A stretch of DNA of 64,000 nucleotides, taken from positions 72,311 through 136,310 of the forward strand of contig JAZKDK010000021.1 in NCBI GenBank assembly GCA_040387615.1. Direction: 5' to 3'. The stretch's first letter is position 1. Each line of letters begins with the position of its first letter. The position numbers were made by a program, and so were the translations under genes. The notes below the pieces were generated by a model, which was not told the origin of the DNA, made no database searches, and worked only from the letters and a program-made list of their open reading frames with translations. Positions 1 through 64,000 of the stretch are shown here, piece after piece. The stretch is from Pseudomonadota bacterium (GTDB lineage: Bacteria > Pseudomonadota > Alphaproteobacteria > Rhizobiales > Xanthobacteraceae).

Positions 1-185
1 AGAACGGCGACGGCCATCAGGCCATCCAGCCGATCTCGTTCAGCCGCACCAAGTACAACGCCGAAAAGAAGCGCGTCGATCTGGTGGATATCGTCAACTT
101 CGAAGCCGAATGCGTCAACCCGCCTCCGGGCGTGAAGGCGATCGACTGGATCAAGGGCGGAATGAAGAACGACAAGTGCAAGTAA
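1..185 (+). CDS. 3' end of probable branched-chain-amino-acid-family ABC substrate-binding protein (partial, start outside window)
   Basis: Frame from nt 3 reads NGDGHQAIQPISFSRTKYNAEKKRVDLVDIVNFEAECVNPPPGVKAIDWIKGGMKNDKCK* (TAA 183-185); lies directly upstream of LivH/M/G/F-like genes. Confidence 0.65.
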   Translation, partial: NGDGHQAIQPISFSRTKYNAEKKRVDLVDIVNFEAECVNPPPGVKAIDWIKGGMKNDKCK

Positions 186-275
186 TCTTCTGCGCTTGAT
201 GGCCACTGGGCGGCGCGACGATCTAAATCTCGCGCCGCCTTATCGCTTCGCTGCAATTTCGGCCTGATCATCTTC

Positions 276-1172
276 ATGAACACCTTTCTCACGGTCATCC
301 TCGACGGCCTGATCCAGGCATCGTGGCTTTTCATTGTGGCGCTGGGGCTAACTCTCGTCTTCGGCGTGCTCAAGATTCTCAACATCGCCCATGGCGGTTT
401 CTACGCGCTCGGCGCCTATCTCGCCGCGACAGCCGTGACAATGGCAGCTGCGCATAACGTCGCTCCGGGAATTGGCTTCGTCCTGATGCTGGTGTCGGTG
501 GTCGCCATCGCAGCAGCAGTCGGCCTTCTGATGGAGCGCGGGCTGATCAAGCTGTTCTATGGCCGCGATGAAGTCGTCCTGCTGCTCGTGACCTATGCTG
601 TCTTTCTCATCTTCGAAGACGCAACCAAGCTAATCTGGGGCGTCAATCCGATCTATGCCAACCAGCCCTATGAGCTGTTCGGCAATGTCGAGTTCGTCGG
701 ACTGTTCTACGTCGGCTACGATCTGATGCTGATCCCGCTATCGGCGGCCATCGGGTTCGCGGTGTGGTTCGGGCTCAACCGCACCACCACCGGCAAGATC
801 GTCACGGCGGTCATCCACAATGCCGAGATGAGCGCGAGCATGGGCGTGAAGATCAATCGAGTCTACGCGCTCGCCTTTGCGTTCGGCGTCATGCTCGCCG
901 CGCTGGCCGGCGGCTTGACCGCGCCCAAGATCTCCGTTCAGCCCGGATTGAGTTCTGAAATCATCATTCTCAGTTTCGCCATCGTCGTGATCGGCGGGCT
1001 CGGCAGCGTCGAAGGCGCTGCCGTCGGCGCCATCCTTGTCGGCCTGGCGCGCGCCGCCTCCGTCCACCTTCTGCCGCAGGCCGAACTGTTCATGATCTAT
1101 CTCATTATGGCCGTGGTGCTGATGTTCAGGCCAGAAGGCCTGTTCCGCCGTGAAACCGCGAGGCGGATCTGA
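276..1172 (+). CDS. Branched-chain amino acid ABC transporter permease (LivH-like)
   Basis: Hydrophobic 298 aa; GLTLVFGVLKILNIAHGGFY and GGLGSVEGA motifs; PEGLF C-terminus. Confidence 0.92.
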   Translation: MNTFLTVILDGLIQASWLFIVALGLTLVFGVLKILNIAHGGFYALGAYLAATAVTMAAAHNVAPGIGFVLMLVSVVAIAAAVGLLMERGLIKLFYGRDEVVLLLVTYAVFLIFEDATKLIWGVNPIYANQPYELFGNVEFVGLFYVGYDLMLIPLSAAIGFAVWFGLNRTTTGKIVTAVIHNAEMSASMGVKINRVYALAFAFGVMLAALAGGLTAPKISVQPGLSSEIIILSFAIVVIGGLGSVEGAAVGAILVGLARAASVHLLPQAELFMIYLIMAVVLMFRPEGLFRRETARRI

Positions 1173-2161
1173 TGAAATACGCCACAAATCCCTTCGTTCT
1201 TCTCGGCCTCGTCGTACTGGCGGTGCTGTTTGGCCGCGTCATTCCGGCGTGGACGCTGTCCCTCGCCACCGTCGCCGCATCGAAGGCTCTCGTCGCGCTC
1301 GGCATCGTCGTGCTGGCGCGAACAGGCAACGTCTCGTTCGGACAAGGCCTGTTCTATGCCGGCGGCGGCTACGGCGTCGCTCTCATCGCCCATAGCTGGG
1401 GCCTGACCGACGCTGTCGCGCAGGTTTTGATCGGCGCCGTGTTCGGCGGCCTGCTCGGCCTGATCATCGGCCCCCTCATTGCCCGTTACACCGGAATCTT
1501 CTTCGGCATGCTGACGCTGGCGCTGTCGATGGTGCTCTATGGCGCGCTGGTCAAGACCACCATTCTCGGCGGCTCGGACGGATTCAATGTCGGCCGCCCC
1601 ACCCTGTTCGGCGCGGTGTTCAACGATCCGCGCGAGGCCGACTTCATGTTGTACGCGGTGTCGGTCGTTGCTACCGGCCTTGCGGGCATCTTCGCCACGA
1701 TCCTGTTCCGCTCACAGTTCGGGCTGACAAGCCTTGCGGTGCGCGAAAACAACCTTCGCGTCGAATATCTCGGCACCTCCGCGAACCGCATCGTTTCCAT
1801 CAATTTCATGATTGCGGCAACATTCGCCGGCGCCAGCGGAGCACTCGCTCTGATGGCGCAACGCCACATCGATCCCGAATTCGCCTATTGGACCACGTCC
1901 GGCGACTTCGTTTTCATTGCAGTGCTCGCCGGCACGCAAAGCGTCGCTGCCGTGTTCATTTCGGCCCTTGTGCTCGAACTGGTTCGGTCGTTCTCCAATC
2001 TCTATCTGCCGAACACATGGCAACTCGTGCTCGGACTGTTCCTGCTGGCGGTCATTCTGTTCCTGCCACGCGGCATCGGCTCGCTCTGGAGCGGGAAAAG
2101 ACGCAAGACATCGGAGCCGCCATCGGAACCGGCGACCGCCGGGAAAGGAGCGGCGTCATGA
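1172..2161 (+). CDS. Branched-chain amino acid ABC transporter permease (LivM-like)
   Basis: GNVSFGQGLFY, GGSDGF, LAVRENNLRVEYLG, LPRGI motifs; TGATG coupling to upstream gene. Confidence 0.92.
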   Translation: MKYATNPFVLLGLVVLAVLFGRVIPAWTLSLATVAASKALVALGIVVLARTGNVSFGQGLFYAGGGYGVALIAHSWGLTDAVAQVLIGAVFGGLLGLIIGPLIARYTGIFFGMLTLALSMVLYGALVKTTILGGSDGFNVGRPTLFGAVFNDPREADFMLYAVSVVATGLAGIFATILFRSQFGLTSLAVRENNLRVEYLGTSANRIVSINFMIAATFAGASGALALMAQRHIDPEFAYWTTSGDFVFIAVLAGTQSVAAVFISALVLELVRSFSNLYLPNTWQLVLGLFLLAVILFLPRGIGSLWSGKRRKTSEPPSEPATAGKGAAS

Positions 2162-2907
2162 CGCCTGTCCTTTCCGTACGCGGACTACAGAAGCGTTTCG
2201 GCGCGGTGGTTGCCGCCGACAACATCAGCATCGATATTCCCACGGGCCAGAAGCTCTGCCTGATCGGCGCAAACGGCGCGGGCAAGACCACGTTCGTGAA
2301 CATGGTGACGGGCTACATGAAGGCCGACAGCGGTGCGATCGAGCTCGACGGCTCGCCGATCGGGCGGCGCTCCCCGCGCGATGTCGCCAAGCTCGGAATT
2401 TCCCGTTCGTTCCAGATTCCGCAGCTCTTCATCGAACTCACCGCGGCGGAAAATCTCACCGTTGCCGTCTCGAGCGCGGAAGGCGGAAAGCTCTCGGTGA
2501 CCGCCCCTGCGGACAGCGGCGACCGCCGCGAAAAGGCTATCGCGTTACTCGACCGTTTCGGTTTGGCTGGCCACGCCGATCGGCCCGTGTCTGAACTCGC
2601 CGGCGGCGTCCGCAAGCTGGTCGATATCGCCATGGCGCTGGCGCGGCGTCCGAAACTGCTGCTGCTCGATGAGCCGACCTCCGGCGTCTCGGCGGAGGAG
2701 AAATTCGCAACGATGGACCGCGTCATCCACGCCGTCTCGGAAGAAGCCGCCACCATCGTCTTCGTCGAGCATGACATGGACATCGTCAGCAAATATGCCG
2801 ACCGCGTGGTCGCCTTCTACAACGGCCGCATCCTCGCCGACGGCGAGCCGTCAACCGTGCTGAAAGACAACGAAGTGCGCCGCTATGTGACGGGAGGTGC
2901 ACGATGA
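2158..2907 (+). CDS. ABC transporter ATP-binding protein (LivG-like)
   Basis: Walker A GANGAGKTT, LLLDEPTSG, VEHDM; start moved to ATG 2158 (ATGA overlap with upstream stop). Confidence 0.92.
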   Translation: MTPVLSVRGLQKRFGAVVAADNISIDIPTGQKLCLIGANGAGKTTFVNMVTGYMKADSGAIELDGSPIGRRSPRDVAKLGISRSFQIPQLFIELTAAENLTVAVSSAEGGKLSVTAPADSGDRREKAIALLDRFGLAGHADRPVSELAGGVRKLVDIAMALARRPKLLLLDEPTSGVSAEEKFATMDRVIHAVSEEAATIVFVEHDMDIVSKYADRVVAFYNGRILADGEPSTVLKDNEVRRYVTGGAR

Positions 2908-3566
2908 CCACCGCCCGCCCGCTGCTCGATATCGACAATCTCGCAGTCGAAATCCAGTCGATGCCCGCGCTACGCGGCTTCACCATGCACCTTTCTGAGG
3001 GCGCCATGGTCAGCCTCGTCGGCCGCAATGGCGCCGGCAAGACCACGCTGATGCGCTCGATCATGGGGCACCTCGCACCGAAACACGGTACGATCCGTTT
3101 CGGCGGCGAGAATCTGGCCGCCCTGCCGCGTCATGCCCGCGCCGGCCTCGGCATCGGCTACATGCCGGAAGATCGCGGTCTGGTGCCGCAACTGACGGTG
3201 GAGGAAAACATCCTGCTCCCGCTGTGGGTCGCAAAGGATGTGGACCGCAAGGCACGGCTGGACTTCATCTACGAGGTGATCGGCGAACTCGCCACCATGC
3301 GCGACCGCAAGGCCCTGTTGCTGTCCGGCGGACAGCAGAAGCTGGTCGCGCTCGGGCGCGCACTCGGCATCGGGACGAAATGCCTTCTACTTGACGAGCC
3401 ATTCGAGGGGATCGCACCTGCCCTGTCCGAACGCATCTCCGATGTTCTTGCCTCGCTCAAGGGCAAAGGTCTAACAGTGTTGATGTCTCAATCCGATTTG
3501 AATCATTCGCATACTTTGTTCGATGCTGAATTCGTGATCGAGCGCGGAGCCAACTTTACGGCCTGA
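2904..3566 (+). CDS. ABC transporter ATP-binding protein (LivF-like)
   Basis: GRNGAGKTT, LSGGQQ, LLLDEPFEG; ATGA overlap. Confidence 0.9.
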   Translation: MTTARPLLDIDNLAVEIQSMPALRGFTMHLSEGAMVSLVGRNGAGKTTLMRSIMGHLAPKHGTIRFGGENLAALPRHARAGLGIGYMPEDRGLVPQLTVEENILLPLWVAKDVDRKARLDFIYEVIGELATMRDRKALLLSGGQQKLVALGRALGIGTKCLLLDEPFEGIAPALSERISDVLASLKGKGLTVLMSQSDLNHSHTLFDAEFVIERGANFTA

Positions 3567-3593
3567 CATTGCAGGTCAGGACAGGACACGACG

Positions 3594-5189
3594 ATGGACT
3601 GGTCGCAATATCCGATTCCAGCAATGCGGCTGGAAGCCCGTTTCGGCGATCGCGTCGTCCCCGCCTTTGAGCAACGGCCGTCAAGCATTTGGGCGATGGT
3701 CGCCGACGCTGCCGCCCGCAACCCTGACGGCGATGCCCTAATCTGCGGCGATGAACGAATGACCTGGCGCGAGGTCGCGCAAAAATCCATGCAGATCGCG
3801 GCGGGCTTCAAGGAGATCGGGCTGAAGCCCGGCGACCGCATCGCGCTGCTGCTCGGCAACCGGAACGAATTCGTGCTTGCGCTGTTTGGCGCAGCCCATC
3901 TCGGCCTCGTGAGCGTGATGCTGAGCACGCGCCAGCAGAAGCCCGAGATTGCCTACGTTCTGACGGACTGCGGCGCGAAGCTTCTCATTTATGAAGACGC
4001 CATGGCGGACCGTCTGCCGGATCAGGTTGAGCTTCCGGAGCTGCTTCATCGCGTGTCGGTCAACCCCACCGACGGCGCACTGGCGTTTCAGGATCTTGTC
4101 GCAACCGAAGCCTCGCAGTCACCGGCGGCGGTCGACGAGCAGGATACCGCGATGATCCTGTATACGTCGGGAACCACGGGCAAGCCCAAAGGCGCGATGC
4201 TGGCGCATTGCAATCTGATCCATTCGGCGATGATCTATGAAGCCTGCCTCGAGCTGAACCATAAGGATCGCTCGATCGCCGCCGTTCCGCTCGCGCATGT
4301 CACCGGTATCGCCGCCAACATCATGGCGATGGCACGTTGCGCTGGTGCGCTGATCGTCGTCCCTGAATTCAAGGCGGCGGAATATCTGAAGATCGCTTCG
4401 CGCGAACGCGCCACGCAGACGGTGATGGTGCCGGCGATGTACAATCTGTGCCTGCTTCAGGCCGATTTCGACTCGTACGACCTGTCGGCCTGGCGTGTCG
4501 GCGGCTATGGCGGCGCGCCGATGCCGGTCGCCACCATCGAGAAGCTCGCGGTGAAACTTCCCGGGCTGAAGCTGATCAATGCCTACGGATCGACCGAGAC
4601 CTCATCGCCCTCGACGATCATGCCGCCGGCATTCACCGCAAGCCACGGCGACAGCGTCGGCCTGCCCTGTCCGGGGGCGCATATCATCGTTGTCGATGCA
4701 ACCGGACGCGAGGTGCCGCGCGGCGAGATCGGCGAGATCTGGATTCACGGCGGCTCTGTCATCAAGGGCTACTGGAACAATCCGCGCGCGACGGCGGAAG
4801 GCTTCACCGCCGGCTACTGGCATTCCGGCGATCTCGGCTCGATCGATGACCAGAACTTCGTGCGCGTCTTCGACCGGCAGAAGGACATGATCAACCGCGG
4901 CGGCCTCAAGATCTATTCGGCGGAGGTTGAGTCGGTTCTGGCCGGTCATCCCGCCGTTGTCGAAAGCGCCATCGTCGCACGTCCCTGCCCTGTGCTGGGT
5001 GAGCGCGTGCACGCCGTGGTGGTGGTTCGCTCCGACATCGATTCACCGTCGCTGCGCGCGTGGTGTGCCGAGCGCATGTCGGACTACAAAGTCCCCGAGA
5101 CCATCGCCATCGGCACCGAGCCGCTGCCGCGCAATGCCAACGGCAAGGTCATGAAGAAAAATCTGCGCGACGCGCTGGTCGATTCCTGA
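3594..5189 (+). CDS. Class I adenylate-forming enzyme (acyl-CoA ligase family)
   Basis: YTSGTTGKPKG AMP-binding motif, NAYGSTE, HSGDLG, C-terminal NANGKV lysine. Confidence 0.92.
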   Translation: MDWSQYPIPAMRLEARFGDRVVPAFEQRPSSIWAMVADAAARNPDGDALICGDERMTWREVAQKSMQIAAGFKEIGLKPGDRIALLLGNRNEFVLALFGAAHLGLVSVMLSTRQQKPEIAYVLTDCGAKLLIYEDAMADRLPDQVELPELLHRVSVNPTDGALAFQDLVATEASQSPAAVDEQDTAMILYTSGTTGKPKGAMLAHCNLIHSAMIYEACLELNHKDRSIAAVPLAHVTGIAANIMAMARCAGALIVVPEFKAAEYLKIASRERATQTVMVPAMYNLCLLQADFDSYDLSAWRVGGYGGAPMPVATIEKLAVKLPGLKLINAYGSTETSSPSTIMPPAFTASHGDSVGLPCPGAHIIVVDATGREVPRGEIGEIWIHGGSVIKGYWNNPRATAEGFTAGYWHSGDLGSIDDQNFVRVFDRQKDMINRGGLKIYSAEVESVLAGHPAVVESAIVARPCPVLGERVHAVVVVRSDIDSPSLRAWCAERMSDYKVPETIAIGTEPLPRNANGKVMKKNLRDALVDS

Positions 5190-5442
5190 GCCAAGCGCCC
5201 GGAACACTTTTCCGCATTCACATTTCAAATCATCGTGTTCCGGCCAGAATTTGCCTTTTGCGGGTTCAAACCGCATGACGCTTTGCATCTTCTGGTGCTC
5301 AACAGCCTCCGTATGCTCCGCCAGAGCAGGCCGTCTCAAGCAGACCTTTCCAAGAATTAATGCTGCACCTGCATACGAAGCGCATGCCGATTGGTTATAG
5401 GAGTGTCAGGGCTGGCTGCCGTCAGAGGAAATTGGGATCAAT

Positions 5443-6600
5443 ATGGCAAAGCGTCGCATTCCAGCGTGGGCGTATGTCCTCGCAGCATTCCTTCTGATCG
5501 GCGGCGTCTATCTTGGCTGGCCGCGGCATCAGACGCCGAACGTAGCCGCTGGAAAATCTGACGCGGGTCCAGCCATCCCGGTTACCGTCGCCAGCGTTTC
5601 AAAAGCTGACTTCCCTGTTTATCTGACCGGACTCGGAACTGTTCAGGGCTTCAACACAGTCACCGTGCGTACGCGCGTCGATGGCGAGATCAACCAGATT
5701 GCCTTCAAGGAAGGCCAGATGGTGAAGGAAAGCGATTTGATCGCGCAGATCGATCCCCGCCCCTTTCAAGCCGCTCTGGATCAGGCGAACGCCAAGAAAG
5801 CCCAGGACGAAGCAAGCCTCGCCAACGCCCAGCGCGACCTTCAACGTTCAACCAAGCTCGGCGATTTTGCGACGAAGCAAACAGTCGATACGCAGACCTC
5901 GGCTGTGCAGCAGCTGACCGCGCAGATCGCTGCCGATCAGGCCACCATCTTCAATGCGCAGACCCAACTCGACTATGCCAGCATCCGCGCGCCGATCTCA
6001 GGCGTGACCGGAATCCGGCAGGTGGACGTCGGCAACATCGTCAATGCGGCGACGCAAACCGGCATCGTGACCATTGCGCAGATCGAACCAATCTCCGTGA
6101 TCTTCACGGCACCCGAAGGCCAGCTCCCGGACATCGCCGCCGCACTTCGCCAGCACGAAACGAAGGTGACCGCATTTACATCTGATGGCCGCAGGATGCT
6201 GTCCGAAGGCACCCTGTCGCTGATGAACAATCAGGTCGATACCACCAGCGGCACCATTCGCCTCAAGGCAACATTCGACAACAAGGACCACGCCCTATGG
6301 CCGGGCCTGTCGGTCTCGACGCGCCTGCTCGTCAACACACTAAAGGACGCAATCGTCATGCCGGACGATGCCGTGCAGCACGGCAATGACGGCCTCTATG
6401 TCTTTGCAGTGGCCGAGGGCAACAAGGCTGACGTGCGCAAGGTCAGGGTCGGCCCTTCGACAGACGGAAAAACACTCGTCGAGAGCGGCGTCTCTGCCGG
6501 TGATCAGGTTGTAACCCGCGGACAGTATCGCGTGCAGCCTGGATCGCCGCTGGCCATCAACGTCGCCAGTTCGGGACAACCTTCGGCAAAGGCCGACTGA
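5443..6600 (+). CDS. RND efflux periplasmic adaptor (MdtA-like)
   Basis: N-terminal TM anchor, VRTRVDGEI, IDPRPFQAAL, IRAPISG, NQVDTTSGTIRLKA. Confidence 0.92.
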   Translation: MAKRRIPAWAYVLAAFLLIGGVYLGWPRHQTPNVAAGKSDAGPAIPVTVASVSKADFPVYLTGLGTVQGFNTVTVRTRVDGEINQIAFKEGQMVKESDLIAQIDPRPFQAALDQANAKKAQDEASLANAQRDLQRSTKLGDFATKQTVDTQTSAVQQLTAQIAADQATIFNAQTQLDYASIRAPISGVTGIRQVDVGNIVNAATQTGIVTIAQIEPISVIFTAPEGQLPDIAAALRQHETKVTAFTSDGRRMLSEGTLSLMNNQVDTTSGTIRLKATFDNKDHALWPGLSVSTRLLVNTLKDAIVMPDDAVQHGNDGLYVFAVAEGNKADVRKVRVGPSTDGKTLVESGVSAGDQVVTRGQYRVQPGSPLAINVASSGQPSAKAD

Positions 6601-6601
6601 C

Positions 6602-9600
6602 ATGAGCTACGGCATTTCCGGTCCCTTCATCCGCTATCCGATCGCGACATCGTTGCTGATGGCCGGGATTCTTTTTGTCGGCCTCGTCGCGTATCCGCTG
6701 CTGCCAGTTGCTCCTCTGCCGCAGGTGGATTTTCCGACCATCCAGGTGTCGGCAAGCCTCCCGGGCGCGAGCCCCGAAACCATGGCGTCGTCGGTGGCGC
6801 AGCCGCTGGAACGGCAGTTGGCCCAGATTCCCGGCGTCGCGCAGATGACGTCGACGAGTTCGCTCGGCTCGACCTCCGTCACGATCCAGTTCGACCTCAA
6901 TCGAAACATCGACGGTGCCGCGAATGACGTGCAAGGGGCGATCAATGCGGCTGGCGGCCAGCTTCCGAAAACACTCCCCAGCCCGCCGACCTATCGCAAG
7001 GTCAATCCTGCCGATTCGCCAATTCTTCTGCTGTCGGTAACGTCCGACACGCTGCCGCTGATCGACGTCAACGATTATGCCGACACCCAGATGGCTCAGC
7101 AGATCAGCCAGATCTCCGGCGTCGCGCAGGTCAGCATCGGCGGCCAGCAAAAACCAGCAATCCGTATCCAGATTGATCCAGCCAAACTGGTCGCGAAAGG
7201 CCTGCAACTCGAAGACGTCCGGAGCCAGATCGCGATCACCACCGTGGATAGCCCCAAGGGCAATATCGACGGTACGACGCGCAGCTTTACCATCTACGCC
7301 AACGACCAGTTGCCGAAGTCGAAGGACTGGAACGACGTCATCGTCGCCTATCGCAACGGCGGCCCGCTGCGCATTCGCGACATCGGACAGGCGGTGTCGG
7401 GGCCGGAGGACGCCAAGCAGGCAGCATGGGCCGACGGCAAGCGCGGCATGTTCCTCGTGGTGTTCAAGCAGCCCGGCGCCAACGTGATCGACACGGTCGA
7501 CAAGATCAAGGCGCAGCTGCCGCGTCTCCTCGCGTCGATCCCTCCGACGGTCAAGGTTTCGGTGTTGAGCGATCGCACCCAGACGATCCGCGCCGCCGTC
7601 GCCGACGTGCAATTCACACTCCTGCTCACAATCTTCCTCGTGGTGATGGTGATTTTCATCTTCCTGCGAAGTCTGTGGGCAACGATCATTCCGAGTGTGA
7701 CGGTCCCGCTGGCGCTGCTCGGCGCCTGCGCGTTGATGTGGGCGTTCGGCTATACGCTCGACAATCTGTCGTTGATGGCGCTGACGATCTCGGTCGGGTT
7801 CGTCGTCGACGACGCTATTGTCATGCTTGAGAACATCAGCCGATATATCGAGCAAGGCGAAGATCCATTTTCCGCGTCCCTCAAAGGCGCGAGCGAAATC
7901 GGCTTTACAATCGTGTCGATCAGCATCTCACTTATTGCCGTGCTTATTCCGCTGTTGCTGATGGGTGGAATCATCGGCCGCTTGTTCCGCGAATTCGCCA
8001 TCACGCTCGCGATGACTATTGTGGTTTCGCTGATCGTGTCATTGACGCTTACGCCGATGATGGCGTCGCGATTTCTGAAGGCGCATACCGGCGAAACGCA
8101 GCATGGAAAATTGTACCAGCTGAGCGAGCGGTTCTTCGACGCGATGCTGCGAGGCTATGAATGGGGCCTCGATCTCGTTCTCCGCTGGCGTTTCGCAACC
8201 CTTTGCGTGTTCTTTGGAACCGTCGCGCTGTCGGTCTATCTGTTCGTGGTCATTCCAAAGGGCTTCTTCCCGCAACAGGATGTCGGCCTCATAACCGGCA
8301 TCACCGAAGGCGGACAGGACATTTCCTTCGCCGAAATGTCGCGCATTCAGGCCGGGATCGGCGAGATCATTCAGAAGGACCCCGCTGTCGCCAGCATTGC
8401 AATGGCCATCGGCGGCGGCGGCAATGCACTGAACAATGGCCGCATGTTCATCACGCTGAAACCTCGTGATGAACGCGACGTGAGCGCACAGCAGATCATC
8501 GCGAGACTAAGGCCGCAGTTCGACAAGCTCGAAGGCGCGCGCGTGTTTCTTCAGGCTGCGCAAGACGTCCGTCTTGGCGGTCGGGCCACGCGGACGCAGT
8601 TCGAATACACATTGCAGGACGCGAACCTCGACGAGTTAAACAGCTGGGCTCCGAAAATTCTGGAAAAGCTGAAGACGCTACCCGAACTGCGCGACGTCGC
8701 AACCGATCAGCAGACTCAAGGCACAACCCTGACGCTGACCATCGACCGTGACACGGCTTCACGCTACGGCATTCAGCCGCAACTGATCGACGACACGTTG
8801 TCGGATGCATTCGGCCAGCGGCAGGTGGCGCAGTACTTCACGCAGGTCAACAGCTATCACGTCATTCTGGAAATCCTGCCCGAACTCCAGGGCAAGGTAG
8901 ACTCACTCGACAAGATCTACATCAAGTCCCCGACAACCGGCGACCAGGTGCCACTGTCGGCATTCGTGCGCTGGAGCACCGTTCCCGTTCGTCCGCTGTC
9001 GATCAGCCATCAGGGCCAGTTCCCGGCGACGACGATCAGCTTCAACCTCGCGCAAGGCACCGCATTGGGTCAGGCAACCGACGCTATTCAGAACGCGGTG
9101 GCGCAGCTCGGCGTACCGCCAACCGTCAACGGCAGCTTCCAGGGCACGGCCCAGGCATTTCAGCAGTCACTTGGCACCATCCCGCTGCTGATCCTCGCCG
9201 CGCTGATCGTGGTCTATCTGATCCTCGGCATCCTCTACGAAAGCTATATCCATCCACTCACGATCATTTCCACGCTGCCTTCGGCCGGCGTCGGTGCGCT
9301 GGCGATGCTGATGCTGTTCGGCTTCGATTTCAGCCTGATCGGCCTGATCGGAATCGTGCTTCTGATCGGCATCGTGAAAAAGAACGGCATTATGCTGGTC
9401 GACTTCGCCATTGCGGCCGAGCGCGAGGAGAACCTTTCGCCGGAGGACGCTATCCGCAAGGCTGCGTTGATCCGCTTCCGCCCGATCATGATGACCACCA
9501 TGGCTGCGCTGCTCGGCGGCGTCCCGCTGATGCTCGGAACGGGCACAGGCTCCGAGATCCGGCAACCGCTCGGATATGCGATGGTCGGCGGCCTCGTTGT

Positions 9601-9745
9601 CAGTCAAGCTCTCACCTTGTTCACGACGCCCGTGGTTTACCTCTACCTCGACAAGCTCTCGAACATGTTTTCTCGGGTTGGCAGATCGAAACCGAAAATC
9701 CCCGCGACGAGAATTCCGGACGAAGTCTCGGAAGCGGCTGAATAA
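6602..9745 (+). CDS. RND efflux permease (MdtB/MdtC-like)
   Basis: 1047 aa; PVAPLPQVDFPTIQV, GFVVDDAIV, GIVKKNGIM, RFRPIMMTT. Confidence 0.95.
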   Translation: MSYGISGPFIRYPIATSLLMAGILFVGLVAYPLLPVAPLPQVDFPTIQVSASLPGASPETMASSVAQPLERQLAQIPGVAQMTSTSSLGSTSVTIQFDLNRNIDGAANDVQGAINAAGGQLPKTLPSPPTYRKVNPADSPILLLSVTSDTLPLIDVNDYADTQMAQQISQISGVAQVSIGGQQKPAIRIQIDPAKLVAKGLQLEDVRSQIAITTVDSPKGNIDGTTRSFTIYANDQLPKSKDWNDVIVAYRNGGPLRIRDIGQAVSGPEDAKQAAWADGKRGMFLVVFKQPGANVIDTVDKIKAQLPRLLASIPPTVKVSVLSDRTQTIRAAVADVQFTLLLTIFLVVMVIFIFLRSLWATIIPSVTVPLALLGACALMWAFGYTLDNLSLMALTISVGFVVDDAIVMLENISRYIEQGEDPFSASLKGASEIGFTIVSISISLIAVLIPLLLMGGIIGRLFREFAITLAMTIVVSLIVSLTLTPMMASRFLKAHTGETQHGKLYQLSERFFDAMLRGYEWGLDLVLRWRFATLCVFFGTVALSVYLFVVIPKGFFPQQDVGLITGITEGGQDISFAEMSRIQAGIGEIIQKDPAVASIAMAIGGGGNALNNGRMFITLKPRDERDVSAQQIIARLRPQFDKLEGARVFLQAAQDVRLGGRATRTQFEYTLQDANLDELNSWAPKILEKLKTLPELRDVATDQQTQGTTLTLTIDRDTASRYGIQPQLIDDTLSDAFGQRQVAQYFTQVNSYHVILEILPELQGKVDSLDKIYIKSPTTGDQVPLSAFVRWSTVPVRPLSISHQGQFPATTISFNLAQGTALGQATDAIQNAVAQLGVPPTVNGSFQGTAQAFQQSLGTIPLLILAALIVVYLILGILYESYIHPLTIISTLPSAGVGALAMLMLFGFDFSLIGLIGIVLLIGIVKKNGIMLVDFAIAAEREENLSPEDAIRKAALIRFRPIMMTTMAALLGGVPLMLGTGTGSEIRQPLGYAMVGGLVVSQALTLFTTPVVYLYLDKLSNMFSRVGRSKPKIPATRIPDEVSEAAE

Positions 9746-9757
9746 GCTCAATCGCTC

Positions 9758-10096
9758 CTAGTGGCTGATCATCCACGGCCGAGCGGTCGGAAAGCTCTTG
9801 GCGCCGCTGCGGGTCTTCGTGACCAGCCGAGACGGCTTAGTTGAGCAACACCCACAGCCCGGAGCGTGCGAAGCCTTGTATTCGCCAAGCGTCTTAGGCG
9901 CATTGGCACTGCGCTCATTGATGGCATGCGACTTGCGTTTCTCCGCCGGCATGCACGAGAACCGTGGCGCGGTGAGAATGACCCGCGGCGCCCGGACAGC
10001 GCAATTCGGACAATCCTGCGGCGCATCGTACTCGGCCATTGGCCGCATGTCGGTGAATGGCCCGCAGTCGTTGCAAAGATATTCGTAAACCGGCAC
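9758..10096 (-). CDS. fmdB: FmdB family zinc-ribbon protein
   Basis: GTG start at 10096 gives MPVYEYLCNDCG...CPNC; C-terminal HAPGCGCC and RPWMISH; directly downstream of formamidase. Confidence 0.88.
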   Translation of the reverse strand: MPVYEYLCNDCGPFTDMRPMAEYDAPQDCPNCAVRAPRVILTAPRFSCMPAEKRKSHAINERSANAPKTLGEYKASHAPGCGCCSTKPSRLVTKTRSGAKSFPTARPWMISH

Positions 10097-10186
10097 AGCC
10101 CGTCTCCCTCGGTTTGTCCTGTTGCTTTCGATCCCGGCACACGTGGAAGCGGCAAGAGTACGCACCGCCTCCACGTCGCGCGGGAG

Positions 10187-11416
10187 CTACTTGTCTTGTG
10201 ACAGCGGCATGTCGATGCCGCCCTTGATGTGTTTGATCGGACCTGCCGACGACGGCATGATGTCGAAGTCGAAGATTTCCGTCGGCAGCCACAGCGTGGC
10301 GCAGGCGTTCGGTACGTCGACCACGCCGGAGATGTGTCCCTGCACCGGCGCTGTTCCGAGAATGGAATAGGCCTGAGCGCCGGAATACCCGAACTTCTTC
10401 AGATACTCGATGGCATTGAGACATGCCTGACGATAGGCAATCGTCACATCGAGATAATGCTGCTTGCCAGCTTCATCAACCGAGATGCCTTCAAAGATGA
10501 GATAGTCCTTGTAGTTTGGCGTCATCGGCGATGGCTTGAACACCGGATTCTTAATGCCGTACTTCGCCATGCCATCCTTGATGACATCGACCTTGATGTG
10601 CAGCCAGCCTGCCATCTCGATGGCGCCGCAGAAGGTGATCTCGCCGTCGCCTTGGCTGAAATGCAGATCGCCCATCGAGAGACCTGCGCCCGGAACGTAG
10701 ACCGGGAAGTAGATCTTCGATCCGCGCGACAGATCCTTGATGTCGCAGTTGCCGCCGTGTTCACGCGGCGGAACAGTACGCGCGCCTTCGGCCGCGGCTT
10801 TCGCCTTCGCGTCGCCCTTCATGCGGCCCATATGCGCCGTCGGTCCGAACGGCGGATTGGCGAGACCCGGCACGCGGGTCGGGTTGGTCGCGATCAGCGC
10901 CGTCTCGCGCTCGTTCCACATCGACAGCATCTTCGGATCGGGCAGACAGCCGATCAGGCCGGGATGAATCAGGCCTGCGAAGTTGACGCCGGGAATGTGC
11001 CGCGACGACGTGTACATGCCCTTGAAGTCCCAGATCGACTTCTGCGCTAGCGGGAAATGATCGGTGAGAAAGCCGCCGCCGTTCTGCTTGGAGAAGAAGC
11101 CGTTGAAGCCCCACAGGCTCTCCTTCATCGGACCGACGTCGAGCAGATCGACCACCAGAAGATCGCCGGGCTCCGCGCCCTTGACGCCGATCGGTCCTGA
11201 CAGGAAATGCACGATCGACAGGTCGATGTCGCGAACGTCATCGGCCGAGTCGTTGTTCTTGATGAAACCGCCGGTCCAGTCGTAGGTCTCGATGATGAAA
11301 TCATCGCCCGGACTGACCCACTCCACCATCGGGATCTCCGGATGCCAGCGATTGTGAATCTTGTCGTTGTCGTAGGCCGACTGGTTGAGGTCGACCTTGA
11401 TCAGTGTATCTGGCAT
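10187..11416 (-). CDS. fmdA: Formamidase (acetamidase/formamidase family)
   Basis: HNRWHP, HFLSGPI, PPREHGGNCDIK, GDLHFSQGDGEITFCGAIEM. Confidence 0.95.
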   Translation of the reverse strand: MPDTLIKVDLNQSAYDNDKIHNRWHPEIPMVEWVSPGDDFIIETYDWTGGFIKNNDSADDVRDIDLSIVHFLSGPIGVKGAEPGDLLVVDLLDVGPMKESLWGFNGFFSKQNGGGFLTDHFPLAQKSIWDFKGMYTSSRHIPGVNFAGLIHPGLIGCLPDPKMLSMWNERETALIATNPTRVPGLANPPFGPTAHMGRMKGDAKAKAAAEGARTVPPREHGGNCDIKDLSRGSKIYFPVYVPGAGLSMGDLHFSQGDGEITFCGAIEMAGWLHIKVDVIKDGMAKYGIKNPVFKPSPMTPNYKDYLIFEGISVDEAGKQHYLDVTIAYRQACLNAIEYLKKFGYSGAQAYSILGTAPVQGHISGVVDVPNACATLWLPTEIFDFDIMPSSAGPIKHIKGGIDMPLSQDK

Positions 11417-11448
11417 TTAGGATGCTCCCCTGGTTACAAACGGCTTCG

Positions 11449-12138
11449 TTAAACTGAAAGATATTTTGCGACCTGCGCGGCATCGATGCCGTCGCGCTTC
11501 TCGTCGCGGACGATCTCGCCGTTCTCGATCACAAGAACGCGGTCGGCGACGTCCAGCGCGAAGCTGAGAACCTGCTCCGACACGATGATGGACAGCCCGC
11601 GCTCGTCGCGGATGCGCTTCAACGTCCGTGCCATTTCGCGAATGATCGATGGCTGGATACCTTCGGTCGGCTCATCCAGCAGAAGAACCTTTGGCTTGGT
11701 CGCCAGCGCGCGCGCAATCGCGAGCTGCTGCTGCTGGCCGCCCGAGAGATTTCCCCCACGCCGGCCCTTCATTTCGAGCAGCACCGGAAACAGTTCATAG
11801 ATGTCGCCCGGTACTTCCTTTTCGCCCGAGGTGACCAGCCCGGTCTCGATGTTTTCCTTTACCGTCATGGTCGAAAAGATCATGCGGCCCTGCGGCACAT
11901 AGGCGAGGCCCTTGGCAACACGCTCGTAGCTCTTGAGGGTGCTGAGTTCGCTGCCCTCCATGATGACCGAACCGCTCTTGGTCGGCACGATCCCCATCAG
12001 CGATTTCATCAGCGTCGTCTTGCCCATGCCGTTACGGCCCATGATCGCAACGATCTCGTTGGGCGCGACGGAGACATTGAGACCGTGAAGGACTTCGCTC
12101 TGTCCATATGCGACGTGAAGGTCCGAGATCGCGAGCAT
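11449..12138 (-). CDS. urtE: Urea/short-chain amide ABC transporter ATP-binding protein
   Basis: GRNGMGKTT, LSGGQQQQL, DEPTEGIQPSI; operon context. Confidence 0.9.
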   Translation of the reverse strand: MLAISDLHVAYGQSEVLHGLNVSVAPNEIVAIMGRNGMGKTTLMKSLMGIVPTKSGSVIMEGSELSTLKSYERVAKGLAYVPQGRMIFSTMTVKENIETGLVTSGEKEVPGDIYELFPVLLEMKGRRGGNLSGGQQQQLAIARALATKPKVLLLDEPTEGIQPSIIREMARTLKRIRDERGLSIIVSEQVLSFALDVADRVLVIENGEIVRDEKRDGIDAAQVAKYLSV

Positions 12139-12167
12139 TGCAATAGTCCTTATCCTACTTCTTTTTA

Positions 12168-12214
12168 AGCATGATCAGATCCGAAAACCGGTTCCCGCTT
12201 TTCGGGATCATGCT
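12168..12214. repeat. Short palindromic intergenic repeat, family B
   Basis: agcatgatc...ccgaaaaccggttcccgcttttcgg gatcatgct; second copy at 20951. Confidence 0.8.
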
Positions 12215-12969
12215 CAGTGTCCCAGATAAACTTCGATAACCTTCGGATCGTTCTTGACCGTCTCCATCGAACCCTCCGACAGGATTCTCCCCTGATGGAG
12301 CACGGTCACCTTGTGCGCGATGTCCTCGACGAACTTCATGTCGTGCTCGATCACCAGCACCGAGCGGTCCTTGATGATGCGGTTGAGCAGTTCAGCGGTC
12401 TTGATACGCTCGCTGACGCTCATGCCCGCCACGGGCTCGTCGAGCATCAACAGGTCCGGGTCCTGGATCAGCAGCATGCCGATCTCGAGCCACTGCTTCT
12501 GGCCGTGGCTGAGCAGTTCGGCGCTCATGCCGAGGCGATCCTTGAGGAAGATCATCTCGGCGACTTCTTCAACCCGGTCGCGCACCGTCGCGTCGCGCTG
12601 GAACGTCAGCGCGCCGAACACTGTGCGCCCGCGCGGATAGGAGATTTCGAGATTCTCAAACACGGTCAGGTCGTCATAGATCGACGGCGTCTGGAATTTC
12701 CGGCCGACACCGGCCTGGACGATCTGGTTCTCCTTCATCCTGGTCAGTTCCTGGTTGCGGAACTGAATCGAACCCGATGTCGCCTTGGTCTTTCCGCAAA
12801 TCAGATCAAGTACGGTGGTCTTGCCTGCCCCGTTCGGGCCGATAATGACGCGGATTTCGTTTTCATCGACGTAGAACGACAGATCATTGACCGCCTTGAA
12901 GCCGTCGAACGAAACCGTGAGCGCCTCGACCGCGAGCAGGAATTCCTTGGGTTGATGACCGACAAGCAT
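12214..12969 (-). CDS. urtD: Urea/short-chain amide ABC transporter ATP-binding protein
   Basis: SFDGFKAVNDL, GPNGAGKTT, GRKFQTPS, LSHGQKQWLEIGM. Confidence 0.92.
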   Translation of the reverse strand: MLVGHQPKEFLLAVEALTVSFDGFKAVNDLSFYVDENEIRVIIGPNGAGKTTVLDLICGKTKATSGSIQFRNQELTRMKENQIVQAGVGRKFQTPSIYDDLTVFENLEISYPRGRTVFGALTFQRDATVRDRVEEVAEMIFLKDRLGMSAELLSHGQKQWLEIGMLLIQDPDLLMLDEPVAGMSVSERIKTAELLNRIIKDRSVLVIEHDMKFVEDIAHKVTVLHQGRILSEGSMETVKNDPKVIEVYLGH

Positions 12970-12978
12970 GGCTTTCTC

Positions 12979-14175
12979 CTATTCCGCCGGGGCGCCGTCG
13001 GCGACCGAACCTCCGGTCCAGCCGCTCCTGCCGCCTGATTTGGATTTGCGCGACGAGATCAGGCGGTCGATGCGGCTCTGAATATGATCGCGCCAGATTC
13101 CGGCAAGGCCATTCGGGAAGGCCAGAACGACCGCGATGAACAGCCCGCCGAGTCCGAACAGCCACAGTTCAGGAAACGTTTCCGACAGGCTGGTCTTGGC
13201 GAAGTTCACGAGAAGTGTTCCGTAGACCGCGCCGAGGATGGAGAGACGCCCGCCGACAGCGGCGTAGATCACCATCTCGATGGACGGCACGATGCCGACA
13301 AAGGAAGGCGACATGAAGCCAACCTGAAGGGCGAACATTGCGCCGCCGATGGCTGCGAACACCGCTGCCGCGCAGAAGGCAAAGATCTTGAAGTTGGCGA
13401 CGCTGTAGCCCGAGAACCGGACTCGGTCCTCCTTCTCGCGCATCGCGACCAGAATACGGCCCAGCTTCGAATGACGGATGAACTGCGCGATCCCGATGCA
13501 ACCGAACAGGCAGGCGACTTCCACGAAGTAGAGAATGAACTTGGCGTTGTCGGTACGGATATCCCAGCCCTTCAGCGTACGCAGGTCGGTGATGCCGTTG
13601 ACCCCGCCGGTGTAACCTTGTTGGCCAATGATGAGGATGGTCAGGATCGCGGCAATCGCCTGGGTGATGATGGCGAAGTACGTGCCGCCGACGCGGCGCT
13701 TGAACATCGCAGCGCCGATGATGAAGGCGAAGATCGCCGGCACCACAATGATTGCGATGATCGTCAATGTCAGGCTGTGGAATGGCTTCCAGAACAGCGG
13801 CAATTGCGTAATCTGATTCCAGTCCATGAAGTCCGGGATGCCGGGCGTCGACTGGATCTTGGTGTTTGCAACGCTGGATGCTTCCAGCTTGAGAAACATC
13901 GCCATGCAGTAGCCGCCGAGGCCGAAGAACACGCCCTGCCCGAGGCTGAGAATTCCGCCATAGCCCCAGCAGATCACCAGACCAATCGCCACGAAGGCAT
14001 AGGTCAGATACTTCGCAACCAGGTTAAGCCGGAAGTTATCGAGGGTCAGCGGCAGGATGACGACCAGCAACACCGCCAGCACGAGGATGCCGAGAAGTTC
14101 GGAGCGGTTCGCGAAGCGCGGATTGTCGTTGATGGCTTTGGCTGCGACAGTTTGCTCAGAGACTTTCTTGGACAT
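12979..14175 (-). CDS. urtC: Urea/short-chain amide ABC transporter permease
   Basis: WGYGGILSLGQGVFFGLGGYCMAMFLKL, PDFMDWN, RVRFSGY. Confidence 0.92.
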   Translation of the reverse strand: MSKKVSEQTVAAKAINDNPRFANRSELLGILVLAVLLVVILPLTLDNFRLNLVAKYLTYAFVAIGLVICWGYGGILSLGQGVFFGLGGYCMAMFLKLEASSVANTKIQSTPGIPDFMDWNQITQLPLFWKPFHSLTLTIIAIIVVPAIFAFIIGAAMFKRRVGGTYFAIITQAIAAILTILIIGQQGYTGGVNGITDLRTLKGWDIRTDNAKFILYFVEVACLFGCIGIAQFIRHSKLGRILVAMREKEDRVRFSGYSVANFKIFAFCAAAVFAAIGGAMFALQVGFMSPSFVGIVPSIEMVIYAAVGGRLSILGAVYGTLLVNFAKTSLSETFPELWLFGLGGLFIAVVLAFPNGLAGIWRDHIQSRIDRLISSRKSKSGGRSGWTGGSVADGAPAE

Positions 14176-14187
14176 TTCTTGGCCTTT

Positions 14188-15114
14188 TCACTTCCGGACC
14201 TTGAGGGCAAACAGCCCCTGCGGCCGCAGCATGAGGATTCCGACGATCGCGAGCAGCGTGAGAACCTTGGCCATCGAGCCCGACATGAAGAACTCCATGG
14301 TGGACTGCGCCTGGGAGATGGTAAAAGCCGAAGCGATGGTGCCGAGCAGGCTGGCCGCGCCGCCGAACACGACGACAAGGAACGTGTCGACGATATAGAG
14401 CTGGCCGGAGGTCGGCCCGGTCGAGCCGATCATGGTGAAGGCTGAGCCTGCGATGCCCGCGATGCCGCAGCCGAGACCGAAGGTGTAACGATCGACCTTC
14501 TCGGTGTTGATGCCGACAGCGCCAGCCATCACGCGGTTCTGCACCACGGCGCGGACCTGACGGCCCCAACGGGATTTGTACATGATGTAGGCGACCGCGA
14601 CGGTGATCAGCAGCGTCAGGCACATCACGAAGATGCCGTTGATCGGGACTTCGATAGTGTCGGTGATCTGCTTCGATCCCAGCATCCACTGCGGCAGCTC
14701 GACGCCGACTTCACGCGCACCGAAGATCGAGCGATAGGCCTGCTGCAGGATCAGGCTCAGGCCCCAGGTCGCGAGCAGTGTATCGAGCGGGCGCTTGTAG
14801 AGATGCCGTATCAGCGCCCATTCCACCAGCATTCCGAGCGCGCCGGATGCGAGAAAAGCCAGCGCCATCGCGAGAAAGAAGTAGCCGCTGAACAGCGACG
14901 GCAGATAGGCCTGAAAGAAATTCGACGTCATCCAGGTGACGTAGGCGCCGAGGATCATGAATTCGCCGTGCGCCATGTTGATGACGCCCATCTGGCCGAA
15001 GATGATCGCAAGACCAAGCGCCATCAAAACGTAAACGGAGAAGAGAATGAGACCTGCGAAGCCCTGCATCGCAAAGATCGCGCCGAGATCGCCAATCGAA
15101 TAGTCGCCGAACAT
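14188..15114 (-). CDS. urtB: Urea/short-chain amide ABC transporter permease
   Basis: GLAIIFGQMGVINMAHGEF, RPLDTLLATWGLSL; start set at ATG 15114 (MFGDYS). Confidence 0.9.
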   Translation of the reverse strand: MFGDYSIGDLGAIFAMQGFAGLILFSVYVLMALGLAIIFGQMGVINMAHGEFMILGAYVTWMTSNFFQAYLPSLFSGYFFLAMALAFLASGALGMLVEWALIRHLYKRPLDTLLATWGLSLILQQAYRSIFGAREVGVELPQWMLGSKQITDTIEVPINGIFVMCLTLLITVAVAYIMYKSRWGRQVRAVVQNRVMAGAVGINTEKVDRYTFGLGCGIAGIAGSAFTMIGSTGPTSGQLYIVDTFLVVVFGGAASLLGTIASAFTISQAQSTMEFFMSGSMAKVLTLLAIVGILMLRPQGLFALKVRK

Positions 15115-15224
15115 TTCAAAATCTCCGCCGGGGGAAGTCTCGCGCCGCAGACGAATCCGCAGCGCGAGGGCTGCGGGCGTGGACTGACGATCCACGCCTG
15201 GGAGCTCTGCTACGGGAGAGACGC

Positions 15225-16487
15225 TTACTGATAACCCTTCGGGAACGGATCGGGCTCGATCAGATCCGGCGTCTCATAGACGACCTTGAACTGGCCATCG
15301 AGTCCGGCGAGTCCGACGCGGGTCTTGGACCACAGGTGGTGATTCTTGTGGATCTTGACGTAGCCTTCCGGCGCCTTGGTGAACTCGATGCCGGTGGAGG
15401 CTTCCGCGATCTTGTCGATGTCGAAGCTGCCCGCTTTCTCGACCGTCATTTTCCAGAGCCACGGGCCAAGGTACGCAGCCTGCGTGACGTCACCGATCAC
15501 GGTCTTCTCACCCCACATCTTCTTGAAGGCGGCGACGAATTCCTTGTTGTTCGCGTTGTCGAGCGACTGGAAGTACTTCATGCAGGCGAACGCGCCCGCG
15601 ATGTTTTCGCCGCCAATGCCGTCGATTTCGTCCTCGGTGACCGAGATGGTCAGAAGCGTCTGCTTCGACAGGTCGATGCCGGCTGCCTTGAGCTGCTTGT
15701 AGAACGCAACGTTAGAACCGCCGACAATGATGGCGTAGATCACGTCCGGCTTGGTCAGCTTGATCTTGTTGATGACCGAGTTGAACTGGGTGTGGCCGAG
15801 CGGGAAGTATTCCTCGCCGACCACCTTCGCGCCCTGAAGATGTCCCTCGATATGCTTACGCGCGATCTTGTTCGACGTGCGCGGCCAGATGTAGTCCGAG
15901 CCGAGCAGATAGAACGTCTTTGCACTCTTGGTCTTGTTGACCCAGTCGAGGCCAGCAATGATCTGCTGGGTGGCTTCCTGGCCGGTGTAGATGACGTTCT
16001 TGGACTGCTCGAGCCCTTCATAGAAGGTCGGGTAGTAGAGCATGCCGTTGTATTGCTCGAATACCGGCAGAACCGCCTTGCGCGATGCCGACGTCCAGCA
16101 ACCCATGACCGATGCACACTTGTCGTTGACGAGCAGTTTCTTCGCCTTTTCGGCGAAGGTCGGCCAGTCGGATGCGCCGTCTTCCTGAATGAATTTGATC
16201 TTGCGGCCGAGCACACCGCCCGTGGCGTTGATCTGCTCGATCGCCAGCTTTTCAGCCTGCACCGATCCCGTCTCGGAAATCGCCATGGTGCCGGTCACCG
16301 AGTGCAGGATTCCGACCGTGACTTCTGTATCGGTCACCGCCAGACCCGTGGTGTTGACCGCGGATGTTGCAGGCCCTGCGCCAAATGACGGCTTTGAGAC
16401 CAGCGACATGGCGGGCAAAGCCGCCATTCCCATAAGCAATTTTCGCCGGAACGCGGACTGTAAGCCCTGATGTTTCTCGTCTGACAT
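15225..16487 (-). CDS. urtA: Urea/short-chain amide ABC transporter substrate-binding protein
   Basis: VGILHSVTGTMAISE, EDGASDWPTFAEKA, WTSASRKAVLP, YPTFYEGLE; Tat-like RRKLL leader; start set at ATG 16487. Confidence 0.92.
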   Translation of the reverse strand: MSDEKHQGLQSAFRRKLLMGMAALPAMSLVSKPSFGAGPATSAVNTTGLAVTDTEVTVGILHSVTGTMAISETGSVQAEKLAIEQINATGGVLGRKIKFIQEDGASDWPTFAEKAKKLLVNDKCASVMGCWTSASRKAVLPVFEQYNGMLYYPTFYEGLEQSKNVIYTGQEATQQIIAGLDWVNKTKSAKTFYLLGSDYIWPRTSNKIARKHIEGHLQGAKVVGEEYFPLGHTQFNSVINKIKLTKPDVIYAIIVGGSNVAFYKQLKAAGIDLSKQTLLTISVTEDEIDGIGGENIAGAFACMKYFQSLDNANNKEFVAAFKKMWGEKTVIGDVTQAAYLGPWLWKMTVEKAGSFDIDKIAEASTGIEFTKAPEGYVKIHKNHHLWSKTRVGLAGLDGQFKVVYETPDLIEPDPFPKGYQ

Positions 16488-16630
16488 GACCACCCCTTTT
16501 TGCTGAACAAAGCGCCTTGATGGGGAAAAGATGGCCCGGATTGTGCAGCGCACAGATACGCGAAATCGCGCATACGACACCGCAAAAGCGCGACGTAGAT
16601 TTTTCGAGACCGGATGAGGGCGCGTAACGC

Positions 16631-19600
16631 GTGACGATGGAGATCAAAGTGGCCGGGCGACAGCGGATAGACCGCGTCAGGCGCCAATATAATCAATGGG
16701 TTGCCAACCAAACCCTTGAGGACTACGCGCTTCGCTTCACGGCCAAGAGCGCACGGCGCTGGTCTGCGGCGCGGGTGGCGAACACAGCCCTTGGCGCGAT
16801 CTCGTTTCTGGCGCTGGAAGCCATCGGCGGCACGATCACGCTGAACTACGGCGTTACCAACGCCACCGCTGCCATTTTGGTAGTCAGCGTCATCATTTTC
16901 TGCTGCGGGCTGCCGATTGCCTATTACGCAGCCAGATACGGCGTCGATATCGACCTGCTCACCCGCGGTGCAGGCTTCGGCTACATCGGCTCCACGATCA
17001 CATCGCTGATCTACGCATCCTTCACCTTCATTTTCTTCGCGATCGAAGCCGTCATCCTCGCGATGGCGCTGGAACTCTGTTTCGGCATTCCCCGCCCGAT
17101 CGGCTATCTCATCAGCGCGGTCGTCATCATTCCGCTGGTCACCCACGGCATCACGCTGATCAGCCGCTTCCAGTTATGGACGCAGCCGTTCTGGATCCTG
17201 CTTCACATTTTGCCCTTCGCAGCCATTGCGATCAAAAGCCCCGGCTCGTTCGCGGAATGGACTGCGTTTCCGGGCGAACACGGCAATCCGTCGGGGCATC
17301 TCGATCTGCTGCTGTTCGGAACCGCGGCGTCCGTGGTCTTTGCGCTGGTGGCGCAGATCGGCGAACAGGTCGACTTCCTGCGGTTTCTTCCGCGCGACCG
17401 GCGAACCTCGAAGCGCGCGTGGTGGATCGCCATGATCAGTGCCGGCCCCGGCTGGATCGTGCCGGGTGCGATCAAGATGCTGGCCGGCTCGTTCCTCGCC
17501 TTCTTCGCGATCAAGCACGGCGTGACAGCCGAATACGCCGCCGAACCCGCGCATATGTACCTCGAAGCGTTTCGTTATGTTCTCGCGCAACCGGATCTCG
17601 CGCTGGCGCTGACCGGCACGTTCGTCATTCTCTCGCAGCTCAAGATCAACGTCACCAACGCCTACGCGGGCTCGATTGCGTGGTCGAACTTCTTCTCGCG
17701 CCTGACCCACAGCCATCCGGGCCGCGTGGTGTGGCTGGTGTTCAACGTGCTGGTCGCGCTGCTGCTGATGGAGATCGGCGTTTACAAGGCGCTGGAACAG
17801 ACGCTGGCGCTTTACTCGAACGTCGCCATCGCCTGGGTCGGCGCGCTGGTCGCCGATCTCATCGTCAACAAGCCGCTCGGCCTGCGCCCGCAACACATGG
17901 AGTTCAAGCGCGCGCACCTCTACGACATCAATCCGGTCGGCGTCGGTGCGATGATCATCGCCACCATCGTATCGATCAGCGCGTTCTACGGCTTCTTCGG
18001 AACAACGGCGAAGGCGCTCGCGCCGTTCGTGGCGCTGACCGTCGCCTTCCTGACCGCGCCTGTGATCGCGTGGGCGACCGGCGGAAAGTATTACATCGCG
18101 CGCAAGCCCAAGCGGAGCTGGCAAAATCTCGAAACGATCAAATGCTGTATCTGTGAACACGCGTTCGAGCCGGAAGACATGGCCTCCTGCCCGGCCTATG
18201 CCGGTCCGATCTGCTCACTGTGCTGTTCGCTCGACGCCCGCTGCCACGACCTGTGCAAGCCGCATGCGCGGGTGCAGGCGCAGTTCTCCGAAACGCTGGG
18301 CAAGATGCTTCCGCAGTTCATCTACGCGCGGATCAATTCGCAGCTCGGGCACTATCTCGGCGTGTTTGCGCTATCCGCGGGACTGGTCGGACTGACGCTC
18401 GGCCTGATCTATCTGCAGACGTCCACCGCGATTCGCTTCGATCAGGTGCAACTCTCCGACGTGCTGTGGAAAGTGTTCTTCGCGCTCTCGATCATCATCG
18501 GCGTGGTGGCCTGGCTGTTCGTGCTGGCGCGGCAGAGCCGGCAGGCCGCGGAGGCCGAAACCAAACGGCAAACGACGCTCCTGATGCAGGAAATCGACGC
18601 CCACCGCCAGACCGACATGGAGCTTCAGCGCGCCAAGGAAGTCGCCGAATCCGCCAACCTCGCCAAGAGCCGCTACGTGGTCGGTCTCAGCCACGAATTG
18701 CGCTCGCCGCTCAACGCGATCAGCGGCTACGCCCAGTTGCTCGAGCAGGACGCGACCATATTGCCGAAACCGCGCGATCAGATTCGCGTGGTTCGCCGCA
18801 GCGCCGATCACCTTTCAGGACTGATCGATGGCCTGCTCGACATTTCCAAGATCGAGGCCGGGCGGCTGCATCTGTCGCGCGACGAAGTCCGTCTCCACGC
18901 GTTCCTCGACCAGCTTGTCGGCATGTTCCGCCTGCAGGCCGCCGCGAAGAACGTCGAGTTCGTATTTCAGCGGCCGGAGACCCTGCCCCCGGTTGTCTAT
19001 GCCGACGAGAAGCGGCTGCGGCAGATTCTGATTAACCTGCTGTCAAACGCCATCAAGTTCACCCAAAGCGGGAGCGTCCATTTCATCGTGCATTATCGCA
19101 GCCCTGTCGCCGAATTCGAGGTGCGTGACACCGGCCCCGGCATCCATGCCGACGATCTGGATCGCATCTTCGCGCCGTTCGAGCGCGGCGCGCTCGGCAT
19201 CGCGCAACCACAGACCGGGACGGGTCTGGGCCTCACCATCAGCAAGCTGCTCGCCGGCGTGATGGGCGGCGACATCCGCGTCACCTCCACCGTCGGGAAA
19301 GGCAGCACATTTCAGGTGAAAATGTTGTTGTCCGAAGTGACAAACCCGACCCGCATCAAAGCGATCAACGCCCCGATCTACGGCTACCACGGCCCGCGCA
19401 AGACCATCCTCATCACCGACGACGATCCGACCCACCGCGATCTCTTACGCGAAATTCTAGCCCCGCTCGGCTTCATCATTCTGAGCGCACCTGACGGTGC
19501 GACGTGTCTTAATCTCGCGCAGCACTGCCAGCCCGACATGTTCCTGCTGGATATCTCCATGGCGGAAATCGACGGCTGGTCGGTCGCCGAAAACCTTCGC

Positions 19601-20035
19601 ACGGCGGGGCATCATAACGCCCGCATCCTGATGATTTCAGCAAGCGCGCTCGAAGCCCACGGCGCGCCACTGGCGCAGCCGTTCCATGACGGCTACCTGA
19701 TGAAGCCGATCGACGTTCCGCGCGTGCTGGAACTGATCGGTCAGTTGCTCAAGATCGAGTGGTCACACGAGCCGGGGCCAGTTCATACCACGGAGGCCAC
19801 AGCCGCCGCATGGAACGCAGACAAGGACCCGAGCCCGCCGGTGCAGTATGTCAACGAGCTGATAGACCTCGGGCAAATCGGCTACGTCACGGCCATTCAT
19901 CGCAAACTCGACGAGATCGACAAGGATCATCCGGAGCACGCTGCCTTCGTGTCGCAGATGCGCTCGCTGGTCGAACGGTTCGATCTCGGGCAATACATGG
20001 CAACCCTTCAGAATGTGCAGCGCCATGATCATTGA
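16631..20035 (+). CDS. Hybrid sensor histidine kinase with N-terminal multi-TM permease-like domain, Cys-rich linker, HisKA/HATPase and receiver domains
   Basis: About 500 aa hydrophobic N-terminus; SHELRSPLNAI H-box; NLLSNAIKFT, DTGPGI, GTGLGL; REC with FLLDISM. Confidence 0.9.
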   Translation: MTMEIKVAGRQRIDRVRRQYNQWVANQTLEDYALRFTAKSARRWSAARVANTALGAISFLALEAIGGTITLNYGVTNATAAILVVSVIIFCCGLPIAYYAARYGVDIDLLTRGAGFGYIGSTITSLIYASFTFIFFAIEAVILAMALELCFGIPRPIGYLISAVVIIPLVTHGITLISRFQLWTQPFWILLHILPFAAIAIKSPGSFAEWTAFPGEHGNPSGHLDLLLFGTAASVVFALVAQIGEQVDFLRFLPRDRRTSKRAWWIAMISAGPGWIVPGAIKMLAGSFLAFFAIKHGVTAEYAAEPAHMYLEAFRYVLAQPDLALALTGTFVILSQLKINVTNAYAGSIAWSNFFSRLTHSHPGRVVWLVFNVLVALLLMEIGVYKALEQTLALYSNVAIAWVGALVADLIVNKPLGLRPQHMEFKRAHLYDINPVGVGAMIIATIVSISAFYGFFGTTAKALAPFVALTVAFLTAPVIAWATGGKYYIARKPKRSWQNLETIKCCICEHAFEPEDMASCPAYAGPICSLCCSLDARCHDLCKPHARVQAQFSETLGKMLPQFIYARINSQLGHYLGVFALSAGLVGLTLGLIYLQTSTAIRFDQVQLSDVLWKVFFALSIIIGVVAWLFVLARQSRQAAEAETKRQTTLLMQEIDAHRQTDMELQRAKEVAESANLAKSRYVVGLSHELRSPLNAISGYAQLLEQDATILPKPRDQIRVVRRSADHLSGLIDGLLDISKIEAGRLHLSRDEVRLHAFLDQLVGMFRLQAAAKNVEFVFQRPETLPPVVYADEKRLRQILINLLSNAIKFTQSGSVHFIVHYRSPVAEFEVRDTGPGIHADDLDRIFAPFERGALGIAQPQTGTGLGLTISKLLAGVMGGDIRVTSTVGKGSTFQVKMLLSEVTNPTRIKAINAPIYGYHGPRKTILITDDDPTHRDLLREILAPLGFIILSAPDGATCLNLAQHCQPDMFLLDISMAEIDGWSVAENLRTAGHHNARILMISASALEAHGAPLAQPFHDGYLMKPIDVPRVLELIGQLLKIEWSHEPGPVHTTEATAAAWNADKDPSPPVQYVNELIDLGQIGYVTAIHRKLDEIDKDHPEHAAFVSQMRSLVERFDLGQYMATLQNVQRHDH

Positions 20036-20939
20036 AGCCAAATCACGCGACACGGTGCTGATCGTCGACGATTCGCCGGAAACCCTGCGCATGCTGACCG
20101 ACGCGCTCGACGGCGCCGGCATGACGGTGATGGTCGCGCTCGATGGCGCGTCGGCGCTACGCATCGGCGAACAGATCGTGCCGGACATCATCCTGCTCGA
20201 CGCCGTGATGCCGGGGATGGACGGTTTCGAGACCTGCCGCCGTCTCAAGCGCGAAGCCAAGCTCGCCGGTGTCCCGGTGATCTTCATGACGGGCCTTGCC
20301 GAAAGCGAGCATATCGTGCGGGGGCTGGAGGCCGGTGGCGTCGACTACGTGACCAAGCCGATTGTCATTGTCGAGATGCTGGCGCGGATCAAGGTACACC
20401 TTGCAAACGCCCGGCTGACCCAAAGTGCGCGCGCCGCACTGGACGTATCAGGGCGTTACCTGTTTGCGGTGGATCATCGTGGGCGCATCATCTGGGCAAC
20501 GCCGCAGGCGGAGAAGCTGGCGCGCGCCAGAGGCGACGAGAAATTCGAACTGCCGGAGCCCTGGCTCGACTGGCTCGACCAGATGCACCGGGGAATGGCT
20601 GAATCGAAATCGCCGCCCGCGATCTCATTGCGCGATGAGAAGCTCCGACTTCAATATATGGGCCGGCTCGGCGCGAACGAATTCCTGCTGCGGCTGGCCC
20701 GGGACACCAGTTCGGATTCGCCAGCGGAATTCAGCAAGGAGCTGGGGCTGACCAGCCGCGAGGGAGAAGTGCTGTCCTGGCTGAGCAAAGGCAAGACCAA
20801 TCGCGACATCGCGCAGATCCTGGGCCTCAGCCCGCGCACCGTCGACAAGCATCTTGAGCAGATTTACGCCAAGCTCGGCGTCGAAAATCGAACCGCTGCG
20901 GCGGCGGTCGCGAGCAACGCGAGCCGCCAGCGGATGTAA
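20025..20939 (+). CDS. Response regulator, N-terminal REC plus C-terminal LuxR-type HTH
   Basis: LIVDDS, LLDAVMPGMDGF, DYVTKP; LTSREGEVL...GKTNRDIAQILGLSPRTVDKHLEQIYAKLGV; overlaps kinase stop. Confidence 0.92.
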   Translation: MIIEAKSRDTVLIVDDSPETLRMLTDALDGAGMTVMVALDGASALRIGEQIVPDIILLDAVMPGMDGFETCRRLKREAKLAGVPVIFMTGLAESEHIVRGLEAGGVDYVTKPIVIVEMLARIKVHLANARLTQSARAALDVSGRYLFAVDHRGRIIWATPQAEKLARARGDEKFELPEPWLDWLDQMHRGMAESKSPPAISLRDEKLRLQYMGRLGANEFLLRLARDTSSDSPAEFSKELGLTSREGEVLSWLSKGKTNRDIAQILGLSPRTVDKHLEQIYAKLGVENRTAAAAVASNASRQRM

Positions 20940-20950
20940 GTATTATTGTG

Positions 20951-20997
20951 AGCGTGATCTTGTCCGAAAACCGGTTCCCACTTTTCGGGATCACGCT
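20951..20997. repeat. Short palindromic intergenic repeat, family B
   Basis: agcgtgatc...ccgaaaaccggttcccacttttcgg gatcacgct. Confidence 0.8.
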
Positions 20998-21771
20998 TTA
21001 GCGTTCAGCGAACGCCTTCTCGACAACGAAATCGGCGGGCTCGCCGTGGTTGCCTTCCACGAAGCCACGATCCTCGAGCAGCTTCTTGGTGTCCAGCAGC
21101 AGCGCGGGGCTTCCGCACATCATGACGCGATCCTTGGCAGCGTCGAGCTGCGGCAAGGAGATGTCGTCGAACAGTTTGCCGGATGTAATCAGGTCGGTGA
21201 TGCGGCCGCGATTGCGGAACGGGTCACGCGTCACGGTCGGATAATAGATCAGCTGGTTGCGCACCATGTCGCCGATCATCTCGTCCTGCGGAAGCTTCTC
21301 GGTGATCAGCTCGCCGTAGGCCAGTTCCCTGACGTGACGGCAGCCGTGCAGCAGCACGACCTTCTCGAAACGCTCGTAGGTCTCGGGGTCCTTGATGACG
21401 CTCAGGAACGGCGCGAGGCCGGTGCCGGTGCCGATCAGATAGAGGTTGCGGCCGTCGGTCAGGTTGTCGATTACCAGCGTGCCGGTCGCCTTGCGGCTGA
21501 CGATGATCTCGTCGCCTTCCTTGAGATGCTGAAGGCGCGAGGTCAGCGGGCCCTCGGCCACCTTGATCGAGAAGAATTCGAGGTTCTCTTCGTAATTCGC
21601 GCTCGCGACGCTGTAGGCGCGCAGCAGCGGCTTCTCGCCGACCTTCAGTCCGATCATGGTGAACTCGCCATTGCGAAACCGGAACGAGGAATCACGCGTG
21701 GTCGTGAAGCTGAAAAGGTTGTCGGTCCAGTGATGGACGCTCAGAACGGTTTCCTGATTGAAGTTGCTCAT
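20998..21771 (-). CDS. fpr: Ferredoxin(flavodoxin)-NADP+ reductase
   Basis: RAYSVAS, GPLTSRLQ, GTGTGLAPF, MMCGSP; start set at ATG 21771 (MSNFNQE). Confidence 0.93.
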   Translation of the reverse strand: MSNFNQETVLSVHHWTDNLFSFTTTRDSSFRFRNGEFTMIGLKVGEKPLLRAYSVASANYEENLEFFSIKVAEGPLTSRLQHLKEGDEIIVSRKATGTLVIDNLTDGRNLYLIGTGTGLAPFLSVIKDPETYERFEKVVLLHGCRHVRELAYGELITEKLPQDEMIGDMVRNQLIYYPTVTRDPFRNRGRITDLITSGKLFDDISLPQLDAAKDRVMMCGSPALLLDTKKLLEDRGFVEGNHGEPADFVVEKAFAER

Positions 21772-22019
21772 AACCGGACCCATGCTCTTGCAATCGGTGA
21801 GCGCACAATCGCCGGACTTGCGGGCGGTCACGCCTCACGCAGAACTTCATTTGCCAATGAATTTTGCTGGATGGCCTGCATCGCAGGCGAAGACGGTGGC
21901 AGCATTCACGACGGGAGTGAAATAGCCGAATTTACGTTTCCGGTCAATTACATACCGCGCCTGCGTCATGCCCCGGAGGCAGACCGGCGTTGCATTCTAA
22001 GATCATGTTCCACAGGAGA

Positions 22020-22055
22020 AATTTCCTCCCGCACGGAGCCCGCCGGGAGGAAATT
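22020..22055 (-). terminator. Stem-loop after the mvaA-SBP operon
   Basis: 12-bp stem aatttcctcccg / cgggaggaaatt about 60 nt downstream of the SBP stop. Confidence 0.5.
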
Positions 22056-22117
22056 ACACTCAATCCAAACGTCCGGAACACCACGGCCGGGCGAGCGCAC
22101 GGCCATGGAAACCGGCC

Positions 22118-23338
22118 CTACTTCTTCACCATCGGGCAATTGCCCTCGGCTATCGGCCGGAATGCGTCCGCCGCCGGGATCGTTTCAACCAGCTTGTAGA
22201 AATCCCAGGGTGCCTTCGATTCCGCCGGCGTCTTCACCTGGAACAGATACATGTTGTGGATGTGACGGCCGTCCTCGCGGATCGTGCCTTCGCCGAACAG
22301 CGGGTCCTTCGACGGCATCTCCTTCATCTTGGCGACGACCTTTTGCCCGTCCGTCGTATTCGCGGCGGCTGCGGCGCGCAGATAGTGCAGCGTGCCGGCA
22401 TAGACGCCCGCCTGAATTGCCGTCGGCCGCTTGCCGCCGCCCACCGCTGCGGTAAAGCGATCGGCGAACTTGCGCGTGCCTTCGTTGGTGTCCCAATAGA
22501 AACCTTCCGTCAGATAAAGGCCCTTCGCGCCCTGTAGACCAATGGCGTTGACGTCGGTGACCTGCATCAGCAGCGCCGCCAGTTCCTGCCCGCCGGCCTG
22601 AATGCCAAACTCTGTTGCCTGCTTCACGGAGTTGACGGTGTCGTTGACGGCGTTAGCGAGCGCAACGATCTTGGCCTTGCTGGCCTGTGCCTGCAAAAGG
22701 AACGACGAAAAGTCCGATGCGCCCGGCGGATGCCGCACGCTGCCGAGGATCTTTCCGTTTTCCGCCTTGACGACATCGGACGCATCTTTTTCAAGCGAAT
22801 GGCCGAAAGCGTAGTCCGCCGTGACGAAGAACCATGTGTCCTTCTTTGCCTTCAGCAAAGCCAGAGCAGTGCCGTGCGCCAGCGCCCAGGTGTCGTAGGT
22901 CCAGTGCACGGTGTTGGGCGAGCACTTCTCGCCGGTCAGCAGCGACGAACCGGGGCCCGATGCAATGAACGCGGTTTTCGAACCGCGTGTGGCTTCCTGC
23001 ACCGCCAGTGCCACCGACGAGAACGGCACGTCGAGGATCGCATCGATCTTGTCGATGTCCATCCAGCGCCGCGCAATAGCGCCGCCGATGTCGGCCTTGT
23101 TCTGGTGATCGGCCTGAACGAGTTCGACCTTGATGTCCGGCTTCTCGGCCTTGAAATCCTCGATCGCGAGACGTGCGGCGGCAACCGAACCTGAGCCCGT
23201 GGAATCCGTCGCGATGCCGGTGAGGTCAGTCAGCACGCCAAGCTTGATCGTGTTGTTGGCAATCTGCGCACTTGCTGGCGTCATGAGCGCCAACAGCATC
23301 GCTGCGCCTGTCAGAAAAGCCGATTTCGATTTACGCAT
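22118..23338 (-). CDS. Branched-chain-family ABC substrate-binding protein (no adjacent co-oriented permease)
   Basis: Signal peptide, IKLGVLTD, ADHQNKADIG, CSPNTVHW, TADYAFG, GTIREDGR; start set at ATG 23338. Confidence 0.88.
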   Translation of the reverse strand: MRKSKSAFLTGAAMLLALMTPASAQIANNTIKLGVLTDLTGIATDSTGSGSVAAARLAIEDFKAEKPDIKVELVQADHQNKADIGGAIARRWMDIDKIDAILDVPFSSVALAVQEATRGSKTAFIASGPGSSLLTGEKCSPNTVHWTYDTWALAHGTALALLKAKKDTWFFVTADYAFGHSLEKDASDVVKAENGKILGSVRHPPGASDFSSFLLQAQASKAKIVALANAVNDTVNSVKQATEFGIQAGGQELAALLMQVTDVNAIGLQGAKGLYLTEGFYWDTNEGTRKFADRFTAAVGGGKRPTAIQAGVYAGTLHYLRAAAAANTTDGQKVVAKMKEMPSKDPLFGEGTIREDGRHIHNMYLFQVKTPAESKAPWDFYKLVETIPAADAFRPIAEGNCPMVKK

Positions 23339-23393
23339 TATTATCCTCCCGGTTGAATTTCTTATGTGGGTTGTCCGGTCTCGCCGGAATGTC

Positions 23394-24677
23394 CTAGCGT
23401 CGAATGGTCTCCAATACCTCCTGCGCGACATCGATACGCACCGTCGCGCGTTCGACCAGCACCTTCGCCACAGCCTCGACTTCATCGCCGATAGCGCCGG
23501 CCATGATCGCGATGTTCTGCGCATGAAGCGCCATGTGACCCGACTGGATGCCCACCGTGGCGAGCGCCTTCAGCGCCGAGAAATTCTGCGCAAGCCCAAC
23601 TGCCGCGATGATGCGCGCCAGCCGTTCCGCCGTGGTGACGCCGAGAATCTTCAGGCACGCCTGCGCGGTGGGATGAATCTTGGTCGCGCCGCCGATCAGG
23701 CCAACCGCCAGCGGCAATTCGATGGAGCCTGAGAGATCGCCGTTCTTATTGACCTCGTAGCGCGTCAGGCTGGTGTAGCGTCCACCGCGCGCCGCATAGG
23801 CATGAGCGCCTGCTTCCACCGCGCGGGTATCGTTGCCGGTCGCGAGGATGACGGCGCTGATGCCGTTCATGATGCCTTTGTTGTGGGTCGCGGCGCGATA
23901 CGGATCGGCTTCGGCGAACTGATAGGCACTGATGATGCCGTCGCGCACGCTTTCGCCGCCGATGTCGTTGAGTTTCCACACCGCATGGGCACGTGCGAGT
24001 CGCCGGTCGGCAAGATTCGACAAGATGCGCAGGAACACGCGCCCGCCGCTCCATGTGGCGATATGCGGCGCGATTTTCTCCGCCATGGTGTTGACGGCGT
24101 TGGCGCCCATCGCATCGCGCGTATCGACGATCAGATGCGTGATGACCATCGGCCCGCCGAGCGTATCGAGAATGCGTACCTCGACATCGCGGAAGCCGCC
24201 GCCGAGTTTCACCAGCAGAGGATCGCAGGCATCGCAAATCGCCTTGATCTCGTCGCGCTTTTCCAGAAGGCGAAGCCGCGCGGCATAAGGATCGGGCACA
24301 TCGACGGCCTGCACCTGCGCGATCATCAGCGTGCCGGACACCGACGTCGTGAAGCCTGCATCGTAGGTCTGTCGCGACGCGTTGCAGACCGCGGCGACGA
24401 CGGAGGATTCCTCGGTCGCCATCGGGATCAGCACGTCTTCACCATCGACCTTCACATTGGTCGCGATGCCGATCGGCACATTCATCGTGGCGATGACATT
24501 TTCGATCATCTTGTCCGCGAGTTGCGGCGACAGATTGCCCATATCGGCCAGATGAGCCGCGGTCGCGGGATCGAGACCCGCGAACGAAGCCACGAGATCG
24601 AGCCGTTCCTGCGGCGACTTGCGATGAAATCCGGCGATCCGCGAACTGCGGTTCGCGCCATGCTTGGCGACAGTCAT
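23394..24677 (-). CDS. mvaA: Class II (degradative-type) hydroxymethylglutaryl-CoA reductase
   Basis: ENVI, PMATEESSVVAA, DAMGANAVNT, ILSNL, ATHNKGIMNG, DTRAVEAG and GIQSGHMALHA class II motifs. Confidence 0.9.
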   Translation of the reverse strand: MTVAKHGANRSSRIAGFHRKSPQERLDLVASFAGLDPATAAHLADMGNLSPQLADKMIENVIATMNVPIGIATNVKVDGEDVLIPMATEESSVVAAVCNASRQTYDAGFTTSVSGTLMIAQVQAVDVPDPYAARLRLLEKRDEIKAICDACDPLLVKLGGGFRDVEVRILDTLGGPMVITHLIVDTRDAMGANAVNTMAEKIAPHIATWSGGRVFLRILSNLADRRLARAHAVWKLNDIGGESVRDGIISAYQFAEADPYRAATHNKGIMNGISAVILATGNDTRAVEAGAHAYAARGGRYTSLTRYEVNKNGDLSGSIELPLAVGLIGGATKIHPTAQACLKILGVTTAERLARIIAAVGLAQNFSALKALATVGIQSGHMALHAQNIAIMAGAIGDEVEAVAKVLVERATVRIDVAQEVLETIRR

Positions 24678-24802
24678 TATTCAGCGTCTCCCAGACCGAA
24701 GTCCTCTTGAGGGGATTCTCGGTCGCGGAAACTGTATGGTGATGGGGGTACACCACAAGGAACACTTTGCACAATTTCAGGAAGGTCCGTACCATTCGCA
24801 CC

Positions 24803-26209
24803 ATGGGTACAGTTCAACATTCCGGCGGCAGAGCAGCGCGATCGCGCGTCGAAACCATCATCGATGCGATCGTTGCGCGGATCGAACACGGCGCGATCCG
24901 GCCCGGCGAGCGCCTGCCGTCGATCCGCGGCGCATCGGAACTGTTCAGCGCATCAAAAAATACCATTGTCGATGCTTATGAACGGCTGGTCGCGTCGGGG
25001 CAGATCGAAAGCAAACCCGGCTCAGGTTTTTTCGTCTCCCTTCATCGGCCCAAACGCGCGGAGACCGCCGAACCCGCCAAGGTCGGTGCCGTCGACAGCG
25101 TCTGGCTGCTGCGCGAGCAACTTGAAAAGCGTCACGAAGTGCGCGTCGGCGACGGCCGCCCGCCGGCGGCGTGGATGGAAGGTTCGGAAGTCGGTCCATA
25201 TCTGCGTCCGGTCAGCCGGCCCGGACAACGCAATCTTCCAGAGAGCTACGGCAGCCCCTATGGCCTGCTGTCCTTGCGTCAGCGCATCGCGGGTCTTCTC
25301 GCCGAGAGATCGATCGGCGCGGAGCCGACGCAGGTTCTTTTGACTCAAGGCGCGAACGACGCGCTCGACATGATCGTGCGTCAGTATGTCGAGCCCGGCG
25401 ATCCCGTCCTGGTCGACAGTCCCGGCTACTATCCGCTGTTCGGCAAGCTGCGGCTCGCCAAGGCACGGTTGATCGGTGTGCGGCGGACCGTGGATGGGCC
25501 GGACCCGGACGATCTCGCCGCCAAGGCCGCCAGCACTGGCGCGCGAATGTTCTTCACGCAGTCGCTGGCGCACAATCCGACGGGCTGCTCGATCACGCTG
25601 CCGGTCGCCTATCGGCTGCTGCGCACCGCGACCGAGCACAATTTACGCATCGTCGATTCGGATCCGTTCGCCGACGTACTGTCCAACACCAGCCCCCGCC
25701 TCGCCGCGCTCGATCAGCTCGATCGCGTGATCTATGTCGGCACATTCGCCAAAACCCTCTCCGCCAGTCTTCGTTCGGGATACATCGCCGCCAATGTCGA
25801 TACTGTCGCGCGGCTGGCTGATCTCAAGATGATCACGCGCGCCAACAGCTCGGGCTATATCGAGCAGATCATCTACGACCTGATCACCAGCGGGCGTTAT
25901 CGCGGCCACCTCAAGCGACTGAGCGGCCGCATCGAAGCTGCCACCCGCCAGGCGAACGACACATTGTCACGCCTCGGCCTCCCAGTGTTCGGCCAGCCGC
26001 GCGGTGGATTTTATATGTGGTGCGAACTGCCCGGACATATCGACGACACGCAGCTTTCGCGTGTCGCCGCCGAGCGCAGCATTCTGCTGGCGCCGGGGTC
26101 GGCCTTCAATCCGGACGCGACGCCTGCGCGTCCCGCGATGCGCGTCAATATCGCGCATGTCAGCGATCCGCGGTTCGCAAGCTTCATGGATGAACATCGC
26201 GCGCCGTAG
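24803..26209 (+). CDS. MocR/GabR-family regulator (GntR wHTH plus PLP aminotransferase-like domain)
   Basis: GERLPSIRG...SKNTIVDAYERL...GSGFFV; GTFAKT PLP-lysine motif; start set at ATG 24803. Confidence 0.92.
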   Translation: MGTVQHSGGRAARSRVETIIDAIVARIEHGAIRPGERLPSIRGASELFSASKNTIVDAYERLVASGQIESKPGSGFFVSLHRPKRAETAEPAKVGAVDSVWLLREQLEKRHEVRVGDGRPPAAWMEGSEVGPYLRPVSRPGQRNLPESYGSPYGLLSLRQRIAGLLAERSIGAEPTQVLLTQGANDALDMIVRQYVEPGDPVLVDSPGYYPLFGKLRLAKARLIGVRRTVDGPDPDDLAAKAASTGARMFFTQSLAHNPTGCSITLPVAYRLLRTATEHNLRIVDSDPFADVLSNTSPRLAALDQLDRVIYVGTFAKTLSASLRSGYIAANVDTVARLADLKMITRANSSGYIEQIIYDLITSGRYRGHLKRLSGRIEAATRQANDTLSRLGLPVFGQPRGGFYMWCELPGHIDDTQLSRVAAERSILLAPGSAFNPDATPARPAMRVNIAHVSDPRFASFMDEHRAP

Positions 26210-26469
26210 CGGTTTTCCCGGTCGCGTCGCCGGATGACCGTGCAAGAAATCCAAACAGGCTGCGGTGAATTCGTGGACATCACGCAATTTCGGCATCGCA
26301 ACATTAATGCATGGCAATGTTCCGGCCGCGCAAAACGAAAATTCCGTTTCAAACAGACCCGTGCTGCAATCATCCGATCTTTGCTTGACTTGAACTTGTC
26401 CGGCCAGCAGTCTGTGAACGCAAATAAAAAGCACCGAACACGAATTCGGATGCATCAGGGAGAAACGTC

Positions 26470-27687
26470 ATGAAGTCATTTCTCAGCCTTCTCGCAACAG
26501 CGAGCATCGTCAGCGCCGGCGCCCTTCTCACTCCAAGTCCCTCATCAGCCCAGCAACCCATCAAGATCGGCGTTCCAACTTCGGTCCAGCTTCAGGTCGG
26601 GCGCGACACGCAGAACGCCATTAAGATGGCAATCGAGGACATCAACAGCAAAGGCGGCCTCGTCGGCCGCAAGCTTGAAATGGTTGTCGCGGATGAAACC
26701 GAGAACCCCGAACAAGGTATCGCGGCGATCAAGAAGCTCACAGCCGACGACAAGGTCGATGTGCTGATCGGCGGGTACACCAGCGGCGTGACGCTGGCCC
26801 AGTTGCCCCACATTTCCAATTCAAAGACGATCTATCTTGGAGTCGGCGCAGCATCTCCCGCGATCACCGCAAAGGTGAAGGCCGACTACGAAAACTACAA
26901 GTACATCTTCCGGGTTTCCCCGATCCATGCCGGCCATCAGGCCCGCGCGCTGGTCGATTTCATCAGCGGCAAGCTCAAGGGCGAGATGGGCCTGAAGAAG
27001 ATCGCCATCGTCGGCGAGAATGCCAAGTGGGTGCAGGATCTGGTGCCTATCCTGAAGAAGGGCGCCGTCGAAGGCGGCACCGAAGTGCCGATGTCCGAAT
27101 TCTTCGACACCTCGACGTCGGACTTCTCGCCATTGTTCGCCAAGGTCAAGGCCAGCGGCGCGCAGTATCTGATCGTGATCCTGTCACATGCGTCGTCGGA
27201 CATCTTCGTCAAGCAGTGGCATGACGCGCAGGTGCCGATTCCGATCGGCGGCATCGACGTCAAGAGCCAGGACGCTGACTTCTTCACCCGTGTGAGCGGC
27301 AAGGCGCTGTCCGAGACCGTCGGCCTGTTCGCGACCCGCGCCGCACTGACGCCCAAGACGATTCCATTCTGGGATGAATTCGTGAAGCGCTATGGCACCG
27401 CGCCGGTCTACACCGGCGTCGGCGCTTACGATGCGATCTACGTCTACGCAGAAGCCGTGAAGCGAGCCAACTCGGTCGAGCCGAATGCGGTGATCAAGGA
27501 ACTCGAGAAGACGGACTATGTCGGCATCGCCGGCAAGATCCAGTTCGACGAAGTCCACGATGTTAAGACGGGACCTGGCCTGCAAAATCTTCTGTTCGCG
27601 CAGTGGCAGAAGGACGGTGCCCGGATCGTGGTCTGGCCGAAGGCTTCAGAAACGGGAAAGATGATCCCGCCGCCCTGGATGAACTGA
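26470..27687 (+). CDS. Branched-chain-family ABC substrate-binding protein
   Basis: Signal peptide, IKIGV, INSKGGLVGRKLE, GGYTSG. Confidence 0.9.
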   Translation: MKSFLSLLATASIVSAGALLTPSPSSAQQPIKIGVPTSVQLQVGRDTQNAIKMAIEDINSKGGLVGRKLEMVVADETENPEQGIAAIKKLTADDKVDVLIGGYTSGVTLAQLPHISNSKTIYLGVGAASPAITAKVKADYENYKYIFRVSPIHAGHQARALVDFISGKLKGEMGLKKIAIVGENAKWVQDLVPILKKGAVEGGTEVPMSEFFDTSTSDFSPLFAKVKASGAQYLIVILSHASSDIFVKQWHDAQVPIPIGGIDVKSQDADFFTRVSGKALSETVGLFATRAALTPKTIPFWDEFVKRYGTAPVYTGVGAYDAIYVYAEAVKRANSVEPNAVIKELEKTDYVGIAGKIQFDEVHDVKTGPGLQNLLFAQWQKDGARIVVWPKASETGKMIPPPWMN

Positions 27688-27707
27688 GCAGTTTGACGTC
27701 GTGAGAA

Positions 27708-27738
27708 CGCCGGCCGGTAACAATCTTACCGGCCGGCG
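27708..27738 (+). terminator. Intra-operon perfect 13-bp hairpin after the SBP gene (attenuator or mRNA stabiliser)
   Basis: cgccggccggtaa-caatc-ttaccggccggcg. Confidence 0.55.
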
Positions 27739-27792
27739 ATCCTGAAGGCTCGCCTTCCCCTTACGCACGAAAACAGCAACAGCAGGCGGTTT

Positions 27793-28647
27793 ATGCTCGA
27801 GATCCTGATTTACGGCGCTGTGTCCAGCGCGATCTACGCGATGCTCGCGGTGGGCTTCACGCTCATCTTCGGTGTCGCCCGCATCCTCAATCTCGCGCAC
27901 GGCGCATTCTATGCCCTTGGCGCATATGCGGCTTATGTCTTCACATCCCTGCTGAATCTGCCGCTGTTCATCGCGGCACCGCTGGCCGTCCTTCTGGTCG
28001 CGGGGTTTGGCGTGCTGATGGAGCGGTTTCTGGTGCGGCCGTTGCGAGCATCGCAACTCGCGGTGCTGATGATCACGCTCGCCGTATCACTGGCGGTCGA
28101 ACAGGCGCTGTTCATCACCTTCGGTTCCGAATACAGAAACGTGCCATCCTTCGTCGCTGACAAGGTCTCAATCGGCGGTGTCGATATCGGCGGGCAGAGA
28201 TTGCTTGCGCTGGTTGCCGGCGTTCTGGTGCTACTGACGCTGTGGCTCTTCATTCAACGCACGCGCCTCGGCGCGGCGATTCTCGCGGTGTCGCAGGATC
28301 CGGAAGCCGCGCAGTACATGGGCATTCCGACCAACCGCATTTTCTCCATCGTGATGGCGATCTCGGCGGGCACCGCGGCGCTCGCAGGCGTGCTGGTCTC
28401 GCCGTTCCTCACCGTGCAGCCGACCATGGGCTTGCTGCCGATGGTGAAGGCCTTCGCCATCGTCATCGTCGGCGGGCTCGGATCGATCCCAGGCAGCATC
28501 ATCGCGTCGCTGATCCTCGGCTATTCCGAGACTATCGTCGCCTATCTCGTTTCGACGTCATGGACCGAACTGGTTTCGCTTGTCGCGGTCGTTATCACCC
28601 TCATGATCAGACCGTCCGGGATTCTCGGCCGGCGGGCGGCGTTCTGA
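27793..28647 (+). CDS. ABC permease (LivH-like)
   Basis: GFTLIFGVARILNLAHGAFY, GGLGSIPG, RPSGILG. Confidence 0.92.
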   Translation: MLEILIYGAVSSAIYAMLAVGFTLIFGVARILNLAHGAFYALGAYAAYVFTSLLNLPLFIAAPLAVLLVAGFGVLMERFLVRPLRASQLAVLMITLAVSLAVEQALFITFGSEYRNVPSFVADKVSIGGVDIGGQRLLALVAGVLVLLTLWLFIQRTRLGAAILAVSQDPEAAQYMGIPTNRIFSIVMAISAGTAALAGVLVSPFLTVQPTMGLLPMVKAFAIVIVGGLGSIPGSIIASLILGYSETIVAYLVSTSWTELVSLVAVVITLMIRPSGILGRRAAF

Positions 28648-28648
28648 C

Positions 28649-29578
28649 ATGCGGCAGATTTCTTCGATTGACGTTGCTGGCGGTATCGCTGTGGTGGCCG
28701 TGCTTGCACTCGCCCCCGTGTTCGTGGCCAGCAACTATCTCACCGGCGTGCTGACCGTCTGCGTGATCTACGGCATCTGGGCTTCGAGCTGGGACTTCAT
28801 GTCGGGCCTGACCGGCCGCGAGAATTTCGGCCACTCGCTGTTCATCGGCGCAGGCGCCTACACCTCGGGATTCATGGCCACGATCTGGTTCACGAATCCG
28901 TGGTACAGCCTGCCGGCGGCGGTCGTCATCGCGGTCATCTTCAGTCTGATCGTCGGCTTCCCGACATTGCGCCTGCGTGGTCCTTATTTCGCGCTGGCCA
29001 TGCTGTCGGCCTCCGCGATCCTGCAACGCCTCTGCCTGATCTTCTGGGAACAGACGGGCGGCGAGGAAGGCCTCTACGGTCTTGAGCCGTTGATCCGAAA
29101 TCCCCTGCACTACTACTGGTTTGTGCTGGCGATCCTTGTCGTCACCGTCATCGTGCTGGCGCTGCTCGCGCAATCGCACTGGGGCCTGTTGCTGCGCGCC
29201 ATTCGCGGCGACGAAGCGACCTGTCAGGCGGCGGGCATCAACGTGACCTTCTACAAGATCGCCTCGCTCGCCATCAGCGCGGCCTTTGCCGGGCTCGGCG
29301 GCGCGCTTTATGCGCACTACCAGCTCCAGGTCAGCCCGCCGCTGTTCTCGGTGGTGGTGTCGATTACTGTCATCATCATGGTCTATGTCGGCGGCATCGG
29401 TTCGATTTACGGTGCTGCGATCGCCGCGATCCTGCTCACGTTGCTCACCGAGCTGCTGCGCGGCTTCGGCGAATACCGGCTCTGGATCTACACCCTGACC
29501 CTGATGCTGATCCTGTTCTTCCTGCCGAACGGCCTGATCGCGCCGCTCTGGCGCAGAATGACGGAGCGCTTCCGATGA
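28649..29578 (+). CDS. ABC permease (LivM-like)
   Basis: LRLRGPYFAL, GGEEGL, RAIRGDE, LPNGL. Confidence 0.92.
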   Translation: MRQISSIDVAGGIAVVAVLALAPVFVASNYLTGVLTVCVIYGIWASSWDFMSGLTGRENFGHSLFIGAGAYTSGFMATIWFTNPWYSLPAAVVIAVIFSLIVGFPTLRLRGPYFALAMLSASAILQRLCLIFWEQTGGEEGLYGLEPLIRNPLHYYWFVLAILVVTVIVLALLAQSHWGLLLRAIRGDEATCQAAGINVTFYKIASLAISAAFAGLGGALYAHYQLQVSPPLFSVVVSITVIIMVYVGGIGSIYGAAIAAILLTLLTELLRGFGEYRLWIYTLTLMLILFFLPNGLIAPLWRRMTERFR

Positions 29579-30318
29579 CCGCGCTTCTTGAAGTCAACGA
29601 CGTCACCAAGCGTTTCGGCGGCCTCACCGCCGTGAAGAACGCAACCTTCACGCTGCAGAAAGGCGAGTTCACCGGAATCCTCGGACCGAACGGCGCGGGC
29701 AAGACCACCCTGTTCAATATGCTCACCGGCTTTATGGCGCCCACATCCGGAGCTGTCACATTCAACGGTGAAGCTGTGGAAGGACTCGCGCCCTACAAGG
29801 TCGTCAACCGCGGCATGGCGCGGACCTTCCAGCTCTGCCGTCCTTTTGTGGGCATGAACCTGCTGGAGAATGTTCTCGTCGCCTGCATGTCGCCACGCGC
29901 CCATGTCGACAAGGACAAGGAAGAACGCGCGCGCCACCTCCTCGAACAGGTAGGCCTCGGCGGACGCGGGCTGGAGCCCGTCGAAACGTTGCCTTACGGC
30001 GACCTGCGACGGCTCGAAATTGCGCGCGCGCTGGCGACCCGGCCCGATCTCTTGTTGCTCGATGAACCCTTCGCCGGATTGGGCAGCAGCGAGATCGAAC
30101 CGCTTGCGCAACTGATCAAACGCCTGCATCGCGAGGAAAACCTGACCATCCTTCTGATCGAACACAAGCTGCGCGAGTTCATGGCGCTGGTCTCCCGGGT
30201 GATCGTGATGAATTTCGGCGAGATCATCGCCGTGGGGCCACCCGACGAGATCGTGAAGAACCCGAAAGTGATCGAAGCCTACATCGGAAAGACGGAGGAC
30301 GCTCATGCCTCTGCTTGA
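29575..30318 (+). CDS. ABC ATP-binding protein (LivG-like)
   Basis: GPNGAGKTT, LPYGDLRRLEIARAL, LLLDEP, IEH. Confidence 0.92.
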   Translation: MTALLEVNDVTKRFGGLTAVKNATFTLQKGEFTGILGPNGAGKTTLFNMLTGFMAPTSGAVTFNGEAVEGLAPYKVVNRGMARTFQLCRPFVGMNLLENVLVACMSPRAHVDKDKEERARHLLEQVGLGGRGLEPVETLPYGDLRRLEIARALATRPDLLLLDEPFAGLGSSEIEPLAQLIKRLHREENLTILLIEHKLREFMALVSRVIVMNFGEIIAVGPPDEIVKNPKVIEAYIGKTEDAHASA

Positions 30319-31012
30319 AGTCTCCGATCTGCGCGTCAGCTACGGCAAGGCGCTCGCCATCGAGTCCGTTTCGATCAAGGTCGACAAGGGTGAGCTGATC
30401 GGCGTGCTCGGCCCCAACGGCGCAGGCAAGACCACGCTGTTGAAAGCCATCTCGCGCTCCATTCCCTCGCAAGGCACGTTGACCTTCAAGGGCCAGTCCC
30501 TCGACGGCGTCGCGCCCTACGACGTGGTGGCGCGCGGCATCTGCCACTGTCCCGAGGGCCGCAAGCTGTTCTCGGAACTGTCGGTGCTGAAGAACCTGCA
30601 ACTCGGCGCCTACCTGCGCAAGAACAACGCCGAGATCAATGCCGATCTGGAGCGCGTGTTCACGCTGTTTCCGGTGCTGCGCGAGCGGCAATGGCAGCAA
30701 TCCAGCACGCTGTCCGGTGGCGAGCAGCAGATGGTTGCGATCGGCCGCGCGCTGATGGGACGACCGGAGTTACTGCTGCTCGATGAGCCGTCGGTCGGCA
30801 TCGCGCCACGGCTGAAGGGCCTGATCTTCGATGCGATCCAGCAAATCCGGAAGGACGGCACCGCCATCCTGATTGTCGAGCAGGACGCGACCTCGACTTT
30901 GCGAATCACCGACCGCGTCTATGTCCTCGAGCATGGCCGCACCATTCGCGAGGGCACGCCGAAAGACCTCGCGGGCGATAAGTACATTCAACAGGTTTAT
31001 CTTGGTGTGTGA
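30305..31012 (+). CDS. ABC ATP-binding protein (LivF-like)
   Basis: GPNGAGKTT, LSGGEQQM, LLLDEPS, VEQ. Confidence 0.92.
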   Translation: MPLLEVSDLRVSYGKALAIESVSIKVDKGELIGVLGPNGAGKTTLLKAISRSIPSQGTLTFKGQSLDGVAPYDVVARGICHCPEGRKLFSELSVLKNLQLGAYLRKNNAEINADLERVFTLFPVLRERQWQQSSTLSGGEQQMVAIGRALMGRPELLLLDEPSVGIAPRLKGLIFDAIQQIRKDGTAILIVEQDATSTLRITDRVYVLEHGRTIREGTPKDLAGDKYIQQVYLGV

Positions 31013-31040
31013 CGAAGCGCCAAACGCCGCGCCTCGAATC

Positions 31041-31114
31041 CGTCATGGCCGGGCTTGTCCCGGCCATCCACGTCTACTTTCTCAGCCAGCGTCCAAGACG
31101 TGGATGCCCGGGAC
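31041..31114. repeat. REP-like palindromic intergenic repeat, family A (right end decayed)
   Basis: cgtcatggccgggcttgtcccggccatccacgtc...gacgtggatgcccgggac; homologous to 42842 and 59333. Confidence 0.8.
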
Positions 31115-31163
31115 GATCTTGATAAGCTGAATCTTCAAATTACCTCGACACGAAACCGCCGCG

Positions 31164-31559
31164 TTACTTCTTCTCCAGCGCGCCTTCGGCCTTGAGCACT
31201 TCGTGCGCGGCCTTGAAGGCCTCGAGGCCAGCCGGAATGCCGCTGTACACGGTGGCGTGCAGCAGCACTTCCTTGATCTCTTCGACGGTCACGCCGTTGG
31301 TCAGTGCGCCTTTGACATGGAGCTTGATCTCGTTGGGCGCTTTCAGTGCGGTCAGCATGGCGAGATTGAGCATGCTGCGGGTCTTGCGATCGAGACCCGG
31401 CCGCGTCCAGGCGTAGCCCCAGCACCATTCGGTGGTGATGTTCTGGAACGCCATCATGAAATCGTCAGCCTTGGCGATGCTGCCGTCGACGTAGTCCTTG
31501 CCAAGAACGTCACGACGGACGGCCAGACCCTTTTTGAATTGTTCGCTTTCACCGCTCAT
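31164..31559 (-). CDS. Carboxymuconolactone decarboxylase (CMD/AhpD-like) family protein
   Basis: GLAVRRDVLG, WTRPGLDRKTRSML, LHVKGALTNG, YSGIPAG; start set at ATG 31559. Confidence 0.88.
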   Translation of the reverse strand: MSGESEQFKKGLAVRRDVLGKDYVDGSIAKADDFMMAFQNITTEWCWGYAWTRPGLDRKTRSMLNLAMLTALKAPNEIKLHVKGALTNGVTVEEIKEVLLHATVYSGIPAGLEAFKAAHEVLKAEGALEKK

Positions 31560-31669
31560 GACGCTCTCCAGACACTTCGATTGATGATGGGTAATCCAAC
31601 AGCCTTTAGCGGGTGGGCGCAAATCCGACAATCGCCGGATCTGCCGCGCCGCCATGACACATCCGAGGG

Positions 31670-32659
31670 CTAGTTTCCCTTAGCCCCCGACGCCTGAATA
31701 ACCGGCGACCATTTCGCAACCTCAGCCTTGAGATGGGCGGACAGCGCCTGCGGGGTCGCCTGCTCCGGCTTCACCGGCTCGATGCCGAGCGCCGCCAAGC
31801 GCTCGATGACTTTCGGATCTTTCAGCGCGCCCTGCAAAGCATCGCTCAGCGTCTTCTGGACATCAGCCGGCAATCCCTTGGGCGCCCACATCGCGTGCCA
31901 GGCTGCCACCTCGAAGCCCTTGAGGCCGACTTCGTCGAGCGTCGGCAGGTCCGGAAGAATCTTCAGCCGCTCCTTTGTGGTCGCGGCATAACCCTTGATC
32001 TTGGAATCCTTGATCTGCGCCGTGGTGGTTGTGGTCTGGTCGCACATCATGTCGAACTGGCCGCCGAGCAAATCCGACATTGCCGGGCCGGTTCCGCGGT
32101 AGGACAAGGCCGTCATCTGGGTGTTGATCGCGCTCATGAACATGATCGCGCACAGGTGCGACGCAGAGCCGATGCCCGCATGGGCATAAGTGACCGCGGT
32201 TTTCTTCTGCTTGATCCAGTCGATCAGGTCCTTGGCCGTCTTCGGCTCCAAACCCGCCTTGCCGACGATGGTCATCGGCACATCCGCGATGCGGCCGATG
32301 GAATCGAAATCGTCGATCACGTTGTAGCGCAAGTTGTCGTAGAGCGACGGCGCGGTCGCCTGCGCGATGTGCCAGACCGTCACCATGTAGCCGTCGGCGG
32401 GAGATTTCGCGACGCGGGTCATGCCGATCGTGCCGCCCGCCCCGCCGACATTCTCGACCACGATCTGTTGACCCAGCGTTCGTCCCATCGACTCCGCGAT
32501 GAGGCGGGAGACACCGTCCGTCGGCCCGCCCGCCGCAGCCGGAACGATCAAGGTGATCGGGCGCGACGGAAAGCCTTGTGCTGCGGCCGATCCGATTGCC
32601 GACATCGACAGTAACGTCACGGCAACCAAGCCGGCAAACCCAACGAACAGCTTCCGCAT
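31670..32659 (-). CDS. Tripartite tricarboxylate transporter substrate-binding protein (TctC/Bug family)
   Basis: FPSRPITLIVP.AAGG.TD, VENVGGAGGTIG, GIGSASHL, YRGTGPAM.DLLGG; start set at ATG 32659. Confidence 0.92.
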   Translation of the reverse strand: MRKLFVGFAGLVAVTLLSMSAIGSAAAQGFPSRPITLIVPAAAGGPTDGVSRLIAESMGRTLGQQIVVENVGGAGGTIGMTRVAKSPADGYMVTVWHIAQATAPSLYDNLRYNVIDDFDSIGRIADVPMTIVGKAGLEPKTAKDLIDWIKQKKTAVTYAHAGIGSASHLCAIMFMSAINTQMTALSYRGTGPAMSDLLGGQFDMMCDQTTTTTAQIKDSKIKGYAATTKERLKILPDLPTLDEVGLKGFEVAAWHAMWAPKGLPADVQKTLSDALQGALKDPKVIERLAALGIEPVKPEQATPQALSAHLKAEVAKWSPVIQASGAKGN

Positions 32660-32748
32660 GGCGTCCTCCCTTGATGTGTTTCCTTGTCTTCTCTTTTTAT
32701 TCTTTGGCTTGTCGGTCCCGGCTCTGCGGCCGGCTTTAGCTGTCTTGT

Positions 32749-33831
32749 CTAGTTTTGCTGGTTGTCTCCGGCCAATGCGTCGCATACGGCCTTGGTGACG
32801 TCGGCGGTTCTTGCTTTTCCGCCCAGATCGGGCGTGTGCAGCGATTTATCCGCCGTCACTTTTTCGATCGCCCGCATTAGCCGCGCCGCGGCGGACGGTT
32901 CACCGAGATGCTCCAGCATCATCACACTCGACCAGAATGTACCGATCGGGTTTGCTATCCCCTTGCCGGTGATATCGAAGGCCGAACCATGGATAGGCTC
33001 GAACATGGATGGAAACTGGCGCTCGGGATTGAGATTGGCAGTCGGCGCGATGCCGAGCGATCCAGCCAGTGCTGCGGCCAGATCCGACAGAATATCGGCG
33101 TGCAGATTGGTCGCGACGATGGTGTCGAGGGTTTCAGGCTTGAGCGTCATGCGCATGGTCATGGCATCGACCAGCATCTTGTCCCATGTGACGTCGGGAA
33201 ATTCGCGGGCAACCTCGGCCGCGATTTCGTCCCACATCACCATCGCATGACGCTGGGCATTGGACTTTGTCACCACCGTCAGGAATTTGCGCGGCCGTGA
33301 ACGCGCCAGTGCGAACGCGAAGCGCATGATGCGCGCGACGCCTGCGCGCGTAAACATCGACACATCAGTGGCGACCTCCTCGGGCAATCCCCGATGCACA
33401 CGCCCGCCGACGCCGGCATATTCGCCTTCGGAATTCTCGCGCACGATCACCCAATCCAGTTCTGGACCGGAGACGTTACGCAGCGGGCTGACGATGCCCG
33501 GCAGAATCCGCGTCGGGCGGACGTTGGCGTACTGATCGAACGGCTGGCAGATCGCGAGCCGCAGGCCCCACAACGTGACGTGATCGGGCACGTCGGGTGC
33601 GCCTGCGGAGCCGAACAGGATCGCATCGTGAGTCTTGATGAGGTCGCGTCCGTTGTCCGGCATGAACGCGCCGGTCTTCTTGTAGCGCTCCGATCCCCAA
33701 TCGAAATGATCGAACGCGAACGTGAAACCGCCGTCACGCTTCGCGCAGGCGGTGAGCGCTTCCACGCCCGCGGAGATGACCTCGGAGCCGATGCCGTCGC
33801 CCGGAATGGCTGCAATTCGATAAGTTTTCAC
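32749..33831 (-). CDS. Tartrate dehydrogenase/decarboxylase (D-malate dehydrogenase family)
   Basis: IPGDGIG, LWGLRL.ICQ.FDQYANVRP, RENSEGEY, KSNAQRH, MFEPIHGSAFDI. Confidence 0.9.
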   Translation of the reverse strand: MKTYRIAAIPGDGIGSEVISAGVEALTACAKRDGGFTFAFDHFDWGSERYKKTGAFMPDNGRDLIKTHDAILFGSAGAPDVPDHVTLWGLRLAICQPFDQYANVRPTRILPGIVSPLRNVSGPELDWVIVRENSEGEYAGVGGRVHRGLPEEVATDVSMFTRAGVARIMRFAFALARSRPRKFLTVVTKSNAQRHAMVMWDEIAAEVAREFPDVTWDKMLVDAMTMRMTLKPETLDTIVATNLHADILSDLAAALAGSLGIAPTANLNPERQFPSMFEPIHGSAFDITGKGIANPIGTFWSSVMMLEHLGEPSAAARLMRAIEKVTADKSLHTPDLGGKARTADVTKAVCDALAGDNQQN

Positions 33832-33933
33832 GTTGGACCGCTTGATTGGTTGAACCGTCAGACGCGAACTGCCTTGGTTGATTAGGCCGACAAGCCCTCC
33901 AACCTTCTGTGACCGGCAGCACGCTTATGGATG

Positions 33934-33953
33934 CCATCTTCCATGGAAGATGG
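33934..33953. promoter_or_regulatory. Perfect 20-bp palindrome, candidate GntR operator
   Basis: ccatcttccatggaagatgg between the divergent dehydrogenase and GntR genes. Confidence 0.6.
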
Positions 33954-34023
33954 TATGGATGTCAAGATACCTCGCGCTGACCACAGGTCAGCCTCTATAA
34001 GGAAGCGGCAGTCAGGAACGGAC

Positions 34024-34728
34024 ATGAGTCGCCTCAAAACGCCCACCGCAGAGCCGCTTGCCAAGGCACCTTCGCTTGTGGCCGACGCCTATCAGGCGTT
34101 GAAAGACGCCATTCGCGATAACGCGTTCGCACCCGGCTACCAGGGTTCGGAACAGGAAATCGCGCTTCGGCTCGGCATGAGCAGAACACCCGTTCATGAA
34201 GCCTTGATCCGGCTTCAGGAAGAAGGCCTGGTGCGGGTTTTGCCAAAACGCGGCGTTACCGTTTTGGCGCTGTCGCCGGACGATATGCGTGAGGTCTATG
34301 ACGTAATCATCGCCCTTGAGGGCATGGCCGCCGAGTTGATCGCCGCCATGAGCGCGAAAGATCGCCGCCCCATGGTTGCGGCCTTGGAGAGCATCAATGC
34401 CGAGATGAAAGCCGCGTTGCAGCGCGATGAACTCGACGCCTGGGCGCGTGCGGACGATCGCTTTCATCGCACCCTGATCGACGGCAGCGGGAATATGCGC
34501 CTGGCGCGCCTTGCCAATACCATCATGGATCAATCGCATCGCGCGCGGATGATGACGCTCCGCCTGCGCGCCAAACCGACGAAATCGCTCAAGGAGCATC
34601 AGGCGATCATCGCCGCCATCAAGAACGGCGATTCAACGCTGTCGTGCAGCGAGGCCCAAAATCACCGGCGGCGCGCGCGCAGCGAACTGCTGCCGCTGCT
34701 GGACCAGTTCGGGATGAAGCATCTCTGA
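34024..34728 (+). CDS. GntR-family regulator (FCD domain)
   Basis: LGMSRTPVHEALIRLQEEGLV wHTH; DDRFH; EHQAII; start set at ATG 34024. Confidence 0.9.
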   Translation: MSRLKTPTAEPLAKAPSLVADAYQALKDAIRDNAFAPGYQGSEQEIALRLGMSRTPVHEALIRLQEEGLVRVLPKRGVTVLALSPDDMREVYDVIIALEGMAAELIAAMSAKDRRPMVAALESINAEMKAALQRDELDAWARADDRFHRTLIDGSGNMRLARLANTIMDQSHRARMMTLRLRAKPTKSLKEHQAIIAAIKNGDSTLSCSEAQNHRRRARSELLPLLDQFGMKHL

Positions 34729-34837
34729 CCGCGCCGGGCGCAATTGCATAGGCGCATTCGCAAACTGCACCTGCTCCTGACCGGCGAATTGCGGTTCATA
34801 GAGAGATGAGCCGCGATTTGTTCCCCGGGCGCGCCCG

Positions 34838-36076
34838 ATGACCCCCATCACCCCCAACATGAAACCGGGCATGAAGCCGGTGCACATCGCGCTCAATGTG
34901 CTGGCGCTGTGCTTCATGCTGTCCGTGCTCGGGCGCGGACTTGGCGAAACCTTCACCGTTTTCCTGTTGCCGATTTCCCAGACCTTCGGCTGGGACCGGG
35001 CGGAAATCATCTCGATCTACTCGCTCGCAGCGCTGGCCGGCGGCCTGTCGGCTCCTTTCATCGGCCGGTTGTTCGATCGCTCCGGTCCCCGCGCAGTCTA
35101 TACGCTGGGGTTGGCGTTGCTCGGCAGCGCGTTTCTCGCCGCCGCCTATGCGCAGCAACTCTGGCAATTCCAGCTCAGCCTCGGCCTGTGCGTGGGTCTC
35201 GGCATCGCCTGCATCGGCAACGTCCCGAATTCGATCCTGCTTGGCCGATGGTTCGGCCCGAAACTGCCGACCGCGATGGCCGTGGTCTACTCCGCGATGG
35301 GCGCGGGCGTGCTGATCCTGTTGCCGCTGTCGCAGGTTCTGATTGACCGCGTCGGCTGGCGCGGCGCGTATCAGATTTTCGGCGGAACGGCGCTGATCCT
35401 GCTTGTGCCGCTGCTGTTTTTGCCATGGAAGCTGTTCGCGTCGGGCTCGGCAACGCTCGCCAAAAGCGCCGCCGCCGAGGTCCTCGACGAGGGCTGGACG
35501 TTACTCAGCGCCATGCGTCATCACGCATTCTGGGCGCTGTTCTGCACATTCTTTTTCACCGCTGTCGGCATGTTCGCGCTCTCTGCGCAGATCGTCGCCT
35601 ATCTGGTCGATGCCGGATTTCCGCCGTTGCAGGCCGCGACCGCATGGGGCTTCAGCGGCGTCGTCTTGCTGTTCGGCATGCTTGGCGTCACCTGGCTCGA
35701 CGGCATTATCGGACGCCGCCGCTCGGTGCTGTTCAGCTACGCGCTGTCGATCATCGGCATCGGCCTGCTTTGGCTGCTGAAATCGTATCCTAACTTCTGG
35801 CTGCTGACCGCGTTCGTCGTAACATTCGGCAGCATGATCGGCTCGCGCGGCCCGCTGATCACGGCAACCGCGATGAAGATTTTCCGCGGCGAGCGGGTCG
35901 GCACAATTTTTGGAACGATTTCCATCGGCAGCGGTCTTGGCTCCGCCTTCGGTTCGTGGGCCGGCGGCCTGATCCACGACATGACGGGAGGTTACGACGC
36001 GCTGCTGCTGTTTGCCCTCATCAGCGTGATCCTCGGCATGATCCCGTTTCTCGTCGTCCCGGCGTTGCGGCAGTGA
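34838..36076 (+). CDS. MFS transporter
   Basis: About 12 TM; GRLFDRSGPR motif A; DGIIGRR in the second half. Confidence 0.88.
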   Translation: MTPITPNMKPGMKPVHIALNVLALCFMLSVLGRGLGETFTVFLLPISQTFGWDRAEIISIYSLAALAGGLSAPFIGRLFDRSGPRAVYTLGLALLGSAFLAAAYAQQLWQFQLSLGLCVGLGIACIGNVPNSILLGRWFGPKLPTAMAVVYSAMGAGVLILLPLSQVLIDRVGWRGAYQIFGGTALILLVPLLFLPWKLFASGSATLAKSAAAEVLDEGWTLLSAMRHHAFWALFCTFFFTAVGMFALSAQIVAYLVDAGFPPLQAATAWGFSGVVLLFGMLGVTWLDGIIGRRRSVLFSYALSIIGIGLLWLLKSYPNFWLLTAFVVTFGSMIGSRGPLITATAMKIFRGERVGTIFGTISIGSGLGSAFGSWAGGLIHDMTGGYDALLLFALISVILGMIPFLVVPALRQ

Positions 36077-36155
36077 CCGCGAATATCCCGGTTGCGCCGA
36101 TGTCCCGGAGTTGCAATCATCGCCACATAACGAAATCGGATCAGGAGATATTTGC

Positions 36156-37025
36156 ATGAGCGCGCCTGTCGATGCACCGGATTGGCGCAAGCTGACACAG
36201 GAGCAGCTCGACCTCGGTTTCAACAACACGCTCCACGTGCCCGAAACGCCATCAATCGTTGCCGAGTGGGACAGACTTTCCGCCGAGATGCGCGCGCGGC
36301 ATCCGCAATCTCTCGATCTTCGCTATGGCCCGCGCGACCGCAACCGCATCGATTTCCTCAAAGCAAGTAACGGCGGCCCGACGCTGGTGTTTATTCACGG
36401 CGGCTACTGGCAAACGCGCGCCAAGGAAACCTTTGCGTTCTGCGCCAGCGGGCCGATGGCTCACGGCATCAATGTCGCCCTCATCGGTTACACGCTCGCG
36501 CCCGACGCGACGCTCGACCAGATCGTCGATGAAGTCCGCACCGGCATCGATACGCTCGTCAATGAACTACCAGCGCTCGGCGGCGGCACGGACAAAATGG
36601 TTGTGTCGGGCTGGTCCGCTGGCGGCCATCTGTCGTCCATGACGCTCGGGCATCCACACATCAAGGCCGGGCTCCTCATCAGCGGAATTTACGATCTCGA
36701 ACCGATCCGCCACAGCTACCTGAACGCCAAGCTCGGACTGGACGAAGCGATGAGCCGTCGCAACTCTCCCGTGCTGCAGCCGGGTGGCGTCAACAAGCCC
36801 CTCGTCATTGTCGCGGGCAGTGGCGAGTTGGCGTTGCTGCGCAAGCAGTCCGCCGACTTCGCCGCTCATCGCGCGACGCACGGGCTGCCGGTTGTTTATG
36901 AGGAAATCCCCGACGCGAACCACTTCACCATGATGGACGAACTGGCGTCGCCAACCGGACGGCTGACAACGCTGGTCCGCCAGTTATTCGCGCAAACTTC
37001 CAGCAGCCAGGGCGAGCACTCATAG
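36156..37025 (+). CDS. Alpha/beta hydrolase (kynurenine formamidase/esterase-like)
   Basis: HGGYWQ oxyanion motif, GWSAGGH nucleophile, ISGIYDL, NHF; start set at ATG 36156. Confidence 0.85.
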   Translation: MSAPVDAPDWRKLTQEQLDLGFNNTLHVPETPSIVAEWDRLSAEMRARHPQSLDLRYGPRDRNRIDFLKASNGGPTLVFIHGGYWQTRAKETFAFCASGPMAHGINVALIGYTLAPDATLDQIVDEVRTGIDTLVNELPALGGGTDKMVVSGWSAGGHLSSMTLGHPHIKAGLLISGIYDLEPIRHSYLNAKLGLDEAMSRRNSPVLQPGGVNKPLVIVAGSGELALLRKQSADFAAHRATHGLPVVYEEIPDANHFTMMDELASPTGRLTTLVRQLFAQTSSSQGEHS

Positions 37026-37110
37026 GCGGCGAGATCGATGTCTGCATTGAGTCCGCGTTCGCCGATTCGTGCCGCAACCTGATCTCGCAGTTCGTCCGGA
37101 TATTGAGGAT

Positions 37111-37404
37111 TCAGAGGTCGAGCACAACGGTCCCCGAAACGGCATCTGTCATGCCGCGTCCGTCACCCTGATCCTCGAGAAGGGCCCTGAAGCTGTCGAG
37201 TGTCTTGATCATTGCGGGTCGCGCAGCAACCAGCGCTTCCTGACTGGACCACGCGCCGATGAGGCAAAACGTTTGCTCGCCGGTCTGTATGATAAAGCCA
37301 CGCTCGAGGCCCGGCCATTTGGCCTTGCCGTTCCGGTGCGCATCGAGGAAGGCCGCCTCTTCGCCGGACTTCACCCTGAACTTGACTACATTGTAGACCT
37401 GCAT
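37111..37404 (-). CDS. Small hypothetical protein, probable ABM-like alpha+beta barrel
   Basis: 97 aa; YNVVKFRVKSGEEAAF...FCLIGAW pattern resembles dimeric alpha/beta barrel proteins. Confidence 0.6.
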   Translation of the reverse strand: MQVYNVVKFRVKSGEEAAFLDAHRNGKAKWPGLERGFIIQTGEQTFCLIGAWSSQEALVAARPAMIKTLDSFRALLEDQGDGRGMTDAVSGTVVLDL

Positions 37405-37516
37405 AATGCGCTCCAATGTGTTGAAGGGGATGGTATTTCCTTGCTTCATCGTTATTTGAGGCGCCCAAGCGCGCGCCTTAAGGATGACAGTCCCGGGCAG
37501 AATCCGAATTCGCTCT

Positions 37517-38683
37517 TCACGCTACCATCGGCATCCGCTGCTCGATGATGCGCGAAAAGAGACTGGCCCCGACCGGCAAAATCTTGTCGTCGAGAATGAA
37601 GCCGGGATTGTGCAGCGGCACGGTCCCCTCGTGACCCAGCCAGAAATAGGCGCCCGGCACCGCCAACAGCATGTCGGCGAAATCCTCGCTGCCCATTTTC
37701 GGCGTCGGAGTTGTCAGCACGTTCTCGCTGCCGACAACCTCGCGGGCCACGTTCGCCACGAAATGCGACTGTTCTTCGTGATTGACCAGCACCGAGAAAA
37801 TGTCACGGATCTCGATCTTGATCTCGACCTGAAACGCCGCCGCCATGCCCGCAGCGATGGTGCGCATGCGGTCGCGGATCTGCAGCCGGACTTTTTCGGA
37901 AAAGGTGCGCACAGTGCCGGCCAGCGTCGCCTCGCCCGGGATGACGTTATAGGCCGAGCCCGCATGGATCTGCGTAATCGACAGCACTGCGGATTTCAGC
38001 GGATCGACATTGCGGCTGACGATGGTCTGCAGCGCCTGCCCCAGTGTCATCGCAATCACAACCGGATCGCGTGACATTTCCGGCATCGCGCCGTGGCTGC
38101 CATAGCCGGTGATGGTGATGTCGAAGAAATCCGCGCAGGCCATGCTCGGCCCGGGGAAAATCGCGACCTGACGCGGATTGAGCTGCGGGGCGTTGTGCAG
38201 TCCATAGACTTCATCGAGCGGAAATTTCTCGAACAGGCCGTCCTTGATCATGGCGCGCGCGCCGCCGAGCCCTTCTTCGGCAGGCTGGAAAATGAAAGCC
38301 ACCGTGCCGTCGAAGTTGCGCGTCTCCGCCAGATAGCGCGCGGTACCGAGCAGGATGGTGGTGTGCCCGTCATGGCCGCAGCCATGAAAACGATCTGGAA
38401 CTGTCGAGCGCCAGCTGAGATTGGTCTTTTCCTCCATCGGCAGCGCGTCCATGTCGGCGCGCAGACCGATCCGCTTTTTGCCGCCGCCCTTGCCCTTTAG
38501 CAGCCCGACCACGCCGGTGCCGCCGAGGCCGCGATGCACCTCGATGCCCCAACCGGCGAGCTTCTCGGCGACGATGCCCGATGTGCGATGTTCCTCGAAG
38601 CCGATTTCCGGGTGCGCATGAAGATCGCGGCGGATGGCCGTGAGTTCGTCGGCGAAGCTGTCGATGAGTTCAATATTGGGCAT
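37517..38683 (-). CDS. M20D amidohydrolase (hippurate hydrolase-like)
   Basis: RRDLHAHPEIGFEE, LRADMDALP, HGCGHDGH, FQPAEEG, GSEDF, LHNP. Confidence 0.92.
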   Translation of the reverse strand: MPNIELIDSFADELTAIRRDLHAHPEIGFEEHRTSGIVAEKLAGWGIEVHRGLGGTGVVGLLKGKGGGKKRIGLRADMDALPMEEKTNLSWRSTVPDRFHGCGHDGHTTILLGTARYLAETRNFDGTVAFIFQPAEEGLGGARAMIKDGLFEKFPLDEVYGLHNAPQLNPRQVAIFPGPSMACADFFDITITGYGSHGAMPEMSRDPVVIAMTLGQALQTIVSRNVDPLKSAVLSITQIHAGSAYNVIPGEATLAGTVRTFSEKVRLQIRDRMRTIAAGMAAAFQVEIKIEIRDIFSVLVNHEEQSHFVANVAREVVGSENVLTTPTPKMGSEDFADMLLAVPGAYFWLGHEGTVPLHNPGFILDDKILPVGASLFSRIIEQRMPMVA

Positions 38684-38745
38684 GCGGCGTCATCCGTTTT
38701 TCATGAAGATCATAGCCAGGCAAAGCGCGGAGCCATCTTGGCAAA

Positions 38746-39879
38746 TCATTGCAGGCTGGCCAAGAGACCCGCCATCAAACGTCCGCGCTCGACCAGGCTG
38801 TCGACTTCGATATGCTCGTTTAGCGTGTGATAGTCCGCGCCGCGCAGGCCGAGGCCGTCGAGTGTCGGCAGGCCCATCGCGCCGGTGAAGTTGCCGTCCG
38901 AGCCGCCGCCCGAGCTGCCTTGGATCAAATCGAGGCCGATGGACTTGCCCACCGCACGCGCCTGTTCATAAAGCGCCATAGTGCCGGCATTCGGCTCCCA
39001 AACCGGCCGCGTCACGCCGCGCGTCACCGTGAACGTCACCTCGTTTGTCGTGCCGTTCAGCGCCAGCATCCGCTCGACTCCGCGATCGAGATCGGCCTGA
39101 CGTTTTGCCATGCTTAGCGCCTCGCCACGGCAGCTCGACGCCACGCAGTTCACCCACTGCCCGCCGTGGACGACGCCAACGCTGAAGGTGCAGTCATCCC
39201 CGGTCATGCTGTCGATAGCGATGATCTGCCGCGCCATTTCCCGGATCGCCGAACGCCCCGCCGCGAGCGTCGCGCCCGCGTGACTCGGTTTTCCGGCTGC
39301 CTCCAGATTGAACCGCGCAATCGCGTAACGGCCGGTGATGACCCCGGCATTCTTGAATGCCGGCTCCGGCACCAGCACATACTTGTGGCGCGCAGCTTCC
39401 GCCTCGATGAGGTCGCGCGTGCTGGGCGTGCCGACTTCCTCGTCCGGCGTGAAAAGAACCGTCACGGGCAACGGCGTGGTGACGGACGCTTTGGCCAGTT
39501 GCCGGATGGCTTCGAGCGCGGCGTAGTTGCCGCCCTTCATGTCGAGGATACCCGGCCCGTAACACTTGCCGCCCTCGCGCCGCCACGGCAGCTTTTGCAG
39601 CGTGCCGACCGGATGAACCGTATCCATGTGGCCCGCGATCAGGATGCCCGGCTGCCCCTGTTTGGGGTGCGGAAATCGTGCCCGGATGCAGCCGCCGAAG
39701 CCCTGCCGTCCGGCGATATATTCAATCGACGCACCGCCAATCGCCATGTCGCGTGCAGCAAGTTCGAGCATGCGGTTGACCGCGGCAGCGTCCCAGGTCG
39801 GACTTTCGCATTCAACCCACGGGCGCAGGCCCGTCAGCATGGTGTCCACATCGAACGGAAGCGAGGCTGGATTGAACAA
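38746..39879 (-). CDS. M20 metallopeptidase (glutamate carboxypeptidase-like)
   Basis: GHMDTV, DMKGG, DEEVG, EP, GGGSDGN, HT.NE; TTG start uncertain. Confidence 0.88.
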   Translation of the reverse strand: MFNPASLPFDVDTMLTGLRPWVECESPTWDAAAVNRMLELAARDMAIGGASIEYIAGRQGFGGCIRARFPHPKQGQPGILIAGHMDTVHPVGTLQKLPWRREGGKCYGPGILDMKGGNYAALEAIRQLAKASVTTPLPVTVLFTPDEEVGTPSTRDLIEAEAARHKYVLVPEPAFKNAGVITGRYAIARFNLEAAGKPSHAGATLAAGRSAIREMARQIIAIDSMTGDDCTFSVGVVHGGQWVNCVASSCRGEALSMAKRQADLDRGVERMLALNGTTNEVTFTVTRGVTRPVWEPNAGTMALYEQARAVGKSIGLDLIQGSSGGGSDGNFTGAMGLPTLDGLGLRGADYHTLNEHIEVDSLVERGRLMAGLLASLQ

Positions 39880-40083
39880 GGCGCTGTCCCCTGTAATTTG
39901 CTTTTATTACTGGCGGAATCTGCGTCCCGCGTTCCGGATCGTTGCAGGTTCGGCAACCGATGCAAGATGCAAACTTGCCGGGCCTGCCGAGACTTTGGCG
40001 ATATTGCACGCGAAAATGGGATTGCGTAAGCAGACGTCCTGCGACGACCTCACGTCGATTTGCGCTGCAACACAGGTACGTTT

Positions 40084-40950
40084 GTGACCCAAACTCTCGT
40101 CGTCACGCCTCCATCAAACACGAAGGCCGCGAGCTGGATGGCTGGATGGCTGACCCTGATGCTGGTCATGCTGGTGGCCGGCCGCGAAGCCACGCGCGAA
40201 CTCAGCGTTTTTCAGATCATGGAAATGCGCTCGGTAATTGGCCTTTTCATGCTTTATCCGCTGATTCATCTGAACGGTGGCCTGGCGAGCATGAAGACCG
40301 CTCGCCCGCTCCAGCACATCGGCCGCAACGTCGTCCATTACGCTGCGCAGTACGGCTGGTTTCTGGCCCTGACGCTGATCCCGCTGGCGCAGGTGGTGGC
40401 CATCGAATTCACCATGCCGATCTGGACCGCGCTGCTTGCGGTGAGTTTCCTTGGCGAACGGCTGAATGTCTGGAAAATTCTCGCCATCGTCCTAGGGCTG
40501 GTGGGTGTCATCGTCATCGTGCAGCCCGGCGCGGCGCAGGTCAGCCCCGGTCAGTTGATCATGGTTCTGGCCGCCGTCGGCTTCGGCGTGGCGATCGTCA
40601 TGGTGAAATCTCTCACCCGCACCGACTCGGTCGTCGTGATCATCTTCTGGATGCTGGTGATCCAGTCGCTGATCGGATTGATCCCCGCACTTTACTATTG
40701 GCACACACCATCCGCGCATGTCTGGCCATGGATCATCGTGATCGCGTTCTGTGGCACCTACTCGCATTACTGCATGACGCAAGCGATGCGTTATGCCGAC
40801 GCTACAGTTGTCGTGCCCATGGATTTTCTGCGCGTGCCGCTGTCGGCCGCGGTCGGCTGGCTGATCTATTCCGAGCGGCTTGACGCAGCGACCGTCGCCG
40901 GAGCGGCGCTGATCCTGACGGGCAATCTGCTGAACCTGAAACGCTCGTAG
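40084..40950 (+). CDS. DMT/EamA-family transporter
   Basis: 10-TM pattern; FTMPIW, FLGER, LIYSERLD; start uncertain (GTG 40084 or ATG 40138). Confidence 0.85.
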   Translation: MTQTLVVTPPSNTKAASWMAGWLTLMLVMLVAGREATRELSVFQIMEMRSVIGLFMLYPLIHLNGGLASMKTARPLQHIGRNVVHYAAQYGWFLALTLIPLAQVVAIEFTMPIWTALLAVSFLGERLNVWKILAIVLGLVGVIVIVQPGAAQVSPGQLIMVLAAVGFGVAIVMVKSLTRTDSVVVIIFWMLVIQSLIGLIPALYYWHTPSAHVWPWIIVIAFCGTYSHYCMTQAMRYADATVVVPMDFLRVPLSAAVGWLIYSERLDAATVAGAALILTGNLLNLKRS

Positions 40951-40964
40951 GCGAGGTCGACCCT

Positions 40965-41048
40965 ATCGTCATTGCGAGCGAAGCGAAGCAATCCAGAGCA
41001 ACAAAAAGGCTGGATTGCTTCGTCGCAAGTGCTCCTCGCAATGACGAT
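40965..41048. repeat. REP-like palindromic intergenic element, family C
   Basis: atcgtcattgcgagcgaagcgaagcaatccag...ctggattgcttcgtcgc...ctcgcaatgacgat, between convergent genes. Confidence 0.78.
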
Positions 41049-41077
41049 TAAGTCCTGCATTCTGTGCGTCGACCGGC

Positions 41078-42202
<1,125 letters not shown>

Positions 42203-42347
42203 GGCGATCTCCTTTTGCCAATCTGCGCTGGCGATTCCTGCTGACTAGGAGACGATCATGAGCCGCTTTTCATGCAACAGGCGTGCAAAATGAGGCGCAA
42301 TATGCCAGAATCGTGCATATATCGTGCATCTCGGGGGGTTTTAGCGC

Positions 42348-42824
42348 ATGACTTCGCTGGACGGTTTCGACCTTAAAATCCTCGCCGCGCTTCAGGACGA
42401 CGGCCGCCTGACCAATCAGCAACTGGCGGATCTCGCGGGCCTGTCGGCGTCGCAATGCTCACGCCGCCGCACGCGGCTGGAAGACGAGAAGGTGATCGCT
42501 GGCTATCACGCCGACCTCGCCAGTGAGGCTCTCGGTTTCAACGTATTGGCCTTCATCCAGATCACGCTGGCCACGCACTCGCCCAATAACGCCAAGCGCT
42601 TTCGCGACCTGATGCGCCGCGTCGATGAAATTCAGGAAGCGTATTCGCTGACCGGCGACGCCGACTATCTGCTGAAAGTGGTGCTGAGCGATCTCAAGAG
42701 CCTGTCCGACATCGTCAACAACGTGCTGATGCCGCACGAGAGCGTCGCGCATGTGCGCTCGTCGATCGTGCTCGACCGGCTGAAGACCACGCGCAAGCTG
42801 CCGATACGGAAGCTTGCCGGTTGA
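42348..42824 (+). CDS. Lrp/AsnC-family regulator
   Basis: DLKILAALQDDGRLTNQQLADLAGLS, LTGDADYLLKV; divergent from hppD. Confidence 0.92.
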   Translation: MTSLDGFDLKILAALQDDGRLTNQQLADLAGLSASQCSRRRTRLEDEKVIAGYHADLASEALGFNVLAFIQITLATHSPNNAKRFRDLMRRVDEIQEAYSLTGDADYLLKVVLSDLKSLSDIVNNVLMPHESVAHVRSSIVLDRLKTTRKLPIRKLAG

Positions 42825-42841
42825 TCACTGATCCCTCATCG

Positions 42842-42927
42842 CGTCATGGCCGGGCTTGTCCCCGCCATCCACGTCTTTCTTGGTGCAATCCAAGACGTGG
42901 ATGCCCGGCATAAAGCCGGGCATGACG
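42842..42927. repeat. REP-like palindromic repeat, family A (complete copy)
   Basis: cgtcatggccgggcttgtccccgccatccacgtc...gacgtggatgcccggcataaagccgggcatgacg. Confidence 0.85.
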
Positions 42928-42957
42928 GTGGATGGATGCGAAGATGTACAATCACTT

Positions 42958-44238
42958 TCAAACCGACGGAAGGATCGTGCCTTCAACTTCGCCAAAGCCA
43001 ATTCGGTAGCCGTCGCCCTGACACCAGCCGCGCATGGTCAGCGAGTCGCCGTCTTCGAGAAACGACCGCTGCTCGCCGTCGCCGAGATCGAGTGGCTCAG
43101 CGCCGCCCCAGCTTAGCTCCAGCATGCTGCCGCGTTCGCTCTTTTCGGGGCCGCTGATGGTGCCGGACCCTAGAAGGTCTCCGACATTCATCGCGCAGCC
43201 GCTGGACGCATGATGCACAAGCTGCTGCACCGACGACCAGTACATGTATTTGAAGTTGGTGCGGCAGATGCCCGCCGGCTTTTGCATTGCCGGTGTCTTG
43301 AGATCGACAGCGAGCTGCATGTCGTAGTTGTTCGCGCCCTTCTGTTGCAGATACGGCAGCGGCGTCGGGTCTTGCGCCGGTCCGTTCACACGAAACGGCT
43401 CCAGCGCTTCGCGTGTCACGATCCACGGGCTGATCGACGTACCGAACGCCTTGGCCTGAAACGGTCCGAGCGGCACATACTCCCATGCCTGGATGTCACG
43501 CGCGCTCCAGTCGTTCAGGAGGGTGAAGCCGAAGATCATCTCCTCGGCCTGCTGCTCGGTCAGCATCTCACCCATCGCAGATGCTTGCCCGATCACCACG
43601 CCCATTTCCAGTTCGAAATCGAGCCGCTTGCAGGGACCAAACGTCGGTTGTTCCACCGTCGGCGGCTTCAACTGTCCGCGCGGGCGGCGGATCGGCGTGC
43701 CGCTGACCACGACCGTCGATGCGCGGCCATTGTAGCCGATGGGAATCGACAGCCAGTTCGGCATCAGGGCATTGTCCTTGCCGCGAAACATGATGCCGAC
43801 ATTGGTGGCGTGTTCCTTCGACGAATAAAAATCGGTGAAGCCCGCGACCTCGATCGGCATATGCATATCCGCGAAGGTCTGCGGAACCAGCGCACGTCTG
43901 CAAAGTTCCTTATTGTCGCGCAGCTCCGGATGATCGTGCCGCAGCAACTCGCTGATCCGCGCGCGGGTTTTGCTCCATACCTTCGGGCCAAGCGCCATGA
44001 AGGCATTGAGCGAAGGTTTCGCGAAGACGCCGCTCGCGTTCTCGAAGCGGATCAATCCCGCCGCTTCCAGCGCCACCAGATCGAGAACGAAATCGCCGAT
44101 GGCCACGCCGACCCGCAGATCCGGCTGCTCCGGTGTGAAAAACACGCCATACGGCAGGTTCTGGATCGGGAAGTCCGATGAGGGATCGACTTGGATGAAG
44201 GAGCGCAGCTTGGGATCGTTCGGGTGCATCGTGTCCAT
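42958..44238 (-). CDS. fahA: Fumarylacetoacetase
   Basis: FPIQNLPYG, DFYSSKEHATNVG, LDFELE, NDWSARDIQ.WEYVPLGPF.AK, GDLLGSGTISG. Confidence 0.95.
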   Translation of the reverse strand: MDTMHPNDPKLRSFIQVDPSSDFPIQNLPYGVFFTPEQPDLRVGVAIGDFVLDLVALEAAGLIRFENASGVFAKPSLNAFMALGPKVWSKTRARISELLRHDHPELRDNKELCRRALVPQTFADMHMPIEVAGFTDFYSSKEHATNVGIMFRGKDNALMPNWLSIPIGYNGRASTVVVSGTPIRRPRGQLKPPTVEQPTFGPCKRLDFELEMGVVIGQASAMGEMLTEQQAEEMIFGFTLLNDWSARDIQAWEYVPLGPFQAKAFGTSISPWIVTREALEPFRVNGPAQDPTPLPYLQQKGANNYDMQLAVDLKTPAMQKPAGICRTNFKYMYWSSVQQLVHHASSGCAMNVGDLLGSGTISGPEKSERGSMLELSWGGAEPLDLGDGEQRSFLEDGDSLTMRGWCQGDGYRIGFGEVEGTILPSV

Positions 44239-44252
44239 CCAGAGTTACCTCG

Positions 44253-44891
44253 TTATTCCGCGTCGGGCTGGCGGCCCGGTTCGGCCGCAGCGAAAGCGTC
44301 GAGTTTTGCGGCGGCGGCATCGAGTGCCACGATACGCTTGTAGGGCGCGAGATCGACGCCGAAACGGCGTGCGTTAAAGACCTGCGGCACGATGCAGATA
44401 TCCGCCAGCATCGGCGCATCACCCAGCGCGAACGGCCCCGGCAGATGCGCCAGCCGCGCTTCGACCGCATCGAAGCCGGTCTCAATCCAGTGTTTCGACC
44501 ATGCCGCGCGCGTTGCCTCATCGACGCCCATGTCGATCAGCCGATTCAGCACCCGTAAGTTGCCGATGGGATGAATATCGCTGGCGACGACCAGCGCAAT
44601 CTCGCGGGCAATCGCCCGCCCCTTTGCGTCACGCGGCAGCAGCGGCGGCTCGGGGTGGGTCTCGTCGAGATATTCGATGATGGCGATCGACTGCGCCAGT
44701 TCGAGATCGTCGTCGATCCAGTACGGCACAAGGCCGGCCGGATTGATCTTGCGATAGGCCGGCTGCGTCTGCTCGCCCTTGCGCAGATGCACGAAGCGAT
44801 GATCCGCGCTCAGTCCCTTGAGACCCAGCGCAATGCGCACGCGATAGGCCGCGGTCGAGCGAAAGTAGCCGTACAGAACAGCGCGACTCAT
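44253..44891 (-). CDS. maiA: Maleylacetoacetate isomerase (GST zeta)
   Basis: YFRSTAAYRVRIAL, QSIAIIEYLDE, DIHPIGNLRVL; start set at ATG 44891. Confidence 0.92.
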   Translation of the reverse strand: MSRAVLYGYFRSTAAYRVRIALGLKGLSADHRFVHLRKGEQTQPAYRKINPAGLVPYWIDDDLELAQSIAIIEYLDETHPEPPLLPRDAKGRAIAREIALVVASDIHPIGNLRVLNRLIDMGVDEATRAAWSKHWIETGFDAVEARLAHLPGPFALGDAPMLADICIVPQVFNARRFGVDLAPYKRIVALDAAAAKLDAFAAAEPGRQPDAE

Positions 44892-44901
44892 GCGAAGCCG
44901 C

Positions 44902-46248
44902 TCAAGGCTTCGACGGGTCGAAGCGGCGCTCCAGCCCCTGCCAGCAATCGGCGTAATCGTCCTGCAGCGCGCTCGTCGTCGCGGCATATTCGGTCACGCA
45001 CTGCGGAAAACGCGTCTCGAACATGAAGGCCATGGTGCCGGTCAGTTTCACTGGCTTCAATTCGCCATTGCTGGCGTGATCGAACGCTTCGCGGTCCGGC
45101 CCGTGCGGCAGCATCATGTTGTGCAAGCTGATGCCGCCCGGCACGAAGCCCTGCGGCTTGGCGTCGTAGACGCCGTAGATCAAGCCCATGAACTCCGACA
45201 TGATGTTCATGTGATACCACGGCGGACGGAAGGTGTTTTCCGCTACTGCCCAGCGCTCCGGGAAAATCACGAAGTCGATGTTTGCGGTGCCTGCGGTTTC
45301 CGACGGCGACGTCAACACGGTGAAGATCGACGGATCGGGATGATCGAATCCGATAGCCCCGACCGGCGAGAACGTCCGCAGGTCATATTTGTAAGGCGCA
45401 TAGTTGCCGTGCCACGCCACCACATCGATCGGCGAATACGGCAACGTCGTCACGAACAGCGAGCCGCCCCACTTTACGTAAAGCTCGGTCGGCGTTTCCT
45501 TGTCTTCGTAAGCGGCCACCGGGGTCAGGAAGTCGCGGGAGTTCGCGAGACAGTTCGCGCCGATTGGCCCGCGCTCCGGCAGCGTGAACGCGCCGCCGTA
45601 ATTTTCACAGAGATAGCCGCGCGCTGGACCATTGGGAATTTCGACGCGGAACTTGACGCCGCGCGGGATCACGGCGATTTCGCCGGGCTCGATGTCGATG
45701 ATGCCGAATTCGGTGACGATGCGCAGATTGCCATCCTGCGGCACGAACATCAGTTCACCATCGGCATTGTAGAAATGCTGATCCACCATCGATTTGGTGA
45801 TGAGATAGATGTGCGCCGCCATGCCCGCCTGCGTGTTGGCATCGCCTGCGGTGGTCATGGTGTAGACGCCTTGGAGGAAGGTCTGCTCCTCCTTCGGCAT
45901 CGGCACCGGGTCCCAGCGCAGTTGCGCGATCGGCATGTCGTATTCGGTGCACGGCGCGGTGCGCCAGTATCGCGCATCAGCCTTGGTAAAGCGGCCCGAA
46001 TGCTTCACCGACGGGCGGATGCGATAGAGCCACGAGCGCTCGTTGGTGCCGCGCGGCGCGGTGAACGGCGAGCCCGAAAGCTGTTCGGCATAAAGCCCGT
46101 AGGCGCAGCGCTGCGGCGAGTTGCGGCCGATGGGCAAGGCGCCGGCCAGCGCTTCGGTCTCGAAGCTGTTGCCGAAGCCGGACATGTAGCCCGGCGTGAC
46201 ATTGACGGCGTTGCGATTGACGGCGCCAGGAGCGGTGTTGATGTTCAT
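44902..46248 (-). CDS. hmgA: Homogentisate 1,2-dioxygenase
   Basis: [63 protein letters not shown]. Confidence 0.97.
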
Positions 46249-46252
46249 CGCA

Positions 46253-47209
46253 CTATCCTCCTTGCAGAGCAGCCCACATTTCGCGGTCGCGCTTGTCGGT
46301 CCAGATCACCGGATCGTCGATCCCGGATGCCTCGTCGTAGGCGCGCGAGACATTGAACGGCAGGCAATGCTCATAGATCGCGAAGCTTGAGAACCTCGGG
46401 TCCATCACGGCGCGGGTCGCCGCCATGGCTTCCTTGAGCGTGCGCCCCTTCGCCACCGACAGTTCCGCCGCGCCATAGAGCGACGTCACGAAATCGCGCG
46501 TCATGGCGATGGCCTCGTTCACAGTCGCGGTGCCCTTCAACGCATCGCCACGTCCAGGGGCGACCGCTTTCGGATTAAACTCGCGGATTTCATTCAGCGT
46601 CAGCGGCCATTCCCGCAGCATCGCATCGCCGCAATAGCAGGCCGAGTGGAATTCGATCAGGTCGCCGGAACACATCACCTGCGCGTCGGGCACCCACGCG
46701 ACGATGTCGCCGGAGGTGTGGCCCGCACCGAGATGCATCAGTTGCACCTCGCGCTTGCCGAGATAGAGTGTCATGCCGGTATCGAAGGTGATCGTCGGCC
46801 AGGTCAGGCCGGGAATGCTCTCGGCGTCGCGAAACAGCCTTGGAAACCGGCCAAACTCGGAATCCCAATCCTGCTGTCCACGTTCCACGATCAGCCGCTG
46901 GGTTTCGGATGAGGCAACGATGCCTTGCGCCTTGTAAGCCGACGCGCCGAGGACGCGCACCGCATGGTAATGCGACAGAACCACATACTTGATCGGCTTG
47001 TCGGTCACCGTCTTGACGCGCTCGATCACGCTGTTGGCCATCGCCGGCGTCGCCTGCGCGTCGAACACGAGGCAACTGTCGTCGCCGACAATCACCGCCG
47101 TATTGGGATCGCCCTCTGCGGTGAAAGCATAGATGTCCGGACCAATTTCGGAGAAGGTGATTTTCTTCTCCGTCATGTCTCCGGTCGATGCGAAACCCTT
47201 GGCGGTCAT
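46253..47209 (-). CDS. MBL-fold protein with degenerate metal motif
   Basis: [32 protein letters not shown]; start set at ATG 47209. Confidence 0.85.
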
Positions 47210-47439
47210 TTGCTGTCCTTTGTTGCCGTCTTTTTGTCTGAGGTTCCACCGAGCTGGCGCTTCGCCAGCGCAATCGCTTCGCGCAGCACCTCGGCATCCC
47301 CGATATGATTGGCCAGAATCAAAACCAGCGCCGTATCCAGCGAAACGCTGTCCTCGTCGCTCAGGCCACGATGCGCCTCGACTACCAGCCGATAGGCGGT
47401 GTCGGGATCGCTGAAGTTCGATGTCGTTGACAGTGTCAT
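47206..47439 (-). CDS. DUF2783-like small protein (putative hydroxylase coupling subunit)
   Basis: 77 aa MTLSTTSNFSDPD...LVLILANHIGDAEVLREAI; 4-nt overlaps with both neighbours. Confidence 0.8.
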   Translation of the reverse strand: MTLSTTSNFSDPDTAYRLVVEAHRGLSDEDSVSLDTALVLILANHIGDAEVLREAIALAKRQLGGTSDKKTATKDSK

Positions 47440-49058
47440 GTCCTCGCTCCCGCCTGCCCGCTGGCGCGTGCGATGGCCGCTTGTACGATTGCCGCCGTCG
47501 GATTTTTGAAGCGCGCTGCGACATAACCGTCGGGACGCAGCAGATAAGCCGCGCCCTCGGATGCGTCGTACCGTTTCGCGAATAGACCCGATGCATCGTG
47601 CAGTGGCGCGCCGTCGCCAATGGCGATGGAATGACAGCCAGGTTGGTCGCCGCCGTCGCTTCCCGCTTGCAGCAGGACAAAGCGTCCGCCGCCCTGCCTG
47701 AAAGCTTCGGTGAGATAGACCGGCTGGCCGCTTGCCGTCGCCAGCGGCGCGTCGATCATGTGCGCGCCGGGGCGCAGCCCCGCGTCCCATGAATCGCTGT
47801 CGGGTGTCGATAACGGCGACTGATAGATCGACGGCGTCGACAGCCGCCCGCCGTTGACCATGCGCTTCGCGAACTCGGTTTCCTTCGCGAGCCTGAGCAC
47901 CGCATGGCGCATCCGGCGTTCCTGTTTCGAATGCGGCGCGATGAAATCGGTCGAGCGGGTGGAGGCGCGGATGTTCTCGTCGGCGGCGGCGCTGCGCTCG
48001 ATCTCGTAGCTGTCGAGCAGCGACGCCGGTGCTTTTCCGCGCAGGATCAGCGACAGTTTCCACGCAACGTTCTCCGCGTCCTCAAGCCCGGAATTCGCGC
48101 CGCGCGCGCCAAACGGCGAGACCTGATGCGCCGAGTCGCCGGCGAAGATCACCCGCTCATGGACAAAGCGTTGCATGCGGCGGCACTGGAACTTGTAGAT
48201 CGAGATCCATTCGAAATCGAACTTCGCGTGACCCAGCATCCGTTCGATCCGTGGCCGCACATTCTCCGGCAATCGCTCGACGGCGGGATCGGCATCCGGC
48301 CCCAGTTGCAGATCGATCCGCCAGACATCGTCCGGCTGGCGATGCAGCAGCGCGGACTGGCCCGAATGGAACGGCGGATCGAACCAGAACCAGCGCTCGG
48401 TCGGGAATTCTGCGGTCATCTTGACATCAGCGATCAGGAACTGATCCTCGAACACCTCGCCGGTGAATTCCGCGCCGACAAAGCCGCGCAATGCCGACCG
48501 CGCGCCATCGCAGGCAACGACAAAATCCGCTTTCAGATGATAGCGCCCGTCCGGCGTATCAACGGCAAGAACGACATGATCGTTGCGTTGTTCCAGTCCG
48601 GCGACCTTGTTGCGCCAGCGCAGATCGACCTGCGGCAGTTCCTGAACGCGATCGACCAGGAAGGCTTCGGCATAGTACTGCTGGAGATTGATAAAGGCCG
48701 GCATCTTGTGGCCGTCTTCCGGCAACAGGTCGAACCGGTAGAGCATGTCGTCGTTCAGAAAGATCTTGCCGACCTTCCAGACCACGCCCTTCTCCACCAT
48801 GCGCTCGCCGACACCGAGACGGTCCCACAACTCGAGCGAACGTTTCGAAAAGCAGATCGCGCGCGAGCCATCACCGATCCTGTCGGCATCGTCGAGCAGA
48901 ACGACACTGTGCCCCCGCTGCGCCAGATCGATTGCCAGCGTCAGCCCGACCGGTCCGGCCCCGACCACCACCACCGGGTGGCGCGCAGCATCCGACGCCG
49001 TCCGATCCTGATCGGAATGGCGGCGATAGCCGAACTGAATGACCCGAGGTTCCGGCAC
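47436..49058 (-). CDS. FAD-dependent aromatic hydroxylase (group A flavoprotein monooxygenase)
   Basis: GAGPVG, CDGARS, GDSAHQVSPFGARGANSG fingerprints; GTG start 49058 inferred. Confidence 0.9.
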   Translation of the reverse strand: MPEPRVIQFGYRRHSDQDRTASDAARHPVVVVGAGPVGLTLAIDLAQRGHSVVLLDDADRIGDGSRAICFSKRSLELWDRLGVGERMVEKGVVWKVGKIFLNDDMLYRFDLLPEDGHKMPAFINLQQYYAEAFLVDRVQELPQVDLRWRNKVAGLEQRNDHVVLAVDTPDGRYHLKADFVVACDGARSALRGFVGAEFTGEVFEDQFLIADVKMTAEFPTERWFWFDPPFHSGQSALLHRQPDDVWRIDLQLGPDADPAVERLPENVRPRIERMLGHAKFDFEWISIYKFQCRRMQRFVHERVIFAGDSAHQVSPFGARGANSGLEDAENVAWKLSLILRGKAPASLLDSYEIERSAAADENIRASTRSTDFIAPHSKQERRMRHAVLRLAKETEFAKRMVNGGRLSTPSIYQSPLSTPDSDSWDAGLRPGAHMIDAPLATASGQPVYLTEAFRQGGGRFVLLQAGSDGGDQPGCHSIAIGDGAPLHDASGLFAKRYDASEGAAYLLRPDGYVAARFKNPTAAIVQAAIARASGQAGART

Positions 49059-49141
49059 GTCTCTACCCTGCTTGGCTAGCCTACTGCTTGCGGGCCTCTT
49101 GAACGAAGCTCTGGCCAAAAGAATAGACGATCGCTATGATC

Positions 49142-49155
49142 GTTGCAACTGCAAC
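49142..49155. promoter_or_regulatory. Candidate MarR operator palindrome
   Basis: GTTGCA-AC-TGCAAC in the divergent hydroxylase/MarR promoter region. Confidence 0.5.
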
Positions 49156-49199
49156 CAATAGACCCAGGCTCTGCCCTTGGCCCCAACCGGACGCGCGTC

Positions 49200-49679
49200 T
49201 TGAGCAAGCTCGATCTCTTCAAGTTCATGCCGTTCCGGCTAAACCGGCTGGCCGCGGAGGTCAGTGCGGAACTCGCCAGCGAGTATCGCGAGCGCTACGG
49301 CCTGGACATTCCGGAATGGCGAGTGCTGGCGACGCTGGGCTTTCGCGATGACGCCTGTACGGCGCAATATATCGCCTATTGCACGCGGACGCATAAATCG
49401 ACCATCAGCCGGGCCGTCGCCCACCTGCTGGAACAGCAATTGATCGAACGCGTCGAGAATGTAGATGACCGCCGCGAACTGGCCCTGCAGCTGACCCGCA
49501 AAGGGCGCACGCTGTATGAGGAACTCATTCCCCGGCTGCTCCACAAGGAGCAGGACATCCTGTCATGCCTGACGGCAACCGAGCGCAGGGACTTCGCCAA
49601 CGCGCTCGGCAAGATCGAGCGGCAGCTCGACCTGATTCAATCCGTGAAGGACGCACGCGCCAAGAAAGGCGCGTACTGA
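49200..49679 (+). CDS. MarR-family regulator
   Basis: PFRLNRLAAEVS, PEWRVLATL, HKSTISRAV, DDRRELALQLT; start uncertain (TTG 49200 or TTG 49143). Confidence 0.88.
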   Translation: MSKLDLFKFMPFRLNRLAAEVSAELASEYRERYGLDIPEWRVLATLGFRDDACTAQYIAYCTRTHKSTISRAVAHLLEQQLIERVENVDDRRELALQLTRKGRTLYEELIPRLLHKEQDILSCLTATERRDFANALGKIERQLDLIQSVKDARAKKGAY

Positions 49680-49688
49680 GACGCGTCC

Positions 49689-51743
49689 TTACGCCGCGCG
49701 GATATTCTCCATGAAGCGATCCAGTTCCTGACGCAGCCGCGTGCTTTCGACAGCCAGCGTCTGCGCGGAGTTCAGGACCTCGCCCGAAGCCGTGCCGGTT
49801 TCACTCGCGCCACGGTTGACCTCGGAGATGCCCTCCGCGATCTCCAGCGTGCCGCTGGCGGCGCTCTGGACGTTGCGGGCGATTTCCGTCGTCGCGGTGG
49901 TCTGCTGCTCGATCGCGGCGGCGATATTACCGGCAATCTTGGAAATCTGGCCGATGGTCTCGCCGATTTCCTTGATGGCGAAAACAGATTCCTGCGTGGC
50001 TTCCTGCATGCCGGTGATGTGCGACGAAATCTCGTCGGTCGCTTTCGCGGTCTGGCTCGCCAGCGACTTCACTTCCGACGCAACGACGGCAAAGCCGCGT
50101 CCCGCCTCGCCAGCCCGCGCCGCTTCGATGGTGGCGTTCAGCGCCAGCAGGTTGGTCTGCTCGGCAATCGCCGTGATCAGCTTGACCACGTCGCCGATCT
50201 CCTGCGCCGCACGCGACAGCTTGGCAATGCGCGCGTCGGTCGCTTCGGCCTGCGACACCGCCGCGGCAGCGATCCGGCTCGACTCCTTGACCTGCCGGCC
50301 GATCTCGTTGACCGAAGCGGACAGTTCTTCCGTGGCAGCCGCGACGGACTGCACATTCGCCGATGCTTCCTCCGACGCGCCCGCGACCTTGCCAGACAAT
50401 TCCTGCGCCGTCTCCACGGTTCGGGTCAGGGTCGTCGCGGATGATTCAAGCTGGCTCGCCGACGCCGAGACGCTGGATACGATCACGCCGACCGCGGTTT
50501 CGAAATCATCCGCAAAGCGGTGAAGCTCCGCGCTGCGGGCAGCGGTCGCAGTCTTGCCTTGCGCCTCACGCTCCGCCGCCTCGCTCTGCGCCTTGGCGAC
50601 GGCTCGCATCTTGAATTCCTCGACTGCGCCAGCCATCTCGCCGATTTCATCCTTCTGGCCAAGCCCCGGCAGCACGACATCGAAATTGCCGCCGGCGAGT
50701 TGCCGCATCGCGTTGCACATGGCGATCATCGGTCGGGAAATTCCGCGGCCCAGCATCCATGCCAGGATCGCCCCAAACATGATGCCCCCGGCGCCGAGCG
50801 CCGTCACGAACTGGCTGGTCGTGTGCGCCGCCGTGGCCGATTCCTTGGCAAGCTGAGTCTGCCGCACGACCAGACCATCCTTGATGGTCTTGGCTTCCTG
50901 CGTCACGGACGCCGCCGCCTCGTTCATCTTGGCCGAGAGCGCCGTGATCTTCGCAGTGTTCTCGACGAATTTCGTGAAGGCCACCTTGTAGGCATCGAGT
51001 TCCTGGGTGATTTCCGAAATCTTCGATGCAAGCTTCGCGTCGTCGGCCGTCAGCGTGCCAAAGCTGTTCTTCAGAAGCTGCATGCGGGCATTGACGCTGT
51101 TGGCGACGGCTGCATCGGGGCGCAGGACGTAGTTGCTGATGTTGGCTGTGATGGATGCCGAGTGGGTCGCCAGTTCCTTCGCGTTCTGCTGAATCGAAGT
51201 CAGGCCGGCAAGAATCGCGGTATCCGCCAGATCGTCGAATTTGTAACGGATCACGTTGCCCATGCGGAGCAACTGGTTCGACGCGATCGCGGCATTCTCG
51301 GTCTTCAGCTTGATAACGTCCGCGAACAGAGCGGCGAAATCACCGTAGCTGGCGGAAAGATTGAGAACGCTTTTGCGGTTGTCGGCGGTCGCGACACGGG
51401 CGGCGCGTTCGATCGCACTGCCGAGGCTGGTCTCGGCGGCGCGCGCCGCGGTCTCGTCGGCCGGAAGACCGGTCGTCACGTACTGGCGGGCGAGAAGCTG
51501 ATAGGCCACAAGCTCGCGATCGATCTCGCGCGCGCTGTCGCTCTCGGCCACGATCCCCTGATAGGACTGAACACCCTCCGCGATCCGCTCGAAGCCAAAA
51601 TAGGCAACGCCCATGTTGATGGCCGAGATACCCAGCACGGCGACGAAACCGAGCATGATCTTGGTTCGGAATCTAAGATTTGAAAGAAAGCCGACTTTTG
51701 CCTTGTGCTTCGCAGGAGCGCCCCTGAACCAGCCCATTCCCAT
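49689..51743 (-). CDS. Methyl-accepting chemotaxis protein (HAMP plus MA signalling domain)
   Basis: Two TM segments, [45 protein letters not shown]. Confidence 0.95.
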
Positions 51744-51854
51744 TCCCCCAAAAATTCTTTTTGCACGCAGAATTCGCCGGCAAGCCAGCCGACATAAAGT
51801 GCCTCAAGGTAAACAAAATTGAATAACACCCCGTAAATTGCTACCGCGCGCAGC

Positions 51855-51876
51855 AAAAACGCCCGCCAGGCGGGCG
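51855..51876 (-). terminator. Probable rho-independent terminator of nrdAB
   Basis: Minus strand cgcccgc-ctg-gcgggcg followed by ttttt. Confidence 0.55.
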
Positions 51877-51952
51877 CTTCTTGCTGATGATGTGTGCAAA
51901 TGCGGCAGGCCGGGCCATATCCCGGCACCGCTGGTGCCGAAAGATTAACAAT

Positions 51953-53104
51953 TCATTCCCAGCTCAACGCGCCGCCATTCTGGTATTCGATAACGCGGGT
52001 CTCGAAGAAATTCTTCTCTTTCTTCAGGTCCATCGCCTCCGACATCCACGGGAACGGATTGTCCGTCTCATCGAACACCCGCGTGAGCCCAAGCTGGGCG
52101 CAGCGGCGGTTGGCAATGAAGTGCATATACTGTTCGCACAGCGCCGCGTTCAGGCCCAGGAATCCCCTCGGCATGGTGTCGCGGCTGTAGGCGGCTTCCA
52201 GTTCGGCGGCGTCACGGATCATGCCGCGCACCTCGTCCTGGAATTCGTGCGTCCACAGATGCGGGTTTTCCATCTTGATCTGGTTGATGACGTCGATACC
52301 GAAATTCAGGTGAATCGATTCGTCGCGCAGGATGTACTGATACTGCTCGGCGATGCCGACCATCTTGTTGCGGCGGCCGAGCGACAGGATCTGCGCAAAC
52401 CCGGTGTAGAACCACATCCCCTCGAAGATCACGTAAAACGCGACCAAATCGCGCAGGAACGCCTGATCCGACTCCGGGTCGCCGGTCTTGAAATCCGGGT
52501 TTTCAAGATTCTGCGTATGGTTCAGCGCCCACGCCGCCTTGTCGGTGATCGACGGCACCTCGCGGTACATATTGAACAGCTCGCCCTCGTCGAGGCCGAG
52601 ACTTTCGACGATGTACTGGAACGTGTGGGTGTGGACCGCCTCCTCGAATGCCTGCCGCAGCAGGTACTGGCGGCATTCGGGATTGGTCAGGTGACGGTAG
52701 ATCGCCAGCACGATGTTGTTGGCGACGAGACTTTCCGATGCCGCGAAGAATCCCAGGTTACGCTTGATGGCGCGGCGCTCGTCGTCGGTCAGGCCATCGC
52801 GCGACTTCCACAGCGCGATGTCGGCCTGCATCGAGACTTCGGTCGGCATCCAGTGGTTGTTGCAGCCGGCGAGATACTTCTCCCACGCCCATTTGTATTT
52901 CAGCGGCAGCAACTGATTGACGTCGGCGCGGCAGTTGATCATTGCCTTGTCGTCGACCGACACGCGGCCACCCTTGCGATCGATGGTGCCAAGCCCTGTT
53001 GGATCAAGGCCGGTTTGGTCAACTACTACGGATTCACCGGTCAAGATCGGCGGAAGTGTATTGATGGCTTTGTTCGGTGAAGTTTCGGACCAGTCGAGCA
53101 TCAT
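51953..53104 (-). CDS. nrdB: Ribonucleotide reductase beta subunit, class Ic (R2c, Mn/Fe)-type signature
   Basis: [43 protein letters not shown]; start set at ATG 53104. Confidence 0.95.
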
Positions 53105-53127
53105 CGTATTCCTTGTTTCGAGGCTGC

Positions 53128-56046
53128 TTACTGGCAAGCTTCACAGTCGGGATTGTCGATCGAGCACGCCACCACATCGGACAGGTCTGGCGCGGTTGAG
53201 GCCTGCGGGACGACGATCGGCTTGTTCACCGGCATGGAAGCGAGCGACGATGACGACACGGCATTGAGCTTCCCGTCGGTGCCCTTCAGCGTCGACTTCT
53301 CCACATGCGTGGCGCTGCGCGAGCGCAGGTAATAGGTCGTCTTCAGACCGCGCGTCCACGCCAGCCGGTATAATTGATCAAGCTTCTTGCCCGATGGATT
53401 GGCGATATAGAGATTGAGCGACTGCGCCTGATCGATCCATTTCTGTCGCCGCGCCGCCGCTTCGATCAGCCACGTGCTGTCGATCTCGAACGCCGTGGCA
53501 TAGAGCAATTTCAGATCGTCGGGGATGCGATCGATGGAGCCGACGCTGCCGTCGAAGTATTTCAGGTCGGAGACCATCACTTCATCCCACAGGCCGCGCT
53601 CCTTCAGGTCGCGGACGAGAAACTCGTTCACTTCAGTGAAATCGCCCGACATGTTCGATTTGACGTAGAGGTTCTGGTAGGCTGGCTCGATCGACTGCGC
53701 CACGCCGCAGATGTTGGAAATCGTCGCCGTCGGCGCGATCGCCATCACGTTGGAATTGCGCATGCCGGTGGATTGCACCCGCCCCCGCAAGGTCTTCCAG
53801 TCCAGCGTGGTGCTGCGGTCCATCTCAAGCCCCCCGCGTGCATCGGCGAGAATCTCGATGGAGTCGATCGGCAGGATACCCCTCGACCAGAGCGATCCGT
53901 TGAACGATGGATAGCTGCCGCGCTCAGCGGCCAGATCGACCGACGCCGAGATGGCATGGAAGGAAATTGCCTCCATGCTGGTGTCGGCAAAGGCCACCGC
54001 CTGATCCGACGCCATCGGGATTCGCAGCGCATGAAGCGCATCCTGGAAGCCCATCAGACCGAGACCGACCGGACGATGCTTGAGGTTCGAGCGGCGTGCT
54101 TCGGGGATGGTGTAGAAATTGATGTCGATGACGTTATCGAGCATCCGCATCGCGGTTGTGATCGTCCGCTTCAGCCGCGCATGATCGATACCGCCTTCGC
54201 CCACATGGTTGAGCAGGTTGACCGAACCGAGATTGCAGACCGCAACCTCATCGTCCGACGTGTTCAACGTGATCTCGGTGCAGAGATTCGACGAATGGAT
54301 GACGCCGACATGCTGCTGCGGCGAGCGCAGGTTGCACGGGTCCTTGAACGTGATCCACGGATGTCCGGTTTCGAACAGCATGGTCAGCATGCGGCGCCAC
54401 AGATCAGTGGCGCGCAGCTTCTTGAACACGCGCATTTCGCCGCGCGCAACCTTGTCTTCGTAGAAGGCGTAACGCTCGGCGAACGCCTTGCCGTAAAGGT
54501 CATGCAGATCCGGCGTCTCGTCCGGCGAGAACAGCGTCCATTCGCCGTCGGCCTCGACGCGCTGCATAAACAGATCCGGCACCCAGTTCGCGGTGTTCAT
54601 GTCGTGAGTGCGACGGCGGTCGTCGCCGGTGTTCTTTCGCAGATCGAGGAATTCCTCGATATCGACATGCCACGTCTCGAGATAGGCACAGACCGCGCCT
54701 TTGCGCTTGCCGCCCTGATTGACCGCAATTGCCGTGTCGTTGGCGACTTTCAGGAACGGCACCACGCCCTGACTTTCGCCGTTGGTGCCCTTGATGTGCG
54801 CGCCGAGGCCGCGCACGCGGGTCCAGTCGTTTCCGAGACCGCCGGAATATTTCGCCAGCAGGGCATTGTCCTTCACCGACTTGAAGATGCCGTCGAGATC
54901 GTCGGCCACCGTGGTGAGGAAGCAGGAGGACAATTGAGGACGCAGCGTGCCGGAATTGAACAGCGTCGGCGTCGACGCCATGAAGTCAAACGACGACAGC
55001 AGGTTGTAGAATTCGATGGCCCGCGCTTCGCGGTCGATCTCGCGGATCGCAAGGCCCATCGCGACGCGCATAAAGAACGCCTGCGGCAGCTCGATACGGT
55101 TGCCGTCGTCGTGCAGGAAATAGCGGTCGTACAGTGTCTGCAGACCGAGGAACTGGAACGACAGGTCACGCTCAGGCTTCAGCGCCGCGGCGATCCGCGT
55201 CAGGTCATAACGCGCCAGTTCTGGATCGAGCAGTTCGGCCGCGATTCCCTTTTTGACGTAAGCGGGGAAATACTCGACGTAACGCGCCGTCATATCCGCC
55301 TGCGTGGCGCTGATCGGCGTGCCGTGGACGAACGAGAGAACCTCAGTGCGCAGCTTGTCGAGCAGCAGCCGCGCGCTGACGTAAGCGTAGTTCGGCTCCT
55401 GCTCCACCAGCGTGCGCGCGGCCATGATCCCCGCGAGCGCCAGTTCGTCCTGGCTGATGCCGTCATAAAGATTGCGGCGGGTCTCTGCGAGAACGGGGGC
55501 GAAATCGACGCCGTCGAGATTTGCGCAAGCCTCCTGAATGATCAGCGTGAGGCGATCAACGTCGAGCGGCACGCGCGTGCCGTTGCCCAGCGTCACATGC
55601 AATAGCGGCCCGGATGATGTTTTTGCCGGCTTCGCAGCCTCCGCCTCGGCGCGCTGGCGCTGACGTTCGTCGCGGTACAGCACATAGGCACGGGCGACCT
55701 TGTGGTGTTCGCTGCGCATCAGCGCCAGTTCGACCTGATCCTGTACATCCTCAATGTGGAAGGTGCGCCCCTCGCCGATCCTGCGGGTCAGCGCACTCAC
55801 CACCTCGTTGGTCAGTTGCTCGATCACCTCGTGAATGCGGCGCGACGCTGCCGCGGTGTGCCCCTCAACGGCGAGGAACGCCTTGGTCATCGCGATCGAA
55901 ATCTTGCCGGCATCGAACGGCGAGACCGTGCCGTTGCGGCGGATGACCTGCAGCGGCGGCTCTGCGGCAGGGACGGCCAGCGACTCGGAACGCAACTGAA
56001 TGAGAGGAGCGGATTTGGCGGCTTCGCGTTCGAGAGAGAGTGACAT
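53128..56046 (-). CDS. nrdA: Class I ribonucleotide reductase alpha subunit with two N-terminal ATP-cone-like domains
   Basis: [36 protein letters not shown]-terminal [11 protein letters not shown]; start set at ATG 56046. Confidence 0.96.
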
Positions 56047-56170
56047 CGGCAGACCCCGTGCATGTTGCAATTTTTGGGGGCTTGGGCCGAGAGAACGCTG
56101 CATGACGACCGGCGTGCGCCAGCAATGCTGCAAGCGACCTCCGGACACCCCGCCCGTGGACGTTCTTTTG

Positions 56171-56372
56171 TGTCGCGGCAGGTCTCCTGACTCGCAGGTC
56201 GGCGCTGAATCCGGTCTTCCCGATGCGAAAACGCACCAGTGACATCGGTCGGATTCAACTCACTGCTTACAGTTGCGGGGGCAGCGCCGGATTTGCTGCA
56301 TCTAAGTGCAACTCACCGGCTTCCCATTTTCACCGCTAGGCCTTGCGGCTTTGCGAAACCTCGACGTCTACA
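56171..56372 (-). ncRNA. Cobalamin riboswitch upstream of nrdAB
   Basis: Minus strand AAAAUGGGAAGCCGGUG...AAAUCCGGCGCUGCCCCCGCAACUGUAA...GUCACUG...CGGGAAG...GAGUCAGGAGACCUGCC; ends approximate. Confidence 0.92.
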
Positions 56373-56380
56373 TCTGGTAG
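56365..56380. promoter_or_regulatory. Candidate NrdR box
   Basis: cgtCtAcATcTgGtag matches the conserved C-A-AT-T-G positions of the acaCwAtATaTwGtgt consensus, at the 5' end of the nrdA leader. Confidence 0.5.
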
Positions 56381-56644
56381 CGTTCGAGTGACGCTGTCAA
56401 GCACCAGTGGATGTGAATAACGGGACCAAAGCGACAAACGCGCGAAATGCTCAGCAAATCGCGGCAGATTTTTTTCTGGTGCGATGAGCAATGAGCACGC
56501 AACGCCTCGTGCAGCGGATGGCTCTCGGCGAATCGCCGTGCGCGGAATCTCATTTCGCCTCTGCCCACTCACCTCACCCGCGCATCCGGCACCAGTGTGG
56601 TGGGAAGCTTTCCCTTTGACCCGCCGGAGCGCGCTTCTCATAAC

Positions 56645-56845
56645 ATCAGCATCGCGGTTCTGCGGATCGGTGGTCCGGAGCCAAGAGGGAATGCGGTGCG
56701 CGCGATCCAGTTGGATTGCGCAAGTCCGAAGCTGCCCCCGCAACTGTAAGCGGCGAGCCTTTGTCCATCACTGCCACTGCGGCGCAAGCCGCGGGAAGGC
56801 CGGACTTAAGGCGTCGACCCGTGAGCCAGGAGACCTGCCGCGATT
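56645..56845 (+). ncRNA. Cobalamin riboswitch upstream of metE
   Basis: AAGAGGGAAUGCGGUG...AAGUCCGAAGCUGCCCCCGCAACUGUAA...GCCACUG...CGGGAAG...GAGCCAGGAGACCUGCC; ends approximate. Confidence 0.93.
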
Positions 56846-56957
56846 ACATAACGTCCACGGGCGGGGTGCCCCGGTGTGTCGCTTGCGAGAGGACGGCACC
56901 GCCGTCTCTGTTGTTCGCGCATGTCCGGCTCCTGCCCCAACATCACGGGGTTTTGCA

Positions 56958-59312
56958 ATGTCGGGTTTTGTTTCTGCTCCATCCATTCCTGTCGCCACGC
57001 TGGGCGTGCCGCGCATCGGTCCACGCCGCGAACTCAAAATGGCGTTGGAAAAATTCTGGTCCGGCAAGATCGACGCGGCCGCGTTGCGCGAGGCCGCTGC
57101 GAAAATTCGCACCGATAACTGGAAGCGCCAGCGCGATCTCGGCGTCACCGTGATCCCCTCGAATGATTTCTCGCTCTACGATCAGGTGCTCGATACCAGC
57201 GCCATGGTCGGCGCGATTCCGAAGATCTACGGCTGGACCGGTGGGCCGGTGTCGTTCGAGACCTATTTCGCGATGGCGCGCGGCAGCCAGAAGGACTTCT
57301 CTAATCAAGATTCGGGCGATCATGATGGCTGCACGCATGGTCATAGCCACAACCACGGCGTGCCCGCACAGGAAATGACCAAATGGTTCGACACCAACTA
57401 CCACTACATGGTGCCGGAATTCGCCAGGGATCAGACTTTCACTCTCGCCTCCACCAAGGCGATCGACGAATACCGCGAGGCCAAGGCACTCGGGATTCAG
57501 ACCCGGCCGGTGCTGGTCGGCCCCGTCACGTTCCTCAAGCTCGGCAAGGGCGAGAACCGGCTGTCGCTGTTGCCGAAGCTGCTGCCGGTTTACATCGAGG
57601 TGCTCAACAGGCTCGCCGCGGAAGGCGCGGACTGGGTGCAGATCGACGAGCCGTGTCTCGTCCTCGATCTCGACGCGGATGAAAAAGCTGCGCTGAAAAC
57701 GGCCTATAGCGAGTTCGCGCTGAAGGTCCCCGGTGTCAAGATCATGCTGGCGACCTACTTCGGCGAACTTGGCGACAACGCCGATCTCGTCACCAAATTT
57801 CCGGTGGCCGGGGTACATCTCGATCTGGTGCGCGGCAAAGGCCAGATCAATACGGTCTTGAGCAAGATGCCTGCGGATCGCGTGATCTCGCTGGGCGTGA
57901 TTGATGGCCGCAACATCTGGCGCGCGGATCTCACAAAGGTTCTCGATCTCGCCGGAAAGGCTATTGCGGTGCGCGGCGGCGCGGATCGTATCCAGATCGC
58001 GACGTCGTGCTCGATGCTGCACGTGCCAATTGATCTCGATCAGGAAACCGATCTCGATGCGGATCTGAAAAGCTGGCTCGCGTTCTCGGTGCAGAAGATG
58101 AGCGAACTGGCCGCGCTCAGCCACGCGCTGTCGTCGGGGCGTGAGTCCGTCAAAGATGTGTTTGCGGCCTCCGATGATGCCGCGAAGAAGCGCGCCTCCT
58201 CGCCGAAGATCCACAATCCGGCGGTGAAATCGCGTGCGGCGGAAAAATCCTCCGCGCTTTCGGAACGCAAGAGTGCGTTCAGCGCACGGCAGAAGCTTCA
58301 GAGCAAGGTGCTCGGCCTGCCCTCGTTCCCGACCACCACCATCGGCTCGTTCCCGCAGACCGAAGAGGTGCGCAAGGCGCGCGCGGCCCACACCAAAGGC
58401 CAGCTCAGCGACGCCGAGTATGATGCGTTCCTGCGCAAGGAAACCGAAAAAGCCGTACGCTGGCAGGAGGACATCGGCATCGACGTGCTGGTGCACGGCG
58501 AGTTCGAGCGCAACGACATGGTGCAGTATTTCGGCGAACAACTGTCGGGTTACGCCTTCACCAAACACGGCTGGGTGCAGAGCTACGGCTCGCGCTACGT
58601 TCGCCCGCCGATCATCTTTGGCGACGTGTCGCGCCCGAAGCCGATGACGGTCGGCTGGTCGTCCTACGCGCAGTCTCTCACTACGTTGCCGATGAAGGGC
58701 ATGCTCACCGGTCCGGTCACCATGCTGCAGTGGTCGTTCGTGCGCGACGACCTGTCGCGCGATCAGGTCTGCCGCCAGATCGCCTTCGCGCTGCGCGACG
58801 AGGTGACTGATCTCGAGAAGGCCGGCATCGGCGTGATCCAGATCGACGAGCCGGCGTTGCGCGAGGGTCTTCCGCTGCGCAAGGGCGACTGGAAGGCCTA
58901 TCTCGACTGGGCAGTGGACTGTTTCAAGGTTTCGCAAGCCGGCGTGAAGGACGAAACCCAGATCCACACCCACATGTGCTACGCCGAGTTCAATGACATC
59001 ATCGATGCCATCGGCGCGATGGACGCCGACGTGATCTCGATCGAGACCTCACGCTCGAAGATGGAACTGCTCGACGCCTTCGTGACTTACAAGTATCCGA
59101 ACGAAATCGGACCGGGTGTCTACGACATCCACTCGCCGCGCGTGCCGGAGGTGCCGGAAATGATGGAGCTGATCGGCAAGGCGCGCCGCAACCTGTCGCC
59201 GGACCAGATCTGGATCAATCCGGATTGCGGTCTCAAGACACGCGGCTGGCCGGAAGTCCGATCCGCGTTGACCAACATGGTCGAAGCGGCAAGGCAGGCG
59301 CGCGTGGCTTAG
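56958..59312 (+). CDS. metE: Cobalamin-independent methionine synthase
   Basis: PRIGPRRELK, EMTKWFDTNYHY, PTTTIGSFPQT, VHGEFERNDMV, IHTHMCY (Zn), GPGVYDIHSPR, NPDCGLKTR; start set at ATG 56958. Confidence 0.97.
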   Translation: MSGFVSAPSIPVATLGVPRIGPRRELKMALEKFWSGKIDAAALREAAAKIRTDNWKRQRDLGVTVIPSNDFSLYDQVLDTSAMVGAIPKIYGWTGGPVSFETYFAMARGSQKDFSNQDSGDHDGCTHGHSHNHGVPAQEMTKWFDTNYHYMVPEFARDQTFTLASTKAIDEYREAKALGIQTRPVLVGPVTFLKLGKGENRLSLLPKLLPVYIEVLNRLAAEGADWVQIDEPCLVLDLDADEKAALKTAYSEFALKVPGVKIMLATYFGELGDNADLVTKFPVAGVHLDLVRGKGQINTVLSKMPADRVISLGVIDGRNIWRADLTKVLDLAGKAIAVRGGADRIQIATSCSMLHVPIDLDQETDLDADLKSWLAFSVQKMSELAALSHALSSGRESVKDVFAASDDAAKKRASSPKIHNPAVKSRAAEKSSALSERKSAFSARQKLQSKVLGLPSFPTTTIGSFPQTEEVRKARAAHTKGQLSDAEYDAFLRKETEKAVRWQEDIGIDVLVHGEFERNDMVQYFGEQLSGYAFTKHGWVQSYGSRYVRPPIIFGDVSRPKPMTVGWSSYAQSLTTLPMKGMLTGPVTMLQWSFVRDDLSRDQVCRQIAFALRDEVTDLEKAGIGVIQIDEPALREGLPLRKGDWKAYLDWAVDCFKVSQAGVKDETQIHTHMCYAEFNDIIDAIGAMDADVISIETSRSKMELLDAFVTYKYPNEIGPGVYDIHSPRVPEVPEMMELIGKARRNLSPDQIWINPDCGLKTRGWPEVRSALTNMVEAARQARVA

Positions 59313-59332
59313 TAGACAACATCATCACAGGT

Positions 59333-59457
59333 CGTCATGGCCGGGCATAGCCGTTCGAAGAACGGCGTCGCTTCCGCTCGCCTATGACCCGGCCATCCAC
59401 GACTTAACTTCGATCACAGGCAAGGCGTGGATCACCGGGTCAAGCCCGGTGATGACG
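59333..59457. repeat. REP-like palindromic repeat, family A long variant with internal insert
   Basis: cgtcatggccgggc[atagccgttcgaagaacggcgtcgcttccgctcgcc]tatgacccggccatccacg...cgtggatcaccgggtcaagcccggtgatgacg. Confidence 0.82.
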
Positions 59458-59495
59458 ATTGAATGTGTTGAGAGGCAAGTCGCCTGAACGATAAC

Positions 59496-59888
59496 TTACT
59501 TTTTCTTCCCGTCCGCGGCGAACTGCTTGAGGTACGCGGTGAGATCCTTGATCTCGTCTTCCTTCTTGATGCCGGCGAATGCCATTTTGGTGCCCGGGAT
59601 CTTGGCCTTCGGGTCCTTGATGTATTCGGCGAATACCGCGTCATCCCAGGTAATGCCGGAATTTTTGTTGGCGTCGGTGTAGTTGTAACCGGCAACATTT
59701 CCGGACTTGCGGCCGAACAATCCGTTCAACTCAGGGCCCACGCTGTTCTTGGCGGTTTCACCGACCTGATGACAGGCGCGGCACTTGTTGAAGGACTTCT
59801 CACCCGCGGCAACGTCCTGAGCGTTGGCGGAAGTGGCAAAGCTGACAGCGGCAAGAGCGAGGGCGGCGACGAGCGAACGAGTCATCAT
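59496..59888 (-). CDS. Cytochrome c2/c550 family protein
   Basis: Signal peptide, KCRACH heme motif, GPELNGLFGR, PGTKMAFAG. Confidence 0.93.
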   Translation of the reverse strand: MMTRSLVAALALAAVSFATSANAQDVAAGEKSFNKCRACHQVGETAKNSVGPELNGLFGRKSGNVAGYNYTDANKNSGITWDDAVFAEYIKDPKAKIPGTKMAFAGIKKEDEIKDLTAYLKQFAADGKKK

Positions 59889-59978
59889 CTGGTTTACCTT
59901 TGAGGCGGGCAGGAAAGCTGGCAGGTGGGAGCGAGGGCTTGAGGCAAGACAACTTCAGGGCGAGAGCAAACAACGGAA

Positions 59979-60000
59979 ACCCGCCGCACCCGCGGCGGGT
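59979..60000 (-). terminator. Probable terminator after soxF
   Basis: 9-bp stem acccgccgc/gcggcgggt with 4-nt loop, followed by ttccgttgtttg on the minus strand. Confidence 0.55.
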
Positions 60001-60019
60001 TCCATGTATGATCAAAGCA

Positions 60020-61294
60020 TCAGGCAAACATATCGGCTGTAATTCCGGTGTACCAGCCCATGTTTTCCGCCTGCGTTTGCTTGCGCAGCGCGGCATCCTC
60101 GCCGGTCTTCGAGACGAAGGTGGATGAGGCCGTGATCTTGCCGTCCTTGGCTTCATAGGCGCCGCCGACCTTCACGCAGTCATCGGTGTCGATCAGGCTC
60201 CAGCAGGTGTTGGTGTAGCGCGCGGGGAACGTGCGCGCCGAGGCCAGTTCACCCCGGATCATCAAGGCGGCGACCTTGGCCTGGCTGTTCGCAGAGAACG
60301 CAGACTTCGGCATATCGCCCGCGATGCAGGCATCTCCGAGCACGTAGATGTTGGAATCGACGGACGACTTCATGTTCGCGGGATCAATCGCACAGAAGCC
60401 GCTGGCGTTGACGAGCGAGGCGTCCCGCGCGATCGCGCCGGCCATTTGCGCGGGAATGACGTTGACCAGCGCCGCGTTCTTGTAGGTTTCGAATCCGGTC
60501 ACCACGGTGTTGGTCTTGGGATCGACCGACTTCAATCCGTCGTGCACCTTCGGGCCGAGCCATTCCACCATGCCCTTGTAGTGCTTTTCCCAGCCTTCCT
60601 GAAACAGCGCCTGTTTGGAGAAGCTTTCCTTCGGATCGATGACGATGATCTTGGAGCGATCCTTGCGCGCTTTCTTCAGCGCATGGGCCATCATCGAGAC
60701 GCGCTCATAGGGGCCCGGCGGGCAGCGGTAGGGATTCGGCGGAGCGATCATCACGATGACGCCGCCGTTGGGCACAGCGTCAAGCCGCTTCTTCAGAAGC
60801 AGCGTCTGCGCGCCCGGCTTCCAGGCATGCGGCATCTTTTCTTCCGCAGCCTGCGACCAGCCCGGAACGGAATCGTATTTCAGATCGATGCCTGGCGAGA
60901 CCACGAGGCGATCGTAGGGCAGCTTCTTTCCGCTGGCGAGAATGACTTCCTTCTTGTCGCGATCGATCTTCAAAGCCCGGTCAGCGACGACAGTGACGCC
61001 CTGCTTCTTCAAGGCACCGTAGCCGTGCGTGATCGAGGGATAATCCCGGAAACCGCCGAGGTAGAGATTGCTGTGGAAGCAGGTCTGATACTTGGCGTTC
61101 GGCTCGACCAGCGTGACGGCAATTGCGCCAGCGCTGTCCTTGGCGATGTATTTCGCGGCGGTCACACCGCCCGCGCCGCCGCCGATCACCACAACGCGCG
61201 GCTTGCCCTGCCCGAGCACCGCAGGCGCGCCGAACATCATGACACCCGCGAACGATGCCGATCCCGAAATCAACTGCCGACGACTAATGCTCAT
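60020..61294 (-). CDS. soxF: Flavocytochrome c sulfide dehydrogenase, flavoprotein subunit (SoxF/FccB)
   Basis: Tat SRRQL leader, GGGAGG, YRCPPGPYER, GDAC...MPKSAFSANSQAK, NTCWS. Confidence 0.92.
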   Translation of the reverse strand: MSISRRQLISGSASFAGVMMFGAPAVLGQGKPRVVVIGGGAGGVTAAKYIAKDSAGAIAVTLVEPNAKYQTCFHSNLYLGGFRDYPSITHGYGALKKQGVTVVADRALKIDRDKKEVILASGKKLPYDRLVVSPGIDLKYDSVPGWSQAAEEKMPHAWKPGAQTLLLKKRLDAVPNGGVIVMIAPPNPYRCPPGPYERVSMMAHALKKARKDRSKIIVIDPKESFSKQALFQEGWEKHYKGMVEWLGPKVHDGLKSVDPKTNTVVTGFETYKNAALVNVIPAQMAGAIARDASLVNASGFCAIDPANMKSSVDSNIYVLGDACIAGDMPKSAFSANSQAKVAALMIRGELASARTFPARYTNTCWSLIDTDDCVKVGGAYEAKDGKITASSTFVSKTGEDAALRKQTQAENMGWYTGITADMFA

Positions 61295-61356
61295 GGTGTC
61301 CCTCCAGTATTCCTGATTGCAAAAATGGATTCAGCAGACCGGCCCGCACGGGCCTG

Positions 61357-61875
61357 TCAGCCAACTTTTAGATAAGCAAAACCCTTGGATTGCAGCGCCG
61401 CGACGGTCGCCACACCCGATGGTACGAAACTGATGAACGGCGCGTTCTGTACCTTGCCCTTGTCGAGCTTCAGCCGCTGGAAGGTGATTTCGCACAGGTG
61501 GACCTTGAGGCCGTTCTTTGCGAGCGCGACCACGCGCTCGAACAGACCCGGATCGATGATCTCATCTTTCCAGGGCGTTCCTTCCAGCGTGCTCAGGAAG
61601 TACTTCACCGCAACGCTATGCGCGACGATCACCAGTTGGAGGCCGAACGGATCGGAGCCGTAGGCCGAATAGTGATTGGAAATGTTGTTCAGCGTCTGAG
61701 CGAAGCGTGCGTTGTCGCCATAGTCGCAATGATAAAGGCAAGCGACATCGCCCTCTTTCTTCAGATCCGCCATGGACACCGCCGGTGGCGCGGCATGCGC
61801 CGTCGCCGCAACCAGACCGCCGGCGGCTCCGATAATGACACTGCGCCGTGTTGCCGAACCTTTTTGGTCTGTCAT
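61357..61875 (-). CDS. DsrE-family protein with twin-arginine-like leader
   Basis: TRRSVII leader, HLCEIT conserved Cys, VPSGVATVAALQSKGFAYLK. Confidence 0.82.
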   Translation of the reverse strand: MTDQKGSATRRSVIIGAAGGLVAATAHAAPPAVSMADLKKEGDVACLYHCDYGDNARFAQTLNNISNHYSAYGSDPFGLQLVIVAHSVAVKYFLSTLEGTPWKDEIIDPGLFERVVALAKNGLKVHLCEITFQRLKLDKGKVQNAPFISFVPSGVATVAALQSKGFAYLKVG

Positions 61876-61899
61876 GACAACCTCCGATGTTGGAAACTG

Positions 61900-62208
61900 C
61901 TATTTCTGCGTCCTGAAATAGGCCGCCAGAGCCGCGATGTCACCTGCCTCAAGCCGCCCCGCGACGGTTTGCATCACCGGGTTGTCGCGCTGCTTGTCCT
62001 TGTAGGCATTCATCACCGCAATGAACTGGTCTTCCGGCCACCCGGAGATTTTCGGGATGCCCTGCGCATTCTGCCCCGAGGCGCGGTGACAAGTCACGCA
62101 TTCCGACGAGAGATATTGCCCAAGTTCGCGGTCTCCCGCAGCAGCATTTTCCAGCGCAAGGCCCGCCGTCAGAACGAAAAGCACAGCCTTCGCTGACGGC
62201 CGGTTCAT
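61900..62208 (-). CDS. Small monoheme c-type cytochrome (c553/c4-half-like)
   Basis: Signal peptide, ECVTCH, NPVM axial Met; TGATG coupling to soxD. Confidence 0.88.
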   Translation of the reverse strand: MNRPSAKAVLFVLTAGLALENAAAGDRELGQYLSSECVTCHRASGQNAQGIPKISGWPEDQFIAVMNAYKDKQRDNPVMQTVAGRLEAGDIAALAAYFRTQK

Positions 62209-62912
62209 CAATCCACCTTCGGCCCGGATTTGCTGTCGGGCGTCACGTCCACCGAGATCGCCCGGCCGGTCACTTTCGGCGCGCTGCGGCAATCCTTCAT
62301 GCACGGGTCCTTCTTCCAGAACTGTTTTTCAGCGGTCTCGCGGTCGTCGTCGTAAAACGCCGCCGCATTCGGCATCTTGATGGACGTAAAGTTCCGGTCA
62401 TTCAATTCGAAATTTTCGTCTTTGACGATATCATTCATGCTGAGAAGGTAAGCTGTCAGAGCATAAACGTCGTCGTCGGACAGAGACCGCGCATTCCCGT
62501 AAGGCATCGCGCGCTTGATGTAGTCGAACGCGGTCGACAGATCCGGCCAGAACGAGCCGATGGTCTTGTCGGGACGGTCCGCCTTCAGCGTTCCGGCACC
62601 CCCGGCAAGCACCGGCCAGCGGCCAGCACCTTCACCGAACTCGCCGTGACAGGACGCGCATTGCGCCTGGAAAATCACGTCCCCCTGCTTCACCGTGCCC
62701 TTGCCGGGCGGAAGGCCCTTGCCGTCCGGCCGCACAGCGGTGTCCCACGCCTTGATCTCATCCGGCAGCGCGGGACGGCCGAGTCCGAGCTTAGACGAGG
62801 TCTTCGCGACCGCCTGTGCGGCAATTTGCTGCGCTTCGATCCGCGAGTTCGCAACTGCGAGCGCGACGCCACACAACAGCGCAACCGCGGCGAGCTTAGC
62901 CGATCTCGACAT
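62208..62912 (-). CDS. soxD: Sulfane dehydrogenase cytochrome subunit SoxD (monoheme)
   Basis: LGRPALPDEI.AWD, GLPPG.GTV..G, QCASCHG, DYIKRAMP; start set at ATG 62912. Confidence 0.9.
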   Translation of the reverse strand: MSRSAKLAAVALLCGVALAVANSRIEAQQIAAQAVAKTSSKLGLGRPALPDEIKAWDTAVRPDGKGLPPGKGTVKQGDVIFQAQCASCHGEFGEGAGRWPVLAGGAGTLKADRPDKTIGSFWPDLSTAFDYIKRAMPYGNARSLSDDDVYALTAYLLSMNDIVKDENFELNDRNFTSIKMPNAAAFYDDDRETAEKQFWKKDPCMKDCRSAPKVTGRAISVDVTPDSKSGPKVD

Positions 62913-64000
62913 TTTCAGTCTCCCCGCTTGAGCGCACCAGCCAGGTCTGAATGCCGTTGTTGTGGTAGATCGAGTTGACGCCGCGCACCTTGCGCAGTTC
63001 GTCCTTGGTCGGCTGCACATAGCCGGTCGAATCCATCGCGCGGGACTGGATCATCAACTCCTGCCCGTTCCAGTCGAAATCGACATAGAAGCGCACCAGC
63101 GACTTGTCGAACACCGGCCCGTCGATGCGGGCGGTCTGCCAGTTGCGGCCGCCGTCCATCGACACATCAACACGCTTGACCGTCCCGCGGCCGGACCATG
63201 CGAGGCCGCTTAGCACGTTGCGGCCCTTATGTTTCAGCGGCGCCTGTGGCGACGGATTGGTCACCACCGACTTCGCATCCATCACGAAGGTGTGCTTACG
63301 CGAGCGGCCATCGGCCAGGAGGTCCGTGTACTTCGATGTTTCCTCGCGGGTCTGCCACGGCTGGTCGCCGACCTCGATGCGGCGAAGCCACTTCACCCAG
63401 AGATTGCCTTCCCAGCCGGGGATCACCGCGCGCAGCGGATAGCCCTGCTCGGGCCGCAGCGCCTCGCCGTTCATCGCGAAGGCGAGCATGCAATCGTTCA
63501 GCGCCTTCTCAATGGGGAGCGACCGATTCATGGCTGCAGCGTCCGCGCCCTCCAGCATCAGCCACTTCGCATTCGGCTTCAGGCCCGCTTCATCCAGCAC
63601 CGTCTTCAGCGATACGCCGGTGTACATGACGTTGTGCACCATGCCGTGGGTGAACTGGCAGCCGTTGAGCTGCGCGCCGCGCCACTCCATGCCGGAGTTC
63701 GCCGCGCATTCGAGGAAGTAGACCTTGTTCATGCGCGGCATGCGCTTGATGTCGTCCATCGTGAACACCAGCGGCTTGTCCACGAGGCCGTTGATCATCA
63801 GGCGATGCTCGGCGGGATTGATGTCCGCGACGCCGGAGTGATGCCGTTCGAAACACAATCCTGACGGCGTGATGATGCCGTCCAGTTCGTGCAGCGGCGT
63901 GAAGTTGACCGAAGATTCCGGTGACGCTGTCAGCCACGACACATCCCGGCGGATCACGTTCTTCTCGAACTTGGACGGCATGCCGTAAGGAGTCTTCTGC
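62896..64000 (-). CDS. soxC: Sulfane dehydrogenase molybdoprotein SoxC (5' end outside window)
   Basis: FTPL...GIITPSGL.FERHH, FLECAANSG (Moco Cys), EQGYPLR, WEGNLWVKWL. Confidence 0.93.
   Translation of the reverse strand, partial: QKTPYGMPSKFEKNVIRRDVSWLTASPESSVNFTPLHELDGIITPSGLCFERHHSGVADINPAEHRLMINGLVDKPLVFTMDDIKRMPRMNKVYFLECAANSGMEWRGAQLNGCQFTHGMVHNVMYTGVSLKTVLDEAGLKPNAKWLMLEGADAAAMNRSLPIEKALNDCMLAFAMNGEALRPEQGYPLRAVIPGWEGNLWVKWLRRIEVGDQPWQTREETSKYTDLLADGRSRKHTFVMDAKSVVTNPSPQAPLKHKGRNVLSGLAWSGRGTVKRVDVSMDGGRNWQTARIDGPVFDKSLVRFYVDFDWNGQELMIQSRAMDSTGYVQPTKDELRKVRGVNSIYHNNGIQTWLVRSSGETENVEIG

Follow-up and report, generated by a model that had tools for sequence, protein, structure and literature searches.

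Organization of the mvaA locus

A unit of three genes was identified in the analyzed stretch of Afipia DNA (64,000 nucleotides, referred to here as the window). The genes encode a putatively NAD-type HMG-CoA reductase (HMGR), a periplasmic binding protein (SBP) and a PLP-type MocR regulator, respectively. The mvaA gene (23394-24677, minus strand) is the first gene of an operon that has the SBP gene (22118-23338, minus strand) as its second, while mocR (24803-26209) is divergent from this pair on the plus strand. An earlier note on this DNA had described the same layout, and all three genes were found as it placed them. The spacer of 55 nt that it gave for mvaA and the SBP gene (23339-23393, minus strand) is correct once the SBP start is taken as the ATG at 23338, which has GGAGG ahead of it. 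A terminator-like site was sought in this spacer and none was found; the corresponding spacers in Xanthobacter, GCA_003427375 and Tardiphaga measure 50-53 nt. The stop codon of the SBP gene is followed by a hairpin with two 12-nt arms (22020-22055, minus strand; -25.8 kcal/mol, z -3.2), which none of 200 shuffled sequences matched in folding. This hairpin probably marks the end of the operon, and the U-tail after it is weak (UUUCUCCU).

HMG-CoA reductase

The mvaA product (427 aa) is covered end to end by PF00368 (profile positions 2-368 of 368, E 5e-110). It also scores 464.8 bits against a cut-off of 260 with TIGR00532, a 'degradative' model that names biosynthetic Gram-positive enzymes as well, so that this label alone is no proof of the direction of the reaction. 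The protein is a full-length soluble HMG-CoA_red protein with no membrane anchor, as expected of class II, and mvaA is the sole HMGR gene in the genome. Its closest solved relative is the Pseudomonas mevalonii enzyme (1QAX, E 3.6e-132). In the alignment with 1QAX, Glu83, Lys267, Asp283 and His381 (P. mevalonii numbering) are all identical, and the motifs ATEE, HNKG, GNDTR, GHMALH and DAMGAN are kept, which bears out the earlier description of the catalytic motifs as intact. E90, K267, D283 and H381 (Afipia numbering) are invariant or nearly so in the HMGR alignment A1.

The cofactor of the Afipia enzyme is putatively of the NAD type. The same alignment contains equivalents of Asp146 and Leu148 (CDPLL in Afipia, KDQLL in P. 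mevalonii), residues reportedly identified as NAD determinants by Friesen et al. in 1996. The Afipia HMGR groups with those of P. mevalonii, Delftia and B. cenocepacia, which are NADH enzymes (PMC13488460; PMC12292504). In the R. pomeroyi HMGR the equivalent residue, Asp154, sets the preference for NADH, as the D154K result indicates (PMC12292504).

Binding protein and the permease question

The SBP (406 aa) is a Liv/HAAT-type protein of the Peripla_BP_6 family (PF13458, E 1.6e-101). Its N-terminus (MRKSKSAFLTGAAMLLALMTPASA), as read off the sequence, is signal-like and ends ASA-Q, a putative export signal that would make the SBP a secreted periplasmic protein. Six paralogs in the genome (47-54% identity) form a seven-member subfamily with it. 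Among solved structures, 3I09 is the nearest (E 3.5e-110), and the match spans the entire mature protein at about 50% identity. Both 3I09 and 3N0W, periplasmic Burkholderia proteins named 'branched-chain amino acid-binding' in structural genomics, belong to this subfamily, but they are no closer to the Afipia SBP than its six paralogs are, so their orthology to it is unsupported.

The operon ends after the SBP gene and contains neither LivH/LivM permeases nor LivG/LivF ATPases of its own. The nearest permease genes lie 4.1 kb away, behind mocR, in a complete Liv-type ABC set identified by Pfam (SBP2, LivH, LivM, LivG and LivF; 26470-31012, plus strand) that has its own binding protein, SBP2. 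The trio of mvaA, SBP gene and mocR travels alone in other genera, and the SBP is therefore an orphan that needs a permease encoded elsewhere. The earlier suggestion that the module borrows a permease thus stands in principle; its proposed source, the adjacent Liv set, fits less well. This set accompanies the trio in 10 Afipia genomes, but a different, non-orthologous Liv set occupies the same place in Afipia G004 and G006, and in four other genera or genomes the trio has no such Liv set beside it. SBP2 shows no detectable similarity to the HMGR-linked SBP; the solved proteins closest to it bind amino acids (such as 3IP5 and LivJ/LivK). The adjacent set lies outside the conserved core and is one possible permease partner, although not the favored one. 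The genome contains 45 such binding proteins and 30 permease sets. Two paralogs of the seven-member subfamily adjoin permease sets, which could serve all seven members.

MocR regulator and its control region

The mocR product contains a GntR winged helix-turn-helix domain (PF00392, E 9e-13) and a fold-type-I aminotransferase-like domain (PF00155, E 1.6e-26). Its open frame reaches back to a TTG at 24767, but the ATG at 24803 is kept in 13 of 13 relatives and is therefore the likely start. The PLP lysine lies within GTFAKTLS and is aligned to the PLP lysine of 2EGY. Among 16 HMGR-linked orthologs, N258, D287, K317, R324 and R447 are invariant; with every PLP-site residue kept, the protein is a putative PLP binder. 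None of the named NCBIfam types of MocR (PdxR, GabR, EhuR, rhizopine MocR, YczR and PtsJ) exceeded its own cut-off, the best score being that for PdxR (213.5 bits against a cut-off of 320). The Afipia MocR is 38-73% identical to HMGR-linked MocRs elsewhere, whereas its best paralog in the genome shows 27% identity.

The mocR-mvaA control region was delimited by phylogenetic footprinting at 24729-24815. This segment hardly varies among 12 Afipia genomes and Bradyrhizobium, while its flanks diverge, and it contains MocR-type boxes at 24731-24738, 24747-24754, 24759-24766, 24787-24794 and 24806-24813. A ACTGTACC/GGTACAGT box with at most one mismatch was present in all 13 mocR-side control regions compared, which represent four classes, as against 7-10 in 60 shuffles, and these boxes constitute the predicted MocR operator. 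Two inverted-repeat patterns have 8 and 7 sites genome-wide, respectively, with one site of each in the mocR-mvaA control region. A MocR box was also looked for near the HMG-CoA lyase gene and none was found there. The regulon of the HMGR-linked MocR appears to be purely local.

Mevalonate pathway genes in the genome

HMG-CoA synthase (mvaS), mevalonate kinase (mvk) and diphosphomevalonate decarboxylase were not found across the assembly, which is 94.9% complete, and five near-complete Afipia genomes with the same genes likewise yielded neither mvaS nor mvk. Of the MEP pathway, DXR and two copies of IspH are present. As a result, no biosynthetic role of the HMGR is apparent, and the genome search supports the earlier preference for scavenging over biosynthesis. 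The report that synthase, mevalonate kinase and lyase are missing from the window holds for the open reading frames scanned, from 16.6 to 33.8 kb.

The sole HMG-CoA lyase over the cut-off is encoded apart from the trio, on contig C2 (G000:C2:256059-256952). Its neighbors form a leucine-catabolism (liu) cluster in the order MCC-beta, enoyl-CoA hydratase, MCC-alpha and lyase, in agreement with the idea that the lyase is borrowed from leucine catabolism. The lack of linkage between this gene and the trio, like the lack of a MocR box near it, is a point against the scavenging cassette proposed below.

Conservation and neighborhoods in other taxa

Of the 25 Afipia genomes searched, 12 contain HMGR, SBP and MocR together, and SBP orthologs (at least 87% identity) are confined to the same 12 HMGR-bearing genomes; these co-occurrence counts are not independent, since presence and absence may reflect one or two gain or loss events. 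The trio also stands alone, with no Liv genes nearby, in Xanthobacter, Tardiphaga, Bradyrhizobium and one further genome, so that the association holds beyond Afipia. SBP orthologs with 74-80% identity come after HMGR in four other genera or genomes. In Afipia G004, a species representative, the HMGR gene carries a premature TAG, an observation that counts against a cassette function of the trio.

The mocR-HMGR pair was found in alpha-, beta- and gammaproteobacteria and in Gordonia. Among 80 HMGR loci surveyed, 15 had an orthologous MocR, encoded divergently from HMGR or from its transporter, and a carboxylate importer stood beside HMGR at most of these 15 and at several loci lacking MocR. The importers include TRAP DctPQM (4 loci), a TctA-type permease (8 loci) and a TctC-type binding protein alone (2 more); the remaining importer-bearing loci have a Liv-type SBP or set. 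The HMG-CoA lyase gene adjoins HMGR at 9 other loci of the survey. Importers are thus swapped around a constant enzyme and regulator, which points to a unit for uptake and catabolism.

Proposed pathway and alternative explanations

The recurrence of the mocR-HMGR pair, the varied importers and the often adjacent lyase together suggest import of mevalonate and its oxidation to HMG-CoA. Most likely, the Afipia genes form a cassette that scavenges external mevalonate as food, and such a cassette is, with good though not full confidence, the best explanation overall. In the proposed pathway, the secreted SBP, a candidate mevalonate-binding protein, would capture (R)-mevalonate in the periplasm and pass it to an ABC permease of the Liv type whose genes lie outside the operon. 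The cytoplasmic NAD-dependent class II HMGR would then work in the oxidative direction (mevalonate + CoA + 2 NAD+ -> HMG-CoA + 2 NADH), and the HMG-CoA lyase of the liu cluster would convert HMG-CoA to acetyl-CoA and acetoacetate. The divergent MocR would bind the predicted operator boxes and thereby control the mvaA-SBP operon and probably mocR as well.

The regulator raises the main difficulty. The MocR effectors characterized so far are, as far as is known, either amines or PLP. Although mevalonate lacks an amino group, every PLP-binding residue is kept in this MocR, which counts against the scavenging explanation. The puzzle, noticed earlier for this locus, is real and general: MocR is a conserved companion of these HMGRs in different classes, and none of its PLP-binding residues varies. 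One way out is that the module imports and oxidizes a mevalonate-like, possibly amine-bearing compound, or that MocR responds to an amino compound that enters, for example, via the adjacent Liv set, in which case the physiological signal would not be mevalonate. The invariant Schiff-base lysine and C-terminal arginine in the 16 orthologs agree with this, as do the likeness of SBP2 to amino-acid binders and the Liv sets found after mocR in Afipia, in G004/G006 (there non-orthologous) and in Comamonas. It is nevertheless unlikely: the HMGRs of P. mevalonii, B. cenocepacia, D. acidovorans and R. pomeroyi act on mevalonate and HMG-CoA in vitro, the adjacent lyase at 9 loci fixes HMG-CoA as the product, the partner transporters are mostly of the TRAP and TctA types typical for carboxylates, and in four genera or genomes the trio has no Liv set nearby. 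Sensing of an amine-free acid by a PLP-type regulator would itself be the puzzle to explain. The tie between MocR and the enzyme in four classes, with the PLP lysine and C-terminal arginine invariant, allows a reading in which the HMGR-linked MocR is a natural mevalonate-responsive factor and the Afipia-type SBP is the first ABC-class mevalonate-binding protein; this double proposal is tentative, its chances being put at a little below even. The signal may then be the amine-free hydroxy-acid or an intermediate (mevaldehyde or acetoacetate), and it may be read without the usual amine external aldimine. By analogy with aminotransferases, the C-terminal arginine of MocR could hold the carboxylate.

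Two other explanations concern the role of the enzyme or of the SBP. Since the HMGR reaction is reversible, the liu cluster yields HMG-CoA and the 'degradative' label of TIGR00532 does not prove direction, the enzyme might reduce leucine-derived HMG-CoA and so act as a redox valve or supply mevalonate for export, the SBP having an unrelated role. This is very improbable, given that no gene for a mevalonate-consuming enzyme was found, that the HMGR gene shares its operon with that of a periplasmic binding protein of the import type and is linked to importers of three families in other taxa, and that lyases encoded next to it would be competitors for HMG-CoA. The SBP might instead be a sensor partner that presents its ligand to a chemoreceptor or kinase while mevalonate enters by another route, an idea prompted by an SBP without its own permease, by a trio that travels without one and by the surplus of binding proteins over permease sets in the genome. 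Sharing of a permease, as with LivJ/LivK and HisJ/ArgT, is the more usual explanation of surplus SBPs. Two of the seven subfamily SBPs adjoin permease sets that could serve them all, and complete transporters hold the equivalent position in other taxa, so the sensor role is also improbable.

Comparison with known systems

The mvaAB system of P. mevalonii contains the NAD-dependent MvaA and the lyase MvaB. The Afipia HMGR belongs to the same clade, keeps the catalytic and NAD-determinant residues of 1QAX, and would take part in the same chemistry, from mevalonate via HMG-CoA to acetyl-CoA and acetoacetate. Unlike mvaAB, the Afipia operon contains no lyase gene (the lyase is encoded on a different contig, within the liu cluster); its second gene encodes a periplasmic ABC-type binding protein, and its regulator is a MocR. 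In P. mevalonii an H-NS-like protein, MvaT, has been described as the activator.

The TRAP (DctPQM) and TctA-type HMGR modules have the same enzyme, usually with the same MocR, beside a carboxylate importer. In Afipia the importer gene is that of an orphan Liv-type SBP alone, a third transporter class, and this SBP would have to rely on membrane and ATPase parts encoded elsewhere. The Afipia module is thus a further transporter variant of an HMGR module found in many other bacteria.

A MocR-MvaA regulon is already known from 2016, when a predicted MocR regulon named 'Daci_0288' was included in a supplementary table by Suvorova and Rodionov (PMC5320631). This regulon contains MvaA and TRAP FcbT1-3 in Silicibacter pomeroyi, Oceanicola batsensis and Bordetella petrii, and MvaA with two hypothetical proteins in Delftia acidovorans; the main text does not discuss mevalonate (PMC5320631). 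The Afipia locus resembles it in the divergent MocR/HMGR pair, the Daci_0288 regulons listing a transporter (TRAP) as well. The table has no member from the Bradyrhizobiaceae or Xanthobacteraceae and no ABC-type binding protein (PMC5320631). The arrangement, the box and the identity to HMGR-linked MocRs suggest that the Afipia MocR belongs to the Daci_0288 group. HMGR loci of Comamonadaceae and Bordetella have the operator box in common with Afipia, and their MocRs are 39-43% identical to that of Afipia.

Organization of the mvaA cassette

A cassette of three genes, mvaA, a gene for an orphan Liv-type solute-binding protein (SBP) and a divergent mocR, was identified in the source Afipia genome and probably constitutes a mevalonate uptake-and-oxidation unit. 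The genes mvaA (23394-24677, minus strand) and mocR (24803-26209, plus strand) encode, respectively, a 427-aa class II HMG-CoA reductase (HMGR) and a MocR-type regulator that combines a GntR domain with an aminotransferase fold. The SBP gene (22118-23338, minus strand) is second to mvaA after a gap of 55 nt and encodes a 406-aa Peripla_BP_6 protein with its start at an ATG (23338) after GGAGG and a signal-like N-terminus, the mature protein being taken as residues 26-406. All three genes are present as the earlier note had described them, the 55-nt spacer included. No terminator-like site was found in this spacer, and a hairpin (22020-22055; 12+12 bp arms, -25.8 kcal/mol, z -3.2) lies 3' of the SBP stop codon; on these grounds mvaA and the SBP gene are read as a predicted two-gene operon, which fits the co-transcription that had been proposed. 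A sigma-70 consensus scan of 20800-27000, which says little or nothing in an alphaproteobacterium, found no promoter, and neither a riboswitch nor a leader was found in an Rfam search (E up to 0.1) of 20800-31200.

A ferredoxin-NADP(+) reductase-like gene (20998-21831, minus strand) located downstream of mvaA-SBP is its own transcription unit. In all seven retrieved Afipia loci of the close (94% or more) clade it lies in synteny with the cassette, but it is probably a mere neighbour because it is missing beside the cassette in the Afipia genomes G004 and G006 and in other genera. At its stop-codon end, before a response-regulator gene, sub-threshold Rfam matches (20941-21005, minus strand) to fragments of the Brucella sRNAs CI408 (33 bits) and CI27 (27 bits) were detected, both below gathering; the spot is probably a common alphaproteobacterial terminator or repeat element. 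The window also contains a tartrate dehydrogenase/decarboxylase equivalog (32749-33831, minus strand; TIGR02089, 554 bits), beside which lies an open reading frame (31670-32785, 371 aa) with no NCBIfam match.

HMG-CoA reductase and the remaining pathway genes

The HMGR scores 464.8 bits against TIGR00532 (cut-off 260), and its closest solved relatives are the enzymes of P. mevalonii, Delftia acidovorans and Burkholderia cenocepacia (E 1e-132 to 1e-128). In an alignment to 1QAX, the catalytic residues Glu83, Lys267, Asp283 and His381 are conserved, as are Asp146 and Leu148. The latter two were reportedly found by Friesen et al. in 1996 to determine the NAD preference of the P. mevalonii enzyme. 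The equivalent residue Asp154 sets the NAD(H) preference of the Ruegeria pomeroyi HMGR (PMC12292504), and the Gram-negative HMGR clade has been described as NADH enzymes (PMC13488460). That the TIGR model is named 'degradative' is no evidence for the direction of the reaction, which is argued from context instead. The enzyme is 98% identical to the HMGR of A. birgiae. In G004, the ortholog (L027:8123-9400, 87% identity) is interrupted in frame by a TAG at the position of Tyr294 (GAHA*AARSG), while the SBP and MocR genes beside it are intact, as is the HMGR gene of its closest relative, G006; either the gene has recently decayed into a pseudogene or the TAG is an error of sequencing.

A single HMGR is encoded in the source assembly (completeness 94.9%). 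No HMG-CoA synthase was found there over the cut-off (best 28.9 bits vs 360), nor was a mevalonate kinase or a diphosphomevalonate decarboxylase, whereas DXR and two IspH genes are present. The genes mvk and mvaS are also absent from all five near-complete cassette-bearing Afipia genomes searched, so an assembly gap does not account for their lack in the source genome. Just one HMG-CoA lyase exceeds the cut-off; it is encoded on contig C2 by the final gene of a leucine-catabolism (liu) cluster, which is ordered carboxyltransferase, enoyl-CoA hydratase, biotin carboxylase and lyase. The search for mvaS, mvk and hmgL thus agrees with the earlier note both in pointing to scavenging rather than biosynthesis and in assigning the lyase step to an enzyme borrowed from leucine catabolism. 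The HMGR would be the entry point for consuming mevalonate shed by other organisms, and the mevalonate-derived flux would join the existing leucine pathway. Mevalonate scavenging would also explain a lone HMG-CoA reductase in bacteria that use the MEP pathway.

Conservation of the cassette

The HMGR occurs in 12 of the 25 Afipia genomes sampled (the source genome and 24 others). Orthologs of the SBP (87-100% identity) are found in the very same 12 genomes, whereas the others contain only paralogs of at most 62% identity, and the SBP and MocR genes flank the HMGR gene in unchanged arrangement in all nine retrieved Afipia loci. This co-occurrence may reflect no more than one or two gain or loss events because the genomes are kin. 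With the cassette in 12 and missing in 13 of the species genomes searched, Afipia offers a natural control.

When a single genome of each species was surveyed, 80 HMGR loci were obtained, of which 15 have a MocR near the HMGR (40-96% identity to that of Afipia). These loci belong to Afipia, Bradyrhizobium, Azospirillum, Pseudoroseomonas, Marinobacter, Vreelandella, Rhizobium (two), Curvibacter, Comamonas, Variovorax (two), Bordetella, Caballeronia and the actinobacterium Gordonia. At 14 of these loci the regulator gene diverges from the HMGR gene or from an operon of transporter and HMGR genes; Pseudoroseomonas is the exception, with mocR after HMGR in the same orientation. No such MocR was found at the archaeal, Chloroflexi and other loci among the 80, where the HMGR is presumably biosynthetic. 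Neighbouring genes were clustered and Pfam was run on the cluster representatives. The importers near HMGR are TRAP DctP/Q/M systems (4 loci), a TctA-type permease with a small partner (8 loci), TctC alone (2 loci) and, for the remainder, a Liv-type SBP or set; an HMG-CoA lyase (40-59% identity) adjoins HMGR in 9 loci. A constant enzyme and regulator with swappable carboxylate importers, and often a lyase, is the picture expected of a mevalonate uptake-and-catabolism unit.

The compact trio also occurs in Xanthobacter autotrophicus, Tardiphaga, Bradyrhizobium sp. U87765 and GCA_003427375, with mocR divergent from HMGR and a gene for a 406-aa SBP 50-80 nt after it. The SBPs of these four genomes show 74-80% identity to the Afipia protein, while the six paralogs in the source genome reach just 47-54%. 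Since the trio recurs with entirely different flanks, and no Liv permease genes were found near it in these four genomes, the trio is the conserved unit and its SBP is an orphan. On genome context and cross-taxon conservation, the scavenging reading of the earlier note is supported, and the cassette belongs to a widespread, putative mevalonate-scavenging module.

In Tardiphaga sp. (L114:2966-4427), the MocR beside HMGR was called in two pieces (370 and 141 aa), pointing to a frameshift in the assembly or to a wrong start call. Orthology was rejected for the SBP homologs (45-52% identity) that lie near HMGR in Variovorax and Xanthobacter tagetidis, since they are no nearer than in-genome paralogs; the company they keep with acyl-CoA ligase and enoyl-CoA hydratase also counted against orthology. 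These 3I09-like paralogs (3I09 being a solved SBP relative) lie a few kb from HMGR in Variovorax (L102:3631-8461 and L107) and X. tagetidis (L062:4190-6378), with an enoyl-CoA hydratase and, in the Variovorax loci, an AMP-binding acyl-CoA ligase. With the extra genes, a related acid may have another route that depends on CoA.

The MocR regulator and its operator

With up to one mismatch allowed, the 8-mer box ACTGTACC, in this form or as its complement, was found in 13 of 13 non-redundant mocR-side control regions, against just 7-10 regions for the best 8-mer in 60 shuffles. The usual operator consists of an inverted pair of boxes 9-12 nt apart with additional copies; the Afipia boxes are more degenerate than those elsewhere. 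An 87-nt block (24729-24815) is near-invariant in the 12 Afipia genomes and Bradyrhizobium while its flanks diverge, and the conserved ATG at 24803 is overlapped by GGTACAGT without a mismatch. Across the whole source genome the exact box is found just 13 times. Two inverted-repeat patterns match at 8 and 7 sites genome-wide, one of each in the mocR-mvaA control region. None of these inverted-repeat sites lies beside the lyase, the candidate permease sets or the binding protein (SBP2) of the adjacent Liv set, and the predicted MocR regulon looks local. A genome-wide scan for at least three boxes (at most one mismatch each) within 120 bp is insensitive because the Afipia operator itself misses this criterion; it gave a single site (C2:21446-21534), read as chance because the surrounding genes (TPR protein, Der GTPase) are housekeeping genes.

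The regulator scores under the cut-off of every named MocR type. Its closest paralog in the source genome is only 27% identical, and the HMGR-linked MocRs are therefore one orthologous group. Invariant in 16 orthologs are the putative PLP lysine K317 (in GTFAKTLS), three residues aligned with PLP contacts of aminotransferases (N258, D287 and R324) and the C-terminal arginine R447. Because mevalonate is a carboxylate with no amine, the puzzle raised earlier of a PLP-type regulator for an amine-free compound stands, and it extends to the whole HMGR-linked group. A mevalonate-sensing MocR would stretch the accepted rule that these regulators read amines via PLP. The effector is the most interesting question of the cassette.

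The MocR-MvaA pairing was already known: among the regulons tabulated in their supplement, Suvorova and Rodionov (2016) give a MocR group 'Daci_0288' with predicted control of MvaA, together with a TRAP system in Silicibacter pomeroyi, Oceanicola batsensis and Bordetella petrii and with two hypothetical proteins in Delftia; mevalonate is unmentioned in the main text (PMC5320631). No paper on the MocR effector, a bacterial mevalonate importer or an ABC-type variant was found, and the literature searched held nothing relevant on a link of MocR to mevalonate, on TRAP or solute-binding proteins for mevalonate, or on mevalonate catabolism in bacteria. Older papers on Pseudomonas sp. M are said to deal with mevalonate transport. 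As far as the literature searched shows, a bacterial mevalonate importer has never been identified by experiment, and the mevalonate sensors found there were engineered or growth-based rather than natural regulators. The MocR, for which an operator is now defined, is thereby a candidate for a natural mevalonate-responsive regulator, and the Afipia/Bradyrhizobium/Xanthobacter form provides a soluble 40-kDa candidate binding protein, of which a relative at 50% identity (3I09) has been solved. New here are the orphan Liv-type SBP as the transporter solution and the reliance on the liu lyase.

The orphan SBP and its permease

The source genome encodes 45 Peripla_BP_6 proteins vs 30 LivH/LivM sets, each set with its own SBP within 4 kb, and sharing of permeases must be common in this genome. 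The HMGR-linked SBP is one of a seven-member 3I09-like subfamily (47-54% identity); examples of SBP loci in the source genome are C2:8177-9436, C3:181947-183215, C3:198324-199736, C14:103961-105316, C26:72914-74128 and C44:18850-20211. Five of the seven have no permease nearby; the two permease-adjacent members are at the sets C2:9463-11347 and C3:178443-180337. This suggests that a specialised SBP pool feeds one or two common permeases.

The borrowed permease proposed in the earlier note thus fits the orphan SBP, and the evidence on its suggested source, the adjacent complete Liv set (26470-31012, plus strand, with LivHM at 27793-29578), goes both ways. Orthologs of this set occur only in trio-bearing Afipia genomes (10 of 12), another complete Liv set occupies the same position in G004 and G006, and in Comamonas a Liv set after mocR is the sole transporter near HMGR. 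However, SBP2 has no detectable similarity to the HMGR-linked SBP, its closest solved relatives are amino-acid binders (3IP5, LivJ/LivK), and two opposite-strand genes separate mocR from the set in the Afipia genomes G001 and G017. SBPs using one permease tend toward close kinship (LivJ/LivK, HisJ/ArgT), and for this reason the C2 and C3 sets appear better candidates for the partner, with the adjacent set ranked below them. Co-transcription of mocR with the adjacent Liv set was rejected on account of the 261-nt gap and the genes intervening in G001 and G017. These two inserted genes, both on the minus strand, encode proteins of 629 and 344 aa and are located at L025:10645-13576 and at the matching place in L026.

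Follow-up and report, generated by a model that had tools for sequence, protein, structure and literature searches.

The R2 subunit of a class Ia ribonucleotide reductase has Asp as its first metal ligand and Tyr at the radical site. In class Ic, a Mn(IV)/Fe(III) cofactor replaces the Tyr radical, and the enzyme tolerates H2O2. The R2 subunit of Saccharopolyspora erythraea reportedly carries a Mn/Fe cofactor, as is said to have been described by Kutin and colleagues in 2016 and 2019. Class Ic is an established subclass with a Mn(IV)/Fe(III) cluster, and its chemistry has been reviewed (PMC8463856). At the position of the radical Tyr, class Ic proteins have a redox-inert Phe, Leu or Val (PMC3267527). 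Published phylogenies put class Ia enzymes (P. aeruginosa) together with class Ic ones (Chlamydia) in a single NrdAz clade, in which numerous branches are "class Ic-like". Large phylogenies also record many class Ic-like sequences from bacteria (PMC3824934). R2lox proteins, which likewise have Glu and Phe at the two positions, were first mistaken for R2c (PMC9314684; PMC3824934); they are without the C-terminal radical-transfer Tyr and the R1-binding tail (PMC3824934). The structure 6y2n is that of the S. erythraea R2 subunit, from the Hogbom laboratory (PMC7467353).

Control of reductase genes by cobalamin has also been described. Borovok and colleagues reportedly placed the Streptomyces coelicolor nrdABS operon under a coenzyme-B12 riboswitch in 2006. 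According to work from 2004, genomes that bear NrdJ have B12 elements ahead of their B12-independent reductase genes, which is read as repression when B12 is present (PMC545781). The passage containing that statement refers back to earlier work, and the principle has been described since 2003-2004 (PMC545781). In a passage of a further paper, the Streptomyces nrdABS operon under a cobalamin riboswitch is cited as an experimental case, and the paper's treatment of P. aeruginosa includes a predicted nrdA riboswitch that turned out to be non-functional (PMC12528414).

The window, which is the whole 64,000-nucleotide stretch of DNA that was analysed, comes from an Afipia-like bacterium (Nitrobacteraceae/Bradyrhizobiaceae). 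The genome is 4.3 Mb in 91 contigs and 95% complete, and it fits an environmental alphaproteobacterium. Two consecutive minus-strand open reading frames fill 51953-56148. Very probably, this locus is a riboswitch-gated nrdA-nrdB operon with an R2c-type beta subunit, and serves as the B12-independent partner of NrdJ. The main features are as follows.

51953..53104, minus strand: nrdB, predicted class Ic-type (R2c) ribonucleotide reductase beta subunit, 383 amino acids plus stop (from the ORF list and the sequence)

53128..56046, minus strand: nrdA, class I alpha subunit, about 972 amino acids (ATG at 56046; the mechanical ORF extends to GTG 56148)

56160..56378, minus strand: cobalamin riboswitch aptamer in the nrdA leader (Rfam RF00174, 115.1 bits, E 4e-28, full model 1-189)

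56638-56856, plus strand: second cobalamin riboswitch, upstream of metE (123 bits, full-length)

The nrdA product matches NCBIfam NF005544 with 1728 bits. We consider ATG 56046 a likelier start than GTG 56148, because the profile alignment begins at ORF residue 56; the GTG is only 12 nt past the riboswitch aptamer. Pfam domains in NrdA include two ATP-cone stretches (PF03477), the all-alpha domain (PF00317) and the barrel (PF02867). For nrdB, the mechanical ORF is longer and runs from TTG 53137, within the 3′ end of nrdA. ATG 53104 is the likelier start, with AGGA 5 nt before it, and the span 51953-53104 given for the gene in the preliminary description is the best reading. The two genes are on the same strand, with nrdB 23 nt downstream of nrdA, as expected of a beta subunit and its cognate alpha subunit. 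The next gene past nrdB encodes a chemoreceptor, and no nrdS-like regulator gene is found there.

C. trachomatis likewise has an nrdA-nrdB pair and an alpha subunit with multiple ATP-cones. According to the literature, its NrdA contains three of them, compared with the two stretches detected in the window. An alignment of NrdB to the PDB chain of C. trachomatis R2c gives 59% identity over 340 residues. The residues of interest, numbered from the ATG at 53104, are listed here with their C. trachomatis equivalents.

52850..52852, minus strand: TGG, Trp85 (HWMP), equivalent of the radical-transfer Trp51 of C. trachomatis R2c

52733..52735, minus strand: GAA, Glu124, first metal ligand, equivalent of E89

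52631..52642, minus strand: Glu155-Ala-Val-His158, the ExxH ligand pair of helix 2, equivalents of E120 and H123

52619..52621, minus strand: TTC, Phe162, position of the class Ia radical Tyr, equivalent of F127

52310..52423, minus strand: second ligand set, Glu228, Tyr257, Glu262 and His265, equivalents of E193, Y222, E227 and H230, made up of the next four entries

52421-52423, minus strand: Glu228 (FEG), equivalent of E193

52334-52336, minus strand: Tyr257, five residues ahead of E262, equivalent of Y222

52319-52321, minus strand: Glu262 (DESIH), equivalent of E227

52310-52312, minus strand: His265 (DESIH), equivalent of H230

51983..51985, minus strand: TAC, Tyr374 in the C-terminal tail (IEYQ), equivalent of Y338, the inter-subunit radical-transfer Tyr

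In the alignment, Tyr164 of NrdB is the equivalent of C. trachomatis Y129. Eleven of eleven landmarks of the C. trachomatis protein are kept with identical spacing. The preliminary description had reported a Glu in place of Asp as first ligand, a Phe at the radical-Tyr position, the spacing of C. trachomatis E89/E120/H123/F127, and an otherwise intact set of residues. All of this is borne out when the codons are read on the minus strand: GAA at 52733-52735 is Glu124, TTC at 52619-52621 is Phe162, the spacing runs E124, +31 E155, +34 H158 and +38 F162, and E228, E262, H265, Y257, W85 and Y374 are in place. NrdB thus has the first-ligand Glu and the radical-site Phe of an R2c protein, together with every remaining dimetal ligand (E155, H158, E228, E262 and H265). 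Trp85 for radical transfer is present as well, and so are Tyr374 near the C-terminus and the R1-binding tail, features that separate R2c from R2lox. The tail is conserved among the closest homologues.

The best PDB match of NrdB is 6y2n (E 1.6e-206), with about 88% identity as read from the alignment of 338 residues. The C. trachomatis R2c entries 4d8f, 1syy and 2ani follow at E about 1e-135 (3.4e-135 for 1syy); 4m1i is another structure of that R2c. Ordinary class Ia/Ib subunits in the PDB match at 1e-41 and weaker. NrdB scores 677 bits against NCBIfam NF005550 (cut-off 309) and 313 bits against Pfam PF00268. With the class Ia model NF006576 it reaches 72.9 bits, below the cut-off of 346, and it is under the cut-offs of the class Ib NCBIfam models.

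Glu and Phe at the same positions are also what an R2lox protein would have, and the two groups were once confused (PMC9314684; PMC3824934). R2lox shares with the window NrdB a ferritin-like fold, and has a Mn/Fe cluster (PMC9314684). An R2lox identity is nevertheless exceedingly improbable. Of the R2lox models, NF006200 scores best, yet its 53.5 bits are far short of the cut-off of 194; the others have cut-offs of 274-346 and give 32-44 bits. Among structures, R2lox 3ee4 is matched at E 1e-7, compared with 1e-135 to 1e-206 for R2c. Unlike R2lox, NrdB has the C-terminal Tyr and R1-binding tail; its gene is operonic, 23 nt behind nrdA, and the genome has no other NrdB. The models, PDB matches, tail and operon effectively refute R2lox, and they uphold the earlier choice of R2c over R2lox; the protein goes with the R2c group and not with R2lox. 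Two further candidates were rejected. Class Ia is ruled out by Glu124 and Phe162, with NF006576 below its cut-off, and an inactive beta-prime subunit is ruled out by the complete set of ligands in the sole NrdB of the genome.

These residues support placing NrdB in class Ic (R2c), a class that is defined by cofactor chemistry and is recognised here from residues. The same broad family contains an Asp/Tyr protein that is 65% identical to NrdB, nearer than the Chlamydia enzyme at 59%, so family membership alone does not fix the cofactor. Class Ic is a residue and cofactor state inside a family, not a clade. Our class Ic assignment is based on the residue state and on how nearly identical NrdB is to the protein of S. 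erythraea. That R2 (6y2n) has in common with NrdB the FFA(T/A)xESLVANN motif, a second motif, and the C-terminal tail. It differs in its host phylum, the Actinomycetota, and at the N-terminus, where the extension of the window protein is longer (about 45 residues) and unrelated.

From the residues and the approximately 88% identity to the S. erythraea protein, we infer a Mn(IV)/Fe(III) cofactor for NrdB. Absence of a tyrosyl radical and tolerance of H2O2 are predicted with it. Repression of the operon by B12 is a separate prediction. The Glu/Phe scaffold may instead run on another cluster in this host, such as Fe/Fe or Mn/Mn, and not on Mn(IV)/Fe(III) in vivo. We think this unlikely. The ligands and second-sphere residues all match the C. 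trachomatis enzyme, and Phe at the radical site leaves a diiron cluster no Tyr to oxidise. The scaffold is prone to mismetallation (PMC8463856). Mn/Fe is the maximally active form of the characterised enzyme (PMC8463856). The Asp/Tyr relative at 65% identity does show that the family changes cofactor type; on the other side, a gene for an Nramp-type manganese transporter lies directly after nrdB in one Streptomycetaceae relative.

Upstream of nrdA, the preliminary description had placed a B12 riboswitch. An RF00174 match is present directly upstream of nrdAB and on the same strand, with 115 bits against a gathering score of 31.5. The aptamer ends about 113 nt ahead of the nrdA start, which leaves an expression platform of about 113 nt between them. 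No terminator-like site was found on the nrdA strand of the leader. A possible hairpin over the GGGG that precedes the start codon does no better than shuffled sequence (z = -0.01). No sigma-70 consensus promoter was called at the nrdA leader; there is a TTGACA at 56395-56400. The gene behind the plus-strand riboswitch encodes MetE (TIGR01371, 1100 bits).

The genome encodes one intact NrdJ of 1246 amino acids at G000:C2:136606-140346 (NF005736, 2355 bits against a cut-off of 1737). It is the only other large-subunit homologue in the genome. One gene with a PF00268 match is present, the NrdB of the window, and no second NrdB or NrdF was found in the whole draft genome. Both the expectation that a B12-dependent NrdJ would be encoded in the same genome and the search for other nrdB or nrdF genes were part of the preliminary description; NrdJ is there, and NrdB stands alone.

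There are three cobalamin riboswitches genome-wide, at nrdAB, metE and a TonB-dependent receptor. They are thus found on uptake and on both B12-independent isozymes (NrdAB and MetE), and none is on the B12-dependent isozymes. MetH is encoded as two separate pieces. CobN and CobS had no match in the draft genome, which at 95% complete and in 91 contigs does not prove their absence. The B12 regulon is the textbook pattern of a cobalamin importer, not a maker. With no cobN or cobS match and riboswitches at nrdAB, metE and the TonB-dependent receptor only, the host looks like a B12 scavenger. It keeps its B12-independent ribonucleotide reductase and methionine synthase under riboswitch control.

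The arrangement resembles that of Streptomyces coelicolor nrdABS, where a riboswitch also precedes a B12-independent class I nrdAB and NrdJ is encoded in the genome, according to the relevant passages of two papers (PMC12528414; PMC545781). The Streptomyces enzyme is labelled class Ia in the passage of PMC12528414 that treats it. The Streptomyces operon has nrdS; the window is without an nrdS-like gene after nrdB.

Together, nrdA and nrdB form a two-gene operon whose product is a class I ribonucleotide reductase that depends on oxygen. If it works like the C. trachomatis enzyme, its oxidising equivalent would be kept on a Mn(IV)/Fe(III) cluster, not on a tyrosyl radical, and would be relayed to NrdA via Trp85 and the C-terminal Tyr374. 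When cobalamin is present, the leader most likely turns the operon off, and NrdJ, encoded elsewhere, would supply deoxynucleotides. As no terminator was detected, the shut-off probably acts on translation initiation or on the stability of the mRNA. In this host, the self-sufficient default reductase is probably the class Ic enzyme, with NrdJ used when B12 can be imported.

A protein homologue search gave 8000 scored relatives, of which we examined the best 120. These are 79-91% identical to NrdB and come from Tardiphaga, Bradyrhizobium, Microvirga, Hyphomicrobium, Granulicella, Crossiella and others. Glu is found in 119 and Phe in 119 of these 120 closest proteins, and the misses are failures of the search pattern, not contrary residues. 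Among all proteins fetched, 219 of 222 have Glu/Phe; two fall outside the pattern, and one, more distant, has Asp/Tyr. Judged from these proteins, the Glu/Phe state is neither chance nor a sequencing slip. The close homologue from Hyphomicrobium is entered in the database as "class Ia".

We also scanned one genome per species and confirmed at least 595 relatives. The best 80 loci were analysed (Alphaproteobacteria 47, Actinomycetota 26, Acidobacteriota 7), and Glu/Phe is present at 80 of 80. All 80 were scanned with Rfam, and 74 could be evaluated; the other six are too short upstream. A cobalamin riboswitch lies just upstream of nrdA and on the same strand at 55 of the 74, divided as follows.

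Pseudomonadota: riboswitch at 37 of 42 loci

Acidobacteriota: riboswitch at 6 of 7 loci

Actinomycetota: riboswitch at 12 of 25 loci

Riboswitch-positive loci include those of two Saccharopolyspora species (L056 and L062), where the switch is ahead of nrdA and NrdJ is encoded in both genomes, as in the window's genome. Wenjunlia vitaminophila (Streptomycetaceae), which has a Glu/Phe nrdAB, is also positive. A second homologue search brought up Wenjunlia, and its best 120 matches included no Streptomyces protein. NrdJ was looked for in 46 genomes of the census. An NrdJ-type gene is present in 27 of 27 riboswitch-positive genomes (23 clear, 4 split or at contig ends). In the three genomes without NrdJ, the riboswitch is missing in all three. 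The riboswitch is absent from 19 of the 74 loci, and 15 of those genomes have NrdJ, which indicates that the coupling of riboswitch to NrdJ is not obligatory. NrdJ looks necessary, not sufficient, for the switch.

These counts bear on whether the leader in the window is functional. It may be a relic, or may serve the divergent metE, with nrdAB under NrdR, oxygen or metals and not B12. Consistent with a relic, a quarter of the related loci have no riboswitch, most of them in genomes with NrdJ; the expression platform in the window has no detected terminator and no significant sequestering helix; and there is the precedent of P. aeruginosa nrdA, as given in the passage cited above. We still regard a relic or metE leader as very unlikely. 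At 115 bits against 31.5, the model is matched over its full length; the aptamer lies on the same strand as nrdA and ends about 113 nt ahead of its start codon, and metE has its own riboswitch on the other strand. The aptamer is at the same position in 55 of 74 loci from three phyla, and never without NrdJ. An R2c enzyme as the B12-riboswitch-gated alternative to NrdJ, as first proposed in the preliminary description, is supported by the residues, the family, the operon, the riboswitch, the presence of NrdJ, and conservation in relatives.

The distribution within the window's own lineage is patchy and clade-wise, as three samples show.

Other species of the window's genus: gene in 26 of 36, at 87-97% identity

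Even sample of the order: gene in 11 of 150 genomes

Even sample of the class: 0 of 300 genomes with another high-identity match

In a quick maximum-likelihood tree of NrdB, the window groups with Afipia and 6y2n with Saccharopolyspora. The phyla form about three blocks, and three changes of phylum label suffice. NrdB identity across phyla is 75-88%. This is consistent with a gene that passed between phyla a few times long ago and has since been inherited mainly vertically.

The preliminary description had also suggested that a class Ic enzyme behind a B12 riboswitch was an uncharacterised combination. In a narrow sense that is fair: within the literature searched in full text, no paper explicitly links class Ic to a cobalamin riboswitch, and in the two papers that contain all the terms these stand in unrelated passages. 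The implied rarity was overstated, given 55 of 74 loci in three phyla. Each component was known before, and most relatives have the two combined, which makes the locus in the window an ordinary member of its group.

Tentatively, we suggest that the soil Glu/Phe nrdAB and its cobalamin riboswitch may be one cohesive module that was swapped a few times among Actinomycetota, Alphaproteobacteria and Acidobacteriota and then kept, a proposal from which we lean slightly away. The data are compatible with it: a riboswitch at 55 of 74 loci and never without NrdJ, 75-88% cross-phylum identity, and a tree in which the phyla fall into about three blocks. Two observations speak against a special link between class Ic and the riboswitch: class Ia nrdAB operons gated by riboswitches also exist, and the switch is missing from half of the loci in Actinomycetota.

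In annotation, class Ic and not class Ia would be the correct label for the one class I reductase that this Afipia-like bacterium has. In the census, free-living soil bacteria commonly have class Ic enzymes, most of them behind cobalamin riboswitches, and this may be useful when choosing a tractable class Ic system from a non-pathogen. If the module proposal is true, the chief ecological role of class Ic reductases would be to serve NrdJ as a B12-independent partner in aerobes that make or scavenge B12. Scavengers like the host of the window would have class Ic as their default enzyme, and class Ic would not chiefly be a way for intracellular pathogens to adapt to oxidative or nitrosative stress.

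The genomes of three relatives (loci L007, L023 and L054) have no NrdJ match, and the Glu/Phe nrdAB is their only large-subunit-bearing reductase. The upstream riboswitch is absent at all three loci, as the B12 logic predicts for genomes that lack NrdJ. In the genomes of L039, L070 and L083, NrdJ matches in two or three in-frame pieces (G012:C16, G033:C70 and G045:C119), and the open frames around them span 1150-1780 aa; NrdJ genes that carry inteins would be expected to look like this.

The cobalamin riboswitch of nrdA has a divergent partner upstream of metE, with 260 bp between the two aptamers:

56638-56856, plus strand: second full cobalamin riboswitch (123 bits), 5′ of metE
56985-59312, plus strand: MetE gene (TIGR01371, 1100 bits)

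Such a back-to-back pair also occurs in relatives L005, L006, L021, L022, L029, L045 and L057. Many relatives carry another same-strand cobalamin riboswitch just 3′ of nrdB:

L016, 6554-6753
L024, 6712-6908
L029, 5667-5861
L032, 5692-5901
L040, 5858-6071
L057, 5788-5988
L069, 6556-6759
L073, 5663-5888
L075, 7377-7597
L083, 5691-5911

The Amycolatopsis loci L069, L075 and L083 lack the upstream switch, and the riboswitch 3′ of nrdB is their sole one. A metal transporter gene lies directly 3′ of the riboswitch-nrdA-nrdB unit in Wenjunlia vitaminophila:

L085, 6317-7561: Nramp-family (MntH-like) transporter gene

Its position is suggestive of manganese supply for the predicted Mn/Fe enzyme.

The family of the window NrdB also includes a 608 aa metagenome protein, P0121, with the class Ia-type Asp/Tyr residues. 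The window NrdB is 65% identical to this protein vs 59% to C. trachomatis R2c; the Glu/Phe state thus does not form a single deep clade. The P0121 record repeats ~220 residues internally, which is probably an artefact of assembly. The nrdB match in G524, a species of the window's genus, is split:

G524:C6:1067332-1068451: nrdB match in two frames

The frames cover residues 2-263 and 262-383, each at 94% identity. The break is a frameshift, which either marks a pseudogene or comes from an error in sequencing.

The B12-dependent methionine synthase MetH of the window's own genome (G000) is found as two profile matches (positions 2-610 and 593-1182):

G000:C18:145782-147611, plus strand: MetH half
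G000:C81:11078-12871, minus strand: MetH half

Both halves are mid-contig, on different contigs, each with its own open frame (~650-675 aa), and MetH looks genuinely split rather than interrupted by a contig break. No match to CobN or CobS was found in the whole genome, which is 95% complete. It contains only three cobalamin riboswitches, the third being elsewhere:

G000:C14:219214-219445, minus strand: cobalamin riboswitch, 5′ of a TonB-dependent receptor gene

The receptor has 706 aa, with Plug and beta-barrel domains. The organism looks like a scavenger of B12, not a producer.

Follow-up and report, generated by a model that had tools for sequence, protein, structure and literature searches.

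Background

According to a comparative-genomics rule said to go back to Rodionov, Vitreschak, Mironov and Gelfand in 2003, B12 elements are placed on the genes of B12-independent isozymes. Borovok et al. in 2006 reportedly found a cobalamin riboswitch with transcription control on the nrdABS operon of S. coelicolor, and the metE cobalamin riboswitch of Mycobacterium tuberculosis is said to have been studied experimentally by Warner et al. in 2007. As restated in PMC545781 and PMC2211319, the rule is that such elements repress the B12-independent ribonucleotide reductase (RNR) and MetE in genomes having both kinds of isozyme. The metE switch of Priestia megaterium works through a terminator/antiterminator (PMC10327014), and in E. 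coli btuB and in env8HyCbl the L5-L13 kissing loop, P13 and the RBS hairpin are experimentally established (summarised in PMC10327014). An explicit description of nrdAB and metE paired head to head was not found in the literature searched, the 2003 originals lying outside that search. In this paper, we describe such a pair in an alphaproteobacterial genome and compare it with these systems.

Results and discussion

Two divergent cobalamin riboswitches upstream of nrdAB and metE

The whole 64-kb stretch of DNA analysed (the window) was scanned with cmscan against Rfam 15, which returned exactly two matches, both to RF00174 Cobalamin (gathering score 31.5 bits). The two aptamers are divergent, span the full model with scores far above the gathering score, and lie 113 nt 5' of nrdA and 101 nt 5' of metE, each on the strand of its gene:

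51953-53137, minus strand: nrdB, RNR small subunit, class Ic (R2c) type (NF005550, 677 bits vs cut-off 309; Pfam Ribonuc_red_sm, 313 bits)
53128-56046, minus strand: nrdA, RNR large subunit (NF005544, 1728.6 bits vs cut-off 965; Pfam Ribonuc_red_lgC, 636.7 bits)
56160-56378, minus strand: cobalamin riboswitch aptamer, nrd arm (RF00174, 115.1 bits, E 4e-28, model positions 1-189)
56638-56856, plus strand: cobalamin riboswitch aptamer, metE arm (RF00174, 123.1 bits, E 2e-30, model positions 1-189)
56958-59312, plus strand: metE, cobalamin-independent methionine synthase (TIGR01371, 1099.5 bits vs cut-off 929.95)

The first-pass annotation had placed two complete divergent cobalamin riboswitches at ~56171-56372 (minus) and ~56645-56845 (plus), ~270 nt apart, and had them lead into nrdAB and metE; the Rfam scan agrees within ~10 nt, and the profile matches above cut-offs put nrdA-nrdB behind the minus switch and metE behind the plus switch. 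The core blocks are visible in both cmscan alignments, namely the GGGAA junction, L5 GCCCCCGC, the B12 box GCCACUG (GUCACUG in the nrd copy) and GAGACCUGCC, and at the level of sequence both elements are confirmed as genuine cobalamin riboswitches. In a multiple alignment the two aptamers are 57% alike and each clusters with its orthologues, which excludes recent copying of one riboswitch into the other arm in this genome.

NrdA carries two ATP-cone stretches at its N-terminus and MetE has both of its domains, Meth_synt_1 and Meth_synt_2 (Pfam). An ATG at 56484 that opens a long ORF across the riboswitch was discarded as an artefact, the conserved SD-AUG setting the metE start at 56958. The true start of nrdB may be the ATG at 53104; this gene is outside the interval (53128-59312) covered by the first-pass annotation. 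NrdB is ~90% identical to PDB 6y2n (S. erythraea R2c), and its EEAVHTHTF motif, which matches the R2c structures 6y2n and 4d8f/1syy (Chlamydia) position by position, has Phe at the position of the radical Tyr. This Phe places the nrdAB enzyme in class Ic, the R2c type of RNR, which works with Mn/Fe and lacks a tyrosyl radical.

B12 economy of the genome

The genome encodes both B12-dependent counterparts: nrdJ (562 bits combined, above cut-off, in a 1277-aa frame) and metH, which was recovered in two halves, each at the end of a contig, the two contig ends sharing a 55-nt overlap. Only three RF00174 matches occur genome-wide, and the third precedes a 706-aa TonB-dependent receptor, which scores below the BtuB equivalog cut-offs and is probably a B12 importer. 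As to cobalamin synthesis genes, no CobS and only two TP_methylase genes were found in the genome, which is 94.9% complete, so that the absence is strong, not absolute. With nrdJ, metH and a riboswitch-led receptor present and cob genes missing, the organism looks like a B12 scavenger with riboswitch-gated backups. The 'B12-starvation backup' role suggested earlier for the two arms, which could not have held in a genome lacking both metH and nrdJ, fits this gene content, and most likely both switches shut off the B12-independent RNR and methionine synthase once the cell has taken up B12.

Expression platforms

Downstream of the aptamers, the two leaders have the following elements:

56047-56159, minus strand: nrd expression platform (shared 22-nt motif, MFE hairpin, conserved in 32-36 related leaders)
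~56143-56164, minus strand: nrd G-box/P13-L13 (GGGCGGGG = 56155-56148)
56080-56076, minus strand: nrd anti-SD C-run
56057-56054, minus strand: nrd SD GGGG, with the AUG at 56046-56044
56857-56957, plus strand: metE expression platform
~56858-56873, plus strand: metE P13/L13 (GGGCGGGG = 56859-56866)
56891-56907, plus strand: metE variable hairpin
56935-56938, plus strand: metE anti-SD CCCC, with the SD GGGG at 56947-56950

A near-identical 22-nt segment follows P1 directly on its 3' side in both leaders, and the order of elements is common to the two: a P13/L13 hairpin (CGGG-CGGGGUG-CCCG) whose CGGGG is complementary to CCCCG of L5, a variable hairpin, and a CCCC/GGGG hairpin predicted to bury the SD. 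The element CGGGCGGGGUGYCCCGG is present in 36/36 nrd/metE leaders examined, from many families, and the related leader L017 shows a compensatory change, with CUCCCG in L5 and CGGGA in the platform. An SD-sequestering hairpin is predicted in both window leaders (in the nrd platform as the MFE hairpin UCGGC..CCCCC...GGGG..GCCGA), and when the last 48 nt were folded, the SD G-run was paired with an upstream C-run in 31/32 leaders. This hairpin has compensatory variants (GCCC/GGGC, CCCU/AGGG, GAGCCU/AGGCUC, CCCCGG/CCGGGG), and its outer stems vary in sequence while the pairing is kept.

Three C-rich stretches are complementary to the G-box, namely L5, the anti-SD strand and the strand CCUGCC of the aptamer. 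The duplex of G-box and anti-SD strand is feasible in every leader (-18 to -29 kcal/mol), and in the metE platform it is the unconstrained MFE structure, in which the G-box pairs with CUCCUGCCCC and the SD is left open. By partition function, the mean SD-unpaired probability is 0.35 with the G-box free vs 0.32 with it blocked, values so nearly equal that equilibrium folding does not demonstrate a switch. Platform folding energies are not better than those of dinucleotide shuffles (z -1.0 to +0.8) in this G+C-rich background. RNAalifold, applied to 32 platforms, returned only the invariant G-box:CCUGCC helix with zero compensatory pairs; formal covariation is weak because the key helices are almost invariant. 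The MAFFT alignment puts the outer SD-stem strands into different columns, which makes column-wise pair counts unsuitable. No conserved terminator was found in the leaders, where it would show as a G+C hairpin with a U-run between it and the start codon. Together the platform features point to translational repression of the btuB/env8 type.

Spacer between the two arms

56379-56637: divergent promoter spacer, 259 nt between the aptamers
56400-56395, minus strand: candidate -35 for nrd, TTGACA, kept within the genus
56602-56614, spacer: inverted repeat GGGAA-GCT-TTCCC, invariant within the genus
56616-56621 and 56638-56643, plus strand: candidate metE promoter, TTGACC + TCATAA, kept within the genus

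The candidate hexamers and the inverted repeat are unchanged in five species of the genus, while the remaining spacer is variable. A stringent sigma-70 scan gave no site, and the promoters are therefore treated as candidates on the basis of the genus-conserved hexamers only. An nrdR gene is present in the genome; no NrdR box was found in the window at <=3 mismatches to the box consensus.

Proposed mechanism

We consider it likely that the locus consists of two independent divergent cobalamin OFF switches, one on a class Ic nrdAB and one on metE, in a B12 importer. What was observed comprises the aptamers, the genes, the genome's set of B12 genes, and a conserved arrangement and platform; the response to ligand, the kissing-loop contact, the sequestering of the SD and the two promoters are inferred, with the following course. 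Each arm would be transcribed from its own promoter inside the 259-nt spacer. When corrinoid is present, each aptamer would bind it, and L5 (CCCCCG) would kiss the G-rich loop of the P13 hairpin, keeping P13 closed. This would leave the C-run further downstream, together with its flank (CGGCC...GCCCC), free to pair with the SD GGGG(U) and the nucleotides as far as the AUG, and translation initiation would be blocked. Without corrinoid, P13 would open and its G-rich strand would pair with the anti-SD strand, which would free the RBS and allow both backup enzymes to be made.

The switches might instead act mainly on transcription, by Rho-dependent or intrinsic termination within the ~100-nt platforms, with SD occlusion being secondary. 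Rho typically acts on leaders that are long, structured and untranslated, nrdABS of S. coelicolor is reportedly under transcriptional control by its riboswitch (from the title of that report), and the metE leader has at 56891-56907 a hairpin that resembles a terminator but precedes a U-poor tract. However, this single match is what chance would give (1 found vs a shuffle mean of 1.0), and in relatives the central hairpin is variable and has no U-run, the conserved elements being the SD hairpin and the G-box. We regard predominantly transcriptional control as rather unlikely, and prefer two translational OFF switches.

Linkage and inheritance of the two arms

Among 80 sampled alphaproteobacterial metE loci, an RNR operon lies within 6 kb of metE in ~19 (about a quarter), and 10 of these linked loci have the same divergent double riboswitch, a layout that is common among related soil bacteria. 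By our own arithmetic, two random genes would be expected within 6 kb of each other in ~0.2-0.3% of cases in a 4-9 Mb genome; linkage is thus far commoner than chance in the Alphaproteobacteria, a pattern consistent with selection on co-location. Among the recurrent pairings, some are divergent, others tandem or convergent; the pairing is also seen in an Acidobacteria MAG and, as the tandem form, in Actinobacteria, and other B12-regulated genes join such clusters.

Against this selective reading stands the view that the adjacency of the two riboswitch-gene units is functionally meaningless, reflecting neutral rearrangement and shared ancestry. Aptamer, platform and candidate promoter are all present separately in each arm, so the two need not be coupled mechanistically; the same two units are unlinked in many close relatives (L090-L095, L097-L099 and several genus members), and linkage has been gained or lost many times, with a minimum of 10-12 changes required for the linked state on each of the two protein trees. 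The excess of linked loci over expectation, the variety of orientations and phyla, and the recruitment of further B12-regulated genes argue the other way, and we find a purely neutral origin improbable, if less so than transfer of the whole locus as a block.

Such a transfer, by which the nrdAB-riboswitch-riboswitch-metE block would be a mobile module, had been raised by the first-pass annotation, which held that it 'could be acquired as a unit'. The scatter of the divergent layout over several alphaproteobacterial families is in its favour, as is the Acidobacteria MAG with that layout, whose NrdA nests among alphaproteobacterial NrdA. On the other hand, no mobility genes adjoin the block, and the chromosomal neighbourhood is syntenic on both flanks in five further species of the genus (90-99% identity at the amino-acid level), so the locus has been inherited vertically there. 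In the protein trees, NrdA groups with Bradyrhizobium-type NrdA and MetE falls in a different, deep lineage; the grouping of the aptamers follows the gene and not the genome, and they form separate gene-specific lineages. These discordances and the number of changes required speak against the claim, and acquisition as one unit is disfavoured to the point of being very improbable. One AU test of MetE genus-monophyly (p 0.0002) was set aside as invalid, MAG rows probably of the same genus having been left outside the constrained group; with a clean grouping, the test gave p-AU 0.09, which suggests, at that value, a xenologous replacement of metE.

Wider reading

In the locus, nature provides a clean case of cofactor-sparing regulation, in which, as proposed, a B12 scavenger keeps B12-independent dNTP and methionine routes and silences both once corrinoid is imported. 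Comparative data show that B12-regulated genes tend to aggregate in the Alphaproteobacteria, the genes concerned being nrdAB, metE, nrdDG, those for cob functions and transport, and one for a Rieske oxygenase. With its two arms head to head, the locus would be a compact setting in which to compare the dose-response of two same-platform riboswitches within one cell. A bolder and rather doubtful joint reading is that the pair is a selected 'B12-sparing' supra-operon with one shared platform, an equal corrinoid threshold and riboswitch cores as homology anchors. If this were true, alphaproteobacterial nrdAB, metE and nrdDG leaders would share one dedicated, sequence-invariant platform made of a G-box L13 and an anti-SD strand mimicking L5; both arms would switch at the same corrinoid threshold; and the riboswitch cores would anchor in-situ metE allele exchange and conversion between the arms.

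Comparison with known systems

The locus is a neat but ordinary case of the rule known since 2003, and leaves the current understanding unchanged: metE and nrdAB each follow a B12 element, in a genome that also has metH and nrdJ. It differs in that the two regulated units are paired head to head, and it extends the rule by an arrangement that is common, yet without an explicit description that we could find. As in P. megaterium and M. tuberculosis, metE appears to be preceded by a cobalamin OFF switch in a genome where MetH is also present, whereas the conserved terminator expected from the P. megaterium switch is missing here. With S. coelicolor nrdABS the locus shares a cobalamin riboswitch in the nrdAB leader, the same NrdA/NrdB family (actinobacterial NrdA is ~70% identical to the window NrdA) and a B12-dependent NrdJ; in contrast, there is no nrdS regulator gene, the platform looks translational (an SD hairpin) instead of transcriptional, and the riboswitch is paired with that of metE. 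In its proposed mechanism the locus resembles E. coli btuB and env8HyCbl, which also have a hairpin after P1 with a G-rich, L5-complementary loop and, as predicted here, an RBS-sequestering hairpin downstream. The present leaders differ in the genes controlled, in a ~100-nt platform with an extra variable hairpin, and in an anti-SD strand (UGCCCCCAAC) that resembles L5 itself.

The divergent riboswitches and the genes they lead

An Rfam scan of the entire window at the gathering threshold, as the first-pass annotation had called for, returned two matches, each a full-length cobalamin aptamer (RF00174), and these agree to within ~10 bases with the pair of divergent cobalamin riboswitches that the annotation had placed here. 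The two aptamers are separated by a spacer of 259 nt, and the features of the locus are the following:

51953-53137, minus strand: nrdB, overlapping the nrdA stop
53128-56046, minus strand: nrdA, the next gene on the minus side
56160-56378, minus strand: RF00174 aptamer of the nrd arm (115.1 bits, E 4e-28)
56638-56856, plus strand: RF00174 aptamer of the metE arm (123.1 bits, E 2e-30)
56958-59312, plus strand: metE, the next gene on the plus side

Since NrdB is ~90% identical to the R2c structure 6y2n of Saccharopolyspora erythraea, and its motif EEAVHTHTF has a Phe where the radical tyrosine would be, as in Chlamydia R2c, the nrdAB operon can be assigned on sequence grounds to class Ic. A class Ic NrdB thus close (~90%) to an actinobacterial R2c is found here although the host is an alphaproteobacterium.

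The spacer contains candidate promoters for both arms (TTGACA for nrd; TTGACC-N16-TCATAA for metE), which are kept within the genus together with an inverted repeat, GGGAA-GCT-TTCCC (56602-56614). The repeat abuts the candidate metE -35 box and is invariant in five species, as is the block CTGCCCAC (56562-56569), the remaining spacer varying freely; the repeat or the block may represent a putative transcription factor site acting on metE besides the riboswitch. The nrdR gene is present in the genome, and the window yielded no match to the NrdR box consensus at up to 3 mismatches.

Cobalamin-related genes of the genome

At 4.3 Mb in 91 contigs and 94.9% completeness, the assembly contains three RF00174 elements, two of them at the nrdAB/metE locus and the third upstream of a monocistronic gene for a TonB-dependent receptor of 706 aa. 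It encodes nrdJ, as a 1277-aa frame scoring 562 bits combined, above the cut-off, as well as metH, which was recovered as two halves, each stopping at a contig end; the two contigs share exactly 55 nt at these ends, which makes the halves a single gene split by the assembler. No CobS was found in the assembly at this completeness, and only two TP_methylase genes are present, the de novo cobalamin pathway requiring five or more. Given the presence of nrdJ and metH, the missing cobalamin synthesis genes and the riboswitch-led TonB receptor, the organism looks like a corrinoid scavenger that uses B12-dependent enzymes and keeps riboswitch-gated B12-independent backups, which supports the earlier proposal that the two riboswitches gate nrdAB and metE as a backup for B12 starvation. 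The annotation had named a genome lacking both metH and nrdJ as a ground for refutation, and both genes are present here.

Expression platforms of the two leaders

A 22-nt segment 3' of P1, AACGUCCACGGGCGGGGUG(Y)CC, is common to both leaders at 95% identity, and the variable aptamer peripheries are unlike between them. Across 36 nrd and metE leaders, drawn from many families of Alphaproteobacteria, the layout was the same throughout: CGGG-CGGGGUG(U)-CCCG right after P1, a variable hairpin, and then a Shine-Dalgarno (SD) region of the form (C)GGCC-N-GCCCCC-N(6-20)-GGGGU-N(5-9)-AUG. The first of these elements forms a hairpin, P13 (the G-box), the loop of which, CGGGG, complements the CCCCG of the invariant L5 loop. 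Within the final 48 nt, pairing of the SD G-run with the C-run (the anti-SD strand) was predicted in 31 of 32 leaders, the outer stem of this hairpin extending to the bases adjoining the AUG. The SD stem shows compensatory variants among leaders (GCCC/GGGC, CCCU/AGGG, GAGCCU/AGGCUC, CCCCGG/CCGGGG), and the outer stems differ yet pair (e.g. UCGGC/GCCGA vs AUCGUC/GACGAU). An alternative duplex between the P13 G-rich strand and the anti-SD strand was predicted at -18 to -29 kcal/mol; it is the minimum free energy fold of the metE platform and leaves the SD open.

In E. coli btuB and env8HyCbl, it has been shown experimentally that a ligand-dependent L5-L13 kissing loop stabilises P13, which promotes a hairpin at the ribosome binding site (PMC10327014). 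The architecture predicted for the nrd and metE leaders is the same (P13, an L5-complementary loop and a ribosome binding site hairpin), and on this basis we propose that both are translational OFF switches. Bound corrinoid would steady P13 through the L5-L13 kissing loop, and P13, once formed, would favour the SD-burying hairpin and turn translation off; in the alternative state the P13 G-rich strand would take the anti-SD strand, setting the SD free. Equilibrium folding calculation gave no switch (SD accessibility 0.35 vs 0.32), and the platform folds were no more stable than shuffles. Covariation is thin because the critical platform helices are almost invariant. A single terminator-like site was seen, at chance level and not conserved.

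The G-box platform also occurs in an nrdDG leader (locus L102) and in one cbtA-cobW leader (locus L101), and is missing from the TonB-receptor leader and from relatives' Rieske-oxygenase leaders; hence it is typical of backup-isozyme leaders without being exclusive to them. Locus L101 (392-9029) has a riboswitch-led nrdAB followed by a riboswitch, a NicO-like transporter, cobW and cobN. In a Hyphomicrobium MAG (L017, 1-8782), metE at 6001 has no upstream RF00174, nrdA has one, and another lies after metE; in the leader of the last, L5 reads CUCCCG and the platform CGGGA, so that the two have changed in a compensatory manner, consistent with the kissing loop.

Linkage of nrdAB and metE in other genomes

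We inspected the 6-kb flanks of 80 species-level metE loci taken by MetE similarity, and found an RNR operon in ~19 of them. Ten loci have the window's divergent arrangement complete with a pair of RF00174 elements, namely those in Nitrobacter, Bradyrhizobium (4), a Bradyrhizobiaceae MAG, Falsochrobactrum, Geminicoccus, Aestuariivirga and a Micropepsaceae MAG, the RNR of the last belonging to another class. The two units, with one riboswitch per gene, are in tandem in Xanthobacter and convergent in Ancylobacter and a MAG. The search from the NrdA side added an Acidobacteria MAG with the same divergent pair, and Prauserella with riboswitch-led metE and riboswitch-led nrdAB in tandem. The closest NrdA relative (87%) has riboswitch-led nrdDG and then riboswitch-led nrdAB, the order seen at L102 (1435-7907); a Xanthobacteraceae MAG has a riboswitch with a decayed metE remnant and then riboswitch-led nrdAB, as at L096 (2981-4889), where the remnant has an internal deletion; and in many close relatives riboswitch-led nrdAB has no metE nearby. 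By our arithmetic, a distance of 6 kb or less between two given genes would be expected in ~0.2-0.3% of genomes of 4-9 Mb; the association seen here exceeds this by far, in samples that are not phylogenetically independent.

The Acidobacteria locus (L105, 1867-7781) extends the divergent metE/nrdAB layout beyond the phylum of the window. In the trees, NrdA of this MAG falls within the alphaproteobacterial sequences and its MetE is on a very long branch, so that the locus could be a transfer or a case of mis-binning. A variant cobalamin riboswitch, with core GAAACCAGCC and a different platform, was seen upstream of a Rieske ring-hydroxylating oxygenase (L053 9755-11340; L082 9942-12614; L048, L058), with a reductase also downstream in L082. 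This unit adjoins metE/nrdAB clusters in Mesorhizobium-group genomes and in Aestuariivirga, and L082 has a second back-to-back riboswitch pair, with the Rieske oxygenase on one side and DUF6925 on the other. The oxygenase could be another B12-independent substitute enzyme.

Evolutionary history of the locus and its two arms

Among 18 other species of the genus, metE is present in 14, of which at least six (G018, G017, G002, G015, G001 and G005) have nrdA divergently upstream of it. In all of these six except G001, synteny with the window extends over both flanks, in the shared order MCP, nrdB, nrdA, metE, cytochrome c, flavocytochrome-c sulfide dehydrogenase (missing in G005), onward to a Mo-co oxidoreductase. 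The flanks and NrdA are 76-99% identical at the amino-acid level, mostly >90%, the exception being an unannotated ORF (57-74%), and the locus is not bordered by mobility genes. From this synteny and identity in five species we infer that the locus is chromosomal and vertically inherited.

The first-pass annotation had also suggested that the module could be acquired as a unit, which the evidence does not support: the locus is syntenic in the genus, and the NrdA and MetE trees disagree. NrdA of the window groups with Bradyrhizobium-type NrdA (98*/100* support). MetE of the window belongs, as do those of three genus members and an unlinked member, to a lineage apart from the other genus members and adjoining Methyloceanibacter and Micropepsaceae sequences, the genus being spread over two or three lineages of the tree. 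In the fully syntenic loci of G015 (L191) and G005 (L194), MetE is 74% and 70% identical vs 95% and 92% for NrdA, most flanking genes being at ~76-96%. As the AU test on monophyly of the genus MetE gave p 0.09, narrowly missing rejection, in situ replacement of the metE allele is suggested, short of proof. Furthermore, aptamers cluster with others of the same gene, not with others of the same genome (5 changes vs 11.7 expected, 0/500 shuffles), the window's two being only 57% alike in the same alignment, and the linked state requires 10-12 changes on the NrdA or MetE tree. With such differing histories of the arms, a mobile unit is unsupported; recurrent juxtaposition of units that evolve independently is the better fit, and this juxtaposition is probably selected.

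In Falsochrobactrum (L023 4570-5896) and Ancylobacter (L079 5665-13478), the genome's own nrd and metE riboswitches are 82-84% identical, closer to each other than to any orthologue, with nearly identical platforms, a sign of conversion within the genome, or of a recent duplication, between the two arms.

Relation to known systems

The rule linking B12 elements to backup isozymes reportedly originated with Rodionov et al. in 2003, and a cobalamin riboswitch on nrdABS is said to have been studied in Streptomyces by Borovok in 2006. No description of a head-to-head nrdAB/metE pair was found in the literature searched, in which the 2003 rule was represented by its restatements in PMC545781 and PMC2211319. 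The observation itself is confirmed. The published comparative-genomics rule holds that B12 elements repress the B12-independent RNR and MetE in genomes that also have the B12-dependent isozymes (PMC545781, PMC2211319), and metE riboswitches have been investigated in several species (PMC10327014); the present locus fits this known rule, with a platform that is well conserved and probably translational.
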